64,000 nucleotides of DNA from Candidatus Atabeyarchaeum deiterrae (GTDB lineage: Archaea > Asgardarchaeota > Atabeyarchaeia > Atabeyarchaeales > Atabeyarchaeaceae): NCBI GenBank assembly GCA_037310415.1, contig CP147780.1:960001-1024000 (forward strand). Reading direction: 5' to 3'. Shown here one piece after another: positions 1 to 64,000 of the stretch. Every line of letters begins with the position of its first letter. Positions within the stretch are counted from its first letter, which is position 1. The position numbers and the translations under genes were made by a program. The notes beneath the pieces were generated by a model, which was not told the DNA's origin, made no database searches, and saw only the letters and a program-made list of their open reading frames with translations.

Positions 1-249
1 CTTCCTCTCTGCAGTCAGGATTTCATAGGCCCTCTTCAGAACAACTTCGCCAACAGGCGTAAGTCTAACTTCCTCTCCTCCTCGTTCCAACAACTTCACA
101 CCATAGGTCCTTTCCAGCGAAGCTACATGCTGGCTTATAGAACCCTGTGACAAACCCACTTTTCTCGCTGCTTTAGAGAAGCTCTTCTCCTCACACACAG
201 CAACGAACGAATTGTAAAACTCAAGCCTTAGAGAAGAACTTTCCTTCAC
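1..249 (-). CDS. LysR-family transcriptional regulator, N-terminal HTH (runs off the window edge)
   Basis: Not in the ORF track. Manual translation from GTG at 249 gives MKESSSLRLEFYNSFVAVCEEKSFSKAARKVGLSQGSISQHVASLERTYGVKLLERGGEEVRLTPVG, the LysR HTH signature (SFSKAA..L..SQ..IS..V..LE...G..L..R......LT..G). Confidence 0.9.
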   Translation of the reverse strand, partial: MKESSSLRLEFYNSFVAVCEEKSFSKAARKVGLSQGSISQHVASLERTYGVKLLERGGEEVRLTPVGEVVLKRAYEILTAERK

Positions 250-286
250 AGCAACACAACCTTACTTTGAAACAGATTACGACAAA

Positions 287-592
287 CTAACTCGATTTCC
301 TGCTCTCATCTGCAGGCGAACAGGAGTATTCTTCTGGAGCAGTCTTCCCTTCTTCCGAATCATTGTTTTTTCTAATGACTATCTTGAAGACACCTTGAAC
401 ATCCTCAACTTTGAGAATATCATTTCCACTTCTCTCCACAAACTTCTGGATGTTCTTAGTCGTTTGTGGGTAGTTGCTTATTACTTCCAGTACGTCTCCT
501 GCATTCATTGACTGAAGTTTCCTCTTTGTCAACAGTACTGGAATCGGGCAAGCTTTGTCTCTCACGTCAAGTATTTCGCTTCTCACTAGCAT
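287..592 (-). CDS. TusA/SirA-family sulfur carrier protein
   Basis: LDVRDKACPIPVL matches the TusA CPxP motif; short C-terminal extension. Confidence 0.9.
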   Translation of the reverse strand: MLVRSEILDVRDKACPIPVLLTKRKLQSMNAGDVLEVISNYPQTTKNIQKFVERSGNDILKVEDVQGVFKIVIRKNNDSEEGKTAPEEYSCSPADESRKSS

Positions 593-744
593 ACCCTCAG
601 AGACACCGTCTATTGGTTTCCTTAATCAGTCTAATGTGAAATCTAAACAACAAGTCTACGACTGCCGCGATAATAAATACTTTTGTTTCAGCGTCCATGC
701 AAGCGCAGTGTTAGCCTGCATCAAAATGAGCTTCTTAATATAAG

Positions 745-1272
745 TTATTCACCATCTTTCATGACATCCAAGTTACTGAGAAGACGGTTCAGACTATCAT
801 CAAGGTTTTCATGGATTACCCGCGTTGCTGCTAGCACTTCCATGAAACCTGCCTCTCCCTCGTATCTTGGAACTATATGCACGTGCACATGCGCCACACT
901 AGCACCTGCAGCACGCCCTTGGTTAATCCCTATGTTCAATCCGCTGGGATTGTACGTTTTTTCAACTAGGACAGCGCTTTTCTGGACTAGTCTAAAAAGA
1001 GCCCCTAGAGCCTCATCGTCAAGATCCGTAAACTTCTCAACATGTTTCTTTGGAAAAACCATTAGATGACCTGCATTATATGGGAATCTATTCAATACAA
1101 CCATGCCCGTCTCATTCTGAAAGATGACCCTGGTCTCAATTGCCTTGTCTCCTCTTGCCATTGCACACAACAAACAGTCAACTTTTGGTCTGTCAAGTCC
1201 CCTTGAGTACCTCGCTTTTTCTCGCACACAGATATATGACTTGAACCAGTTCTCACTCATGAGCCTCACCAT
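745..1272 (-). CDS. HIT-family hydrolase (Ap4A hydrolase/phosphorylase-like)
   Basis: CLLC, LNRFPYNAGHLMV and histidine triad HVHVHIVPR. Confidence 0.92.
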   Translation of the reverse strand: MVRLMSENWFKSYICVREKARYSRGLDRPKVDCLLCAMARGDKAIETRVIFQNETGMVVLNRFPYNAGHLMVFPKKHVEKFTDLDDEALGALFRLVQKSAVLVEKTYNPSGLNIGINQGRAAGASVAHVHVHIVPRYEGEAGFMEVLAATRVIHENLDDSLNRLLSNLDVMKDGE

Positions 1273-1420
1273 AGACGCGCAAGCAATGCATAATCCTGCA
1301 CATAATAAGGTTGCTTGCTAGTTTCTAATAAGTTGAACCGTTTCCTGCAACAACCGTTGGCGTAGCGTCTTTATGGGCCGCCATTACCACAAGCAAAACA
1401 GGAAACTGAGTGAGTTGGAC

Positions 1421-1453
1421 AGGGGAAAAAAGAAAGGGAAGGAGTTTTCCCTC
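1421..1453 (-). terminator. Probable terminator of the thermosome operon
   Basis: Minus strand GGGAA-aactcc-TTCCC hairpin followed by TTTCTTTTTT, about 60 nt after the thermosome stop. Confidence 0.5.
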
Positions 1454-1510
1454 AAAAAGTAGGAGGGTTTTGTGATTCATTTGCGCTACTCGTTAACGCA
1501 GAGTTACCCC

Positions 1511-3196
1511 TTAATCGTACTCTCCGCCCATACCACCCATTCCGCCCATGCCTCCCATTCCTGGAGGCATTCCGCCTTCTGGACCGCCAGGTGGTCCGCC
1601 TTTGCCTTCACTCATTGCTTTGGATGCTATTACGTCGTCTATTCTCAGGATCATTTCGGCTACTTCTGAAGCTGACTTGATCGCTTGTTCTGTGACTCTG
1701 AGTGGCTCCAAGACATTCTCTTTCAGCATGTCGCTTGTCTTGCCTGTGAAGACGTTGACGCCGAACCACTTACCTGCAGGTTTCTCGTGTTTTGCTCTCA
1801 GGTCGACCAGTATGTCGAGTTGGTCGAAACCTCCGTTCTCGGCCAAGGTTTTCGGTATAATTTCCATGGCGTCTGCAAATGCTTCAATTGCCAGTTGTTC
1901 TTTTCCTCCGGCTTCAGCAAAACCTCTTAGGTGTTTAGCTATCTCCATGTGAGGCGCCCCGCCGCCTGCAAGCATCTTTCCGTCCTCAAGCGCATCTCTT
2001 ACGACGCATAAAGCATCATGCATCGATCTTTCGGCCTCGTCTACAACGTGCTCAGTACCACCTCTGATCAGGATTGTCACTGCTTTTGGTTCCTTACATT
2101 CTCTAACGTATGTGAGTTTGTCGTCGCCGATTCTAACTTCTTCGACAAGACCAGCTTCCCCAAGGTGGTCCTCAGATAGATCATCAAGGTTGGTAATGAT
2201 CCTTCCTCCAGTTGCCTTGGCGAGCTTCTCCATGTCTGACTTCTTAGCTCTGCGAATTGCCACAATTTCTGCCTTGGCTAGGTAGTGTTGCGCCAAATCG
2301 TCTATTCCTTTTTGGCAGACAATAACGTTGGCACCAGCTTTGACGACTTTGTCCACCATGTCCTTCAGCATCTTCTCTTCTTCATCTAGGAATGCCTTCA
2401 TCTGAGATGGATCAGTAATCCTGATTTCGGCATCCATCTCTGTCTTCTCGATCTCTAGTGGCGTATCTAGTAGTGCTATCTTAGCATTCTTGACTCTCTT
2501 TGGCATTCTCGGGTGGACGATTTCTTTGTCAATTATCATCCCGTTGATGAGTTCAGTTTCGAACAGGCTTTTGCCCATCTTCTTGATAACATTGATCATT
2601 TCGATGTCGGCTCTGTTCTTATCTCCACGCTTCTCTGCAATTGCCGTCACTGCTTCCACAGCTATTTTGCCAAAGTGCTCCCTTGCACCCTTCACGGTCT
2701 TCGAGTTTAGCGACGTCATCGCTATATTGGTCAGTGTTTCCTTGTCATCAGCGTCCACTTGCATAGCGATGCTTTCAATGTATTTTGTACCTTCGTCAGC
2801 TGCCTTCTTGTAGCCCGAGACTATTGTTATAGGGTGAATGTCTTGGTCTAGCAGTTCTTCGGCTTTTCTCAGTAATTCACCTGCGAGAACCACTGCAGTC
2901 GTGGTTCCATCCCCGACCTCGTCGTCCTGTGCCTTGGCAACTTCGACGATCATCTTCGCAGCCGGATGCTGTACATCTATTTCCTTCAGAATTGTCGCTC
3001 CATCATTTGTTATTGTCACATCCCCGAGACTATCGACAAGCATCTTATCCATGCCTCGTGGGCCTAACGAACTTCTGATTGCCTCTGAGATTACTTTCGC
3101 AGCTAAGATGTTTGCGCTCTGAGCGTCCTTACCGCGATTTCTACTTGTTCCCTCTCTGAGTATCAACACAGGGGTTCCACCAAGTTGAGCAGACAT
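1511..3196 (-). CDS. ths: Thermosome (group II chaperonin) subunit with GGM tail
   Basis: [26 protein letters not shown]; C-terminal [10 protein letters not shown]. Start placed at ATG 3196. Confidence 0.97.
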
Positions 3197-3246
3197 TACT
3201 ATATCACACTCCAAATTTTACTTTTTAACCTCGATCGAATTGTTGC

Positions 3247-4899
3247 TTAATCTTCTTCTCCGCCTGCTTTGCCACCGGGAGGCTTACCAGCACCGCCTGG
3301 GCCTCTAGCCTTCCCTGAAGCTATTACGTCATCGATTTTGAGGAGCATTTCTGCAGCTTCGGTTGCCGACTTTATTGATTGTATCTTGACTCTTAGTGGC
3401 TCCAATACGTTAAGGTCGGACATATTAGCGATTTTGTTTTGGTCGTCCAAGACGTTAACTCCCGCCCAGTGTTCTCCCTTGTCATGGCGTTTTCTCAGTT
3501 CGCCGAGAACTTCCAATACGTCGAATCCGGCGTTTTCGGCTAGTGTCTTTGGAATTATTTCTACGGCGTTTGCAAATGATCTGACAGCTAGCTGTTCTCT
3601 GCCGGTTAGTGTATCTGCATATACCTTTAGTTGCCTCGAGAGTTCCAGCTCAGGTGCTCCACCACCCGGAACCATTTTTCCGTCTTCGATGGCGTTTCTT
3701 ACGACACAGACGGCGTCGTGGAAAGCTCTCTCGGTCTCGGCAACAATCCTCTCTGTTCCGCCTCTGAGTAGTATGTTTACAGCTTTCGGAGATTTGCACC
3801 CCTCAATGAAAGTCATCTTGTCGTCTCCGATCTTCCGTTCCTCGACACTCTCAGCGTAACCCAAGTCTTCACTTGCCAAATCATCTATCGTGTTAGCTGT
3901 CTTGGCTCCTGTTGCTTTTGCGAGCTTTTCCATGTCGGACTCCTTAATCCTACGGATCGCCATTATACCTTCTTTTGCCAAGTAGTGTTGCGCTACATCA
4001 TCTATCCCTTTCTGGCAAAGAACTACGTTTGCTCCGACTTCTTTGATCTTAACAACCATTCCCTTCAGTATATTTGTCTCCTCGTCCAAGAATGAGCGCA
4101 TCTTGGTTGGGTCGGTTATGTTGATCTTCGCGGTAACTTCAGTCTTCTCAACTTCAAGCGGGCAGGAAAGTAATGCTATCTTGGCATCATTGATGAGTTT
4201 AGGCATTCCTGAATGAACGACTTCCTTGTCCAGTACAATTCCGTTGATCAGTTGAGTGTCATTTGTAGCTCCGCCTTGCTTCTTGTCAACCTTCACAAAG
4301 TTGATGTCGGCCCTCAGTGTGCCATCGACTTTCTCCGTTATCTGTTTCACAGCCTTGACGGCAAGATCCGCCAGGAAATCAGCAGACCCTGCGACTAGCT
4401 TGCTTCTCATTGAGGTTTTCGCTATTTTCATGAGAGTTTCGTCGTCGTCAAATTCCACCGGCATACCGATCCCGTCGAGGATCTCAAGTGACTTGGCCAA
4501 ACCTTTTCTATATCCGTCCAGTACGACTGTTGGGTGTAGCCCCATGTTTATTAGTTCCTCTGCTTCCTTGAGTAGGGCAGCTGAGATTATAACTGCTGAT
4601 GTTGTTCCGTCTCCAGTCTCGTTGTCTACAGACTTCGCGACTTGAACCATCATCTTCGCTGCTGGGTGCTGAACATCCATTTCTTTAAGTATTGTTGCTC
4701 CGTCGTTTGTTATGGTTACGTCGCCCATTGTGTCTACAAGCATCTTATCCATGCCTTTTGGGCCAAGAGACGTCTTGATAGTCTCTCCGATTACACGAGC
4801 AGCCATTATGTTTGCTCGTTGCGCATCTTTACCCGTACTTCTATTCGAGCCTTCTCTGAGTATCAGAACGGGTGTTCCCTCACTTGTTCTCATTCCCAT
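3247..4899 (-). CDS. ths: Thermosome (group II chaperonin), second subunit
   Basis: [26 protein letters not shown]; tandem paralogue of 1511..3196. Confidence 0.97.
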
Positions 4900-5005
4900 A
4901 GTATCTGTCCACCTCTATACTTGTTGTTTGTTTAGACTTAATGGAATACTGAAAGGAAAACTGCACTGCACACACTACATTCTGTTTGTGCATCAAGATA
5001 CCGAA

Positions 5006-5029
5006 TAGAACTTCTATATAAACATTTCG
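5006..5029 (-). promoter_or_regulatory. BRE/TATA promoter of the thermosome operon with an overlapping palindrome
   Basis: Minus strand CGAAATG-TTTATATA (5029-5015); palindrome TAGAA-C-TTCTA at 5006-5016 overlaps the downstream edge of the TATA box. Confidence 0.55.
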
Positions 5030-5113
5030 AATTAGGCTTTGTGCATTCATTTTTGGGACAATAAGAAGAGAAGTGGAATGCAGCGCGCAGAACCGAGAAA
5101 GGAATCTCGCGGT

Positions 5114-5674
5114 TCACTTGGCGGAACTTGTTGTCAGCTCGGAGGCTATCGCTTCAAGAATGCAGATAGCGGCTATGTCGAATACCGTCCGTTTGGATGA
5201 TGGGTAACTCCCTGTAAGCTGACTACTCAGATAAGTTTCTTCGTCTTCGGGTTCAATTGATTCAGATTTGATAGCAAGGAGGGCGTCAGCCAGCTTACCT
5301 ATCGGAGAATCCTCCGCTGAAGTAACTGCAACTATTCTTGCCTGAACCTTTTCCTTCGCTATCTTGACAGCCTCGAGTACCAATGGAGTCCTACCGGTAT
5401 CCGTTATTGCTATAAATATATCGTTCTTCTCAACTGCAGAAGTAATGGTTTCCCCAACGACAAAGACATTATAAGAGAGTCCTGCAAGTTGCATGGCTAG
5501 CGCTCTGGCAACCAGACCTGACGGTCCCTCGCCCATCAGGAAAACCTTTCTATTATTCTTCTTAGCATCACGTAGAAGTGATATTATCTTCTTGACTCGA
5601 GTTTCATCAAGGGAGCTGATAGCTTCCTTAACGTCATCAACTATGTGTTGCGCCACTGACAGAGATTTGCTCAA
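5114..5674 (-). CDS. SIS-domain protein, 6-phospho-3-hexuloisomerase (PHI/HxlB)-like, degenerate motifs
   Basis: KVFLMGEGPSGLVARALAMQL and VFVVGETIT match the PHI family, but the canonical GxGRSG and SGSGET motifs are altered. Confidence 0.8.
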   Translation of the reverse strand: MSKSLSVAQHIVDDVKEAISSLDETRVKKIISLLRDAKKNNRKVFLMGEGPSGLVARALAMQLAGLSYNVFVVGETITSAVEKNDIFIAITDTGRTPLVLEAVKIAKEKVQARIVAVTSAEDSPIGKLADALLAIKSESIEPEDEETYLSSQLTGSYPSSKRTVFDIAAICILEAIASELTTSSAK

Positions 5675-5903
5675 TAGGGTCCCACCACACCGAATAAGAC
5701 GAGAAAAGTTAAGCGCCCAGATTTCCTTTAGACATTTATCAAGAATGTATATTTAAATAGTTTCTCAAGGTAGTCTCTTGTCCTACTTAGTGAAACTGAG
5801 CGCTTAAAGACTATGAGACACTGGTCTTTCCTTTCTTCTTGGAAAAGTTAATTAGAAAGTAATCTTTTAGTGCCATGAGAAGTCCACAGGAGCTGAGAAA
5901 AAA

Positions 5904-6197
5904 ATGGCGTCTTCAAAGGCTGAAAAAGAACCTGAATCGAAGATGGGCAAAGGAGACGGGAAAGAACTCGCGTCACTTGTACTTGCTGCCATCGACTCCG
6001 AGCCGCATAAACCCCATGCAATAGTCAGCATCTTGAAGGAGAGATACGATCAGAACGCCGTTTTGAAGGCGTTGCTGGCGCTTGAGAAAGACGGCAGAGT
6101 TCAGAGAGACGGTAAGAAGGCCTGGATCGCAAAAGGTAAAGAGAGACCGAAGAAGGAGAAGGAGAAGGAGAAGGAGAAGGAGAAGGAGAAGAAATAG
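5904..6197 (+). CDS. Small winged-helix-like protein with (KE)n tail
   Basis: ATG with upstream GGAG; VLKALLALEKDGRVQRDGKKAW resembles the wHTH recognition helix and wing. Confidence 0.6.
   Translation: MASSKAEKEPESKMGKGDGKELASLVLAAIDSEPHKPHAIVSILKERYDQNAVLKALLALEKDGRVQRDGKKAWIAKGKERPKKEKEKEKEKEKEKK
6153..6191 (+). repeat. Perfect hexamer microsatellite (AAGGAG)x6 encoding KE repeats
   Basis: Directly visible in the sequence. Confidence 0.95.
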
Positions 6198-6314
6198 ACA
6201 GGTTCCGGCGGATATATTTTCGGTCTCGCTTCTTTTGGCTGCAGTGGTCAGAACACGGATGGTTACGCCGCCAAGTTTGCCACGTTACGTTCAGTATCAA
6301 GCTGATGAGAGTAC

Positions 6315-9300
6315 CTACCATAGCTTGTAAGGCACGTTTTCCATGTATTCGTTCAACGGTATCAAATGAGACTTCACCCTGCGCTTGTTATTGCCATTCC
6401 TCAGAGATTCAGCACTCACTGCCTGAGCGAGTACTCTTGCGAGCTGCAAGTTGGTGAATACTGGAATGTTGAATTCAACTGCTTTTCTCCGCATTATGTA
6501 TTCGTCATCCATCATCGATGCATACTTGTCCATCGTGCTTGCAGATGGGACATTGATTATGATATCCAACTTGCGGTTGGTGATGTAATCTAATAGATTT
6601 GGCTTTCTGAAGGGCTCGCCGATCTTGTACAGAACTTCTACTTCCAACCCGAGGGCTCTCAAAGCCTCAGCAGTGTGCTCTGTTGCGTACACTTCATAAC
6701 CCGCTTCTTCGAAAGCCCTGACAATTGGAATCACTTCCTCCTTCAGTCTCTTCCCGCCGACACTAACGAAGAGCTTGCCGCCATTTGTCGGTATATAGGT
6801 TTCAGCGGAGTGGAGGCTCATCAGAAGCGTATTATGCAGGTCATCTCCAATACAAGCAACCTCTCCAGTACTCATCATCTCGACGCTCAGTATTGTGTCG
6901 GCTCCATCTAATCGCATGAATGAGAACTGAGGAACTTTGACTGCAAAGTGACTTGGGAGAGTCAGCTTCTTCGGGAGGTTGTAACTACTGAGTTTCCTTC
7001 CCAACATGAATGCCGTCGCCAAGAATATCAAGTTAATACCAGTTGTCTTGGAAACAAAGGGGAGGCTTCGAGATGCGCGCAGATTGCACTCGATGACAGA
7101 CACCTGTCCATCTTTGACCAGGTACTGAACATTGAAAGGCCCACAGATCCTTAGAGCCTTGGCTATCTTGGTGGTGTATTCTTCTAAAGTACATATTATG
7201 TTATCCTCAAGCGAGGTGGCAGGGATCGTCATCGTTGCGTCGCCGCTGTGAACACCAGCTGACTCAATATGCTCGATTATCGCGCCTATCAAAACGTCTT
7301 CCCTATCGCATACTGCATCCACTTCACACTCTTTCGCATTCTCAATGAATTTGCTGATTACAACAGGATGGTCTTCAGAAACTTGAGTAGCGAGTCTGAG
7401 GAAACTATTGAGTTGTTCCTCGTCTATGGCTACTCGCATAGCTGCACCAGACAACACATATGATGGCCTTACTAAGACTGGAAATCCCATTTCACGAGCG
7501 AACTTCTTGGCGTCTTCTATTTTGACGAGTTTCATCCATTTTGGCTGAGGGATGTCAAGTGAAATCAAAAGAGAGCTGAATTTCGATCTGTCCTCAGATC
7601 TGTCGATGTCTTCGGCTGCCGTTCCAAGTATCGGAATCTCGGATTTAGACAAGGGCAGCGCTAGATTGTTGGGGGTCTGACCTCCCACGCTAACAATGAC
7701 TCCATAAGGTTTCTCCTTTTCACAGATATCAGAAACCCTCTCGAAGCTAAGTTCTTCGAAATACAGTTTGTCAGCGATGTCATAATCAGTTGAAACAGTC
7801 TCGGGATTACAGTTGATAACAACAACTTGGCCCACGCCCAGTTTCTTCAATGACCAAACCGCATTTACGCACGAGTTGTCAAATTCCACGGATGCGCCAA
7901 TCCTATAAGTCCCAGAACCCAGCACCAAGACCTTCTTGTCAGCAAAGTCGAAAGAAATGTCGTCCTCCGTTCCTCCATAAGTTAAGTAAAGATAGTTTGT
8001 CTGCGCTTCCCACTCGGCTGCCAAAGTGTCGATCTGTCTAACAATAGGCGTTATCCCCAACGATTTTCTCAGCTGCCTGACAACGCCCTCTGAGGTGCCA
8101 AGACAACGTGCAATTTGAAGATCTGAGAAGCCCAGTTCCTTTGCTTCACGCAGATATCTGTGTTCCGTGCCACGAGTCTCACTGTCCAGGTGGTTCTTTA
8201 ACCTAAGCTCTCTCTCCTTCTCGATTATTCCGGAGATTTTGTGCAAAAAGAATTGATCTATGCCAGTTAACTTGTTTATCTTCTGAACGCTGAATCCCAG
8301 CTTGAGTGCCTTCACTATCTTGAATAGACGCTCATCAGTGGGATTTGCAAGCGCATCCTCCAGTTTCTCGGTGCTTTCATGCTCATCTTCTTCATAATTG
8401 CAGACGAGTCCGATTTTCCCGATCTCAAGCATTCTCACTGCTTTCTGTATTGCTTCTTCAAAACAGGTTCCAATACCCATTACTTCGCCGACTGATTTCA
8501 TTTGGGTGCCAATATGTCGATTAGCTTTTGGAAACTTCTGTAAGTCCCATCTGGGAATCTTAACCACGATATAATCCATTGCCGGCTCGAAACAAGCCGT
8601 GGTGATCTGAGTCACCTTGTTTGTCAGTTCGAGAAGAGTGTACCCTATTGCCAGCTTTGCTGCAATGAATGCTAATGGATACCCCGTTGCCTTTGAGGCT
8701 AATGCGGACGACCTTGACAGGCGCGAATTTACTTCTATCACTCGGTACTCGTCAGAAGTTGGACTCAACGCAAATTGAACGTTGCATTCCCCAACTATCT
8801 TGAGAACCCGCACGACTCGAAAGGCTACATCTCTGAGTAGCTGGTATTCATTGTCATTAAGAGTCTGAGAAGGTGCGACGACGATCGAGTCGCCTGTGTG
8901 TACCCCCATAGGGTCGAAGTTCTCCATGTTGCAGACTGCAATGCAATTATCAGCATAGTCGCGACAAATCTCGTACTCAATTTCCTTCCAGTGCCCCAGA
9001 TATTCCTCGACAAGGATTTTCTGAGCCATGCTCTGGGCAAGTCCTCGACTAGCTATCTCTCTGAGTTCCATTTCGCTATTAGCCACGCCAGATCCTTTGC
9101 CACCGAGCGTGTAAGCCACTCGAATCATGACTGGGTAGCCGATTCTCTCAGCTACTTTGACCGCCTCGTCTACCGAGGTCGCTATACTGCTTCTGGGAAC
9201 CGTAATATGCTCCTGGATCATAGTTTCGCGGAAACGTTCTCGGTCGTCAGCGACCTCAATCGATTCAATGGATATTCCAAGGACTTTTACATTATACTTC

Positions 9301-9626
9301 TCGAATAATCCGTGTTTCGCTGATTCATATCCACAGTTGAGTGCAGTTTGGCCACCGAATCCAAGGAGGATCCCGTCAGGTCTCTCACTTTCTAAAATTC
9401 GCTCCACATAATCTGTCTCAATCGGTACAAGATATACTCTGTCTGCTATCCTCGGATCCGTCTGAATTGTAGCAATGTTTGGGTTGATTAGGACAGTCTC
9501 GATTCCCTCTTCCTTGAGAGCTTTTAGTGCCTGCGAGCCTGAGTAGTCAAATTCGCCAGCTTCGCCAATCTTTATTGATCCGCTCCCGAGGACCATTACT
9601 TTCTTGATCCCAGGCATTCGAGGCAA
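6315..9626 (-). CDS. carB: Carbamoyl-phosphate synthase large subunit
   Basis: GEAGEFDYSGSQA, two ATP-grasp domains, C-terminal MGS domain. Confidence 0.98.
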   Translation of the reverse strand: MPRMPGIKKVMVLGSGSIKIGEAGEFDYSGSQALKALKEEGIETVLINPNIATIQTDPRIADRVYLVPIETDYVERILESERPDGILLGFGGQTALNCGYESAKHGLFEKYNVKVLGISIESIEVADDRERFRETMIQEHITVPRSSIATSVDEAVKVAERIGYPVMIRVAYTLGGKGSGVANSEMELREIASRGLAQSMAQKILVEEYLGHWKEIEYEICRDYADNCIAVCNMENFDPMGVHTGDSIVVAPSQTLNDNEYQLLRDVAFRVVRVLKIVGECNVQFALSPTSDEYRVIEVNSRLSRSSALASKATGYPLAFIAAKLAIGYTLLELTNKVTQITTACFEPAMDYIVVKIPRWDLQKFPKANRHIGTQMKSVGEVMGIGTCFEEAIQKAVRMLEIGKIGLVCNYEEDEHESTEKLEDALANPTDERLFKIVKALKLGFSVQKINKLTGIDQFFLHKISGIIEKERELRLKNHLDSETRGTEHRYLREAKELGFSDLQIARCLGTSEGVVRQLRKSLGITPIVRQIDTLAAEWEAQTNYLYLTYGGTEDDISFDFADKKVLVLGSGTYRIGASVEFDNSCVNAVWSLKKLGVGQVVVINCNPETVSTDYDIADKLYFEELSFERVSDICEKEKPYGVIVSVGGQTPNNLALPLSKSEIPILGTAAEDIDRSEDRSKFSSLLISLDIPQPKWMKLVKIEDAKKFAREMGFPVLVRPSYVLSGAAMRVAIDEEQLNSFLRLATQVSEDHPVVISKFIENAKECEVDAVCDREDVLIGAIIEHIESAGVHSGDATMTIPATSLEDNIICTLEEYTTKIAKALRICGPFNVQYLVKDGQVSVIECNLRASRSLPFVSKTTGINLIFLATAFMLGRKLSSYNLPKKLTLPSHFAVKVPQFSFMRLDGADTILSVEMMSTGEVACIGDDLHNTLLMSLHSAETYIPTNGGKLFVSVGGKRLKEEVIPIVRAFEEAGYEVYATEHTAEALRALGLEVEVLYKIGEPFRKPNLLDYITNRKLDIIINVPSASTMDKYASMMDDEYIMRRKAVEFNIPVFTNLQLARVLAQAVSAESLRNGNNKRRVKSHLIPLNEYMENVPYKLW

Positions 9627-9641
9627 TCATGTTCTCCCTCC

Positions 9642-10802
9642 TCAACCCGCCTTCCTAACCCATCCAGCGAATACGTCAAAAAGGAATTCAAGCTCGCTCG
9701 GACCGGGTGAATGCTCCGGGTGATGCTGAATGGACATCGCCTTCATTGATTCATGCCTGATCCCTTCAACGGTTCTGTCATTCGCGTTCAGAAACGAAAC
9801 AGATAGACCGGTCTTCTCAAGTGAGTTCGCGTCAACAGCAAATCCGTGATTTGCGCTTGATATGTAGCAGCGCCCTGAGTGCAAGTCAATTATCGGGGAA
9901 TTAACGCTCCGATGACCAAACTTCAACTTATACGTCGAACCGCCTAATGACAAAGCGAAGATCTGGTTTCCGAGACATACCGAAAACATTGGCAGCCTGT
10001 CTGCAAGTAATTTGCTGACAGTTTCAATTGTTCTGACACACACCTTTGGATCGCCAGGACCGTTGCTGACCACAAATCCCTGAGGTCCGTACTCAAGAAT
10101 CTCGTCTTCGCCCGTACTAGGCGGAACCCTGACAACCTTTAGATTTCTCTCAAGTAGTTCTCTTAGGATCGACTTCTTGGCACCACAATCTATCAAAACG
10201 ACAGTTGGTTTGTCTTTCTCATCACTTTCTCCATATATTACGGGCTCCTTGACTGACACTTGAGCAACAAGGTCCCTTTTGTTTGGGTCGTCAATGCTAC
10301 AAACATCTTTCAATAGACGGCTGATGTCGGCCTCCTCGTCTTCCTCAAAGACTTCAACCATGCCCAACATGACACCGTGGACTCGCAATCGCTTAGTCAA
10401 GGCCCTTGTATCAATTCCATATATGCCAGGTATGCCCTCAGACCTCAGCCATCCGTCGAGTGATGTAGAAGAGGACCAATGGCTTGGAGATTTGCACACC
10501 TCATGTACGACAAGAGCCCTTACCTTGATTGAATCGGACTCAAACCATTTTGGAAGATTCCATGAATCAACCTCTTTGAGCTGGGGGACTCCATAGTTGC
10601 CAACCAGAGGATAAGTGTATACCAGAATTTGTCCCCAATAGGACGGATCTGTGAGTGCCTCGTTATACCCATACATGGCCGTGTTGAAGACGACCTCTCC
10701 CCCAACTTTGCGAGAGGCACCAAAAGCAAAACCTTGGAAGACAGTTCCATCTTCGAGAACAAGGGCAGCATTCCTTCTCCCTTGATTCCCAGACTTCTCC
10801 AA
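9642..10802 (-). CDS. carA: Carbamoyl-phosphate synthase small subunit
   Basis: GEVVFNT, LTDPSY, SNGPGDP, CLGNQ, HPE. Confidence 0.98.
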   Translation of the reverse strand: MEKSGNQGRRNAALVLEDGTVFQGFAFGASRKVGGEVVFNTAMYGYNEALTDPSYWGQILVYTYPLVGNYGVPQLKEVDSWNLPKWFESDSIKVRALVVHEVCKSPSHWSSSTSLDGWLRSEGIPGIYGIDTRALTKRLRVHGVMLGMVEVFEEDEEADISRLLKDVCSIDDPNKRDLVAQVSVKEPVIYGESDEKDKPTVVLIDCGAKKSILRELLERNLKVVRVPPSTGEDEILEYGPQGFVVSNGPGDPKVCVRTIETVSKLLADRLPMFSVCLGNQIFALSLGGSTYKLKFGHRSVNSPIIDLHSGRCYISSANHGFAVDANSLEKTGLSVSFLNANDRTVEGIRHESMKAMSIQHHPEHSPGPSELEFLFDVFAGWVRKAG

Positions 10803-10864
10803 GTATTCGTAACCCTCAAAATTGGGAGCGAATGTTACTTATAAGTATTTCTTACAAGCGTCAG

Positions 10865-11203
10865 CTATTTCTTGATCTTCATAGATTTCATTAAAGAATC
10901 TCCTTCGGATTTAGTTTGCTCCCACAATACCGAAATTTCACTTTGGAGTTTGATTGATGGGTTCTTCTTGAAGTCCGAGGTCAGTTCGGTCAGTTTGAAA
11001 ATGTTCTTCACCAGAGGAGACCTAGATACTAGCATGCGCTCTCTCGAAACATCTACATCAAGTATAATTGTGTTGTCTAAGGCGAGCGATTCACCTAGCA
11101 CCTTGCTTGCAACCAGGCTTCCATCTCTTATGGTTGCTCTCACGATGTCTTCTGCTATCTTTTTTGATGGGTCATTCACGTCATATACACTGAATTCACA
11201 CAT
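10865..11203 (-). CDS. CooT-family nickel-binding protein with C-terminal helical extension
   Basis: N-terminal MCE..VY, followed by EDIV and VLGE patterns typical of CooT. Confidence 0.7.
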   Translation of the reverse strand: MCEFSVYDVNDPSKKIAEDIVRATIRDGSLVASKVLGESLALDNTIILDVDVSRERMLVSRSPLVKNIFKLTELTSDFKKNPSIKLQSEISVLWEQTKSEGDSLMKSMKIKK

Positions 11204-11222
11204 GTCTCAGAGACCTCTTCTT

Positions 11223-12797
11223 CTATTCTTTTCTTCTCCCAGAGAAAAACGGTTTCATTGCTTCGTAGATATTCTCTATGATTAGTATTGGAGTCAGACT
11301 GTCTGCAACTTTCGAGTAGGCAATGTCCCCCGCCTTTCCACAGACAAATGCTGCTGCAGCAGCCGCCTCGAAAGGTGATTGCGTCCAAGATAAGAATGTC
11401 GCGGCTATACCTGAAAGAACATCGCCTACTCCGCCTTTGGCCATACCTGTGTTACCGGTGAAGTTAACCTTATGTTTCTGCCCATCAGTGATGACTGCCA
11501 AACCATTAGAGACTTTCAAAAGGACGGTGGCACCAAGTTTCCTCGTCTCTCCCAGTGCCGTATCCAAAACCTCGTCTAGCTCGTCGGTGCTAGATATCCC
11601 AGAACCGGTAAGTGTTTTGAATTCCCCTAGGTGAGGTGTAAGAATCACATTCATTCCTTTGATGGCTGACTTATTCTTAGAAAGCAGTTTCAATCCATCC
11701 GCGTCTATCACTGTAGGTTTCTTCTTGACAGCAATTCTCTTCAAGACTTCAGTGAAGGCTTTCTCAGTGTTCTCAGCTAGTCCCAATCCGGGACCAATTA
11801 CAGCTGATGTGGCCCAATCAAGTAGTTCGTCAACCACAGACACAGATTCCAGTGTTAGGGCTCTGCCATGCAAGTCTCTGACTATCAGCTCCGGGGAAAA
11901 ACTCCTGATGACATTTGACACAGATGATGGAGCTGCTACAATAGCGAGGCCCGCACCGGTCCTCAGGGCGGCCAGAGCGGAGAAACAAGGAGCCCCTGAG
12001 TACTGATCGCTGCCACCGACAATCAGAATCCTGCCATAGTCGTTCTTATGAAGAATCTTTTGTCTTGGCTTAACGGCATGTCTGACGTCACCAGGTCCAA
12101 CAACTAGTTCGGCTTCAACAGGGATGCCAATCCCTCTGACCACTAGTTCACCAGTATATTCTTGGCATGCCGTAAGACCTTTCTTGGTTCTATGGAAGGT
12201 CACTGTTGCATTCGCTCGGACTGCAACATCCGTTACTTCTCCTGTGTCGGGATTTATGCCAGAGGGAATGTCAACAGCAACCTTCAATGCGCTGGAACTG
12301 TTTATCAAAGTTATTGCACTTGTTGTCGGCTCTCTGAGCTTTCCAGTGATTCCCGTTCCGAGGATTGCATCGATTATAACATTAGTTTCTCTGACTAGTT
12401 TCGCCACGCCACTTAGTTCAGACGAGTCTCTTATGACATGTCTCTTTATGCTGAAAACCATTTTCTCAGTTGCAGCGTAGTTCTGAGCGGCCTCAGTAGT
12501 ACGTATGTCCTTTGGTGAGCCGAGTAATACTACATCAACGAATGCACCCGCATGTGCCAAGTGTCTCGCTGCGACGAAACCGTCTCCACCATTGTTTCCA
12601 GTCCCTGCGAACAAAAGAATTCTTTTTCCTTTGACGTCGTTGTGCAGCTTGTCCAAGACTAAGTTGGCCACCTCTTTGCCCGCATTCTCCATCAAGCAGA
12701 GTTTCGAAACTCCAAGATATTCAGAGTTCTCATCAAGGATAGCAACTTCATCGGACGTCATATCTTCGCCGCTCGGGCGACTGGTCCCTCTCGACAT
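11223..12797 (-). CDS. nnr: Bifunctional NAD(P)H-hydrate epimerase/dehydratase
   Basis: LMENAG, GTGNNGGDG, DIPSG; dehydratase GGSDQYSGA, IDADG, TPHLGEF, GGVGDVLSG. Start ATG 12797 after GGAGG. Confidence 0.95.
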   Translation of the reverse strand: MSRGTSRPSGEDMTSDEVAILDENSEYLGVSKLCLMENAGKEVANLVLDKLHNDVKGKRILLFAGTGNNGGDGFVAARHLAHAGAFVDVVLLGSPKDIRTTEAAQNYAATEKMVFSIKRHVIRDSSELSGVAKLVRETNVIIDAILGTGITGKLREPTTSAITLINSSSALKVAVDIPSGINPDTGEVTDVAVRANATVTFHRTKKGLTACQEYTGELVVRGIGIPVEAELVVGPGDVRHAVKPRQKILHKNDYGRILIVGGSDQYSGAPCFSALAALRTGAGLAIVAAPSSVSNVIRSFSPELIVRDLHGRALTLESVSVVDELLDWATSAVIGPGLGLAENTEKAFTEVLKRIAVKKKPTVIDADGLKLLSKNKSAIKGMNVILTPHLGEFKTLTGSGISSTDELDEVLDTALGETRKLGATVLLKVSNGLAVITDGQKHKVNFTGNTGMAKGGVGDVLSGIAATFLSWTQSPFEAAAAAAFVCGKAGDIAYSKVADSLTPILIIENIYEAMKPFFSGRRKE

Positions 12798-12890
12798 GAT
12801 TGGAAACCCTCCAAGGGTAAGCTCGTCAATATTATACCTGCTATGTAATGCATCCCAGAAAAGCCTTTTCATATGGCGAAACAGGGACGG

Positions 12891-13709
12891 TTAGACGGTC
12901 TGCTTTTCCGTTCTTCTCTTCATTGAATAGAGTAATTCATTCTTATGGATCATGAATCCTTCATCTCTGTGCTTAACATACACGTCAGTAAGTCGAGTCG
13001 CATCGGCCAGATTCATCAGAACTCTCGGTGAAGGAGATTTGATCCTTCTGATGTTCTCGTCACATGCATGCTCAGGGACGAATTCCTGAAGCGTGTAGCT
13101 CGCAGTGTTCTTTGAAGCTCTTGCTTCATAGTTCAGAGATCTTAGGATCTCTCCTATGCTGGTGAACTCGTGTGCCCTGTCGTTGAGAGTCGGAATGACT
13201 GTCGTTCTGAGATCCAGATAGATTTCGTCGTGCTTCATTAATTCCTCAAGGCTTTGGAGGGTATTGGCTGCTATATCCTTGCCTTTGCCAGGCAAACCAA
13301 TCATCTTTTCCATTGAATCGGGGTTTGTTGGAGATGCTTTCAGATCCAAGGAGACTAGGTCAGACCAGGTGATCAGCTCCTTGATGACTTGATGCAAGAA
13401 TCCATTCGTGTCAAAACCGAATAGCAGCCCCCTACTATGGCTATACTTGCTGACTTCCTTGAGGAACTCTGGGTACAGAGTAGGTTCTCCACCAGTGACT
13501 TTGACGGCCTCGATTGTTGGGTTCGCCCGATCGATGAATCTGAATACGTCCTCTATCTCCTTCTCGTACTCTGGTTTCATCTCAAGTATGTTCCAGTTCT
13601 GGCAAGAGGGGCACCTATAGTTGCACAAAGGGGTGAAAATGACAGCAGCTGGTCTCTTGGGATAGTCAACTGAGCTTAAGTCAAGAAGCCCGGCAACAAA
13701 CACTTTCAT
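12891..13709 (-). CDS. nrdG: Anaerobic ribonucleotide reductase activating radical SAM enzyme
   Basis: SSVDYP, CNYRCPSCQN, TGGEPT, DTNG. Start ATG 13709 after GGAGG. Confidence 0.88.
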   Translation of the reverse strand: MKVFVAGLLDLSSVDYPKRPAAVIFTPLCNYRCPSCQNWNILEMKPEYEKEIEDVFRFIDRANPTIEAVKVTGGEPTLYPEFLKEVSKYSHSRGLLFGFDTNGFLHQVIKELITWSDLVSLDLKASPTNPDSMEKMIGLPGKGKDIAANTLQSLEELMKHDEIYLDLRTTVIPTLNDRAHEFTSIGEILRSLNYEARASKNTASYTLQEFVPEHACDENIRRIKSPSPRVLMNLADATRLTDVYVKHRDEGFMIHKNELLYSMKRRTEKQTV

Positions 13710-13773
13710 GACTTCTCCTCCTAGGCAGAGGATTTTCCGAGAAGTAAGAGAGAGCAACGATCTCTGGCGGTTA

Positions 13774-14562
13774 TCATGTGTAAATATAGACTGGGCTGTT
13801 CTTCAGCTCCTGTTGCTTGGCTTTGTCTGTGTGCTCAGCGAGTTCACGTAACTGTTTCTTCACGGTTTTGGCTTCGTTAATTAAGGCTTGCACATCTGTA
13901 TTCACGCCTCGCACTTTGCCAAGTACTTTGACCACTTCGGCGGCAGACGCAGGGTCTGGAACCTGTTCCGTTGCTTCTACGAGGAGACATATTCCATTTA
14001 GTTCTCTTGTCAGACACTCATTCATTACAGCTCCTGGCAGTCCCCCGAGGAACCCTATGGGTAGTCTTGGTATATCGTGTTTCTCCAATTCGTTCAGTAT
14101 TTCAGGTTCAGCGACTCCGTAGACCACTTTCTTCCCTTCTTGTTCTTGCTGCTTAGCAAAGCCTTCTACGCATATCAGCTCGGCAGCGCCCTTCTTCTGC
14201 GCCCATTCACATATAGTGTAAGCGAAGTAAGGCAGTGACACATTTGGAAGTGGGACCTCAGACATTATTGTCACGAGTTTGCCATCTTTTGTCGAGTGTA
14301 TTCTGATCGGAGCTCTAAGCACTCCACCATAGAAAGGTGTTACTGGTGGCGTGAAAGGGGACCTAATTGTTCCAACTGGCTTCATGTTCAACATAGATAC
14401 AAGATGGTGAGTCACTATGGTGCCAATGAGCCCAGGTCCTGGGAAACCGACAATTACAATAGGCCGATCGAGAGTGGTCTCCTTGGTCTCGATTATCTCA
14501 GCGCCTTTTGATATGTCTGCAGGGAAAGCCATCATGATAGTCACTCCTTGAGTTGGCGACAA
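13774..14562 (-). CDS. PAC2-family proteasome assembly chaperone
   Basis: VGFPGPGLIGTI, PIRI, GLPGAV, PDPASAAEV. Confidence 0.9.
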   Translation of the reverse strand: MSPTQGVTIMMAFPADISKGAEIIETKETTLDRPIVIVGFPGPGLIGTIVTHHLVSMLNMKPVGTIRSPFTPPVTPFYGGVLRAPIRIHSTKDGKLVTIMSEVPLPNVSLPYFAYTICEWAQKKGAAELICVEGFAKQQEQEGKKVVYGVAEPEILNELEKHDIPRLPIGFLGGLPGAVMNECLTRELNGICLLVEATEQVPDPASAAEVVKVLGKVRGVNTDVQALINEAKTVKKQLRELAEHTDKAKQQELKNSPVYIYT

Positions 14563-14656
14563 TATTATCTACTATTTACGGGCATATCAGTTGTTGATAG
14601 ATATATAGGAGACAGCTCTGGATTTAAGATAGAACCCTCATGATCCGCATCTCGTT

Positions 14657-15232
14657 TTGACAGGGGTGCATTATAACCTAATGTCACTCGAAGGCGAGTC
14701 AGATCAGGAAGATGTTAACGTCCCATTTGTATCGTCCTCTGAACTCGTCATACGTAAGATGCTTGAGATGGTCAAACTTCGACCAGAAGACATTCTTATC
14801 GACTTGGGATGTGGCAAGGGTAAGGTCATAGTAATGGCATCACAGGATTTCGGAGCAAGTTGCATCGGAATTGAGAGGCGAGAAGACCTAGTAGTTGAAG
14901 CTGGCAAAGCAATAAGAGATCTGGGCCTCTCTCGTCGGGCAGCAGTAGTACGCGGTGATATCTTCTCATTTGACTTGAGGAACGCAGATGTAGTAATATG
15001 CTATCTCCTTACAGTCATAAATAAGAAACTTGAACCGAAAATTGAGAAGGAACTTAAACTTGACGCAAGACTGATCAGTCATGATTTTGAATTCCCAGAC
15101 TGGAAGCCGAGTCAGTTCACGATGCTTCATGAGGGTTGGCTTGACCACAAAATATACCTCTATAGGAAGGAAAGCTGGAGTAGTTTCAAGAAGAAGAGTG
15201 GCGAACCAGAACCCGCTTGGAGATCGCTATGA
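14657..15232 (+). CDS. Class I SAM-dependent methyltransferase (archaeal protein-lysine methyltransferase-like)
   Basis: VPFVSS..VIRKML, DLGCGKG, ADVVICYL, ISHDF; true start probably near 14681. Confidence 0.85.
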   Translation: MTGVHYNLMSLEGESDQEDVNVPFVSSSELVIRKMLEMVKLRPEDILIDLGCGKGKVIVMASQDFGASCIGIERREDLVVEAGKAIRDLGLSRRAAVVRGDIFSFDLRNADVVICYLLTVINKKLEPKIEKELKLDARLISHDFEFPDWKPSQFTMLHEGWLDHKIYLYRKESWSSFKKKSGEPEPAWRSL

Positions 15233-15261
15233 TATGAACTTGGTTCTTTGGTCTCGCTTGC

Positions 15262-16767
15262 CTAGCTTACCTTTCCCAGCAGCATTCCTTCGACAGTGAT
15301 TGGTTCTATTTTCATCGTTAGGGCCTGAGCCTCAGAGAGCTTCCCTTCGCTCTCAGCGTAAATCTCGATCAGAGGATCACCTTTCTTAACAATGTAACCC
15401 CTTTTGGCATGCAGCTTTATTCCCGCGCCTTTATCGATCGGAGCTCCAGCCGCTCGAGCTATGCTCTTAATCGCTTCGTTGTCCACGCTGACGACATACC
15501 CATCTGCAGGGGACATTATCTTCACTCGGTGATCCCCGATCGAAATGTCAGCAGGCTTGACGTGGGGATTCCCCCCTTGTGCCTCTATAATCTCCCTCAT
15601 TTTCTCCAAGGCCTTGCCGGAGGTGAGTATCTCTTTTGCCATCTCCTGACCATGCCCTCTCGGCGTCGTGCCACTCATTTCCAGTAGAACCCCGGCCAAT
15701 GCGGTCGATTTCTCGATTAGACTTGTTGGCCCATTCCCTCCTAGTGCCTCAAGAGCCTCTTTAGCTTCTAAAGCGGGCCCGACAGTGTGGCCCACTGGTT
15801 GTTCACCGTAGGTAATGCCACACTCGATCTTAACACCGAATTTCTGTCCGAGTTCAACGAACTCTCTTCCAAGTGTTCGACCTTCCTCAATGTTCTCGAC
15901 TTTAGTGCCATGTCCCACAGGAAGGTCGAGTGCCAAGAAATCTACCCCCACTGCAAGTTTCTTGGCCATGATTGAGGCCATCATTTGTGCCTTCGGGTTG
16001 ATCTGGAGAGAATACTCAACGCGCATAAACAAATCGTCCGCCGGGGCCAGATTTAGCGATCCTCCCCAAACGATTACTCCACGTGTCTTTTTTACTATCT
16101 TCTTTAGCTCCTCGGTTCCGAAAGAAATGGGAGCCAGCACACTCATACTATCAGCTGTTCCAGAGGGAGAAGTTATTGCTTTGCTGCTTGTCTTGGGTAT
16201 GAGAAGGCCCGTTGACGCAACAATTGGCACGATCAGCAAGCTAACCTTATTCCCTGGGACACCACCTATAGAATGCTTGTCGTAAGCGGGTTCCTCAAAA
16301 TCGATAACCTCGCCACTTCCAACTATAGCGTCGGTTAGGGATTTGACTTCGTTTAAATCAAATCCTTCGTAGTGTTGAGCAAACAGGAATCCCGCTATTT
16401 CCAAGTCGCTTAGGTTGCCAGTCATAACGTCCTTGACTATGGTTTTTATTTCATCTTTTGCCAGTTTGACTCCCTTCATCTTCTTCCTGATAAAGCCAGT
16501 CGATTCGGGAGCTTCAGTAAGAACTACACCAATTGATTCGCCGTCATGTACACTTAGTTCTGACTGAACATTTCCATATACTCCGACATAGCCTGGGTCA
16601 ATGAATGACTTTGTTGTCTCTACAATAGCGACAATCCTTCTGGCACCAACGCGCAGTGTAACGCGATCGTATACATTGATTCCTTCCTTATCAGCGTCAA
16701 ATACATTCAACAGTGCTTCTCTCTTGTTGGAGACAATGTCAAGGACTTTAGCTCTCAATTCCACCAT
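15262..16767 (-). CDS. AMP phosphorylase
   Basis: DKHSIGGVPGNK, PKTSSKAITSPSGTAD; start ATG 16767. Confidence 0.95.
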   Translation of the reverse strand: MVELRAKVLDIVSNKREALLNVFDADKEGINVYDRVTLRVGARRIVAIVETTKSFIDPGYVGVYGNVQSELSVHDGESIGVVLTEAPESTGFIRKKMKGVKLAKDEIKTIVKDVMTGNLSDLEIAGFLFAQHYEGFDLNEVKSLTDAIVGSGEVIDFEEPAYDKHSIGGVPGNKVSLLIVPIVASTGLLIPKTSSKAITSPSGTADSMSVLAPISFGTEELKKIVKKTRGVIVWGGSLNLAPADDLFMRVEYSLQINPKAQMMASIMAKKLAVGVDFLALDLPVGHGTKVENIEEGRTLGREFVELGQKFGVKIECGITYGEQPVGHTVGPALEAKEALEALGGNGPTSLIEKSTALAGVLLEMSGTTPRGHGQEMAKEILTSGKALEKMREIIEAQGGNPHVKPADISIGDHRVKIMSPADGYVVSVDNEAIKSIARAAGAPIDKGAGIKLHAKRGYIVKKGDPLIEIYAESEGKLSEAQALTMKIEPITVEGMLLGKVS

Positions 16768-16847
16768 TTGTATTTCCCCCAATAGGATGCAGTCTGCAGA
16801 AAAGAGGTTACAGTTGCCCGTATTACTTACTCTCATAGATGATCTTA

Positions 16848-17768
16848 TTAATGCTCCTTGGATTCCTCGATATACCTCTCGGCCAAGAATGCAGCAAGTG
16901 CTCCGTCTCCCACGGCGGTGGCGACCTGCCTCAGGAGCTTTGCTCGGCAATCCCCTGCTGCAAAAACACCTCTCATTGATGTTTCCAGATTCTCGTTGGT
17001 TACTATGAACTTGTTTTCGTCTTTTTTGACATCAATGAATTCTGTGTTTGGGCTATTTCCTGCGTATAGGAAAACACCGTTTACATCAAGTTTTCTCTTC
17101 TTTTCGTCCTTCACATTTCTAACGATGACAGCCTCGACTCTTTCATTTCCGATGATCTCCTCTACAACGGAATCCCACACGAGCTCGATTTTTGGATTGG
17201 ATAATGCACGCTCTTGGGTCACCTTTTCCGCTCTTAGCTGAGCTCTCCGATGTATCATGTACACTTTTCTTGCGAGTCTAGATAGAAATAACGCTTCTTG
17301 AACGGCCGAGTTACCTCCCCCGACCACGCACACATCCTTGTTTTGAAAGAATCGACCATCGCACACAGCGCAAAAAGACACTCCCCTCCCAATGAGGTTC
17401 TCTTCTCCCTTGACTCCCAATCGCTTTGGCTGGGTTCCAGATGCAACTATGACGCTTCGAGTCACGTAGTCCTCCTCTGTTGTCTTGACGGTTTTCGTGC
17501 TTCCCTTATCCACGATCTGTAATACTTGCGAATTAATGATGTCTACTCCGAGCTTCCTTGCATGCGCTTCCATCAGGTTAGCTAGGTCTTGACCGCCGAT
17601 CTCAGGGAACCCAGGATAGTTTTCCATGGCATCGGTGAGTGCTATCTGACCGCCAGGAGCTAGTTTCTCGATCAAAAGAGTTTTGAGTTTAGCTCTCTCG
17701 GCATAAATGCTTGCAGTCAAGCCTGCGGGGCCTCCTCCGACAATGATTAGATCAAAGACATTAGACAT
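16848..17768 (-). CDS. trxB: Thioredoxin reductase
   Basis: GGGPAGLTA, CAVCDG, GGGNSA, FAAGD; start ATG 17768. Confidence 0.96.
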   Translation of the reverse strand: MSNVFDLIIVGGGPAGLTASIYAERAKLKTLLIEKLAPGGQIALTDAMENYPGFPEIGGQDLANLMEAHARKLGVDIINSQVLQIVDKGSTKTVKTTEEDYVTRSVIVASGTQPKRLGVKGEENLIGRGVSFCAVCDGRFFQNKDVCVVGGGNSAVQEALFLSRLARKVYMIHRRAQLRAEKVTQERALSNPKIELVWDSVVEEIIGNERVEAVIVRNVKDEKKRKLDVNGVFLYAGNSPNTEFIDVKKDENKFIVTNENLETSMRGVFAAGDCRAKLLRQVATAVGDGALAAFLAERYIEESKEH

Positions 17769-17970
17769 TGCCTTAACCCATCCGAATTGCCTTTTTCTTG
17801 AGCACCCGTGTACCAGTTTGCGGTACTCCAATCACTGCCAGTATCGAAATCTGAAAAGTAGCATTCCCCCAAGTGCTAAATACTTGTTTGATCGCGGCTT
17901 CCCAAAAAGAAGGAAAGCCAAGTTAAAATCACTTTTGGATTCAGAGGTATTATGCCAAATTGGTGACCGT

Positions 17971-18444
17971 TTAACTGCCGACGAGGGTTTCCTCGGTACT
18001 CTCCGGCAGGTTCTCCTTGGTAATCGAGTATTGGCCCATGACGGTTTCCTTGACGTAGATCGGGCATCCTGCCCTGACTGCCACTGCGATACAGTCGCTC
18101 GGTCTTGCGTCGATGATAGTATTGGCTCCAACCACTTGAAGTGCAAGCCTTCCTATGTATATGCCGTTGATTACGTCAATGATGCTGACATTCTCAACGG
18201 TGGTATTCAACTCCCTAAGAATAGAAATCACTAGGTCATGAGTACCTGGTCTCTGTGGTCTAGCCCTAAGCATTGCCATCTCGATTGATGCTGCTTCGCT
18301 CGGGCCTATGAAGATCGGGAGTATTCTTCCTTTGTTATCGGTGAGGAGAACAACTGGAGACGGTCCGCTTCTTGTTTGAGCAACATATACTCCTGTAACC
18401 GATACAGCAGTATTATCTTCTAATTCGCTTGGCAGTTTTTCCAC
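17971..18444 (-). CDS. Bifunctional nuclease (DUF151) family protein
   Basis: LPIFIGPSEA, RPGTHDL, DARPSDCIAVA. Confidence 0.92.
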   Translation of the reverse strand: MEKLPSELEDNTAVSVTGVYVAQTRSGPSPVVLLTDNKGRILPIFIGPSEAASIEMAMLRARPQRPGTHDLVISILRELNTTVENVSIIDVINGIYIGRLALQVVGANTIIDARPSDCIAVAVRAGCPIYVKETVMGQYSITKENLPESTEETLVGS

Positions 18445-18601
18445 CTTCGCTACTATCTACTACCTGTTCTTGAGAGACCCCCCTCAGGTTCCTGCGCGCA
18501 GACTATTCACTCAGCATCAAGTGGGTGGGTTTGTGAGTTCCGCGTTATCGACGGAAGCAATCGATGCTTATTTTAAGCTTTCTGCTATTTCGATGAGAAT
18601 T

Positions 18602-20893
<2,292 letters not shown>

Positions 20894-20927
20894 TTAACCT
20901 TATTCCTTAATGAGCGTTTAGTAAAGG

Positions 20928-21947
20928 TTGTCAGAGAAGCTGCTTCAGGAGGCGCGTAGCATGATTATGGGTGTGTCGGGGTCTGAAGGCGCAGGCAAAC
21001 TCGAGGAGTTGAGAAGTGAGCTAAATGAGCTGAAGAAACAAAGGAATGCAGTTATTCTCGCACATAACTATCAAAGACCTGAAGTGCAGGACATAGCCGA
21101 CTTCGTGGGAGACTCACTTGGACTATCAATCAGTGCGTCGAAAACAACAAGGGATATGATACTCTTCTGTGGCGTGGATTTCATGGCGGAGACGGCAAAA
21201 GTATTGAATCCAGAAAAAAAGGTTCTGATTCCAGATATTCGCTCTAGGTGTCCAATGGCTATGATGCTCAATGTTGAAACCCTTCGAAGTGCCAAGCGAT
21301 TAAACCCTGAGGCTGATGTGATTATGTATATCAATACTCACGCTGACGTGAAAACCGAGTGCGACTGTATTTGTACTTCCGCGAATGCTCCTGAGATAGT
21401 GAACCACTCGAGCAAAGACGCCGTTCTCTTCGGTCCAGATGTCAACTTGAGTTACTACGTTCAAAAAAGAACGTCTAAACAAATAATCACCGTTCCCGAA
21501 CGTGGCAACTGTCCTACACACCACCAAATATCACTTGAAGAAGTTCTCTTATCGAAAGAGGAAAACCCTGACGCAGTCATCTTAGCACATCCAGAGTGCA
21601 TTCCACAAATCCAAGATAGGGCAGACGTTATTGCAAGCACAGAAGGAATGATAAAGTATGTGAAAAGTTCCAAGAAAAGAGAATTCATAATTGCCACCGA
21701 GGTAGGGGTAGTTCACAGACTGAGGAAAGAGAATCCTGGGAGAATATTCATTCCCGCTTCGGAGTATGCCGTATGCCCGAATATGAAGATGCACACCTTG
21801 GATAAGATGGTGAGAGCACTAAGAGACGGGAAGCCAGAGATAATCCTACCAGATGAAGTAATCGAGAAAGCCAGAGCGCCACTGGACAAAATGCTGTCTA
21901 TCTCTGCAAAACTCCAGAGCAAACTAAGTCTCAATAAGAACACATGA
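20928..21947 (+). CDS. nadA: Quinolinate synthase
   Basis: LAHNYQ, GDSL, CGVDFMAET, HPEC, CPNMK. Confidence 0.96.
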   Translation: MSEKLLQEARSMIMGVSGSEGAGKLEELRSELNELKKQRNAVILAHNYQRPEVQDIADFVGDSLGLSISASKTTRDMILFCGVDFMAETAKVLNPEKKVLIPDIRSRCPMAMMLNVETLRSAKRLNPEADVIMYINTHADVKTECDCICTSANAPEIVNHSSKDAVLFGPDVNLSYYVQKRTSKQIITVPERGNCPTHHQISLEEVLLSKEENPDAVILAHPECIPQIQDRADVIASTEGMIKYVKSSKKREFIIATEVGVVHRLRKENPGRIFIPASEYAVCPNMKMHTLDKMVRALRDGKPEIILPDEVIEKARAPLDKMLSISAKLQSKLSLNKNT

Positions 21948-21988
21948 CACCAAATTCAAGGCTCTAATGCCGACACTGTCGATATTTG

Positions 21989-22498
21989 TCACCTGAATAC
22001 CAGTGAGATTCCATCGATAAGCAACTTTGGCTGAACGTTTCTTCTTTTCTTGATCAACTTCACAATTCCAGCCTTCCTCAGAATACGAAGATCCTCATAG
22101 TCGTTCTTGTTGTCTCTTTCGAGGTGGCTGGCTAAATGGCTGATGGATGTGAACTCAGCCTGCCCCATAATAGCGATCAACTTGAGTCGCTTCTCCGTGA
22201 AAACCTTCTCAATTGTGTGAGAGTCTAATGTCGAGTCCTCTTCTACGACATAATCGAGTTCCCCTCCTTCTTCATATGCTTGATAGGCCTGCATTAGCTC
22301 CCTCCACTCAGAAAGCAGACCTTTCACTTCCGTACCTTTTGTTTCAGTTTCTACTCGGCGATCGCCAAGATCGCTTGTATTAAGAATCTTTTCATACTCA
22401 CTAATTTTCCGAACCACTTCCTCAGGCGACAGCCGCCGCGCAATTCTAACCTTTACCGTCTTCCTAACACCCCACTCTACTTTGGCATAACACACCAA
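21989..22498 (-). CDS. Putative HTH DNA-binding protein (HVO_A0114-like C-terminal domain)
   Basis: VFTEKRLKLI...SISHLASHLERDNKNDYEDLRILRKAGIVKL; divergent from rtcB. Confidence 0.7.
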   Translation of the reverse strand: MVCYAKVEWGVRKTVKVRIARRLSPEEVVRKISEYEKILNTSDLGDRRVETETKGTEVKGLLSEWRELMQAYQAYEEGGELDYVVEEDSTLDSHTIEKVFTEKRLKLIAIMGQAEFTSISHLASHLERDNKNDYEDLRILRKAGIVKLIKKRRNVQPKLLIDGISLVFR

Positions 22499-22558
22499 AA
22501 AAACTTAAATCCTACCATTCGTTCATGAACAGTCCAGAAACAACTCTGCCAAGAGGGC

Positions 22559-24016
22559 TTGGAATTGTCGATTGCGAGTCAAGTCAAAAGACTGGATGAG
22601 GTGCGGTGGGAAATTCCCACATCGTACAAAAATGGTATGCGAGTTCCAGGAAGACTAATCATGAATGAGAAGATCCTGGCGGGTCTCGACAAAGGCGTGC
22701 TAGATCAATGCTCAAATGTTGCCACACTGCCCGGGATCTACAAGTACTCAATAGCCCTCCCAGACGCCCACTGGGGATATGGATATCCAATAGGTGGTGT
22801 TGCTGCTTTTGACATGAACAATGGTGTAGTTAGCCCGGGTGGAGTTGGCTATGACATAAACTGTGGAGTGAGGATTCTGACTACGAATCTCGACGAAAAG
22901 GATGTGAGGCCGAGGATTAAGGCGCTTACGTCGTCGGTTTTCAATAATGTGCCGAGCGGAGTCGGTGCCACGGGGAAAATAAGAATGGAGGCCAACAAGC
23001 TGGATGCGGTGCTTGAGGGTGGGGCTCATTGGGCTGTTGAGCAAGGTTACGGTTGGAAGGAGGACCTTGAGAGAACAGAGGAAAAAGGGTGCATGCAAGA
23101 AGCTGACGCGGCTAAAGTGAGTTCTAGGGCAAAGCAAAGAGGGTCTCCACAATTGGGAACACTAGGAAGTGGCAACCATTACTTGGAGACGCAAATCGTC
23201 GAGAAGATCTTCGATGAAAGGGCAGCCAAGATCATGGGCGTGACGCATATCGGGCAGGTGACGGTGATGATCCATACTGGGTCGAGGGGATGCGGACATC
23301 AGATAGCCAGTGACTACATACGGGTGATGGAAGGTGCGGCAGTGAGGTACAAGATAGCTCTTCCAGATAGGCAGCTGGCTTGTGCTCCTGTGAACTCCAA
23401 GGAGGGACTAGACTACCTCGCAGGTATGCGATGTGGTGCCAACTATGCTTGGGCTAATAGGCAGTGTATTGTTCATTGGGTGAGAGAAAGTTTCCAAAAA
23501 ATCTTTGCAGCGGACGCAGAGAAACTGGGACTGCACATGGTATACGATGTCGCGCACAACATAGCTAAAATCGAAAACCACGAGATTGATGGAAAAACAG
23601 TCAAGGTCTGTGTTCACCGAAAAGGCGCTACACGGAGCTTCGCACCAAAGCACCCTGATATACCATCCATTTACAGCGAGATAGGACAGCCCGTCTTAGT
23701 AGGGGGTAGTATGGGTACAGCCAGCTACATTTTGACTGGAACAAGTCAGGCGATGAAGGAAACGTGGGGCTCAACTTGTCACGGCGCGGGAAGAACTATG
23801 AGCAGGGCAGGGGCGACGCGCAAATTCTCCCCAAGAGACATAATGAGAAGATTAGAATCGCAAGGAATAGAAATCCAAGCAGCTTCACTCGGAGAGCTTG
23901 CAGAAGAGTCATCAGAGTCATACAAGAATGTCGACGATGTCGTCGATTCATGTGACCAAGCTGGCTTATCTAGGAAGATCGTCAGGCTTCGACCTCTCTC
24001 GGTGATTAAGGGTTGA
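22559..24016 (+). CDS. rtcB: RNA-splicing ligase RtcB
   Basis: PDAHWGYG, GYDINCG, GTLGSGNHY, HTGSRG, HRKGAT, HGAGR. Confidence 0.98.
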   Translation: MELSIASQVKRLDEVRWEIPTSYKNGMRVPGRLIMNEKILAGLDKGVLDQCSNVATLPGIYKYSIALPDAHWGYGYPIGGVAAFDMNNGVVSPGGVGYDINCGVRILTTNLDEKDVRPRIKALTSSVFNNVPSGVGATGKIRMEANKLDAVLEGGAHWAVEQGYGWKEDLERTEEKGCMQEADAAKVSSRAKQRGSPQLGTLGSGNHYLETQIVEKIFDERAAKIMGVTHIGQVTVMIHTGSRGCGHQIASDYIRVMEGAAVRYKIALPDRQLACAPVNSKEGLDYLAGMRCGANYAWANRQCIVHWVRESFQKIFAADAEKLGLHMVYDVAHNIAKIENHEIDGKTVKVCVHRKGATRSFAPKHPDIPSIYSEIGQPVLVGGSMGTASYILTGTSQAMKETWGSTCHGAGRTMSRAGATRKFSPRDIMRRLESQGIEIQAASLGELAEESSESYKNVDDVVDSCDQAGLSRKIVRLRPLSVIKG

Positions 24017-24024
24017 TAAAAGCT

Positions 24025-24041
24025 AGTGGTGCGCCACCACT
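24025..24041 (+). terminator. Hairpin immediately after rtcB
   Basis: AGTGGTG-CGC-CACCACT, a perfect 7-bp stem 8 nt after the stop. Confidence 0.35.
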
Positions 24042-24206
24042 CTGTCTCCAATGATCCTCAAACGGGAAACAGATCACGACGGAAATCACGAACTGGAAAT
24101 GGTTCTAAGAAGGTTATATTCCAAGTAGGGGAGTTCAGCAATGCTTTGAGAAGTTCAGACTCTCCATAGTTGGGGCACCGACTTAACAAAATCGAAACCT
24201 GATGCA

Positions 24207-25125
24207 ACTCTGTAACAGCACGAACTGTAGGGAATGCCCACAAAATGTTGTGTGCCAAATCCGAAACTCAGCCAGACTAGATATGCGTGGACGATGCTTG
24301 CGCGAATCGGGATTTTCCGCTTGGTGTAGACTCGTGGGACCGCATCTTACCTTTCTCTTATGATGACCTGTTGTGCTGATGCTTGTTGTCCAATGCCATT
24401 CGCCTACTGACTTGGTCTCGCCTGACGATGACCAACACGACCGCGATCGATGCAACGATGGCAGCGATACTGCATCCAAGCACAAGGAATATGAGCGAGT
24501 AGTCGAGGCCAAAAGCCGTCGTGGATACTAGGATGAGATCTTCGGAAGACCCAAAGAAACTGTAAGAATCCCTGACCATCAGCCCGGTCGCCTTATCCCA
24601 CCACAACAACGTAGTTTCGTCAACCCATGCCTCGTTGATAACTCTAGACCGACCGGCAATGGTTGCAGTAAATGTCTTGTTTATTGTGGAGGGGCCAAAG
24701 ACCAATTGAGCGTATCTATCACCTACAGATAAGCCTGCTGCGATCAGCCACCAAAAGAGAAGGTCACCGGAGATGTTGCCCGTCCGAACAAAACTATGAA
24801 GAGTATCTACTGTTCCATTCTCTAGGAATCGTGTCACATTCAGCGAAACGATATCCCCCGAGATACTGATAACTTGAGTGTGCATGTAGTGCCATGTGAG
24901 ATCTCCCTTTATACACGCGTAGTCTGCTGTGTCGCCTACGTTGACTCCGACATTCGTCGGGGCTGTTGCAGGCGAGGCATTAAGTGTGCCGGAGAGGGAT
25001 GTGAGTACTAGGAGTAGCACCACTGCGGGGCCTAGTTTCTTGTTCATTGCACGCGTTCCCTCCCAGTGACCCCTAACTCAAACACGATCACCGTCAATGA
25101 TGACTAAACATGTATTTATCTTTGT
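24207..25125 (-). repeat. Copy A of a duplicated ~0.9-kb surface-protein cassette (inverted relative to 48293..49202)
   Basis: Homology covers about 75 nt upstream (ATAAATACAT...CTGGGAGGGAA), the CDS and about 150 nt downstream (GCGGAAAATCCCGATTCGCGCAAG...GTTACAGAGT). Confidence 0.9.
24358..25047 (-). CDS. Secreted, C-terminally membrane-anchored protein of unknown function (paralogue of 48371..49051)
   Basis: Signal peptide, VGVNVGDTADY and WWDKATGLMV motifs, several N-x-T/S sequons, C-terminal TM helix with basic tail. Confidence 0.85.
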   Translation of the reverse strand: MNKKLGPAVVLLLVLTSLSGTLNASPATAPTNVGVNVGDTADYACIKGDLTWHYMHTQVISISGDIVSLNVTRFLENGTVDTLHSFVRTGNISGDLLFWWLIAAGLSVGDRYAQLVFGPSTINKTFTATIAGRSRVINEAWVDETTLLWWDKATGLMVRDSYSFFGSSEDLILVSTTAFGLDYSLIFLVLGCSIAAIVASIAVVLVIVRRDQVSRRMALDNKHQHNRSS

Positions 25126-25224
25126 TTCCATGGGGCAAAGCACGTATATCGGAAAAAACGTTGAACAAAGACTAGCAATAGAAAAAGTCTAGAAAAAGGA
25201 GGGAAGAGTTTGTAGGAGAGATAC

Positions 25225-27495
25225 TCAGCTGTATAGTTTCTCTCCCCCAACCCTGTACCGATCCATGAGTTCTTGCCTCTTTGCGCCATTCCATCCGGCA
25301 ACGCCACCATTCTTGCCAACGGATTGATAATACCCTGTTATCCTTGAGTACCACTCCACGTTCTCCGAATTACAGTTTGGACAACTGTCCCTGAGCCCGG
25401 GCGAGGTAACGTTGCAATTTTCGCAAGTTGTCAGGTCCTTCGTATACGCGAAGTAGCCAATCTGAGTCTCTGTGGCAATCTTTCTTGTCAGCCTCGCTAT
25501 AGCCTCCGGATCTGGATTGGCCTCACCCAACCACACATGGAACATGTTCCCACCTGACATCAGCGCCCAGAATGGCTGTTCCACTCTTAGCTTCTCCGAC
25601 AGCGGTATCCGTGCGCCGACGTATGCATGAGTCCCATTAGAGTAGTAGACTGGAGGGTCGGCTCCGTCACTATTTTGGTCCCAAGCATTGAGATCACCTT
25701 TCACGACAGTTCTAGATTCTTGTGGGTAATGGATCAGGTCGGCAACAGCCATTGACTGTGCACATGATTCTGCAGGTGTTCTAGCGATAGCAAGCAGCAG
25801 ACCAGATTCCTCTTCTAATTCCTTCCTTATTCGCTCCATCTCTACGACCGTTCTAAGGCTGAATCTGAGTGCGTCATTGCTCTCATGAAGCTGTTCACCA
25901 ATATGATACTGGACCATTTCATTAACTCCAACCAAGCCTATGATGTACCGTAGAGTCTTGACGTCGACCAGTGGCGGCATGGTCTTACCATTCACCTTCG
26001 GTTGCATGGTCATGAAAGGAAGAAGCCCATTCTTGATCTGTTTGTCCAAGAGTCTCCTTTTGATCTGGAAAACGTCTATCGAGCTTCTCATAGTCTTCTC
26101 AATTTCTTCCCAAAGTAGCGAGTCATTTCCCTTCGCAAGGTATGCGTGTTGAGGCATGTTCAGGCTTACGACTTGAACTGCTCCCCAAGAGAAGTGCTTG
26201 CCGTCTGTGAAGTTCAATTTGTCCCAGAACTCTGGATCCTCTTGCGGGGAGCTTGCCTGATCATAGGAGCAACACTGATAGCATCCGAGCCTAACTCCGC
26301 TATCCCCGCCACTCCTATATCCCGGGATCTTGTTCTCAAAATACGGGATCCCGAACTTGGAAGCAAGCTTTGCAGCCGCTAGATAACAGTCGTCATAGTC
26401 GGCGCTCATGAACTCCTTATCATATACTATTTCCATCTTCGGGAAGAAGAACGGTTTACCCCATTTGTCTCCTTCCATAGCAACCTCACAAAGGGCCCTA
26501 AAGAACGTTCGCGTTTCGTCTTCATAATCCCCATACACATCGTCCAGCACCTTCCCAGCCTTGACAACATGTATGTCTCTGAATATCTTTGGGACACCAG
26601 GAGGCATCTCAATTGAGGCAAAAAGAAGCTGACCACCGCGAGCTACGTATGCTTGCGTATGCTCGAAGAAGAGCATCTGGGCAAGTTGTTTGACTCTCTC
26701 ATAGGGTAGACCCCTCATGTAAGGCGCAAAGAACAGCGTATAGTTATACCATCCCTGTCCACCAGCCCAGTTGGTTTGGGCTGAAGCTAGGGCTTTGACC
26801 GAATGAAGTATGGCCACTTCAGGGTGCTTTGGCGGACCAGCAACAGAGGTTCTAGCCCCCACACCATCAGGAAGTAACCCTGAATAGAAGAAGTACCTTA
26901 GGTCATGATTTTGACAGAATGGTCTGGTGGCAAAATACTCCAAGTCATGGATGTGTATTCGCTTCTTCATGTGAGCGTCTGCTAGATAAGGCGGAATAAC
27001 GGCGAGAAGATTTGCCTCTTTAGCTGCCTTGTCGGCAACTTTCTTGTGAAGAGTTTCTGGGTTTGGCTGACTATTCGCGTTTTCCCTTGCTTCGAATCCT
27101 CTTCCTTCCATGATTTTGATGTAATCGTAGATTGGCATACCGATTCTGGTGTAGAAATTCCTGTAAATTGCGTATCTTGGCTCTTTCGTTGCTTTCATTA
27201 GCATTTCAGCGCAGACGAGCTCCCGAATGAGTGGGCCACTGACAAAGGGCAACCGCCTGATGTACTTATTGTAAACTCGGTCAGCCAGCTCCTGGGCTTC
27301 TTCTCTACCAAGAGGAGTTAGATCAGGATAGTGCTCGATGGCAAGCGCTGTCTCTTTGAGCAGATTGTCAACTATCTTCTGTTTGTCAAAGAATTCGATA
27401 ATTCCCCTGTTTGTTCTAACTAAAGGTTTCCCACGTTTTCGAATCTGGACACTATCAACCCAACTCGTAACATATGGATCTTTCAACACATCCAT
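25225..27495 (-). CDS. nrdD: Class III anaerobic ribonucleoside-triphosphate reductase with ATP-cone-like N-terminus
   Basis: IHIHDL, RTPAES, YSNG, CENC..CPNC, glycyl-radical loop SRITGY; start ATG 27495. Confidence 0.96.
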   Translation of the reverse strand: MDVLKDPYVTSWVDSVQIRKRGKPLVRTNRGIIEFFDKQKIVDNLLKETALAIEHYPDLTPLGREEAQELADRVYNKYIRRLPFVSGPLIRELVCAEMLMKATKEPRYAIYRNFYTRIGMPIYDYIKIMEGRGFEARENANSQPNPETLHKKVADKAAKEANLLAVIPPYLADAHMKKRIHIHDLEYFATRPFCQNHDLRYFFYSGLLPDGVGARTSVAGPPKHPEVAILHSVKALASAQTNWAGGQGWYNYTLFFAPYMRGLPYERVKQLAQMLFFEHTQAYVARGGQLLFASIEMPPGVPKIFRDIHVVKAGKVLDDVYGDYEDETRTFFRALCEVAMEGDKWGKPFFFPKMEIVYDKEFMSADYDDCYLAAAKLASKFGIPYFENKIPGYRSGGDSGVRLGCYQCCSYDQASSPQEDPEFWDKLNFTDGKHFSWGAVQVVSLNMPQHAYLAKGNDSLLWEEIEKTMRSSIDVFQIKRRLLDKQIKNGLLPFMTMQPKVNGKTMPPLVDVKTLRYIIGLVGVNEMVQYHIGEQLHESNDALRFSLRTVVEMERIRKELEEESGLLLAIARTPAESCAQSMAVADLIHYPQESRTVVKGDLNAWDQNSDGADPPVYYSNGTHAYVGARIPLSEKLRVEQPFWALMSGGNMFHVWLGEANPDPEAIARLTRKIATETQIGYFAYTKDLTTCENCNVTSPGLRDSCPNCNSENVEWYSRITGYYQSVGKNGGVAGWNGAKRQELMDRYRVGGEKLYS

Positions 27496-27526
27496 TTTGG
27501 AATACTTCCTCCCATGACAAGATGAA

Positions 27527-27811
27527 TTAGTAGTCTTCACCGACGAATTTCAGTACCTGACCTTTCTTCAGATTGTTACTCGAATCGAATATCTCGTTGG
27601 CTCGTAGTACTTTGTCTTCCTTAACAAGCGCCGGAACTGAGAATATGTTGCGCATCAGCGCATCGACTTTGTTGTCTGGTTCGTCGATGTTGTGCTCCAC
27701 ATACTTCACATTCACTGAGCTGAGGAAACTCTTCAGTGCCTTGCAACTCGGACAGTTTGTCTCAACAAACATCTTCACGACTCTACCTCTTTCCATCGAG
27801 CGTTGCCCCAT
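27527..27811 (-). CDS. Glutaredoxin/NrdH-like redoxin
   Basis: CPSC motif and FSVP cis-Pro motif; directly upstream of nrdD. Confidence 0.85.
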   Translation of the reverse strand: MGQRSMERGRVVKMFVETNCPSCKALKSFLSSVNVKYVEHNIDEPDNKVDALMRNIFSVPALVKEDKVLRANEIFDSSNNLKKGQVLKFVGEDY

Positions 27812-27955
27812 TACTCAAAGGTGTGTTCGGTGGCGCACCCTTTCCAAAGAGAGTCCCTGCTTGCGATACTTAGGTTCCACCCTTGTTTGTCGACTCTCCT
27901 CGAGACTCTCCCCTTAGATGGGTGAAGACAATTATCTATATGGTCATGAAGAGTG

Positions 27956-27969
27956 TATTTAAGTTTTTT
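27956..27969 (-). promoter_or_regulatory. Probable TATA box of the redoxin-nrdD operon
   Basis: Minus strand AAAAAA-CTTAAATA, about 145 nt upstream of the ORF start. Confidence 0.45.
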
Positions 27970-28097
27970 GAGCAGTTCATCAAGAATAATCGATAATGGA
28001 CGACGCTGAAATAGACACGCACACGTTAATAGAAGAAAAAACTTGTCAAAAAATCAACAGTCAATAGATGAGATTTCCGGGCGCAAGGAATTCCACT

Positions 28098-28226
28098 CTA
28101 TTCTTCGTCTTCCTCTTCTTCCCAATCTTCATCTTCTTCCTCTTCGTCTTCCTCTTCTTCCCAGTCTTCGTCTTCCCAATCTTCGTCTTCGTCCTCTTCG
28201 TCTTCAGTATCTTCTTCGTCCTTCAT
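28098..28226 (-). CDS. 42-aa polyacidic micropeptide (D/E/W)
   Basis: ATG at 28226 preceded by GGAGG; MKDEEDTEDEEDEDEDWEDEDWEEEEDEEEEDEDWEEEEDEE; mixed synonymous codons; TTTAATA box upstream. Confidence 0.65.
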   Translation of the reverse strand: MKDEEDTEDEEDEDEDWEDEDWEEEEDEEEEDEDWEEEEDEE

Positions 28227-28608
28227 TTCGAGATCTTCCTCCTGGGATATTTCCTTCGGTCGATTGTCGAAGAGATTCCTATTAAACGTAGCTCTATTGG
28301 TCAAGCATGACTCAAATATTCTTGTTGCTGTAACGAATTCAGAAACATGCACCCTTTGTTCAGTTTTTGAGCCCTAAGGACACCCAATTCGTGGCCCAGA
28401 ACGCTGTTGCACCTTCTTTCGTGTTTTTAGGTATTGTGAGAAAACAGAATTTTAATATGCAATATTTAACCCCTAAATTGGATAGTCATATGCAGAGTTG
28501 GACATTTCAGCGATTTCAGGGTCTAGACGACTGATACGATAGTGCTCGGCGACGTGCCAGTAGAATACAACTCGAATTGAGATTGTTCATATTTGAATCT
28601 AACATGAG

Positions 28609-29469
28609 TTGAAGACCGCCCAGAAGGGGGAATTCATTTCGTTTAGCCAAAGTGCTTTCTACTATTTGACCTACACGCCTTCCAAGTTCGCTGATATGGC
28701 AGCGATATCAAGTCACCTACATAGCCTAGGATGTAGCAGCTTCAACAAGTTCTTCTGGCGTGTTCCAGTACACCAATTGCGATCCGTCCTCACCTTCCGC
28801 GGGCTTGAAAATGTGGTTATATTGAAGCGTTCAAGAAGTCTAGTCAAAAATGCAATCGATGACAAGAACGGAATCGTAGAACTCGGTAGTTTGGTCATCG
28901 TGGGGTACAGATTGAATAGGCCGTCAACAAGAACCAGAAAGATTATTCAACGAGCACTGCAGAGGGCTCCTTACTTCAGATTATGTCCCTCAGTGTATGC
29001 CTTACCGCAATTGAAGAAACTGAGGTCTATGAGCCAAGCAAGTGACAAACGAGAGATGACTACTCCAGGCAGACTGATTGATATTCTTGGAAAACTAGAT
29101 TGCAGAGTGTTGAGACTGTCAAGGATTACTGTCTTGGACTCATCAATGGGAACCCTTCTTGTTGAGCGAATGAAGGTAACTCGAAGAGCCCGATGCAGAA
29201 AATTGATTCAAGCGTGCAAGAGAATCGAGAACTCCATTCGTCTTCAAGGTGAAATCCTTTCGACCAAAGCCTTCAGGCTAAAACTCTCCGAAATAAAGTT
29301 CAGATATCGTGCGATGAGAACGGTGCTTGGCTTTTTCAAGAGAGAGATGAATATCGATGTGAGCAAAGAACTTGTCAAGGTGAGCAAAGCGATAAGTTCG
29401 TGCTATTCTGTTCTCAGAGAGGTCGAAGACAAAAGTGCCGTTGCCACGATTGAATCCCCTGGCTACTAG
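28609..29469 (+). CDS. Basic hypothetical protein with ChrB-N/Cas2/PaaX-like segments and a helical C-terminus
   Basis: Long ORF, K/R-rich; LVIVGYRL...RKIIQRALQRAPYFRLCPSVYALP resembles the Cas2-like ferredoxin pattern. Confidence 0.6.
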   Translation: MKTAQKGEFISFSQSAFYYLTYTPSKFADMAAISSHLHSLGCSSFNKFFWRVPVHQLRSVLTFRGLENVVILKRSRSLVKNAIDDKNGIVELGSLVIVGYRLNRPSTRTRKIIQRALQRAPYFRLCPSVYALPQLKKLRSMSQASDKREMTTPGRLIDILGKLDCRVLRLSRITVLDSSMGTLLVERMKVTRRARCRKLIQACKRIENSIRLQGEILSTKAFRLKLSEIKFRYRAMRTVLGFFKREMNIDVSKELVKVSKAISSCYSVLREVEDKSAVATIESPGY

Positions 29470-29579
29470 AGAATTGAGTGAGCAAAGATGAATCGGGGAA
29501 AGGGTTAAAAGGATATCGTGCCATTAGTGTGTTTTCACTTTATTTCTCCGCTGCGCATAAGGAGGGTTGCGAACCAGCG

Positions 29580-29870
29580 ATGGGAAACCTTGAGTTCTGT
29601 CCGAAATGTGGAAAACTTCTCCTCCCCAGGAAGGAAGGCAAAAGCATTACCATGAAATGCAAAGGGTGTGGAGCGACATACAAACCGAAGGACTTGGATG
29701 CTTACAAGTTAAAGGTCATGATCCCGCCTAAGGCGAAAGAACGGTTGGTGGTGGTTGAGGGCGGAGTGAGAAAGAAAGGAACAGAGTTGACCGAGGACGA
29801 GCGGGTTGAGGCCTATCGTCAAGCTCTCGACTACTATCAGGGTGAGGAGGAGACTGGAGAAGAACAGTAA
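29580..29870 (+). CDS. TFS/RpoM-like protein with N-terminal zinc ribbon only and an acidic tail
   Basis: EFCPKCGKLLLP...CKGCG; ATG 29580 after GGAGG; no second zinc ribbon. Confidence 0.8.
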   Translation: MGNLEFCPKCGKLLLPRKEGKSITMKCKGCGATYKPKDLDAYKLKVMIPPKAKERLVVVEGGVRKKGTELTEDERVEAYRQALDYYQGEEETGEEQ

Positions 29871-29949
29871 GCAGGCAACACATTGGGCATAACAATATGC
29901 TGCATTACTTGACGTTTTGCTAGTTTTCACCATGGCTGCCCATGCCAAT

Positions 29950-31176
29950 TCAATTCCCGCCAATCATCTGAAATATCTTCCCAATTAGGAATTCAGGAAG
30001 CGCCCTGACCAAGGTATCTCTGTAAGGACGGATTCCCCCCAATATATCCGTGATTTTTCTACTTAGGCTATCCTTCACGGGCGTGTCCTTCTTGAACGTT
30101 CGACTCATGAACCCTCCCCTATTAGCTATTCCTTCGAACCACTTTCCCCACCTGAGATCGCTACCAAACTTGGCCCTCCATTGATGCTCGTACCTCTTCA
30201 GGTATCCTACAGATAGATCCTCATCTTTGATTCCCTGCGAGGCAACTTCGCCCGCAATCCCCCCTGCAACCATTGAATAGTAGATCCCCTCACCTGATAT
30301 CGGAGAACAGTGACCAGCTGCGTCTCCCACCACAATCAAATTGTTGCCGTAAGTCGGTGAGATCACTCCAGATAGCGGGCATAAAGCAGTCTCGAACTTC
30401 AGTATCTTAGCGTCACTGAGTTTTCTGCTTGCGACAGGGTGTTTTCTGACTAAATAATCCAAGTAGTTTCTGAGGTTGACCTTCACAGCCGAAAGTAGAG
30501 ATCCCACTCCCACGGTGACTTGGTTGTCTTTTGGGAAGATCCACGCGTACCCGAGTGGGGACACATCATGCCCATAGTACATTTCATTTCTATCACCGAT
30601 TCTCCTATCGATTAGATTGTTATCTAGTTCCATCTGATACTGGACGCACTGGCCAAGTTGATCTGGCTTGAACGCTCTATGGGTTCTGGTCTTCTTGACT
30701 ACTATCGAACTTGTCCCATCTGCTGCAACCAAGAGACCAGCTCCAACTCTTTGTGTCCTACCACCTGCTGACAAGCAGGTCAACTCATAAGACCCTGATC
30801 CATTGGAATGAGGCTGTGTTACGTCAACTACCTTTGTTCCCGTGTTCACACTTACGCCTAACTTCTTGACTCGGTCGATGAGATACTCTCCAAGGGCACC
30901 TCTATCAATGTTCAATGAGATTACCCTAGAATAATCTACTTCCTCCGTTAGATGGTCAGGCAGGATCACTCTTATCCCCTTGATCTTGCGGTTAGCAAGT
31001 TTCCAAGGGATATGAAACAGATTCGCTGCATCAATTCGTAGCATTCCACCACAAGGCTTCCTTTCTCCTGGTGCAACATCCTTGTCGATGACGTTGACTT
31101 CCATTCCACGTTTTGCCAGGACCTCCGCTGAAATCAAACCAGCCGGTCCCGCCCCAACAATAGTGGTCTCAACCAA
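29950..31176 (-). CDS. Geranylgeranyl reductase family flavoprotein
   Basis: GAGPAG, KPCGG, AADG, YAWIFPK, GDAAG..SPISGEGI. Confidence 0.92.
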   Translation of the reverse strand: MVETTIVGAGPAGLISAEVLAKRGMEVNVIDKDVAPGERKPCGGMLRIDAANLFHIPWKLANRKIKGIRVILPDHLTEEVDYSRVISLNIDRGALGEYLIDRVKKLGVSVNTGTKVVDVTQPHSNGSGSYELTCLSAGGRTQRVGAGLLVAADGTSSIVVKKTRTHRAFKPDQLGQCVQYQMELDNNLIDRRIGDRNEMYYGHDVSPLGYAWIFPKDNQVTVGVGSLLSAVKVNLRNYLDYLVRKHPVASRKLSDAKILKFETALCPLSGVISPTYGNNLIVVGDAAGHCSPISGEGIYYSMVAGGIAGEVASQGIKDEDLSVGYLKRYEHQWRAKFGSDLRWGKWFEGIANRGGFMSRTFKKDTPVKDSLSRKITDILGGIRPYRDTLVRALPEFLIGKIFQMIGGN

Positions 31177-31340
31177 GATTATGTCAAATCCCCATCAGCA
31201 TTCGTGGTGAGCGAATTCAGAGCGAGTCACCTTTACTCGCATTTCATATTTACTGTTTGCTTAAGTTCGTATTCGACACCTTTTTATTGTAAGTTCACTC
31301 TACTACTAGAAAGAAAGAATGTAGAAAGGAGAACCGAAAA

Positions 31341-31973
31341 ATGACAAGTTTCCTTGCTGCTTACATTCCAGAGATAGTCAATAACGTTCCATTGATACTT
31401 CTTGTTGCTGGCATTCTGACGTTCATCTACGCAATTGTCCGGGCAAAAACTCCAAAAGGAAAAACGAGTGGACTTGAGGTCATACTGGGAGTAGTAATGT
31501 TCATAATAGGGTTATTACTGCCAATTGTAGCCGCTCTCAGTTTCTTGGATGGTCTCTGGGGCACCTTCACCATAGTACTTCTGATACTTCTCAGCATGAC
31601 GCTTGTGCTTGGACCGATCGCTAGAATAATGAAGAGGATTCCAGCGTTAGCTACTGCAGCAATTGGGGCGCTCGGAGTAGCATACTTGGTCGCTGTAGTC
31701 TTGCTGGCTGCTGTTCCCATACCACCGTTCCTTGAAACCATCATTGCTCCATATGCTAAGTGGATCATGATCGCAGTTTTCATAATCGTCGCAGCACTGT
31801 CATTCATGATAATCTTGTTTGCTAGGGGTCTCATAGAGTTCTTTGGACTCATACTTGGGGCGTGGCCCATACAGATCATAATAGCCATAGTGTGCATTGC
31901 TCAGGGTGGTTTTCTACTCGTTGGCATGAGTCTACTGCAATTCATAGAAGGCCTGCCTTTCATGCCCAAGTGA
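31341..31973 (+). CDS. Multi-pass membrane protein of unknown function
   Basis: About six hydrophobic segments; ATG after GGAG. Confidence 0.8.
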   Translation: MTSFLAAYIPEIVNNVPLILLVAGILTFIYAIVRAKTPKGKTSGLEVILGVVMFIIGLLLPIVAALSFLDGLWGTFTIVLLILLSMTLVLGPIARIMKRIPALATAAIGALGVAYLVAVVLLAAVPIPPFLETIIAPYAKWIMIAVFIIVAALSFMIILFARGLIEFFGLILGAWPIQIIIAIVCIAQGGFLLVGMSLLQFIEGLPFMPK

Positions 31974-32143
31974 TTCGTCTGGAGCAATTCACAGAGCTTG
32001 ATCCTGGAGTCAGTTTGATGGAGAATGATTCATAACTTCTCCTTTTTTTGTAGCAGCCTTGGATCGACTGCATAGATCGGACGCCATTGATCTTGCGGCA
32101 GCAGAATCCTGTTTTGAGCGAGATAGCCCAATCTGGGGAGAAA

Positions 32144-32926
32144 ATGAGAATTACAGAGGGAATCGAAATTGTTGAGAACTACCCGGCTGTCTTCATAGAG
32201 CCCTTGGACACTCTCGTTGTGGCAGATCTACATCTTGGTTTCGAACGAGAACTGGCAGAAAGCGGTATTTTCCTTCCTCACTTCCAATATCAAGACATAA
32301 AGGAATCAGTGGCATCGATCGTCAGCCGAGTATCACCAAGACAAGTCATAATCAATGGAGATTTGAAACACAAGTTTGGCGAAAGAACCACACAGGAATT
32401 GAATGAAGTCATCGACTTACTCGACTATCTTACTCAAAATTCTGAGAAGGTTGTTGTGGTAAGAGGAAATCATGACAACTTCGTCAAGGGACTGTTCGCA
32501 AGATACCCGAAGGTAGAGTTTGTGGAAACATTCTACTCTGAAGGCAGTTTCATTTTCACCCATGGACATGAGATCTGGGGTGGGATCGAATCGGAGAGGT
32601 CCGGCGTTTTGGTGATAGCGCATGAGCACCCGGCCATAGCACTCAGAGATGATGTCGGAGTCAAAGTGAAACTGAGGGCCCTCCTCGCCGGCAAGACAGA
32701 TACGAATAAGGACTTAATAGTGCTGCCAGCATTCTCACCGATCTCGCTAGGCGGCGAAGTCAACTTGGTGACTGACAACGAGCAGATACTATCGCCATTC
32801 CTGAAAACCCGAGGAACTCTCATGAGGATGAGGGCATATGCAATAGATGCAAGATCTGGTATCTTCAGCTTCCCAGAACTGAGATACTGGTCTGGCACTG
32901 AACCAAGAAGAAAGGTTTCGCGCTGA
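32144..32926 (+). CDS. Calcineurin-like metallophosphoesterase
   Basis: ADLHLG, NGDLKH, RGNHD, THGH, AHEHP, LPAFS. Confidence 0.92.
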   Translation: MRITEGIEIVENYPAVFIEPLDTLVVADLHLGFERELAESGIFLPHFQYQDIKESVASIVSRVSPRQVIINGDLKHKFGERTTQELNEVIDLLDYLTQNSEKVVVVRGNHDNFVKGLFARYPKVEFVETFYSEGSFIFTHGHEIWGGIESERSGVLVIAHEHPAIALRDDVGVKVKLRALLAGKTDTNKDLIVLPAFSPISLGGEVNLVTDNEQILSPFLKTRGTLMRMRAYAIDARSGIFSFPELRYWSGTEPRRKVSR

Positions 32927-33063
32927 TGTTGTAAACACTTCTTCTGGGCTATTGAGATCGCGACCAACCTTTGGTGTAGTATGTTCCTTTTCTGGTACAA
33001 AACAGTAAAATCCCAGTGCAGTCCTCATTAATAACCCAGAATCATCTGTAAGGTAGATTCAGC

Positions 33064-33990
33064 TTGCGCGCAAAGGCATTTTGCCCAGGTCACATAACAG
33101 GTTTCTTCGAGATCTGCGACGAACTCAGTGATCCACTTAGACGTGGATCACGTGGCGCAGGTGTATCGATAACAAAGGGAGTACTTACAGAGGTGACAAT
33201 CGAGGAATCAAGTTCAACTAAGGTGCAGAGTTACATAAATGGTAAACTATCTCTAGCTCCAGTAACAAGAAAAGTAGTCAGCCAGATGTTTGCGTTACGG
33301 AAGGATAGAAGGGATTGGCAAGTGTCAGTCAGACACGATTCACAGGTGCCTGTCGGATGTGGTATCGGCTCAAGCGGTGCGGGAGCATGGGGTACTGCTC
33401 TTGCTCTGAATTACCTATTCCAACTGAATTTGACTCATGACAGGATTGGACAAGTAGCTCATCAAGCCGAAGTTGATGAGAAGACGGGACTTGGCACAGT
33501 TCTTGCGCAGCAAAAAGGAGGAATTGAAATACGAACGAGTCCAGGTGCTCCAGGAATCGGTCATGCGGATCAACTGCCATTCAACCCAGATCTACGAATA
33601 GTCTACAGTTCGATTGGTCCCATCTCAACAAGAGCCATGCTCTCCGATCCTGCCGTAAAAGCAAAAATCAACGAGTTTGGTGCAGAATACGTTCAACAAT
33701 TATCGAACAATGCTTCTCCCAAAGAACTTATGAGTCTATCCAGACGATTCGCAGAACAAACTCAACTACTGTCAAGAGAATTGAGAATAGGCTTGGAGTT
33801 GCTTGATGAACATGGATTCCGTGACTCCAGCATGGCCTTATTTGGAGAGACGATCTTCAGCCTCGTGTGGATAGAAGAGGTTGAGACCGTAGCTGACGTC
33901 CTCAGACAATGGAACCAAAAAGGTGAAACTCATTCAGCTGAGATCGACGTGATTGGAGCAAGGTTAGTGGAGTGCGAAAGAGATGTCTGA
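33064..33990 (+). CDS. pok: Pantoate kinase (GHMP family)
   Basis: AFCPGHITGFF, GSRGAG, PVGCGIGSSGA, AEV...TGLGTV, GAPG. Confidence 0.93.
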   Translation: MRAKAFCPGHITGFFEICDELSDPLRRGSRGAGVSITKGVLTEVTIEESSSTKVQSYINGKLSLAPVTRKVVSQMFALRKDRRDWQVSVRHDSQVPVGCGIGSSGAGAWGTALALNYLFQLNLTHDRIGQVAHQAEVDEKTGLGTVLAQQKGGIEIRTSPGAPGIGHADQLPFNPDLRIVYSSIGPISTRAMLSDPAVKAKINEFGAEYVQQLSNNASPKELMSLSRRFAEQTQLLSRELRIGLELLDEHGFRDSSMALFGETIFSLVWIEEVETVADVLRQWNQKGETHSAEIDVIGARLVECERDV

Positions 33991-34777
33991 GATCCCTGAA
34001 ACACATCCTAGATCAGCTTCGCTGAGAATAAGGGAGCGTCTAATAGAAGGATTCAAACAAGGTTATGTCGCAATGGCAGGTTTGATCGCTCATGGTCGGG
34101 GTGAAGCATTCGACTATTTAATTGGAGAGTTAAGCATCGACGCGGCTCTGGTTGCAGCGAAGGTGGGCGCAGCTGCGCTATTGATTGCGAAGCATCCAGT
34201 CATAAGTGTCAATGGCAACTTAGCAGCTCTGGCGGCGAGGGAAACGATCGAGCTCGCACAGCTGACTAACTCGAAGACTGAAGTCAACCTCTTTTACAGA
34301 ACGCCTGAACGCGAATTGATCATTGAAGGTGTCTTGAAGGAAGCAGGCGCTTCTGAGGTTCTGGGAGTTCAAGACTCAGCAAGCGCGACCATACCAGAAC
34401 TTGATAGCAGAAGGAGAAGAGTGGATCCCCGCGGAATTCTTGTTGCGGACGTTGTTCTCGTCCCTATGGAGGATGGAGACAGAACTGAGGCCTTGCGAAA
34501 AATGGGTAAGACTGTGATAGCGATTGATTTGAATCCAATTAGTCGGACAGCTAAGGCTGCAAGCATAACTATCGTTGACAATGTTGTGAGAGCCATGCCA
34601 AACCTCGTACTCGAGGCAAGCAAGTTGAAAAGCGAAGGAAAGAAGTCAGAACTCGAGAGGCTGGTCAAAGGATTCGACAATAGGAAGAATCTTGTAGATT
34701 GTCTTTCTCAAATCTGGAATGGAATTTCAAGATTAAAGAAGGACGGTTTTCCTTCCACATTTGATGAAGATGTTTAA
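33983..34777 (+). CDS. pps: 4-phosphopantoate--beta-alanine ligase (phosphopantothenate synthetase)
   Basis: HPRSASL, GLIAHGRGEAFDYLIGE, SVNGN, EVNLFYRT, EDGDRTEAL. Confidence 0.96.
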   Translation: MSEIPETHPRSASLRIRERLIEGFKQGYVAMAGLIAHGRGEAFDYLIGELSIDAALVAAKVGAAALLIAKHPVISVNGNLAALAARETIELAQLTNSKTEVNLFYRTPERELIIEGVLKEAGASEVLGVQDSASATIPELDSRRRRVDPRGILVADVVLVPMEDGDRTEALRKMGKTVIAIDLNPISRTAKAASITIVDNVVRAMPNLVLEASKLKSEGKKSELERLVKGFDNRKNLVDCLSQIWNGISRLKKDGFPSTFDEDV

Positions 34778-34869
34778 TACTGATTCTGGCAATAGTATTG
34801 TACCTTCAGTAATTGAACGAATAAGGAATATGTTCACAATCCGTGATTCTGGGAGGCGTCAGACTAGCA

Positions 34870-36183
34870 ATGGGTGAATCCAAAGAGCAACGAAAACCCA
34901 TTCTTCAAGTCGCTCTTGACTTTGAGAACCTGCACCGTGCGGTCCAAATAGCATCTGAAGCGGTCAAGGGCGGAGCTGACTGGCTTGAAGCTGGGACCCC
35001 CCTGATCAAGAGCGAAGGTTTGCAGGCCGTAAGAGAATTTAGAAAGCGATTCCCTGACAAGGTGATAGTCGCTGACATGAAGACCATGGACACTGGCAGG
35101 TTTGAGGTAGAGATAGCTGCCAAGGCTGGAGCTCAAATAGTGATTATACTCGCGACCGCCGATGACAGCACAATCAAGGAGGCAGTTGAAGCTGGTCGCA
35201 ACTACGGCGCTCAAATAATGGTCGACTTGCTTAATGTCAACGATATGGTGTCTAGGGCGGTAGAATTGGAAAAGTTGGGTGTTGACTACATTTGCGTGCA
35301 CATAGGCATCGACCAACAGATGCGAGGCATGAAAGCTGAGAATGTGATCAAGCAAGTTGCAGAGGTTGTCCATACTCCCATAGCTGCAGCCGGTGGCGTG
35401 AACTCTGAAAACGCTCCGACCTTGGTTGAGGCTGGTGCCCAGATAGTGATTGTTGGGGGCGCAGTGACAAAAGCTGAAAACGCTGAGGAAGCGGCTCGAA
35501 CGCTGAAGAAGACAATGCTGACAGGGAAGCCAATAGCCACGAAACTCTACAAGAAGTACGCTGAGGAAGAGATTGTGAAAGTGTTCAAGATGTGTTCAAC
35601 GCCAAACATATCTGACGCTATGCACAGACGCGGCGAGATGAAAGGTATCGTTCCGATTGCGCCTGGTTTCAAAATGGTTGGAAAAGCATTGACTGTGAGA
35701 ACATATCCAGGCGATTGGGCAAAGCCTGTTGAAAGCATAGATGTTGGTAGCAGGGGGGACGTCATAGTCATTGAAGCTGGTGGGCAGGGTCCAGCCGTGT
35801 GGGGAGAACTTGCATCATGGAGCTGCAAGACACAGGGTATCGAAGGAGTCGTGATAGACGGTGCCATAAGAGACGTTGAAGACATTAGAGAGCTGAAGTT
35901 ACCTGCATTTTCACGACTAATCAGTCCAACGGCAGGCGAACCGAAAGGATTCGGCGAAATAAACATTGACATAACATGCGGAGGAGTCAAGGTTAGACCC
36001 GGCGACTACATTATTGGTGACGACAACGGAGTCGTAGTAGTCCCAAAAGAATCGGCTGTAGAAATCGCCAACAGGTCAATTGACGTAAGAGAGAAGGAAA
36101 ACAGACTGCGAGAAGAGATCAAGAGAGGCAGTACTCTCTCGAAAGTCCAGAAATTGAGGCAGTGGGAAAAAGTTATCGGGTGA
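34870..36183 (+). CDS. 3-hexulose-6-phosphate synthase fused to an RraA/HMG-aldolase domain
   Basis: HPS motifs LQVALD, EAGTPLIKSEG, ADMKTMDTG, HIGIDQQ; RraA motifs STPNISDAM, WGEL, DGAIRD, PGDYIIGDDNGVVVVP. Confidence 0.93.
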   Translation: MGESKEQRKPILQVALDFENLHRAVQIASEAVKGGADWLEAGTPLIKSEGLQAVREFRKRFPDKVIVADMKTMDTGRFEVEIAAKAGAQIVIILATADDSTIKEAVEAGRNYGAQIMVDLLNVNDMVSRAVELEKLGVDYICVHIGIDQQMRGMKAENVIKQVAEVVHTPIAAAGGVNSENAPTLVEAGAQIVIVGGAVTKAENAEEAARTLKKTMLTGKPIATKLYKKYAEEEIVKVFKMCSTPNISDAMHRRGEMKGIVPIAPGFKMVGKALTVRTYPGDWAKPVESIDVGSRGDVIVIEAGGQGPAVWGELASWSCKTQGIEGVVIDGAIRDVEDIRELKLPAFSRLISPTAGEPKGFGEINIDITCGGVKVRPGDYIIGDDNGVVVVPKESAVEIANRSIDVREKENRLREEIKRGSTLSKVQKLRQWEKVIG

Positions 36184-36251
36184 AGTTGACTCTCAGAGCT
36201 ACTCACTTCGCTTTCGTTCTATTCGCCAGACAATAATGGTCTATCGGTGAA

Positions 36252-37211
36252 GTGGTTTTGCGATTAGTTGTTCTTGGAGCAGGCGCTATAGGCAGCTTGT
36301 TCGGCGGTCTGCTATCAGAGGCTGGTTTAGATGTTGTATTGATAGGAAGGTCTTCGCATGTTAAAGCCATCAAATCCCATGGACTACACATCAATGGAGT
36401 CAGCGGCCGCAGAATACTGAAACTCAGGTCTGAGGCGAAGGTTTCAGCAATAAAGGAAAAGTCGGATATCGTTTTATGCACAGTCAAGGCTTATGATACG
36501 AAACAAGCAGCCATCGATGCGAAGCCTCTGATTGGAGAAGACTCTCTGTTTTTATGCATCCAGAATGGTCTCGATGTCGAGAGAGAAGCTGCCGAAGTGT
36601 TCGGAGCAAGTAGAACAGAACGAGGAGTCACTAACAATGGCGTCCTATTCACAAAACCAGGTTACATCAATCACACAGGCTTGGGAGACACCCTCATCGG
36701 CTGTTCCAATAAACAATGGCAAAAAAGAATCGATGGGCTGGTAGAATCCCTGAACAAAGTGGGTCTACCTTCCAAGGTGACCGGCGATATTCAGAAAGTC
36801 GTCTGGTCAAAGGTTCTCATCAATGTAGGTATAAACGCAATAGGCGCATTAACACACCTCAGGAATGGAGACCTTCTAGCGAGACCGCACCTGAAGGACT
36901 TAATGAGGTCGGCTGTAAATGAGGGATTGAATGTCGCTGACAAGCTTGGGCTTAACTTTAGAGAAGAGGACATCGTCGAGAAAACCTTTAAGGTTGCTAA
37001 GGCAACATCCTTGAATAAGAATTCGATGCTTCAGGACTTGGAAAAAGGTCGAAGAACAGAAATAGATTTCATAAACGGAGCCATCGAGAAGACTGGGAAG
37101 ACCATCGGAGTGCCCACACCAGTCAATAGTACGCTCACAGCATTGTTGAAGGGACTAGAATCTAGGATCGGGAAAGAGCAGACGCAGACAGGAACAATTT
37201 CAGCCTTTTGA
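36252..37211 (+). CDS. panE: 2-dehydropantoate 2-reductase
   Basis: GAGAIG, TVKAYD, QNG, WSKVLIN..IN, SMLQD...RRTEIDFING. Confidence 0.95.
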   Translation: MVLRLVVLGAGAIGSLFGGLLSEAGLDVVLIGRSSHVKAIKSHGLHINGVSGRRILKLRSEAKVSAIKEKSDIVLCTVKAYDTKQAAIDAKPLIGEDSLFLCIQNGLDVEREAAEVFGASRTERGVTNNGVLFTKPGYINHTGLGDTLIGCSNKQWQKRIDGLVESLNKVGLPSKVTGDIQKVVWSKVLINVGINAIGALTHLRNGDLLARPHLKDLMRSAVNEGLNVADKLGLNFREEDIVEKTFKVAKATSLNKNSMLQDLEKGRRTEIDFINGAIEKTGKTIGVPTPVNSTLTALLKGLESRIGKEQTQTGTISAF

Positions 37212-37227
37212 AAAGGAGAGAAGGTTC

Positions 37228-38394
37228 TTGGAAGAAGCGGGTATTGCGACAGAGAGAGTCCTAAAAGAACTAGAGGAACACACCAGAGACGACTTCACAA
37301 ATGACTCAGGTAGAATACTTGGCTCCATGATATGTAAGCCTCACGAATTCGCGGTCGAAGTCTACATGAAGTACATTGAGAAGAATCTTGGAGATCCAGG
37401 ACTGTACCCAGGCGTAGGTAAGATTGAAAAAGAGGCTATTCGAATGATAGGGTCGCTACTCAGTCACCCCAAAGCTTACGGTAACATTGTGACTGGAGGT
37501 TCTGAGGCCAATTTGATGGCGATGGCAGTTGCTCGGAATATGAGAAAAGACATACGCAGACCGGAGGTCATTCTTCCAAGATCAGCCCATGTTTCCTTTG
37601 CAAAAGCGGGTTGTCTACTTGGTCTCCGCGAAAGAAAGGTCGGACTGACTAGATTCTTTGAAATGAATGTAGACGAATTACGAAAATCAATCACGAAGAA
37701 CACTGTCGCCATTGTTGCCGTGGCAGGCACGACGCTTCTGGGCGTGGTTGACCCAATTAAAGAGATCTCCGAGATAGCTGACGAAAACCAGATATATCTC
37801 CATATAGACGCTGCTTTCGGTGGATTCGTAATTCCTTTTCTTAAAGAGCTCGGCTATTCTGCGCCAGAGTTTGACTTCAAACTCAGAGGAGTCTCTTCGA
37901 TAACTGCAGATCCACATAAGATGGGCTTTTGCCCGATTCCTTCAGGAGGAATACTCTTCAGGAAACAGAACTACGTCAAATACAACAGTGTCAAGGTTCC
38001 ATATCTTGCCGGAGGGATTGCAACCCAAGGAACGATAGTAGGTACGCGGAGCGGGGCATCCGCGTGTGCTGTTTGGGCCCTTATGAAGCACCTTGGTCGA
38101 GAAGGATTTAGGGAACCTGTTAAACACTGCATGGAACTCACGCACTACCTTGCAGATGAAATCGAACGCTTGGATGGTGTTGAACTCACGGTTCCACCCA
38201 CAGTTAACATTATAGGGATCAGATCAAAGGACTACGCAATCCGATCCATCTGGAAGAAACTGAGAGACATAGGTTGGGCCGTTGGTGGACTTAGAGAGTC
38301 ACTTCGCGTCGTGATTCTCCCCCACCATCGGCGCGAGCATATTGACGCTTTCCTTACGGATCTGAAAACTGTGCTGCGCGACATGGGAAAATAG
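37228..38394 (+). CDS. mfnA: PLP-dependent L-aspartate/L-tyrosine decarboxylase
   Basis: ILGSMIC.PH, NLGDPGL, GGSEAN, HIDAAFGG, DPHKMG. Confidence 0.93.
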   Translation: MEEAGIATERVLKELEEHTRDDFTNDSGRILGSMICKPHEFAVEVYMKYIEKNLGDPGLYPGVGKIEKEAIRMIGSLLSHPKAYGNIVTGGSEANLMAMAVARNMRKDIRRPEVILPRSAHVSFAKAGCLLGLRERKVGLTRFFEMNVDELRKSITKNTVAIVAVAGTTLLGVVDPIKEISEIADENQIYLHIDAAFGGFVIPFLKELGYSAPEFDFKLRGVSSITADPHKMGFCPIPSGGILFRKQNYVKYNSVKVPYLAGGIATQGTIVGTRSGASACAVWALMKHLGREGFREPVKHCMELTHYLADEIERLDGVELTVPPTVNIIGIRSKDYAIRSIWKKLRDIGWAVGGLRESLRVVILPHHRREHIDAFLTDLKTVLRDMGK

Positions 38395-38450
38395 AATAGT
38401 CCTTCTTAGAATTAGGATGTCGTTCACGGAGTGCACCAGTTCTTCGGATA

Positions 38451-39155
38451 CTAAATGAATGTCTCAACACAGTCTGCCGCAAGTTTGATGTGCTCGTTGC
38501 CATGATTCATGACAGGATTCATGTGTCCTGGCAACAAGTGTTTTACATTTAGTTTCGCGAGCATCTTTATCGATCTTATCAGAGCTTCTGGATCGCCCGT
38601 TGGAAAGTCGACCCTTCCAAAGCCTCCATCGGCGAAGACCGTGTCTCCTGAGAAGAGTATGCTGTTTTTCACATCAAATAGGCAAATGCTCCCAGCAGTG
38701 TGACCTGGGGTACTCATGACCTTGAGTTTCATTCCGCCAGCTTCGATGATCTCCCCGTCCTTGAGTCTGACGTCGACTTTAGTTGGAGGAAAACTGACTC
38801 CCATCATCGTCGCTAAAAGAACTGGTCCCTTCCCGGACTCAATATATGGTGCCTCCAAATCATACACATATACCTTGGGCGAACAATCAGACACAATCTT
38901 TGGGAGTCCACCCGAGTGGTCTATGTGAACATGCGTGAGTACAGCCCTCTTAACATTCTGTCTCGTCAACCCAAGCGATTCGACAAGTCTGTAGATATTG
39001 GAAACGAAGAGTCCGGTTCCAGTATCAATCAGGGTGATTTCTTTTCCATCTTTGAGGACATAGACATTGGCATCGAATCCAACACCTTGGACTAAGTACA
39101 CTCCTTCAAGCAGCTGCAAGAATAGATACCTCCAATTAGATTGCGATCTACGCAT
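38451..39155 (-). CDS. Metallo-beta-lactamase-fold hydrolase
   Basis: LIDTG, THVHIDHSGG, TPGHTAG, FSGD, PGH; true start probably near 39119. Confidence 0.92.
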   Translation of the reverse strand: MRRSQSNWRYLFLQLLEGVYLVQGVGFDANVYVLKDGKEITLIDTGTGLFVSNIYRLVESLGLTRQNVKRAVLTHVHIDHSGGLPKIVSDCSPKVYVYDLEAPYIESGKGPVLLATMMGVSFPPTKVDVRLKDGEIIEAGGMKLKVMSTPGHTAGSICLFDVKNSILFSGDTVFADGGFGRVDFPTGDPEALIRSIKMLAKLNVKHLLPGHMNPVMNHGNEHIKLAADCVETFI

Positions 39156-39282
39156 TGATTCACAGTCAAGAATTGATTTTTGAACTCAAGGTAGATAAAC
39201 AGATAAGATATATCTAAGTCATGGATTAAAGAAGTTACGCAACAGACTGCAGATATAGAGATCTAATCGGAGTGAGTTTACA

Positions 39283-39615
39283 ATGCCAAAAAGCGAACCG
39301 TTTGTCGAGGAAGTAGAGCGAAAACTAACCAAGTTGAAAAATGGTTCTGGTGTAGAAGGCGTTTTCATAATATCAAAAGAAGGGTTGCCTATAGTGAGCG
39401 TCGGCCCTCAGGGTGAGGATGCTCTTGAGGTTATTGGTCCAATCTCCTCAACACTTCTCCAAGTTCTTAATGAGAACAGGAGAAAACTGTTCTGCTACTT
39501 CTTGGGCGATGGAGTTCTGTTGGCAGCAACATCAGACGACAGAGGAAAATTGAACAAAGTCGAGAAATGGGTTAGAAAGAACTCTAGGGAGATTTATGAG
39601 CGGTTCCTGAAGTAA
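39283..39615 (+). CDS. Roadblock/LC7-like protein
   Basis: GVEGVFIISKEGLPIVS matches the Roadblock beta1-beta2 signature. Confidence 0.75.
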   Translation: MPKSEPFVEEVERKLTKLKNGSGVEGVFIISKEGLPIVSVGPQGEDALEVIGPISSTLLQVLNENRRKLFCYFLGDGVLLAATSDDRGKLNKVEKWVRKNSREIYERFLK

Positions 39616-39689
39616 GGCATCCAGAATACACCTGAAAGTCTGTGACTGCAAAAGGAAGACGCCATCATTATCCTAAATGAGGTGGAATT

Positions 39690-40079
39690 GTGAGTGGGCC
39701 ATTCGGTGCCGAAGACATAATTGAAGCCCCGCTGGAAACAATACGGAAAGCTGCCGAAGAAGTTCTGGGCGGAGATCCAAAAGAAGAGACACTGAAGGAC
39801 GGTTCCACGACTTTCACGAAGAATGTAACGCAATGTCCTCCCCAGATCAGAGTAATACCTCTAGGAAAAACTAAGTTCCGCATTATATCTACGTCTCTAT
39901 GCAATATCAAGGATTGCGACTACTGGCGGCGCTGTGCAGAACTTGATAGCGGGAATATGCAAGAGCTTAAGGAGGCAGTCGCCAAGCTTCAAGGGAAGAC
40001 ACTACCGCACGCAGAGAAGAAATGGACAATAGCACAGGGTAAGAGCGGGCACGTCGTTGATGATGCATTGAGGAAGTAA
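39690..40079 (+). CDS. Hypothetical protein with four cysteines
   Basis: GTG after GAGGTGG; QCPP and CNIKDCDYWRRC. Confidence 0.7.
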   Translation: MSGPFGAEDIIEAPLETIRKAAEEVLGGDPKEETLKDGSTTFTKNVTQCPPQIRVIPLGKTKFRIISTSLCNIKDCDYWRRCAELDSGNMQELKEAVAKLQGKTLPHAEKKWTIAQGKSGHVVDDALRK

Positions 40080-40140
40080 GCAGAAAAGTGTGGATATCAG
40101 AAGTAGGACAGGATGAGTTGACACGGCAGAGACCTGGGCC

Positions 40141-40902
40141 TTGCATGTTAGTCCTCCAGAGGGAAGTGACATGGAACGTCACATTGAGAGACTCACGTAC
40201 GTCGAAGTTAAGAAGCTAATCGAAGAAGGCAAAGACACGGTAGTTCTTCCGATCGGGACAATTGAAGCACACGGACCGCATTTGCCGCTCGCGACTGATG
40301 TCCTTATTCCTGTCAGCTTGGCAGAGAGGATAGCGGATACCTTGGATGCTCTGATTGCTCCGCCGATTAGCTATGGGATAACGCGCTCATTGCTAGCATA
40401 CTCTGGTTCTTTGACTGTATCATCGCAAGTGTTCAAGGAATACGTAAAGGGAATTCTGGAGAGTCTTGCTAGGCACGGGTTCAAAAAGGTTATCGTAGTC
40501 AATGGACATGGCGGTCACCTGAACGAGCTGAAAGAAGTTGGTATGGAGATTTGGTCCGGGTTCCGACTGAAAACAGTGATGTTTCATTGGTGGCTTGCTC
40601 TAGGCGAGTTTACGAAAGAGTTCTTCGGGGAGCAAAGTGGACATGCGGCCATTGATGAGACCGCTATGATAATGGCAATTGACGAGAACCTCGTAAAAGA
40701 GGAGCTCTACTCAGAACAGGCGGTTGCAACAAACATGCAGGGTGTAGATGTCTACCCCTTTCATGGGTCGGTTATCTTGTACAAGAAGGGTGAGGGGTTC
40801 CCAGTCTTCGACGCGTCCAAGGCAACTGAATATTATGAAGGCGTCGTGAAGAACACCATTGAACTATTGAAAGAGATCTTGGATAAATGGAACAGTATAT
40901 AG
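40141..40902 (+). CDS. Creatininase/ArfB-family amidohydrolase
   Basis: LPIGTIEAHGPHLPLATD, NGHGG, GHAAIDET; start probably ATG 40171. Confidence 0.93.
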   Translation: MHVSPPEGSDMERHIERLTYVEVKKLIEEGKDTVVLPIGTIEAHGPHLPLATDVLIPVSLAERIADTLDALIAPPISYGITRSLLAYSGSLTVSSQVFKEYVKGILESLARHGFKKVIVVNGHGGHLNELKEVGMEIWSGFRLKTVMFHWWLALGEFTKEFFGEQSGHAAIDETAMIMAIDENLVKEELYSEQAVATNMQGVDVYPFHGSVILYKKGEGFPVFDASKATEYYEGVVKNTIELLKEILDKWNSI

Positions 40903-40939
40903 TTGCAGTGGTTACGTGCCTCTTTCTTTCTGGTGAACC

Positions 40940-41956
40940 TCAATCGGTGTTCGTCTGAGGCAGACTGAGAGTCTGTTTGAATGTTGTCTCATACCTCTGT
41001 TTGACTTCTTTATATGTGAAGAGGTGTTCTTGTGGGCCTTCCCCCTCAACCACGAATGAGCCAACTATTGCTCCGAGCTTAGCTGAGTCCTCAAGAGAAA
41101 GTGAATTCAGTAGTCCAGCTAGAATCCCAGAACGGTAGCCGTCTCCTGCTCCAGTGGAGTCATGGAAAACTCTGGGTTTTGCTATTGGTATCTGCTTAAC
41201 ATAGCCGCGTCCGTATAGTTTTGACCCCTTTGATCCTTCCGTGACAATTACATTTGGTACATCCGACAGAATCTTCTCTATCGACGTATTCAACTTCCTT
41301 TTCACCAACTCAATCTCGTGAGTATTTGCTATCAGTAGCATAGACTTCGGGATTATCTCCATAAGCTGTTCGGGAGTGAATGCGGGAACAACCTGTCCAG
41401 GGTCGAATACAAACGGTATGCGAAGCTTGGCCAGTTCCTGCGTGTGGCTGACAAAAGCATCGACTGGGTTGGGAGCCACGATGGCGAGTTTGACTTTGTT
41501 GAGGTCACTCCCAAGCGCCTTTTTCAATGAAATTGCGCCTGCGTGCTTAAGCGCACCTGGGTGGAATATGGTAAGCTGGTTGTTCGTCGAATCGCTGATA
41601 ATGTAAGCAGCGGCTGTATGTTCATCGGGTTGCACAGTTAGCCTCACATCAACTCCCACTTTTCGAAGATGGCTATCATATTTCATTGCTACAAGATCTT
41701 GGCCGGCAGAAGAAACAGCGATCGCCCTTGTCCCAAGAAGCGCAAGGTTGTACGAGATGTTCCCAGCAGTTCCTCCAAACCTGACTCTCAAACTGCCCAC
41801 GTTGAATGAACCGACCAAGTTCTGGTCGGCATCTGGGACTATCACGTCTCTGAATCGGCCGTCGAACTTCATTATGTAATCGAAGGCGATTGAACCAAGA
41901 ACTAGGACGGCATTATCCATTCTTCTCACCATTTCTGGGAAATGTGATTCACGCAT
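40940..41956 (-). CDS. PfkB-family nucleoside/carbohydrate kinase (adenosine/nucleoside kinase-like)
   Basis: GSIAFD, GGTAGN, DPGQ, DSTGAGDGY. Confidence 0.92.
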   Translation of the reverse strand: MRESHFPEMVRRMDNAVLVLGSIAFDYIMKFDGRFRDVIVPDADQNLVGSFNVGSLRVRFGGTAGNISYNLALLGTRAIAVSSAGQDLVAMKYDSHLRKVGVDVRLTVQPDEHTAAAYIISDSTNNQLTIFHPGALKHAGAISLKKALGSDLNKVKLAIVAPNPVDAFVSHTQELAKLRIPFVFDPGQVVPAFTPEQLMEIIPKSMLLIANTHEIELVKRKLNTSIEKILSDVPNVIVTEGSKGSKLYGRGYVKQIPIAKPRVFHDSTGAGDGYRSGILAGLLNSLSLEDSAKLGAIVGSFVVEGEGPQEHLFTYKEVKQRYETTFKQTLSLPQTNTD

Positions 41957-42118
41957 GGTGATGAGACTGTATTATGAAACATTCCTCAACTCTGATTCCA
42001 CAAGTAATAATACTTTTCGGAAAAATTCAGACGTGATCTGCTTCGGAAACGCGGCATCTGTACAGAAGCTGGTGTTGGGAGTTCTGTGGGAAGAACTGCA
42101 ATGAAGTATTATCTCGTT

Positions 42119-42823
42119 CTATTTCTCTTTGCCATCAGACTTGTCAAGCTGTTTGAGAACAGAGAAGATTTCTGAGAGTCTGTTTATTTCGAACCTTGGT
42201 ATGCAATCTGATGTGGAAGGTTCCTCCGTCCGAAACTCCCCTCTGCGTATTCTAACGGATACGACTCCAGTTTCGTTAGCCGCCTTGATCTCTTTCTGAA
42301 TTTTCGCGCCAACGAAGACAGTTTCGTCAGCACTTACATTAAGAGCTTTTAGAATGTCCTTGAAGTTCTCACGTGAGAGCATGTCTCCTTCTGCGACGGT
42401 GACATGGTGAAATAGGTGTTGAAGACCGAGTCTGATGAGTTTTTCCCACTCTTTCACTGCTCTACCATAGGAAATCGCGCCAATACCGAATTTCTTGTCG
42501 CGCAAAGCAAGCAATGTGGGAATGGTTTCAGGAAAAGGTCTCAAGAAAGCAGCCTTAGTATCATGATAAGCTGCTATCGCAGCGGCTATGACTCTGTCTG
42601 TTCTGTTAACGCCGAGCTTTTGAAGAGTGACATCGAAGTGTTTGTCGAAATTGTCACCATATTCGGTTACGACAGTTTTCAATGCGTTGAAAGTGCTCTC
42701 GAAATCAAGAGGTATGCCAGCCTCCAACATTGCTCGGACAGCGTTGATTCTCGCCATGTAAGTCTGAAGCGAGGCATCATACAACGAGTCGTTGAGTCCA
42801 AAAAGCACACATTTTACTTTCAA
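42119..42823 (-). CDS. HAD-IA-family protein with degenerate catalytic motifs
   Basis: Overall archaeal HAD pattern (WEKLIRLGL, RIRRG), but motif I reads FGLNDSL. Confidence 0.8.
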   Translation of the reverse strand: MKVKCVLFGLNDSLYDASLQTYMARINAVRAMLEAGIPLDFESTFNALKTVVTEYGDNFDKHFDVTLQKLGVNRTDRVIAAAIAAYHDTKAAFLRPFPETIPTLLALRDKKFGIGAISYGRAVKEWEKLIRLGLQHLFHHVTVAEGDMLSRENFKDILKALNVSADETVFVGAKIQKEIKAANETGVVSVRIRRGEFRTEEPSTSDCIPRFEINRLSEIFSVLKQLDKSDGKEK

Positions 42824-42825
42824 TT

Positions 42826-43920
42826 CTAGTATTTCACCACTTTAGTTAGCTTTTCGGGTTTGTCTGGGTCAAGGCCTTTCTTGATAGCTGCGTGAAAGGC
42901 GAACAGCTGAATAGGAACGATATAGACTATTGGGGTAAATATCTCATCAACTTTGCTTTCAACATTAATGCACTCAAACGATCGTCCATCGATGTCCCTT
43001 TCTTCTCCGTAGCATGTAACTAACACCATGCGGGCACCAAGTTCCCTGATGTTAGTAATACTCCTGATCGATTCCTCTCTTCCCTCTGAATGAGGCATAA
43101 ACACTAGAATGGGTGTCCCCTCATGAACCAACTGCATAGGTCCGTGAATGAATTCTCTCGTTGCAAAGCCTTCAGCAAAGATTTCTGCAGCCTCTTTGAG
43201 CTTGAGTGCTCCCTCAAGCGCGGTGGCATAGTTCGGTCCGCTACCCAACAGGAAGATGAACTTGTTAGATTTCAGCCTCTCCGCCAACCTGGTTACTTGG
43301 GTCTCAGTTGCAGAGAGCGTGTCCTTAACCCACTGCGGAACTTCCATTATTGTTTTCTTCAATCTGGACAAGGTTCCCTCATCAGACACTCTGAGTCTCT
43401 CGGCAGATGCAATTGCTATAGTAAACATTGTCGCGAGTTGGGCCGTATAGGTTTTTGTTGCCGTCAACGCCTTCTCTTCGCCAGCATATGTGTGAACACT
43501 CAAGTGAGCGAGTCTTGTCAGCGAGCTTCCAGGAGTATTCGTTATTGCAACCACAACGGAACCATTGTCGCGAGCGACTGTTGCAGCACTTAGGACGTCT
43601 GCGCTCTCACCAGACTGAGAAACAGCGAAAACCAATGACTTCTTACCCACTGCGCGAGGAACCCAGTATTTGAACTCAGAGGAAGGTATAACTGACGTTG
43701 AAGTCTTCGTTATTCCAGCCATGGCATATTGCCCAGCAAGTCCTGCGTGATAGCTTGTCCCACTACCAGTAATATAGATCAGATCAAAGTCCTTTGTTGG
43801 GTAGAGTTCTAAGAGCCTCTCCGCCTCAGGCGTACTTTTCTGAAGCGTTCTTGCAATCGCCTCAGGCTGCTCATAAATCTCTCTAAGCATCAAGTGGGAT
43901 GAGCCATCCTTCCCGCTCAT
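42826..43920 (-). CDS. Double-SIS sugar-phosphate isomerase/deaminase (GlmS C-terminal / GlmD-like)
   Basis: MLREIYEQP, GSGTSYHA, SQSGESAD, ALEGALKLKE, HGP, DPDKPEKLTKVV; no glutaminase domain. Confidence 0.9.
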   Translation of the reverse strand: MSGKDGSSHLMLREIYEQPEAIARTLQKSTPEAERLLELYPTKDFDLIYITGSGTSYHAGLAGQYAMAGITKTSTSVIPSSEFKYWVPRAVGKKSLVFAVSQSGESADVLSAATVARDNGSVVVAITNTPGSSLTRLAHLSVHTYAGEEKALTATKTYTAQLATMFTIAIASAERLRVSDEGTLSRLKKTIMEVPQWVKDTLSATETQVTRLAERLKSNKFIFLLGSGPNYATALEGALKLKEAAEIFAEGFATREFIHGPMQLVHEGTPILVFMPHSEGREESIRSITNIRELGARMVLVTCYGEERDIDGRSFECINVESKVDEIFTPIVYIVPIQLFAFHAAIKKGLDPDKPEKLTKVVKY

Positions 43921-44056
43921 GAACTCAAATCCTGTACGATTGTGGGAATAAAGTAATTATGCAATGACTGCACATCTCATCTCTAGATAAATCAACGAAA
44001 TGACTTAATAACGGTTTACATCGGAGGAGGCAATTGCCTTCTGGCTTTTCAGATGG

Positions 44057-44209
44057 CTATTTCTTTTCCCCCTGCTTTATCCAGTTTCTTATGGCTTCCT
44101 CGATGGCTTTGGTTATGTTTCCTTTTTTCATGCCGTAGCGCTTGAAGACGGCTTCCCTAAATTTCTGTTCGAGTTCCTCTGGGAGCATCACGTAGATTCT
44201 GACGTTCAC
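44057..44209 (-). CDS. Ribbon-helix-helix protein (50 aa)
   Basis: Below the ORF-track cut-off. Manual translation MNVRIYVMLPEELEQKFREAVFKRYGMKKGNITKAIEEAIRNWIKQGEKK shows the archaeal RHH pattern. Confidence 0.85.
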   Translation of the reverse strand: MNVRIYVMLPEELEQKFREAVFKRYGMKKGNITKAIEEAIRNWIKQGEKK

Positions 44210-44260
44210 TTTTTCTCACTGCCCCTTCTGTAGGCGTATGCCTTTATATGCTTAACCGTT

Positions 44261-44306
44261 TAAGGGTAAAAGATTTATGCCCGTAAGAGTATAAGGGTAT
44301 AAGGTG
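44261..44306 (+). promoter_or_regulatory. Iterated 8-bp boxes in the divergent promoter (candidate RHH operator)
   Basis: TAAGGGTA (44261), TAAGAGTA (44284), TAAGGGTA (44292), TAAGGTG (44300). Confidence 0.45.
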
Positions 44307-45302
44307 CTGAGAATGATTGAGCCAAACCCACCAATGGACCCTATGGCTTTGAGCCAGGAGGAGAGGAGCTACCTGCTTGGGCTGTACCTGACAGACGGCC
44401 ACGCGTGCAAGGAGGGAAGAAAAGAGTCCCGAGGCAAGATCTACTATTTCTTCCAGCCGAATGAGGGGGAAATAGCAGAAAGAGTTGTCAAACTCCTTGC
44501 GCGAGCCTCCTTGAAGCCTCACGTCTACCACTATGGGAACACGATTAGGGTCGCCGCCAGCTCTAAGAACCTCGACGAGTTCTACCCTGACAAGGCGGCT
44601 CTCTCAGAAGATGCCTCAGCCAGAAGGAGATTCTTCGAGGGCAACGACTTAGTATCCAACCTGCAGAGCCGCATTGCCTTCTGCGCTGGTCTTCTCGACG
44701 GCGACGGGACATGCAAAGCCCGCTTCCACAAGGTTCCCCCCGCAAACAGGAACAAGAGACTAAGTAGGATTGGGTGCTTCCACATTCAATGGTCTTTCTA
44801 CCAAATCAAGTACCATTTTCTAGTACACTACTTCCGCGATTTTGTGGAATCCCTAGCCCCAGATTCTATAGGCTTTGCTTACCGTGAAGGTATGCTGGAA
44901 GCAACATACATCAGAAGGCGAGGGAGGGAAGCCTTGATCAAGGCAGGAATCGCGAACTGGTCTTGGAAAGTTAGAAAATGCATCGAGTCAATTCCCAAGC
45001 TGCTTGAGGAGAGGAGGAGAGTCAGGGAAAAGGAAGAGTTAGAGAGAGCGAAAGAAATCGGCGAAGTTGGGATGAAACTCAAGGATGTGGCAAAAACGCT
45101 TGGTCTGCAACGGAAACTTCTTGCGAAGTGGCACTGTCGAGGGGCGTTTTGCGCTACACTTGTTCGTGAGGGCACTGGCATAGGGTACTTGGTGATACCG
45201 TGGGAAGAAGTTAAGCGCCTCAAATTGAGAGTCGGGAGGGCGCCGCAGATGGTTAATATCAGAGCTAAACGGACGGAGTCATCAGAAGGCGGCAGGAAGT
45301 GA
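44304..45302 (+). CDS. Free-standing double-motif LAGLIDADG endonuclease-like protein with C-terminal excisionase/MerR-type HTH
   Basis: YLLGLYLTDG and FCAGLLDGDG; C-terminal MKLKDVAKTLGLQRKLLAKW...IPWEEVKRL. Confidence 0.85.
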   Translation: MLRMIEPNPPMDPMALSQEERSYLLGLYLTDGHACKEGRKESRGKIYYFFQPNEGEIAERVVKLLARASLKPHVYHYGNTIRVAASSKNLDEFYPDKAALSEDASARRRFFEGNDLVSNLQSRIAFCAGLLDGDGTCKARFHKVPPANRNKRLSRIGCFHIQWSFYQIKYHFLVHYFRDFVESLAPDSIGFAYREGMLEATYIRRRGREALIKAGIANWSWKVRKCIESIPKLLEERRRVREKEELERAKEIGEVGMKLKDVAKTLGLQRKLLAKWHCRGAFCATLVREGTGIGYLVIPWEEVKRLKLRVGRAPQMVNIRAKRTESSEGGRK

Positions 45303-45627
45303 TTTGCGTGATCAATCAGAAAAAGACAAATAGGGGCTTAGTCGAGGTGCACGTGAATGGTGGGAGCAGACTTGACATGTCCAAATGCAGGGCGATCGAT
45401 CTCAGCCGGAATCGGAGGAATAAGACTGGCTTTTCAACAGGCGTTCATGAAAGAGATCGAATTCGTGTTCTCCAGCGAGATTCATTAGTGTTCGTTTTTT
45501 AACTGTGTGATTATAGTTACGCGTCTGTCTGAAAGCGACAAGTGCCGCCTAAGCTAGGTATATTAGCATAAGTTAGCTTCAAAGGGGTGGAGATCAGTTG
45601 GCTTTCATATGGTCTTGGAGTTGATAA

Positions 45628-46374
45628 GTGATGGAGAAAGACAAACCCTTCCCTGCACCAGAAGGAGTTCCTAATTTTGACTCTGGATCTCGGTCATCTC
45701 AGCTCCTAGTGTTTGGTGCTCATCCTGATGATGAAGTTGTGGGCATGGGTGGAACTATCGCGAAGTTTGCCAGAGCTCGTCATAATGTTTTCGTGGTCAT
45801 CTTCACGAAGGGTGAGGAGGGATATGCGCACCTGAATCTCAAAGACACAATAGCCCAAGTCCGGCAGAAGGAGATCGAGAAAGTGAGTGAGATTCTTGGA
45901 GTAAAGAAATATGAACTCCTTGGTAGACCAGACATGGGGCTGAAAAATGATAAAGAGACATTCAAGGAGACTATTCGAATGATCAGGATGTTCAAACCGG
46001 ACGCCGTTTTTACCCACTACAGGGTTGACAGGCACCGCGATCACATTGCAGCCTCAAGACTCGTAACGGAAGCTTTCTGGCAAGCAGGCGAATCAGTCTC
46101 AATGGAGCTGGGGCATCCATGGAAAAGTAAGGCGCTCTACTATTACGAGGAAGTTTGCCCTTTCAAGTTTCCTTCACATATAGTAGACATAAGTGAGACG
46201 TTCGAAGCTAAGATCGAGTCGATGAAGACTTACATGTCCCAGATTCCAGTGGTTCCTTTCATACTGAAAGGAATGGAGGGCCAAGCGATGGGAAGGGGGA
46301 CGGTGATTGGGGCGAAGTATGGTGAAGCCTTCCTTAGATCGAACGTGAATCCAAGAAGGGAGCTTGAATTCTAG
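45628..46374 (+). CDS. PIG-L/LmbE-family N-deacetylase
   Basis: GAHPDDE, GGTIA, HRDH, VDISETF..K, SQ, AFLR. Confidence 0.93.
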   Translation: MMEKDKPFPAPEGVPNFDSGSRSSQLLVFGAHPDDEVVGMGGTIAKFARARHNVFVVIFTKGEEGYAHLNLKDTIAQVRQKEIEKVSEILGVKKYELLGRPDMGLKNDKETFKETIRMIRMFKPDAVFTHYRVDRHRDHIAASRLVTEAFWQAGESVSMELGHPWKSKALYYYEEVCPFKFPSHIVDISETFEAKIESMKTYMSQIPVVPFILKGMEGQAMGRGTVIGAKYGEAFLRSNVNPRRELEF

Positions 46375-46554
46375 TTAGGATGCGCCTATGGTTTCCAGTT
46401 TGAACAGACCGAGCATCACCAGCTATATGACTGATGCGCACATAGGACACGTAATAATATGCGCCTGATTTTCTTCGGGTATCTTGATTAAGTAGCTGAA
46501 GAATAGAAACTTGCCAGTAATGGATCCGCCTTTTTCGGCCCCAGAAACGCTCAT

Positions 46555-48084
46555 ATGATTGAATCTCTCAAAAAGAAACGTCTTCTCCGTTTCACTGGAA
46601 TGGAGAAGAATAGTTTGAGGAGAGTGGAGAGAGTAAAACGATACGTTTTGATAGCGATAGTCATCGCCATGTTTACACTGCTGCCTGTGAGTTCCATCGC
46701 GGTAAACGGTTCAATAGGTCATCTGGACAAGGTGCAGAAACCAGTTAGTGGAGCTTCGTTTTCAAAGAATGCAGTCGCCGCTGAGCTTAAAGGAATCAAG
46801 GTAGAAGGTCTCTGCTTGGAGATTCCTCTCTTTGGGTACAGGATTAGCCTTATAGATCGGTGAATCATCTTGACTGGGACAACAGCGCCCTAATGACTCT
46901 GCGTGGCACTGCGGCGGATTCCCTCAGTGTGCATCTGGATCTCAAATATGGAATCTTCGAATACACGAACGTCTCTGTTGCTGGCAAGGAGTACGCCGAC
47001 TCAATTGGAAACGTCGCATACGATCTGGAGGCGAAGGATGTCCTGAGTGGGTTCTTCATGGGGTTGACGGTGTTGCCTGAGGTGACCTTCGTGGACATGG
47101 CTTTCGATGGAGGTGAGAGCCAGCTCTGTTATCGGGGGGTTGCAAGCGTTGGCAGTTCCTCGGCATATGTTCAAGGTTCTGGTAGTCTTCAAAGCTTGGC
47201 GTTGAATCAGTTCTCATTCTTGCTGCCTGACTACGCTTTTGGATATGCTTCCTTGTCTTACGGGGAGCTGAGTCAAGCGATGCTAGCAGACTGTTATAAC
47301 GGCATCCATGTCAGTGTGGATCCCTCGTACCAGGCGCGGCTTGAGTCTTCCACCAGCCTTGCGAGCGTTTCTCCTAACATTGTGATCCCAGACATCGGCA
47401 GCTACGGCATCGTACACCAGTTTGCCTATTACGGCGTTCTATCGCTTCCCGCGCAATTGGCAACAAATGGTATTTATTGGGGAGGTGTCTGCGTCGACAT
47501 GGGGATTAATCGAAGTCCCGCAAGTAAAGCCGAAGTGTTAAGCGACCTCCGAGAATACAACAAATGGTACACGAGTCCACATTGGGCCTACAGGAATAAT
47601 ATGCGTGTGTACGCGATCTATGCACATAGTGATTATGACGTGAATACTGTGTGGCACTCAAAACCTTATGGCGAAACGGGTGATGAGGTGATAACTTATG
47701 GAGAGGTTGCGGGGCTCTGGTATCACTCGTATAACCCTTCAACTCACGTGGAAATCGACGTGCATCCCAGAAGTACAGTGATTCTCGCCAATGTATGCTA
47801 CGGATACAACGGGACTGATGGAATACCCCATATGGCCAAGGCATTCGTTGACTACGGTGCAGCGGCATTCGTAGGAGCTACCGTCAGCGTGCCAGGTGAT
47901 ATATGCAACGATAATTTCAGTAGGGCCTTCTGGACAAGGTTGTGTAACCATCACGGGACTGTTAACACCGCCGCTAATGACCTCATAATATTCCACAACG
48001 TCTTCTATCAGACGCCCCAGGACCTACGACGTTGACATCAAAATATACGGGAACATCAATTATACGCTTCCCCTATACCCTTGA
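46555..48084 (+). pseudogene. Frameshifted secreted protein with C-terminal caspase/gingipain (C25)-like domain
   Basis: Signal-peptide ORF 46555..46863, body 46860..48035 (YAHS, ANVCYG, AKAFVDYGAAAFVGAT, FSRAFW), and a tail YDVDIKIYGNINYTLPLYP ending at 48084 back in the first frame. Confidence 0.6.
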
Positions 48085-48292
48085 AACGGTCGAGCTATCC
48101 TCCATCCCTTTTTTCTTTTGATTTGACGATTCTACTCAAGGTGTCTCCAAGAAAAGTGGCGCAAAAAGTGTCCTTACTGAGGTTTCCCGTCTGGGGAACT
48201 TTTCGTTGTCTCTGAGGGAAGTTGATGCAGGTTAGTTCAGTGTGGATCGTCGCACTCGAATCTCCAGTCCAACCACGGTTGCATGTGCGACG

Positions 48293-49202
48293 ACAAGAAT
48301 AAATACATATGCAGTCTTTATAGATGATGATCATTCTTGAGTCAGGGTTCGCTGGGAGGGAAAACGTGTAGTGAACGGGAAACTATGTTCCATGGCAGTC
48401 TTACTTCTGGTACTCGCATCCCTCTCAGGCATACTCAATCCCTTGCTAGCAACAGTCTCGACAGAGGTCGGAGTTGAGGTAGGTGACATAGCGGACTACG
48501 TGTTCATTGAGGGGAATCTCGCTTGGCATTTCCAGCACACCCAAGTCACCAGTGTCTCCGGGGCTATCGTTTCGCTGAACGTGACAAGGTTCTACAAGAA
48601 TGGAACAGTTGATCCTTCTGGGAGCGGTGTTTTGACGGGTAACGTCTCGCGCGGTGACCTCTACTGGAATCTGATCACAGTAGGCTTGTCTGTGGGCGAT
48701 AGATGCGCTCCATCAAACTCTGGCGTTTCCTCCATAAACAAGACATTTACTGCAAGCATTGCTGGTCGGTCTAGAGTTGTCAACGAAGCATCGTTGGACC
48801 CATTTTCGTTATGGTGGGATCAAGCTACTGGGCTGATGGTCAGGATTTTCGATTCCTGGGGTGATTTTGACGTCACCTTGGTATCCACGACTGCTTTCGG
48901 TCTCGACTACTCGGCTATGTTTCTTGTGCTTGGATGCACTTTCGCAGTTATCGTTGCATCGATCGCGGTCGTGTTGGTCATCGTCAAGCGAGGCCAAGCG
49001 AGTAGGCGGATGACATCGGACAACAAGCATCAATACAGCAGGTCATCATAAGAGAAACGTAAGATGACATCTCATGAGTCTGCGCTAAGCGGAAAATCCC
49101 GATTCGCGCAAGTATCACCCGCGCATATCTAGTCTGGTTGAGTTTCGGATGTGGCATAAAACACTTTGCGGGAATTCCTGACAGTTGGCGCAGTTACAGA
49201 GT
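48293..49202 (+). repeat. Copy B of the duplicated surface-protein cassette
   Basis: Aligns by eye with the reverse complement of 24207..25125. Confidence 0.9.
48371..49051 (+). CDS. Secreted, C-terminally membrane-anchored protein (paralogue of 24358..25047)
   Basis: Signal peptide, VGVEVGDIADY, WWDQATGLMV, C-terminal TM helix. Confidence 0.85.
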   Translation: MNGKLCSMAVLLLVLASLSGILNPLLATVSTEVGVEVGDIADYVFIEGNLAWHFQHTQVTSVSGAIVSLNVTRFYKNGTVDPSGSGVLTGNVSRGDLYWNLITVGLSVGDRCAPSNSGVSSINKTFTASIAGRSRVVNEASLDPFSLWWDQATGLMVRIFDSWGDFDVTLVSTTAFGLDYSAMFLVLGCTFAVIVASIAVVLVIVKRGQASRRMTSDNKHQYSRSS

Positions 49203-50092
49203 CAGGAACACTCTTAGTTGTCAAAATACAGCCAAAGCTCTCCCCAAGAGCATGTGATCCGTAGTTATTGAAACCCTCACCATTAGTGAAGCCAGCTTTC
49301 ATCGCCACATCCTTCATCATGATCTCAATGAGGTTTGTGGCCATACCTTCCCGGTATCTTGCTTTCTGAGATTCCTTCAAGAACAATAGGGTATTGAAAT
49401 CAATAGCTATACCTCTTATTTTCAGGTCAGTTAGATACGCTTTCAATGCTTGAACCGAATCTCTGCCGAGGAAGGTTGTGTAATCGGTATTTGTCTTGGC
49501 CCGATGCAATCTTAGCGTGAGCAGTTGCCTATCTTCCGCAAGACTTCTTTCAACATCGCTATACTCAAGCTCGCAGAGAGTTGATTCATCCATCCCACTC
49601 TGAGACATCACAAGGATCATTGCTCGATCCCTCAGAGAAGCACAAAGTGTTTTACTTCCAAGTCGCTAAGTATTCTTCGAGTGTGGAGAACCTTTGGCTT
49701 TGGTAGCTTGCCTGCTCCCCTCGGCTTCAGGGAGATATCAAATGTCCCATAGAATGATCTAATAGCGTTCACATACATGATTGCAAACTTCGGACTGACG
49801 CCTTCACCAACTATCTCAAAGGTTTGAACCTACCACGAACCTTTCTTCTTGGCGCTTCATTGGTCAACCATTCATGGAATCCGAGCACTCGACGCTTAAC
49901 GATGTTCTGTCTTGTTCTCGGATCTTTCTTCTGGTCTTCTATTGCCTCATCAGCTAGCTCCGAAGGATTCTTATTGGTGAAATCTATGTATCGCCTTAAA
50001 GCACTTTGATAGCTGAGCCGCGTAGATTTCCTTAAGATACCGTCAAGCCATTTGTTGGCATCATCATACACCTCTACAAGCAACCGAAACAC
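49198..50092 (-). pseudogene. Tyrosine recombinase/integrase pseudogene
   Basis: Three frames: STRLSYQSALRRY (N domain); YVNAIRSFY (about 49640-49810); LRDRAMILVMSQSGMD..., RAKT, SHALGESF. Truncated before the LLGH and catalytic Tyr region. Confidence 0.88.
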
Positions 50093-50131
50093 CTCTAACC
50101 TAATAGAAGCGCCCGTTTAAGCCTAAACCGT

Positions 50132-50686
50132 ATGTTCATCTATATTCTAGTTCACGTTGAAAGCGATGGCAAGGGTGAGAACTCGAAGCAGGTGACTAGA
50201 TTAATGCAAGGATCCAGAGATGGTCTGTTCAAGGAGGAATATAAGACATGGCAGAGGACCAACATTGAGAACATAGTAGCTATGTTGCGGCCAATGCAAA
50301 GCCTCCATGGCGAGAATGTCATTAAACTTGCTTCGGTGGCTTATTTGTCACTGATCCGTCAAAGGTGGAAGAGAATCGGAGACGAATCTGGAAACAGGAG
50401 TATGTCAGAACTCTTCAGTAGACTCTGGGAGACATCCAAGAGCTTGTTTTCTTATGAAGTTGTCCAGAAAGATGAGAACTCGTTGTTGTTGGTCGTCAGC
50501 TCATGTTTTTGGGCAGATGAATTTAGAAGACTTGGCGCCCCAGAAATAGGCTATGAGCTTTGTTGTATGGCTGACTTTTATATTACTGAAGGATTTAACC
50601 CCTCGATTATCTATAGCAGAGACAAAACCATAATGAGAGGGGACAGTTACTGCGACCATCACTATGTGATGGCTAGGAAGCAATGA
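50132..50686 (+). CDS. L-2-amino-thiazoline-4-carboxylate hydrolase-like (V4R-like) protein
   Basis: CFWADEFRRLG..EIGYELCCMADF, RDKTIMRGDSYCDH; start probably ATG 50204. Confidence 0.85.
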   Translation: MFIYILVHVESDGKGENSKQVTRLMQGSRDGLFKEEYKTWQRTNIENIVAMLRPMQSLHGENVIKLASVAYLSLIRQRWKRIGDESGNRSMSELFSRLWETSKSLFSYEVVQKDENSLLLVVSSCFWADEFRRLGAPEIGYELCCMADFYITEGFNPSIIYSRDKTIMRGDSYCDHHYVMARKQ

Positions 50687-50824
50687 GATCATTGTAACGC
50701 TTATTACTTTGCAGGCGTTGGTATGTCACTCTGAGTGTGACAGCGATTACTATACTCAGATTATGGTGTCGCTTGACCACCTGTTCCAACTGTATCTCAA
50801 TGCCAATAACTAGGAGGTTCTTCC

Positions 50825-51796
50825 ATGCAAGAGTTAAGGTGGAATCCCGTGCTTCAAGAGTGGGTAATAGTTGCATCCCACAGGAAGGACAGACCCCTTG
50901 ACGACGAAGGCAACAAGAAATGCCCATTCTGCTCTGGACCAGAAGTCGAGGGCGACTGGGACGTCCTGAGCCTTCCAAACAGATACGCGTCTCTTTCACT
51001 AGACCCTCCCAATCCATCTTCGAAACCGCGTTCGCTGTACGCGGTCGAACCAGCATATGGTGCATGTGAAGTAATCTTGGAAACCAAGCAGCATACCGGT
51101 GACCTAGGTGACCTACCAGTCGAGAGAATAAAGAAGGTGATAGACCTCTTCGCCGAAAGATTTCGTGCTCTGGGCTCCAATCGAAAAATCAAATACGTGC
51201 TTGGGTTTAGAAACAAGGGCAAAGAAATCGGAGTCAGCCTTCATCATCCTCACTCCCAAATATATGCACTGCCATTTATCCCTCCACTAGTCCGGGCGGA
51301 GCTAGATTCAAGCAATGAATACATGAAGAAGGAAGGAGATTGCCTCTTCTGCAGAATCATAGCGGAAGAGAAGGCGGACAATCGTCGAGTGATCTGCGAG
51401 AATAACGAGGCCATATGCTTCCTTCCCTTCTATGCCAGGTGGCCATACGAGACACATATCTATCCGAAGAGACATATTCAGTGTTTGCTAGATATGAAGG
51501 AAAATGAGCGGATGGACTTCGCGGCCATACTGAAGCAGATTATCACATCTTACAACAATCTATTCGATTTCTCTTTTCCATACATAATGGTCATACACCA
51601 GCGACCAACGGATGACGACGACTACAGCTATTATCACACGCACATAGAGTTCTACCCACCTTACAGAAGTAAAGACAAGCTAAAGTTCAGAGCAGGAATC
51701 GAACAGGGAGGCGGAACTTCTACGATGGACTATGAGCCTGAGGAGAAAGCTTTGGAACTCAGAAACCTATGCAAGCGGCTATTTCAAAACAAATAG
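50825..51796 (+). CDS. galT: Galactose-1-phosphate uridylyltransferase
   Basis: RWNPVLQEWVIVASHRKDRP, CPFC, NKG..IGVSLHHPHSQ. Confidence 0.95.
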   Translation: MQELRWNPVLQEWVIVASHRKDRPLDDEGNKKCPFCSGPEVEGDWDVLSLPNRYASLSLDPPNPSSKPRSLYAVEPAYGACEVILETKQHTGDLGDLPVERIKKVIDLFAERFRALGSNRKIKYVLGFRNKGKEIGVSLHHPHSQIYALPFIPPLVRAELDSSNEYMKKEGDCLFCRIIAEEKADNRRVICENNEAICFLPFYARWPYETHIYPKRHIQCLLDMKENERMDFAAILKQIITSYNNLFDFSFPYIMVIHQRPTDDDDYSYYHTHIEFYPPYRSKDKLKFRAGIEQGGGTSTMDYEPEEKALELRNLCKRLFQNK

Positions 51797-51847
51797 TGGC
51801 ACCACCAGTCGGGAAGGATTCCGTACTACTGAATTCTATTCTCCTCG

Positions 51848-52462
51848 TCAGAACCATGGACGAGGAGGAACAGGGTAAAACAAGACATAGACTACGAATG
51901 TCACAAGGATCGCTAGAACAGTACCAGTCGAGACTTGGGAAAACGTGTGGACTTTAAGCTTCAACCTAGCCCATCCAACAGGCAAAAGTAGTAAGTATAT
52001 TAAAGCGGCAATCCACCCGAACACATATGTCAGCCCCGTAACAGGTCCAGCAATCGCCGCAGTATGAACACTAATCTTCCAAGAGAGACTGACTAGAAGA
52101 ATGGAAGACGTGACGCCTACATATGCAAGTGACAGAACCATTAGGGACGTTGCTGAGAGAAGACCAAAAGCTAAGACGCCAAGGCAATAACCAAGAATCG
52201 CCATACCAAAGAGTTTTGGACGTTTCCGTCTATCTGACACATCTATATCCACCTCTCCCTTCTGGGCATAGTACAGAACTGGAGCAACCGGAAGAATCGC
52301 CAGGAACAGAGTCCCAAACAAGATGCTGATTCCTACCCCTAAGAAAGGTCCCAGGCCTATGGGAGACAGGCAGGAGAAAATCACCACGGCTATGACAGCC
52401 ACAGTTGGCGCCGAAAGAATCAGAGATAATCTTTCCGCCAACCTTCTGCGAGAAACGCTCAT
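51848..52462 (-). CDS. PAP2-like membrane protein
   Basis: Multiple TM helices; KISVH and WARLKLKVHT motifs. Confidence 0.8.
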   Translation of the reverse strand: MSVSRRRLAERLSLILSAPTVAVIAVVIFSCLSPIGLGPFLGVGISILFGTLFLAILPVAPVLYYAQKGEVDIDVSDRRKRPKLFGMAILGYCLGVLAFGLLSATSLMVLSLAYVGVTSSILLVSLSWKISVHTAAIAGPVTGLTYVFGWIAALIYLLLLPVGWARLKLKVHTFSQVSTGTVLAILVTFVVYVLFYPVPPRPWF

Positions 52463-52634
52463 CCTGACTTACTCCACCTATATCCTTGCCCTAAGAATGT
52501 TCGACACTAATTAACTCTTTGCTTCTTAGTCGCTCGAGATAAGCCTTGAGAAATCTTTGAGAAAGTTCTTCGTGAAAAACAGATCAAGGAATTTCCACAC
52601 CCTCAACTTTATACACATCTGCGGATAACAACAA

Positions 52635-53132
52635 ATGCGAAGTTGGCAGAATCGAAGGAGAGGAGCTTGGAAGTTGACCGGTCGTTCTATTGACAAGAAG
52701 GAAATATCATTGAGGTCGCTTCGAATAGAAGACTATGACAAAATGATCACGTGCTGGAACAAATCAGGTCTGCCGATTAAGATCACAGGGCGAGACAGCA
52801 AAGAGTCGATCGCGAACCAGATGCAGCTTAGCGGGTCATCATTCATAGGAGCCTTTAAGGGACCAAGGTTAGTGGGCCTGGTACTGGCAACTTATGATGG
52901 GCGTAGAGGTTGGATAAATCGAATAGCAATACTCCCAAAGTACAGGAGACAGGGCTTGGCAGCAAAGCTAATAGATAAAGCTGAAGGGTTTTTGAAAGAT
53001 GAAGGTGCGAAGGTAATAGCAGCATTAATAGACCGCTCGAACTCTGCTTCCAGAGCGCTTTTTGAGCGGAAAGGCTACAGCAACAATGAAGATATGCTTT
53101 ATTACAGCAAAAGGGAAAGTGCAGATGCATGA
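52635..53132 (+). CDS. GNAT acetyltransferase
   Basis: YDGRRGWINRIAILPKYRRQGLA; N..S..LF...GY. Confidence 0.92.
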   Translation: MRSWQNRRRGAWKLTGRSIDKKEISLRSLRIEDYDKMITCWNKSGLPIKITGRDSKESIANQMQLSGSSFIGAFKGPRLVGLVLATYDGRRGWINRIAILPKYRRQGLAAKLIDKAEGFLKDEGAKVIAALIDRSNSASRALFERKGYSNNEDMLYYSKRESADA

Positions 53133-53167
53133 AACGAGTACCTCCTGAGGTTTAGCTAGGGAACAGC

Positions 53168-53902
53168 TTGGAGTTGATTGGTGATTTGTCTTGGGACGGG
53201 AGCGATGAACTCAAAATCGTAGCATTTGACTTTGACGGAGTAATATTCGATGGGGAAAGCGTGGCTGTCGAAATAGGAGAAAAGTTCGGCTTGGGGAGTC
53301 AAATTCGTCAAACGCTTTTTGAACTTCTAACATGGAACATCACTCTCAAAGAAGCGATTCTGAAAGGTGGAGCCCTATGGAAAGGAATCAAGGTTGATGA
53401 TGTTGCCAAGGTAAGTGATAACCTGCATCTCCGTCAGGGGACATTGGGGACTATGAAAGAACTGAAAGTGCATTCGTACAAACTCGCCTTAATCTCTAGC
53501 GGGCTAAGTCAAGTGACATACAACGTCGTCAAGAAGAATCTCGGACTGGACTACGCCTTTGGAAATGAAGCCGAAATAAGGAAAGGAGTCTTTACTGGCA
53601 GACTGGTGGCTCCTCCTGTTGACGCGAATCGCAAGGCCGAAATACTGAAATCGATTGCCAAATCGGAGGGTTTGTCAACGAGAAGCTGCGCGGTCATAGG
53701 AAATGATCCAAACGACATACCAATGATGCTTCTCGCAGGGCTCAGAATAGGGATCAACCCTCATCCAGCTGTGGCAAAGGTATCCAAGATTGTGCTTGAG
53801 AAAATCTCTGACCTCAGAGAGATTCTCCCCCACCTTGTGCCTCCGGAGAAAGGGTTGCCTGAGGATGGAAAGAACGTGGAATTAAACTCTTGTTCTCGGT
53901 GA
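53168..53902 (+). CDS. HAD-IB phosphatase, phosphoserine phosphatase-like
   Basis: FDFDGV, ISSG, GVFTG, K, GNDPND. Confidence 0.85.
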   Translation: MELIGDLSWDGSDELKIVAFDFDGVIFDGESVAVEIGEKFGLGSQIRQTLFELLTWNITLKEAILKGGALWKGIKVDDVAKVSDNLHLRQGTLGTMKELKVHSYKLALISSGLSQVTYNVVKKNLGLDYAFGNEAEIRKGVFTGRLVAPPVDANRKAEILKSIAKSEGLSTRSCAVIGNDPNDIPMMLLAGLRIGINPHPAVAKVSKIVLEKISDLREILPHLVPPEKGLPEDGKNVELNSCSR

Positions 53903-53935
53903 ATTGTAGGAAGCCAACTTGCATGAAATGTGATT

Positions 53936-55186
53936 TCAGGTTTTCAACCAACTTGTGATCTTCTCCTGTTTCCTGAAGATCTCTAGTACCTTACTTCTAC
54001 TTGTCCAATTAGGGAGAGGAAGTGTGAGGTGTTTTCCCAGTTCATTCAATGCATCCTTGAGGCTGTTAGCTTTGAATGGAGGTTTCTTCGTTGCTTCGCG
54101 AAGTATCTCCCTCACTCTCCAGACTCCCAGAGGAATCCACTCCTTTTTGACCTCTAATAGTGTGACGATGGCTGCTTGTCTCTTTATGTGTTTCAAGTAT
54201 TCTAGGACTGGTAGCCTTGTCGCGTAGTATGCTCCTCCTACTGTGCTAGCGTATGTCGTTCTTCCGTGAAAGAGCTCGTGGTCCGAGTCAGGATGAGGAC
54301 TGGGCCCGATGAGCCAGCACTCCAAGGCTTCAAACATCCAAGAACTAGGTAGAAACAACGCTTGAACGTTATTGTGCAATGCCTCGTGTCCAACAACCAT
54401 GAACTCGTTTATCCAGGGAAATCTAGTGACCTCTTTGTGGAGTTTCTTTCCCAATATGTCGTCGGTTGCGGTGATACTCCACTCCGTTGGTACGAGTCTT
54501 CTCCTTTTCTTAGTTCCCAGTAGTCCGATTGAGAGCAGACGAGTTATCTGACGCTGGGGAACCATGGCATCATATAAATCGACCATTCCTTCAATCGCTT
54601 TGAGGTCGGTGTCACCCACAACGGAATCAATCTTGCGAGGTATGGACGGGTTTGTAGTTACTTTTAGTTTTTCTATTGTTGCGGATGGGCCTACGGGAAC
54701 CTCGCGGGGTGAGAACATTATCTCAAGCCTTGGTTTCTTCGTGAAGACAGCTTCCGTCTCAGTTGGACGAGAGGCCATGACGATCTCCTGAACGGTTTGC
54801 AGCATTCTATCTGGGTTCTGGGCTGAGGTCACCTTGACTGCAGTCTTTCCTCTAACTAAGCTGAAACGATAGCGAAGGAGATCCTCGATTCTTTTGTCCA
54901 ACCACATCTCTGGAGAATCCATGATGGCAGTCTCTTCACCTACTATTGGTGGGATCAATGGTCCTGCCAAAACCTTCGGGTATCCCCAGCTTCCCACGAA
55001 GACTGCAGGCGGTGATGAGCCGAAAATATCCTCCTTGAGGATTTTATCCAACTCTACGGTGGCTTCAGCTTTGATAAGTATTGGGCAAATCGGCTTCCCG
55101 CAGAGTCTCCTGAACCCTCGGCAAGAAGTACACATGCTGACATGCTCTGTTTCTCTGCTGTAGGTCAAGAGTTTCAGTTGACTCAT
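53936..55186 (-). CDS. nreA: Nre-family DNA repair protein with C-terminal PIP box
   Basis: CTSCRG..LCG...CP, GSSPPAVFVG..GYPKV, LVPTEWSITATD, terminal QEKITSWL. Confidence 0.93.
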   Translation of the reverse strand: MSQLKLLTYSRETEHVSMCTSCRGFRRLCGKPICPILIKAEATVELDKILKEDIFGSSPPAVFVGSWGYPKVLAGPLIPPIVGEETAIMDSPEMWLDKRIEDLLRYRFSLVRGKTAVKVTSAQNPDRMLQTVQEIVMASRPTETEAVFTKKPRLEIMFSPREVPVGPSATIEKLKVTTNPSIPRKIDSVVGDTDLKAIEGMVDLYDAMVPQRQITRLLSIGLLGTKKRRRLVPTEWSITATDDILGKKLHKEVTRFPWINEFMVVGHEALHNNVQALFLPSSWMFEALECWLIGPSPHPDSDHELFHGRTTYASTVGGAYYATRLPVLEYLKHIKRQAAIVTLLEVKKEWIPLGVWRVREILREATKKPPFKANSLKDALNELGKHLTLPLPNWTSRSKVLEIFRKQEKITSWLKT

Positions 55187-55355
55187 CTTGGGGCTCTCCG
55201 GACATTAACAGCATAGCAAAGTCCTAATATATGCTCCATAGTCCGCTCAGGTTCGGTGGGCGCCTGTCCGGATTGAGGAATCTCCAGTTCACCTAACTGC
55301 AAGGTATATTTGCTGCCTTGATCACAATCATATCGGTGGCATTTGACGTGAGGTT

Positions 55356-56291
55356 TTGATTATGCCTCTCAAGGGTGTAGAGAAATTCCGCAAGAAGCTT
55401 CCAGGATACGCTGGCAAGAGAATCATGCTTCTGGCAATTCTTGCATTGCTATCATTCTCTCTTGGTCTAATGTTTCTTGTGACACTAGACGTGTTGCCCA
55501 GATTTCATCGCGAAATTAGTTTTCTTAGTATAATCGAACCTGCGCTCCCAGCTATGGGGACAGCCGTGTGCGGCATCATTGGTTTTGTGTTGATTTACAT
55601 GGTCTGGCGAAAGAAGGAAAGACTCCTCAGAGAATCTAAAAGACTGGCGTATCAGCGTGGATTCAAGTATGCTGTTATTGGGATTCCATTAATCTTTGCC
55701 GCAGTAGTTCACATCTACTTGCCAATTGAGCAACTGCCATATATCCTATCGCCGATACCACCCGTCAATGGGCTTACCGTTGAATTCTCGTCAACCCTGC
55801 TGGGACTTCTTCCACTTCCAGGATTGACTGTTATTCCGGGGTTGACACTTGCAAGTTTCTTGGTTCAAATCCTTGGAAGCGTTGTTTGTCTCGCATTGGG
55901 TCTCCTCACATTTCGTCGGTCACTCCTTACCTTTGGGATGGATTACATGGGCTTGGTCTACCTCTACTATCCAAAAGAGTCAGAGATTCAAAGGCATGAG
56001 ATCTATTCTGTCCTTCGTCACCCGACTTATGCTGGAGTCCTGTTGATTGGATTCGGGGGCGTGCTCGCGAGGCTCTCAATGTACTCCATCATATTCTTCA
56101 TAATAATCTTGGCTGGCTTGTTGTTGCATATCAGGTTTGTTGAGGAGAAAGAACTCATCGCTAGGTTTGGCAAATCATTTCTGAAATACAGGCGGAAGGT
56201 ACCTGCGCTACTCGTCAGACCTAGAAAGATCGGTGCCTACTTCAGGTTTATAGCAGGTCACAAGGAGAATCCTAAGTCTCGACGAAGGTGA
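55356..56291 (+). CDS. ICMT/PEMT-like membrane methyltransferase
   Basis: IYSVLRHPTY, EEKELIARFG..F..YRRKVP. Confidence 0.85.
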   Translation: MIMPLKGVEKFRKKLPGYAGKRIMLLAILALLSFSLGLMFLVTLDVLPRFHREISFLSIIEPALPAMGTAVCGIIGFVLIYMVWRKKERLLRESKRLAYQRGFKYAVIGIPLIFAAVVHIYLPIEQLPYILSPIPPVNGLTVEFSSTLLGLLPLPGLTVIPGLTLASFLVQILGSVVCLALGLLTFRRSLLTFGMDYMGLVYLYYPKESEIQRHEIYSVLRHPTYAGVLLIGFGGVLARLSMYSIIFFIIILAGLLLHIRFVEEKELIARFGKSFLKYRRKVPALLVRPRKIGAYFRFIAGHKENPKSRRR

Positions 56292-56351
56292 GAACCAGAC
56301 AATACTTATTAATATGCCCAAGGAAGTAAAGAGCGGAGGTCAAAGCAGAAA

Positions 56352-56831
56352 ATGGCCATTGGCAGATTTCAAGTCATGGCGACACTTCAAGCTGCTAGGG
56401 CACTTGTTCTTGGGCTGCCTGACTCACTCGCAAAGAGTTGGGGTCTAAACCGTGCGATTTTCTACGCGGCAGCCAAACGCGGTTTCAAAGCGAAGCCTCC
56501 GATCGAAAGACCTCAAGCAGAGATTCAGAGAAAACCTGTGTTGGAGACTCCTGATGCCTTTCACTTGGGAGACGAAATGGCCTACAAGACTCAGGAGAAG
56601 GATGGCAAAACATGCTTTACCATCGGTGGAAAAGTTCAGACAGAAAATGATTTCGAGAGACAGATTGAATCACGTTTTAGCGGTATGTTTGATCAGACTT
56701 GGGGAGAAGCTCTCGAACTGGTGAGACAGTTCAGTCGCGAGGTTCTATTGTCGCAGCGGGATTTTTTTGACACGGTGTACAGGCCGAACAGAGATCGACT
56801 GTCGGCAAAGTGGACGGAGTCACTCAGATAA
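56352..56831 (+). CDS. Hypothetical protein
   Basis: ATG after GGAGGT; GRFQVMATLQAARA and SWGLNRAIFYAAAKRG look like conserved blocks. Confidence 0.8.
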   Translation: MAIGRFQVMATLQAARALVLGLPDSLAKSWGLNRAIFYAAAKRGFKAKPPIERPQAEIQRKPVLETPDAFHLGDEMAYKTQEKDGKTCFTIGGKVQTENDFERQIESRFSGMFDQTWGEALELVRQFSREVLLSQRDFFDTVYRPNRDRLSAKWTESLR

Positions 56832-56872
56832 ATAGTACATGAAAGCATTAGTTGACGGCATGATCTCCTGTT

Positions 56873-57760
56873 TTGTCGTTGCTATCTATCTCTGGAAAGG
56901 AGGCTTTCCAAGTGATGATTAGTGAATCCACCCTGTCCGAAGGTATGAGAGCGATCGGACCAATAGCTGGTTACTCGCGAAGTTGCATGAGCACCTCTCT
57001 TTACCTTGAGAAATATAAGCTTCTTCTTGATGCTGGTCCCTTATCATCTTTCACTAAAGGATCGGTAGATGCTAATAAGATTCTAATCAGTCATTTTCAC
57101 CATGACCACTGGTCAGGATTAATCGGTCTCCTAGGTTTGAAGAAGTGTCGGGACAGATTTCATCCCGTTCACATCTATTCGCCTAGGGGGTCAATGTGGT
57201 TTCTCAAATCTCTCTTGATGGAGCTGAAGAATAGGCGCGAACTCAGCATTGTCCTCACGCCGGACCCAAAATCTCTGATCAGTCGGCAGAGACGAATCCC
57301 CGTTGTGTTGCATGCTTTGGAAGGGAATCAGACTGCTGACACTGGAGATGGGTTGATGATTGAGGCATTTGATTCAATCCACCGTTGTGAGAGCATAGGT
57401 TTTAAACTCAGTGCAAGGAGAAATGGCGCAAGCACATGGTCCAGAATCCTGACTTATACTGGCGACACCAACGTTCAAGGACTAAATGATGATGCTCTGT
57501 CATCTCCAGTGTTAATTACTGAATGCACATATCTTGAACATGAGAAAACTAGAAAAGCCATGGAACGTGGGCACATGGCGATGGACAACGTTGTTGAAAT
57601 AGAATCGAAGTTCAGAGGTGATGACATTCTTCTTATTCACTTCAAAGGAAACTACACAGATGAAGAAATATCTGGGGCAATAGAATCACGCAACCACAGA
57701 GGAGTAAAACCTAGAGCCATTTGCACAGAGATTTCAGATGCAAAGTATGCGCCAGAGTAG
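56873..57760 (+). CDS. MBL-fold nuclease, RNase Z-like
   Basis: LLDAG, SHFHHDH, H..ES.G, YTGDT, ITECTY, GH, LIHF; start uncertain. Confidence 0.8.
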   Translation: MSLLSISGKEAFQVMISESTLSEGMRAIGPIAGYSRSCMSTSLYLEKYKLLLDAGPLSSFTKGSVDANKILISHFHHDHWSGLIGLLGLKKCRDRFHPVHIYSPRGSMWFLKSLLMELKNRRELSIVLTPDPKSLISRQRRIPVVLHALEGNQTADTGDGLMIEAFDSIHRCESIGFKLSARRNGASTWSRILTYTGDTNVQGLNDDALSSPVLITECTYLEHEKTRKAMERGHMAMDNVVEIESKFRGDDILLIHFKGNYTDEEISGAIESRNHRGVKPRAICTEISDAKYAPE

Positions 57761-57776
57761 AGTCTCCTGCGAATTG

Positions 57777-57929
57777 CTAGCCAAACCTGTTTCTGACTTG
57801 GGTCATGATCGATTCGCCGGCAATGTTAACATCGACCAACACGCCAACTGCGAAGATTACTGCCAACGCAGTCAGGCCGTTTCGCAGCTTACTCCTGCGG
57901 AGTCACCGTGAGGCGATTCGGAAATCCAG
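57777..57929 (-). pseudogene. Remnant N-terminus of a MacB/FtsX-type ABC permease
   Basis: Manual translation LDFRIASR*LRRSKLRNGLTALAVIFAVGVLVDVNIAGESIMTQVRNRFG*, directly after the ABC ATPase; internal TGA at 57903-57905. Confidence 0.7.
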
Positions 57930-57943
57930 CCAACCTTCACTCT

Positions 57944-58648
57944 TCAGTCTCGGAGTTTTTTGGGCTCAATGATTTGCCCGTCCATGATTCTCAATATCCT
58001 GTCCATCTTGGCGCCCACATTCGGGTCATGAGTCACGATTATGAGTGTGCGTCTTTTCTCCTTCGAAAGTCTTAGGAGCATTTTCACTATTTCCTGTCCA
58101 GTTTTTGTGTCAAGATCTCCTGTGACTTCGTCCCCGAGAATTATTGATGGATTGTTTGCTAGGGCCCTAGCGATTGCGACGCGCTGCTGTTCACCGCCGC
58201 TAAGCTCATCAGGTCTGTGATCCATTCTGTCTCCCAAGCCAACGACTGAGAGTAATCGCCTAGTCCTCTTCGTCCTGATGGTCTTAGGGTATCTGGCGAA
58301 GATCATTGGGAGTTCAACGTTCTCAAATGCGGTGAGTACAGGTATTAGATTGTAGAACTGGAAGATCGGGCCTATCTTGTGCCGCCTTATCATCGTTAGC
58401 TCTTTATCACTCATTCTTGAGATGTCTACACCGTCGATCACTACCCGGCCTGATGTTGGTGTGTCGAGTGCGCCGATCACATTCAGCAAAGTTGTCTTAC
58501 CCGAACCTGAGGGACCCATGATCGCAACGGCTTCTCCTTTCATCACTCTCAGATTAACGCCTCTTAATGCGTTAACGATATTGCCCCCTAGTTTGTAGGT
58601 CTTTACGAGGTCCTTCGTCTCAACAATGACTTTTCTGTTTTGACTCAA
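57944..58648 (-). CDS. ABC ATPase, LolD/MacB type
   Basis: [36 protein letters not shown]; start placed at TTG 58648. Confidence 0.95.
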
Positions 58649-58891
58649 CGAATATCCCCCATCTTGACTCAGGTGAGGAGACCATGGGATTGTCCAAGAA
58701 CATGAGCCCTGAATCTCCCTCATAGAAGTTTATACGATTTAAAAGGCTTTCGAGGTAGTTGAAGGCATCTCAGTGTGTTCTTCAGCCTCCCAAAGAGTTA
58801 ACTCAAGACATTTCCAATATGTACTTTAGGTTTGAGTCGCACTCATCTACCAAACTAGAGACTTAAGAGGCGACGCAGAGGTTGGGGTAAA

Positions 58892-60487
58892 GTGGAGTCA
58901 GCCGACTTCATAGTCATAGGCAGCGGAATTGCAGGCCTATACACGAGCATAGAAGCTAGCCGATACTACAAAGTCATAGTAGTCACAAAGAGCAGCCTCG
59001 AGGAATGCAACACTAAATATGCCCAAGGCGGAATCGCTGCAGCTATTGGCCCATTCGATTCTCCCAACTTGCACTACAATGACACCATCAAAGCAGGAGC
59101 AGGTCTGGTTGACCCGATTGCTGCAAGAATACTTGTGGACGAAGCTCCTGATAGGATCGCCGACCTGATCAGTCTTGGAGTTCCGTTCGACACACTTGAT
59201 GGTGAGATAACACTTGCTATTGAAGGAGCCCACACCGTACCACGAGTTCTCCATGCAGGAGGAGACGCCACTGGAGCAAACATCGAGCAGACACTAAGTT
59301 CGTGGGTCAGAAAGAATTCCGAAATCAGCATTCTTGAAGATCATCTTGCTACGAAGATCAGAGTTGAAAACAGACTGGCCACTGGCATCGAGACAGTAGA
59401 CTGCAAGACAGGATCAAAGAGAATCTTCGCAGGAAAGCATATCGTTGTGGCGACTGGAGGTAGTGGGATGCTTTTTGAACACACAACGAACCCGCCAGTG
59501 GCTACTGGAACGGGAATAGCAGTAGCCTACCTGGCTGGTGCACTGATTTCAGACATGGAGTTCTATCAGTTTCATCCAACGGCATTATTCATGCCAGGGG
59601 TTCCAAGATTCCTTATCTCGGAAGCAGTTAGAGGGGAAGGCGGAATCCTCCGGAACTCAAAGGGCGAAGCATTCGCCCGCAATTATCATCCAGATGGCGA
59701 GTTGGCTGCTAGAGACATCGTTTCCAGAGCAATACTAGCGGAGATGGATAGAACCAAATCTGACCACGTCTACTTGGACGTTACCCATCTGCCTGGGCAA
59801 AGGATCGTCACCAGATTTCCGAGTATCTATAGGTTCTGTCTGAGCCAAAAACTCGACATAACCAAGGAGATGATTCCTGTGGCCCCAGCTGCACACTACA
59901 TGATCGGGGGCGTCAAGACCAATGTATGGGGTGAAACCAGCATCGAGGGATTGTATGCGTGTGGGGAAGCAGCTGACACGGGAGTCCACGGTGCTAACAG
60001 ACTCGCAAGCAATTCACTGATGGAGACGCTCGTATTCGGGAAAAGAATAGTAAAGAGAGTACTTTCAGGAGAGGAATGGACAGGGTGTTCGGCAGCACCG
60101 ACTGATATAGTCACCTCACTTGATCCGCAAGTCGCGGAAGCTGAGACTCATTCAGCTCCTAGAGACAATTACAGAGATCAGATCTCTTTGTCAGACCTGC
60201 AGAACCTTATGTGGGAGAAGGTTGGAATAATTAGATCAGGGGTGAATTTGAGGCAGGCAGTAAAGCAACTCACTGGATGGCGACGTGAAGGTCGAGAAGC
60301 GAAGAATGAGGCCCCGGAATCAACGGAGCTACATCTCATGAATATGGAGGCGCTTCTGATCTCGACAGCAGCTTTAATGCGCACCGAGAGTCGAGGGACA
60401 CATTACCGATCAGATTATCCATTCGAATCGGAAGAATGGATAAGACATATTGTCTTCCAGCGCAAAGAAAACTCTTGGGAGAGATAG
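58892..60487 (+). CDS. nadB: L-aspartate oxidase
   Basis: GSGIAGL, AQGGIAA, EGAH, QFHPT, SEAVRGEG, HYMIGG, HGANRLASNSL, ESRGTHYR. Confidence 0.96.
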   Translation: MESADFIVIGSGIAGLYTSIEASRYYKVIVVTKSSLEECNTKYAQGGIAAAIGPFDSPNLHYNDTIKAGAGLVDPIAARILVDEAPDRIADLISLGVPFDTLDGEITLAIEGAHTVPRVLHAGGDATGANIEQTLSSWVRKNSEISILEDHLATKIRVENRLATGIETVDCKTGSKRIFAGKHIVVATGGSGMLFEHTTNPPVATGTGIAVAYLAGALISDMEFYQFHPTALFMPGVPRFLISEAVRGEGGILRNSKGEAFARNYHPDGELAARDIVSRAILAEMDRTKSDHVYLDVTHLPGQRIVTRFPSIYRFCLSQKLDITKEMIPVAPAAHYMIGGVKTNVWGETSIEGLYACGEAADTGVHGANRLASNSLMETLVFGKRIVKRVLSGEEWTGCSAAPTDIVTSLDPQVAEAETHSAPRDNYRDQISLSDLQNLMWEKVGIIRSGVNLRQAVKQLTGWRREGREAKNEAPESTELHLMNMEALLISTAALMRTESRGTHYRSDYPFESEEWIRHIVFQRKENSWER

Positions 60488-60574
60488 GGGATCTGCAGAC
60501 GAACCAGCAACTGCACATTCAAACTCACTAAGGCAGTTTGCTTTCTTTCCAAGCAAGCACAAATCAACATTCAA

Positions 60575-61141
60575 TTGGTGATCGAGTTGGAGAGGAAACC
60601 TCCTTCATCACTCACAAGCCCGAAGTTCGTCGAAATAATCAAGATCCTGATGATTGGAGATGGTGGTGTCGGGAAGACAACGCTATTACATCGACTAGTA
60701 ACTGGTGGATACTCAGAACAGTCAATGACGATCGGGGTTGGATTTGCTTCCAAGGTCATGAGAACTCTTGATGGCAGGGAAGTGAAGTTGCAGGTGTGGG
60801 ATGTCGCTGGGCAAAGCAGGTTCAGACTTCTTGTCCCTTCTGCAAGGGGTGGTGCAAAGGGCATAATTCTTGTTTTTGATCTCTCCAGACCGTCAACGTT
60901 TGTGCGGCTCGATGATTGGGTAAGACTCGCGAGAAGCGATTTGCCACCGGAAAGACATGTTCCGATTGTTCTTGTTGGTGCAAAATGCGACCTTGCAAGA
61001 AAAGTGTTGACCGAAGAAGCCAGAAGTTTCACAGCCAGGATGAAACTGGATGAATATATCGAGACGAGTTCCAAGGGTAATATCAATGTGGAGAGACCAT
61101 TTGAAAAGCTCCTTCAGCTCCTTGTTCAAAAACCGAGATAA
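60575..61141 (+). CDS. Rab-like small GTPase
   Basis: G1 GDGGVGKT, G2 TIGVGF, G3 WDVAGQ, G4 AKCD, G5 ETSSK; no C-terminal Cys motif. Confidence 0.92.
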   Translation: MVIELERKPPSSLTSPKFVEIIKILMIGDGGVGKTTLLHRLVTGGYSEQSMTIGVGFASKVMRTLDGREVKLQVWDVAGQSRFRLLVPSARGGAKGIILVFDLSRPSTFVRLDDWVRLARSDLPPERHVPIVLVGAKCDLARKVLTEEARSFTARMKLDEYIETSSKGNINVERPFEKLLQLLVQKPR

Positions 61142-61157
61142 CTGGTCTTATTGACTG

Positions 61158-61913
61158 CTAAGCTGGGGCTAGTTGCATCTTCCTAACGGCATTCATCGTC
61201 AATAGGTGGTAGTTCCGCATGAACTTCGCTCTGATGATTGCGTCGTCAATTCCACCTATGCCTGCCAGGTCTCCAATGAGGTCTCCTAGTGCGTGGTACA
61301 ACGAGTCTTCATTTGGTCCTTTTATGAAGGCTGTAACGGACTTTCCCACTTTCGACCTTAGTTCTGCGGGCAATCCAGACTCGGGATCGAATATCGCTTT
61401 AAGAGGGCCGAGACTAGCTAAATAGAGTTCAATGTCAAGTCCAGTTCCTTTTCGGGCTGGTCTTATCTCCAATCTGCCTCCATCCTCCGTCGTCACGACG
61501 ATGTCTTTGTCTATGGTCTTCTCGTCCCTTACGGCACCAGTATCAAAGACGTTCTCATTTGCTGTCAGTTCCACTAATCCTCCGCTTATAGTGCCGTCAG
61601 GTCCACCCAGCACTGCCGAGGGCTTCAGCATGAGTGAATACGCGGCCCGATGCTGGGGTCTGGAGAAGTCCCATTCTTGCTCGATCCCATCCACCAATGC
61701 ATCATGAATCCCACATATCCTCAAGGCCGCCAATGGATGTTCGACCGTGAAAGCATAGTTACCTCCGTCTCGTAGCGTAACGTTACTGTCTCCTCTCACG
61801 ACATATTTTGGGGAAGCCAAAATGTGGTTCATTACGATCCCAGTATTAGCCTCCGCTGGCAAGACATTGACGACAATGGTTTGCACTGCTTTTTTTAAAG
61901 TATGAAGATGAAT
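61158..61913 (-). CDS. LpxC-like zinc-dependent deacetylase
   Basis: HTLKKAV, LPAEANTGIV, TVEHPLAAL..CGI, HALGDLIGDL and a distal His; possible ATT start at 61913 (ORF track starts at 61886). Confidence 0.75.
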   Translation of the reverse strand: MHLHTLKKAVQTIVVNVLPAEANTGIVMNHILASPKYVVRGDSNVTLRDGGNYAFTVEHPLAALRICGIHDALVDGIEQEWDFSRPQHRAAYSLMLKPSAVLGGPDGTISGGLVELTANENVFDTGAVRDEKTIDKDIVVTTEDGGRLEIRPARKGTGLDIELYLASLGPLKAIFDPESGLPAELRSKVGKSVTAFIKGPNEDSLYHALGDLIGDLAGIGGIDDAIIRAKFMRNYHLLTMNAVRKMQLAPA

Positions 61914-61919
61914 ACCTTC

Positions 61920-63101
61920 TCACCTCCCCCCTGATTCTTGTCGGTCTTCTAGGGCTGCCACTTCGCACGGTATCCTAGCGAGGATCCTGGATGCCCGAAA
62001 AGCTTCTCCTACAATACCTAACTCGTTTTGCTCGTTGGTCAGAGTTAGATCTCCTGGACCAAATGCTACGACATCCTTTGCGAAACCAGTTGATTTCAAT
62101 TCCCTAGCTGAGATGGGAAAAGGTAGCCATTCAAAGATAGGATCAAACCCCGTTGACTTGAGAAATGCCTGAGACAGGGCAGCAACGATGGGGGAATGAG
62201 AATCTTCCCGGAATGGTTCTTCTTCGAATATTTCTTCGATGGATGTTTCGCACCCACTCCCCTTCGTAACTTCAACCACAACACTTGACAACTTGTCCTT
62301 AAAGTCGGTGTGCGAGAACTCTGGAGGAGTTGACGCGTAATACTCAATCTCAACAGGAATAGACTCTCCAATTATCGCGGGGTCGGTCGCCTTGATATGT
62401 GTGGGTGTCATCGTTGGATACCCGAGGAGGAATCTTGAAAGAATCAGGGGGGGCGCTTCACCCACCTCGACTGGATATATGCTGTGCTTCGGTCTCATTA
62501 TTTCATTCAAGTTCTCGCCAAATCTCATGAGTGCGTTCCAGGGGTTCTGGCCGAGCCACGGAAAAGCAGGGTGGTGTAGTTTGCCTTTAATGCATAACTT
62601 GAAGACTATGCATCCCTTCTGGACACTGCATGCTCTCAGACCTGTTGACTCCACGACAACGAGATGCGTTCCAAATATCGTGTTACCATAATCGCCTGCT
62701 GACGCTCCCTTGACAGGATCTACAGTATGTCTTTGATACTTGCGTTTCTCTGCCTCATCTCCCAAGATGACCAAGAACACGTCAGTCTGCGGGGGGCGGT
62801 CCTCAGATAATGTTTTCAAGGCAAGAGTTGCTGAAGCAATGTTGGCTGCGAGCAAACGTGAGTAAGTCTCGTTGTTGACTTGCCTATCTTCCCCTGAAGA
62901 AGATGCTACTGAGAATGTTTTCCTGGCAGTCACAAGGAAAGCCGTGGAAGGAGAGCGATCATGCCCTCTCACGACAAAATAACTCGCATTGCCGGTGCAT
63001 TTCGCTGGAATTCTCTGAATCCCCTTAAGAGATGAAAGATAGTCGTCAACCAAGAACCTGGCTTCGCCTTTCCCTAACGAATTCAAGATCTCGTGATACA
63101 A
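61920..63101 (-). CDS. M20 (ArgE/DapE)-fold protein with degenerate metal ligands
   Basis: Dimerisation domain KG...F.L.IKGK..H...PW.G.N and C-terminal FGPGD present; HxD, RGxxDxKG and terminal His absent. Frame stays open upstream to about 63161. Confidence 0.75.
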   Translation of the reverse strand: MYHEILNSLGKGEARFLVDDYLSSLKGIQRIPAKCTGNASYFVVRGHDRSPSTAFLVTARKTFSVASSSGEDRQVNNETYSRLLAANIASATLALKTLSEDRPPQTDVFLVILGDEAEKRKYQRHTVDPVKGASAGDYGNTIFGTHLVVVESTGLRACSVQKGCIVFKLCIKGKLHHPAFPWLGQNPWNALMRFGENLNEIMRPKHSIYPVEVGEAPPLILSRFLLGYPTMTPTHIKATDPAIIGESIPVEIEYYASTPPEFSHTDFKDKLSSVVVEVTKGSGCETSIEEIFEEEPFREDSHSPIVAALSQAFLKSTGFDPIFEWLPFPISARELKSTGFAKDVVAFGPGDLTLTNEQNELGIVGEAFRASRILARIPCEVAALEDRQESGGR

Positions 63102-63418
63102 CTTGAGGGTTTCTTCTCTGAACGTCGTATCGGCTACGTCTATTTCGACAGTGCTGATTGTTCAACACTCCCCTTCGAGCATCGTCTTCAATTAAGATGA
63201 GTGAAACCAAACTTATAACGATCGCACGGGTCTGCCACCTTGCTATTCCTCTGAATTGGGTGAATTACAAGAACAACGGGATTCAAACCACTGAGATAGA
63301 TTGAGTCGCAGGATTGTGCTCTTTGTATAGCTAAAGCTCCCCAAAAAAGTTAAATACCGCTCTACTCATCAATTATCTTCGCTTACTCGGATCAGAAAAC
63401 CTTGGTTGATGAGCTAGA

Positions 63419-63853
63419 ATGCGCAAGTCGCCTCGTGGAGAGTTCGCCGCAAAAAGGATTGTCGAGAAACGAAAGCATTTCAGGTGGCGCAGCGCCAAGT
63501 ACAAGGTTAGAGCACTGCACATCAGAGAAATGACTCCAACAGAGGGCACTCCGCAGGCATCCGGCATCGTCCTAGAAAAAGTAGGACGAGAACCCAGAAA
63601 ACCCAGCTCCGGAGTAAGAAAATGCGTAAGAGTCCAACTCATCAAAAACGGCAAAACCGTCACAGCCTTCATCCCCTACGACGGAGCCCTAGACTACATC
63701 GACGAACACGATGAAGTAATGATCGAAGGCATTGGGGGCAGAAAAGGGGGGTCAATGGGGGATTTGCCGGGCGTGAGGTATCGGGTTATTAAGGTGAATG
63801 GGATTTCGATCCAGGCCTTGTGGTTGGGCAAGAAGGAGAAGCCCATGAAGTAG
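63419..63853 (+). CDS. rps12: Ribosomal protein uS12 (S12/S23), divergent stand-alone copy
   Basis: [34 protein letters not shown]. Confidence 0.95.
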
Positions 63854-64000
63854 GGTTTCCTTTCTCTCCGTGTTTCTTCTTCTGCTGCTGTTCTCTACTT
63901 TCTGTTTAGTCAGATGGTCTTGATCGTGCATATCGGTTGTCCGTTTTGATGGGTGGTCATGGCGGATGTGAGTCGTTCGTTCTCTTTTATGTTTTTATGG

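Follow-up and report, generated by a model that had tools for sequence, protein, structure and literature searches.

The 64,000-nucleotide stretch of DNA analyzed here (the window) carries a gene for a protein modeled with the LpxC fold, which, with a probability of roughly 0.55, is the subunit carrying the active site of a heteromeric zinc amidohydrolase; its substrate would be an amide related to pantothenate, and possibly this vitamin itself. The M20-like neighbor of the gene and the clustering of the gene pair with pantothenate/CoA genes argue that the two proteins probably form a new two-subunit amide-cleaving enzyme rather than take part in lipid A synthesis. The M20-derived neighbor and the repeated clustering with pantothenate/CoA genes and transporters lay outside the reading of the first-pass annotation; they are the strongest clues, and both point to a pantothenate-related amide.

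The LpxC-like gene and its translation signals

The frame of the LpxC-like gene opens after the TGA stop at 61,922–61,920, reads IHLHTLKKAV… and ends with the stop at 61,160–61,158 (Table 1). Its first and only canonical start codon is the GTG at 61,886, from which a product of 242 aa would be translated. As the Met start (M-HLHTL) of 25 homologues of 252–253 aa aligned exactly with the ATT at 61,913, GGAGGTGA stands 6 nt upstream of this ATT and residues 1–5 are modeled by AlphaFold2 as a strand, the gene most likely begins at this near-cognate codon and occupies 61,158–61,913. Because GGAGGTGA overlaps the stop of the upstream M20-like gene and lies so close to the ATT, the LpxC-like gene is probably coupled translationally to that gene, and the same layout of Shine-Dalgarno sequence, stop and start was found in the relatives. 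At the aligned start position, ATA is found in the Atabeyarchaeia-1 chromosome, which is the closest complete relative, and ATG, GTG or TTG in all other relatives. In both Atabeyarchaeia genomes the near-cognate start lies 6 nt after a GGTGA motif containing the stop of the upstream gene, which suggests a reinitiation-type coupling or a deliberately low level of translation. The LpxC-like gene converges with a gene for a Ras-family small GTPase (Pfam Ras, 132 bits), and Ras/Arf genes flank the LpxC-like/M20-like pair in the related Asgard contigs L010 and L014, too; this arrangement is probably lineage synteny with no functional link.

Table 1. Positions of the genes, signals and residues discussed in the text (window coordinates unless a locus is named)
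Feature	Position	Strand	Remarks
LpxC-like gene	61158..61913	−	251 codons + stop; probable start ATT 61913–61911
Shine-Dalgarno-like GGAGGTGA	61920..61927	−	Contains the TGA stop of the upstream gene; 6 nt before ATT
Codons E58 + H59	61737..61742	−	Aligned with general base E78 and zinc ligand H79; invariant
Family-specific insertion, residues 81–99, WDFSRPQHRAAYSL...	61617..61673	−	Absent from canonical LpxC; predicted interface with the M20-like partner
T194	61332..61334	−	Aligned with oxyanion-stabilizing T191; Insert II, normally next, is deleted
HALGDLIGD helix	61269..61295	−	H207 and D211, putative zinc ligands; D215 aligned with D246; A208 replaces Lys239
H236	61206..61208	−	Aligned with general acid H265; invariant
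M20-derived partner gene	61920..63101	−	393 aa; lid/dimerization domain kept; HxD, GRGxxD and C-terminal His lost
Ras-family GTPase gene	60575–61141	+	
PoK	33073–33969	+	CoA-precursor cluster, 33073–38385 as a whole
PPS	33983–34747	+	Same cluster
PanE	36255–37181	+	Same cluster
MfnA-like decarboxylase	37228–38385	+	Same cluster
ATA at the aligned start, Atabeyarchaeia-1	L015 7001–7003		Near-cognate start
Module operon of G001	L039 (G001:C1:259000–273000) 4140–9642	−	
Haloarchaeal operon (example)	L018 2507–7777	+	One of L017–L028
LpxD-like gene	G000:C1:2499730–2500266; L002 1435–2355	−	Outside the window

Fold and active site

The AlphaFold2 model of the LpxC-like protein, computed with 25 homologues, had a pLDDT of 92.9. 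When this model was compared with the PDB by Foldseek, the best 50 matches were all LpxC (E about 4e-12), and its superposition on LpxC by VIA-align gave a Z score of 22.9 and an rmsd of 2.3 Å over 212–217 residues spanning the whole chain, while the best non-LpxC fold reached only Z 7.4. The nearest clusters in ESM Atlas feature and shape searches were likewise of the LpxC family. According to these models, the 251-aa protein has the LpxC fold, which bore out the kinship that the first-pass annotation had read from short motifs. The sequence itself is only 16–24% identical to LpxC. The Pfam LpxC profile scored 28.6 bits (cut-off 27) and matched residues 12–75 only, that is, 65 of its 268 positions, and the NCBIfam LpxC equivalog models gave 14–16 bits against cut-offs of 423–465. 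Searching solved structures with the single sequence found no LpxC; with the family profile LpxC was the only hit, a weak one (E 0.015), and hhalign of the family alignment against the single E. coli LpxC sequence gave a probability of 3.7%.

All motifs listed by the first-pass annotation were present in one open frame and in the order of LpxC: HTLKKAV (residues 4–10), PAEANTGIV (19–27), TVEH (56–59), HALGDLIGDL (207–216) and His236. Residue equivalences with E. coli LpxC were taken from MAFFT alignments and the structural superposition, by which E58/H59 were paired with E78/H79, H207 with H238, D211 with D242, D215 with D246, H236 with H265 and T194 with T191; the roles of the LpxC residues (E78 as general base, H79 as zinc ligand, etc.) follow the literature (PMC13342928). 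E58, H59, H207, D211, D215 and H236 were invariant in 35–42 relatives sharing only 24–68% identity (for E58 and H59, in alignments A2, A3, A4 and A6), and T194 was Thr or Ser throughout the family. In the alignment with E. coli LpxC, the columns without any variation were exactly these six. On these alignments, the conservation of the catalytic residues is far above chance expectation, and the reading that the catalytic Glu, the zinc-binding His and Asp and the downstream His are kept while a Lys has turned into Ala was confirmed. The Lys in question, Lys239, binds the diphosphate of UDP and the 6′-OH of the sugar in LpxC (PMC13342928); the position is occupied by Ala208 here, and by Ala, Ser or Thr across the family.

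The protein shares with LpxC (EC 3.5.1.108; Pfam PF03331) the two-domain beta-alpha-alpha-beta sandwich, the His, His and Asp zinc ligands, the Glu/His acid–base pair with its supporting Asp, and the Thr, while Lys239, the acyl tunnel of Insert II, the L18/H19 hairpin and the C-terminal tail are found in LpxC only. About 34 residues are deleted at Insert II, including the positions of the tunnel residues I198, C207, F212 and V217, and the model shows just a short helical turn (residues 195–198) where Insert II would be expected. The shortening in domain II proposed earlier was thereby located, but it is not the only change: stretches of about 10 and 8 residues have been lost close to the N-terminus (about 13–22 and about 39–46 of E. 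coli LpxC), the first deletion removing the tunnel residue L18 with the L18/H19 hairpin, the C-terminal tail is missing, and residue 78 is followed by an insertion of about 21 residues, in which the motif WDFxRPxHR is conserved. This segment, a predicted docking site, and the M20-like partner distinguish the protein from LpxC. The Insert I loop has a near-invariant Arg in most of the family, which is replaced by Asn or Cys in the Atabeya/Njord clade, thus the specificity of this clade may differ.

Distribution of the family

A profile search of 1.84 billion representative proteins yielded 44 LpxC-like clusters (50% identity), all of about 230–300 aa, and one canonical LpxC only, at the limit of E 1e-3. 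Judged from these sequences, the LpxC-like proteins constitute a small, separate and patchily distributed family and are not stray products of bacterial lpxC. The hosts belong to three Asgard families, the named ones including Atabeyarchaeia and Njordarchaeota relatives, and to a few cultured haloarchaea (Halorussus halobius, H. litoreus, Salinigranum salinum, Halobacterium bonnevillei and Saliphagus); some of the contigs are probably bacterial. Of 301 sampled Asgard genomes, 8 had the gene, which was present in every member of the three families and in none of the 27 other Asgard families; among Halobacteria, 6 of 301 genomes had it. The survey of homologues and neighborhoods thus revealed real archaeal orthologues and not the lone decaying bacterial transfer that the first-pass annotation had named as the contrary outcome. 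Literature searches for archaeal LpxC homologues, or for LpxC together with pantoate kinase, returned nothing relevant, and the Atabeyarchaeia genome paper does not mention LpxC or pantothenate. Among the ESM Atlas clusters, bacterial LpxC domains were also seen as parts of fusion proteins, with response-regulator receiver domains in Binatota and with sigma-54 activator AAA domains in Nitrospinota (381 members), suggesting further non-canonical uses of the LpxC fold.

The M20-like partner and the predicted complex

An M20-like gene adjoins the LpxC-like gene in nearly every member of the family and in every lineage with enough flanking DNA (the window, L010, L012, L014–L019, L021–L032 and L039–L042), the short contig L043 being the sole exception. 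In Pfam, the partner encoded in the window matched only M20_dimer (PF07687; 27.7 bits, cut-off 21), and it scored 57 bits on the DapE/ArgE subfamily model, the cut-off of which is 218. The motifs of the two-metal center of M20 enzymes we take, from what is known of DapE, to be HxD, the bridging Asp, Glu-Glu, a further Glu and a C-terminal His. When the partner was aligned with intact M20 proteins (alignment A5), HxD and GRGxxD were absent, the His was replaced by Asn and only the Glu of EPT/EST was kept. The partners of the Asgard members, L014 and L030 have lost HxD, GRGxxD and the C-terminal His, and those of the haloarchaea, L032, L041 and L042 are shorter degenerate copies of 278–339 aa (about 278 aa in the haloarchaea and L032, with a truncated catalytic domain). 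The partner in L012 is an intact M20, and a separate intact M20 is found near the haloarchaeal loci, L041 and L042.

Prediction of the complex of the two proteins gave a score of 0.83 (0.85, 0.83 and 0.83 in the individual runs), compared with 0.00 for the best of three controls; the runs shared at least 94% of their contacts, and the pLDDT of the partner was at least 91. In calibration, the mark was reached by 58 of 80 solved complexes and by 2 of 110 mismatched pairs, figures that apply only roughly here since the model was run with custom alignments. To our knowledge there is no solved LpxC–M20 complex, thus it is unlikely that the predictor reproduced a known one. On the side of the LpxC-like protein, the modeled interface consists of the Insert I strands (39–48), the new segment (81–95) and residues 196–199 at the site of Insert II, surfaces that flank the active-site cleft, and 11 of its 24 residues lie between 78 and 99. 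Of the 11 most conserved columns of the partner, 7 (C158, V160, H206, Y209, P210, F224 and W325) fall within its 31-residue interface (p 2.5e-6). The partner shares its lid/dimerization domain and overall layout with the ArgE/DapE-type M20 deacylases, DapE enzymes being its closest solved relatives (E 2e-18), but unlike in these enzymes, its most conserved residues are at the predicted contact with the LpxC-like protein and not at the M20 active site. The M20-like partner is therefore predicted by modeling to bind the LpxC-like protein and to cap its active-site cleft.

Gene neighborhoods

The pair was located within 8 kb of pantothenate/CoA genes (PoK, CoaBC, PPS, PanB/PanE, PanF or CoaX) in about 7 of 10 lineages, for which a rough chance estimate, assuming a generous 6% per lineage of having a CoA-gene neighbor, was p about 3e-7. 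The closed 1.4-Mb Asgard genome G001 has M20-like, ECF-S-like membrane protein, LpxC-like, PoK, gamma-carbonic-anhydrase-like and CoaBC genes in one operon, and in G009 the LpxC-like gene overlaps the only PoK of the genome. In L012, PanB and PanE are divergent upstream, a five-gene Dpp/Opp ABC operon lies downstream and PoK is 6 kb away, while a PoK-MfnA-PanE operon (L030) and PPS (L014) are each 3 kb from the pair. Type III PanK is directly downstream of the pair in L041, a bona fide PanF (426 bits, cut-off 328) and YhdT adjoin it in L042, and a PanF-like symporter scoring below the cut-off is adjacent in L032. In the window, the CoA-precursor cluster PoK-PPS-PanE-MfnA is 23–27 kb from the LpxC-like gene, so the pair is not adjacent to it. 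Similarly, no CoA genes were found within 7 kb of the pair at the haloarchaeal loci; aldehyde dehydrogenase, SDR and intact M20 genes stand there instead, together with the partner and LpxC-like genes and beside a peptide-type binding protein. In the haloarchaeal operon (L017–L028), the stops and starts overlap, the M20-like gene is truncated, and the binding protein beside it belongs to family 5. Type III PanK and PanC were found in none of eight holder genomes (G000, G012, the four of the small-genome Asgard family f2, G009 and the Halorussus genome G301), and PanB in none of the five Asgard holder genomes tested, which include that of the window.

The proposed reaction and its substrate

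From the conserved residues and by analogy with LpxC, we infer that the LpxC-fold protein would bind zinc via H59, H207 and D211, and that in amide hydrolysis E58 would be the general base and H236, supported by D215, the general acid, while the oxyanion would be stabilized by T194. Insert II with the acyl tunnel having been deleted, the gained conserved segment would dock the lid domain of the degenerate M20-like protein, which, in the modeled complex, would close the active-site cleft and help to form the substrate pocket. The substrate would be a small soluble amide of the pantothenate/CoA-precursor family. We infer this from the neighborhoods, which have pantothenate in common, as they encode its transporter, its kinase and enzymes by which its two halves are made or used. 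Pantothenate is accordingly the leading candidate, and the pantoate and beta-alanine released by its putative cleavage would both enter the PoK/PPS route of archaea; other candidates would be pantetheine and acyl- or carbamoyl-beta-alanine. Hydrolysis of pantothenate thus ranks first, that of other pantothenate-related amides next, followed by general peptide or acyl-amino-acid hydrolysis. Most archaea use PoK and PPS and have no pantothenate kinase (PMC6650551). Direct phosphorylation of imported pantothenate is not possible for them. The more specific proposal that the pair is a pantothenate amidohydrolase, by which archaea lacking pantothenate kinase would use environmental vitamin B5 and which in haloarchaea would open a degradation operon, is tentative, and the odds are against it in this narrow form.

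The classical degradation of pantothenate, reportedly described in the Snell papers of 1966, proceeds through an amidase, pantoate dehydrogenase and aldopantoate dehydrogenase. The haloarchaeal operon, in which SDR and aldehyde dehydrogenase genes are present, resembles this route. Kinetic work on the Pseudomonas pantothenase reportedly suggested an acyl-enzyme mechanism, unlike that of a zinc hydrolase. The pantothenase of Pseudomonas fluorescens (EC 3.5.1.22) catalyzes the hydrolysis of pantothenate to pantoate and beta-alanine, which is the favored reaction of the present proposal; neither a protein nor a gene has been assigned to it (PMC10393543). The Vanin-type pantetheinase of the nitrilase superfamily also cleaves the amide of a pantothenate derivative and recycles vitamin B5, but it is an animal enzyme of unrelated fold with a Cys-based mechanism.

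Several points count against the proposed amidohydrolase. The pair of the window is not beside CoA genes, nor are the haloarchaeal loci, and the ATT start may mean low expression. With pantothenate as substrate, the acyl pocket of LpxC would have to accept pantoyl and not acetyl, and in family f2, which has no PPS, simple hydrolysis of pantothenate would give no usable intermediate.

Alternative functions

The best surviving alternative, which we regard as unlikely, is a general amidohydrolase for peptides or N-acyl-amino acids that acts on imported peptides and is not dedicated to pantothenate. Dpp/Opp ABC transporters, an OPT transporter, intact M20 peptidases, a PmbA/TldD pair, an enolase-superfamily (MR_MLE) protein and an Amidohydro_3 protein encoded near the pair would fit such an enzyme, as would the descent of the partner from DapE/ArgE-type deacylases, but it leaves unexplained why PoK, CoaBC, PPS, PanB/PanE, PanF and CoaX recur beside the pair in independent lineages, and the family is far rarer in Asgard and haloarchaeal genomes than general peptidases.

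Considerably less probable is an enzyme that removes the acetyl group from a non-acylated N-acetyl sugar or sugar nucleotide, with UDP-GlcNAc, GlcNAc phosphates and chitobiose as conceivable substrates. LpxC is itself an N-acetyl-sugar deacetylase, RpiR, AP_endonuc_2 or Polysacc_deac_1 genes occur in some neighborhoods, and an LpxD-like N-acyltransferase is encoded elsewhere in the genome. Against these, the diphosphate- and sugar-binding Lys239 is replaced family-wide, glycosyltransferase and sugar-nucleotide genes are not conserved in the neighborhoods, the LpxD-like gene is 1.5 Mb away, and the conserved partner is a relative of deacylases of the amino-acid/peptide type. The first-pass annotation had proposed a zinc deacetylase for a different, possibly non-acylated, N-acetyl substrate; the zinc set of the protein is intact and the tunnel is gone, as that reading implied, but nothing points to an N-acetyl sugar or amino acid.

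Still fewer chances are given to the idea that in lineages without PPS the pair supplies the missing 4′-phosphopantothenate step, either by catalyzing a condensation or by setting free pantothenate, which a PoK-like kinase would then phosphorylate. PPS (PF02006) is otherwise common (243 of 268 genomes in Asgard archaea, 292 of 301 in haloarchaea), yet the small-genome Asgard family f2 (four genomes of 1.3–1.4 Mb, of which one is closed, with a completeness of 93–98%) lacks PPS, PanB, PanE, PanC and type III PanK while carrying PoK and CoaBC in one operon with the pair. PPS was not found in G009 or in two cultured Halorussus holders either (G301, which is Halorussus halobius, L018; and G495). 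Among haloarchaea, PPS is missing from 2 of 6 holders and 7 of 295 non-holders (Fisher p 0.011), the two Halorussus genomes not being independent, as both are probably of one genus. On the other side, formation of an amide bond without ATP is thermodynamically unfavorable, family f15 has neither PPS nor the pair, and the Atabeya genomes and 4 of the 6 haloarchaeal holders have both, so that PPS and the module are not strictly inverse in their occurrence. In the lineages lacking PPS, the module may do more than salvage.

A role in lipid A synthesis is excluded. The genome, a single contig of 2.76 Mb that is 97% complete, has only one LpxC-type gene, and a search for lpxA, lpxB and lpxD, which the first-pass annotation had put forward, found no lpxA above the cut-off, no lpxB and one LpxD-like N-acyltransferase below the cut-off (306 aa; 214 bits on TIGR01853, cut-off 242.5) with a weak LpxD N-terminal domain. 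With no lpxA above the cut-off and no lpxB, the LpxC-like protein is not for lipid A synthesis, and the earlier view that it acts elsewhere was upheld by these absences and by that of the tunnel. A genuine lipid A LpxC or a decaying bacterial transfer can be dismissed: the Pfam LpxC profile barely passes and some databases label relatives as LpxC, but that match is partial, the equivalog models score far below their cut-offs, tunnel, lpxA and lpxB are missing, and the reading frame is unbroken and has been conserved among archaeal lineages. The LpxD-like gene, unusual in an archaeon, adjoins an ATP-grasp gene and a gene for a 286-aa protein without family, and is unlinked to the LpxC-like gene.

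Biological significance

LpxC has been viewed as an enzyme with one purpose only, the synthesis of lipid A in Gram-negative bacteria, and as a target for antibiotics. Our models suggest that its catalytic scaffold has been reused outside lipid A synthesis, in archaea, where the acyl tunnel would have been exchanged for a surface docking a pseudo-enzyme. The LpxC-like protein would represent a new form of LpxC-fold zinc hydrolase, one that works with a pseudo-enzyme as its partner and probably serves vitamin B5/CoA-precursor metabolism. If the link to CoA is true, the amidohydrolase would give a gene to an orphan reaction of vitamin B5 metabolism that has been without one since the 1960s, would explain how archaea without pantothenate kinase salvage this vitamin, and would bear on the synthesis of 4′-phosphopantothenate in the small-genome Asgard family and the Halorussus strains that lack PPS. 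As the module is present in cultured Halorussus, Salinigranum, Saliphagus and Halobacterium bonnevillei, the idea is directly testable.
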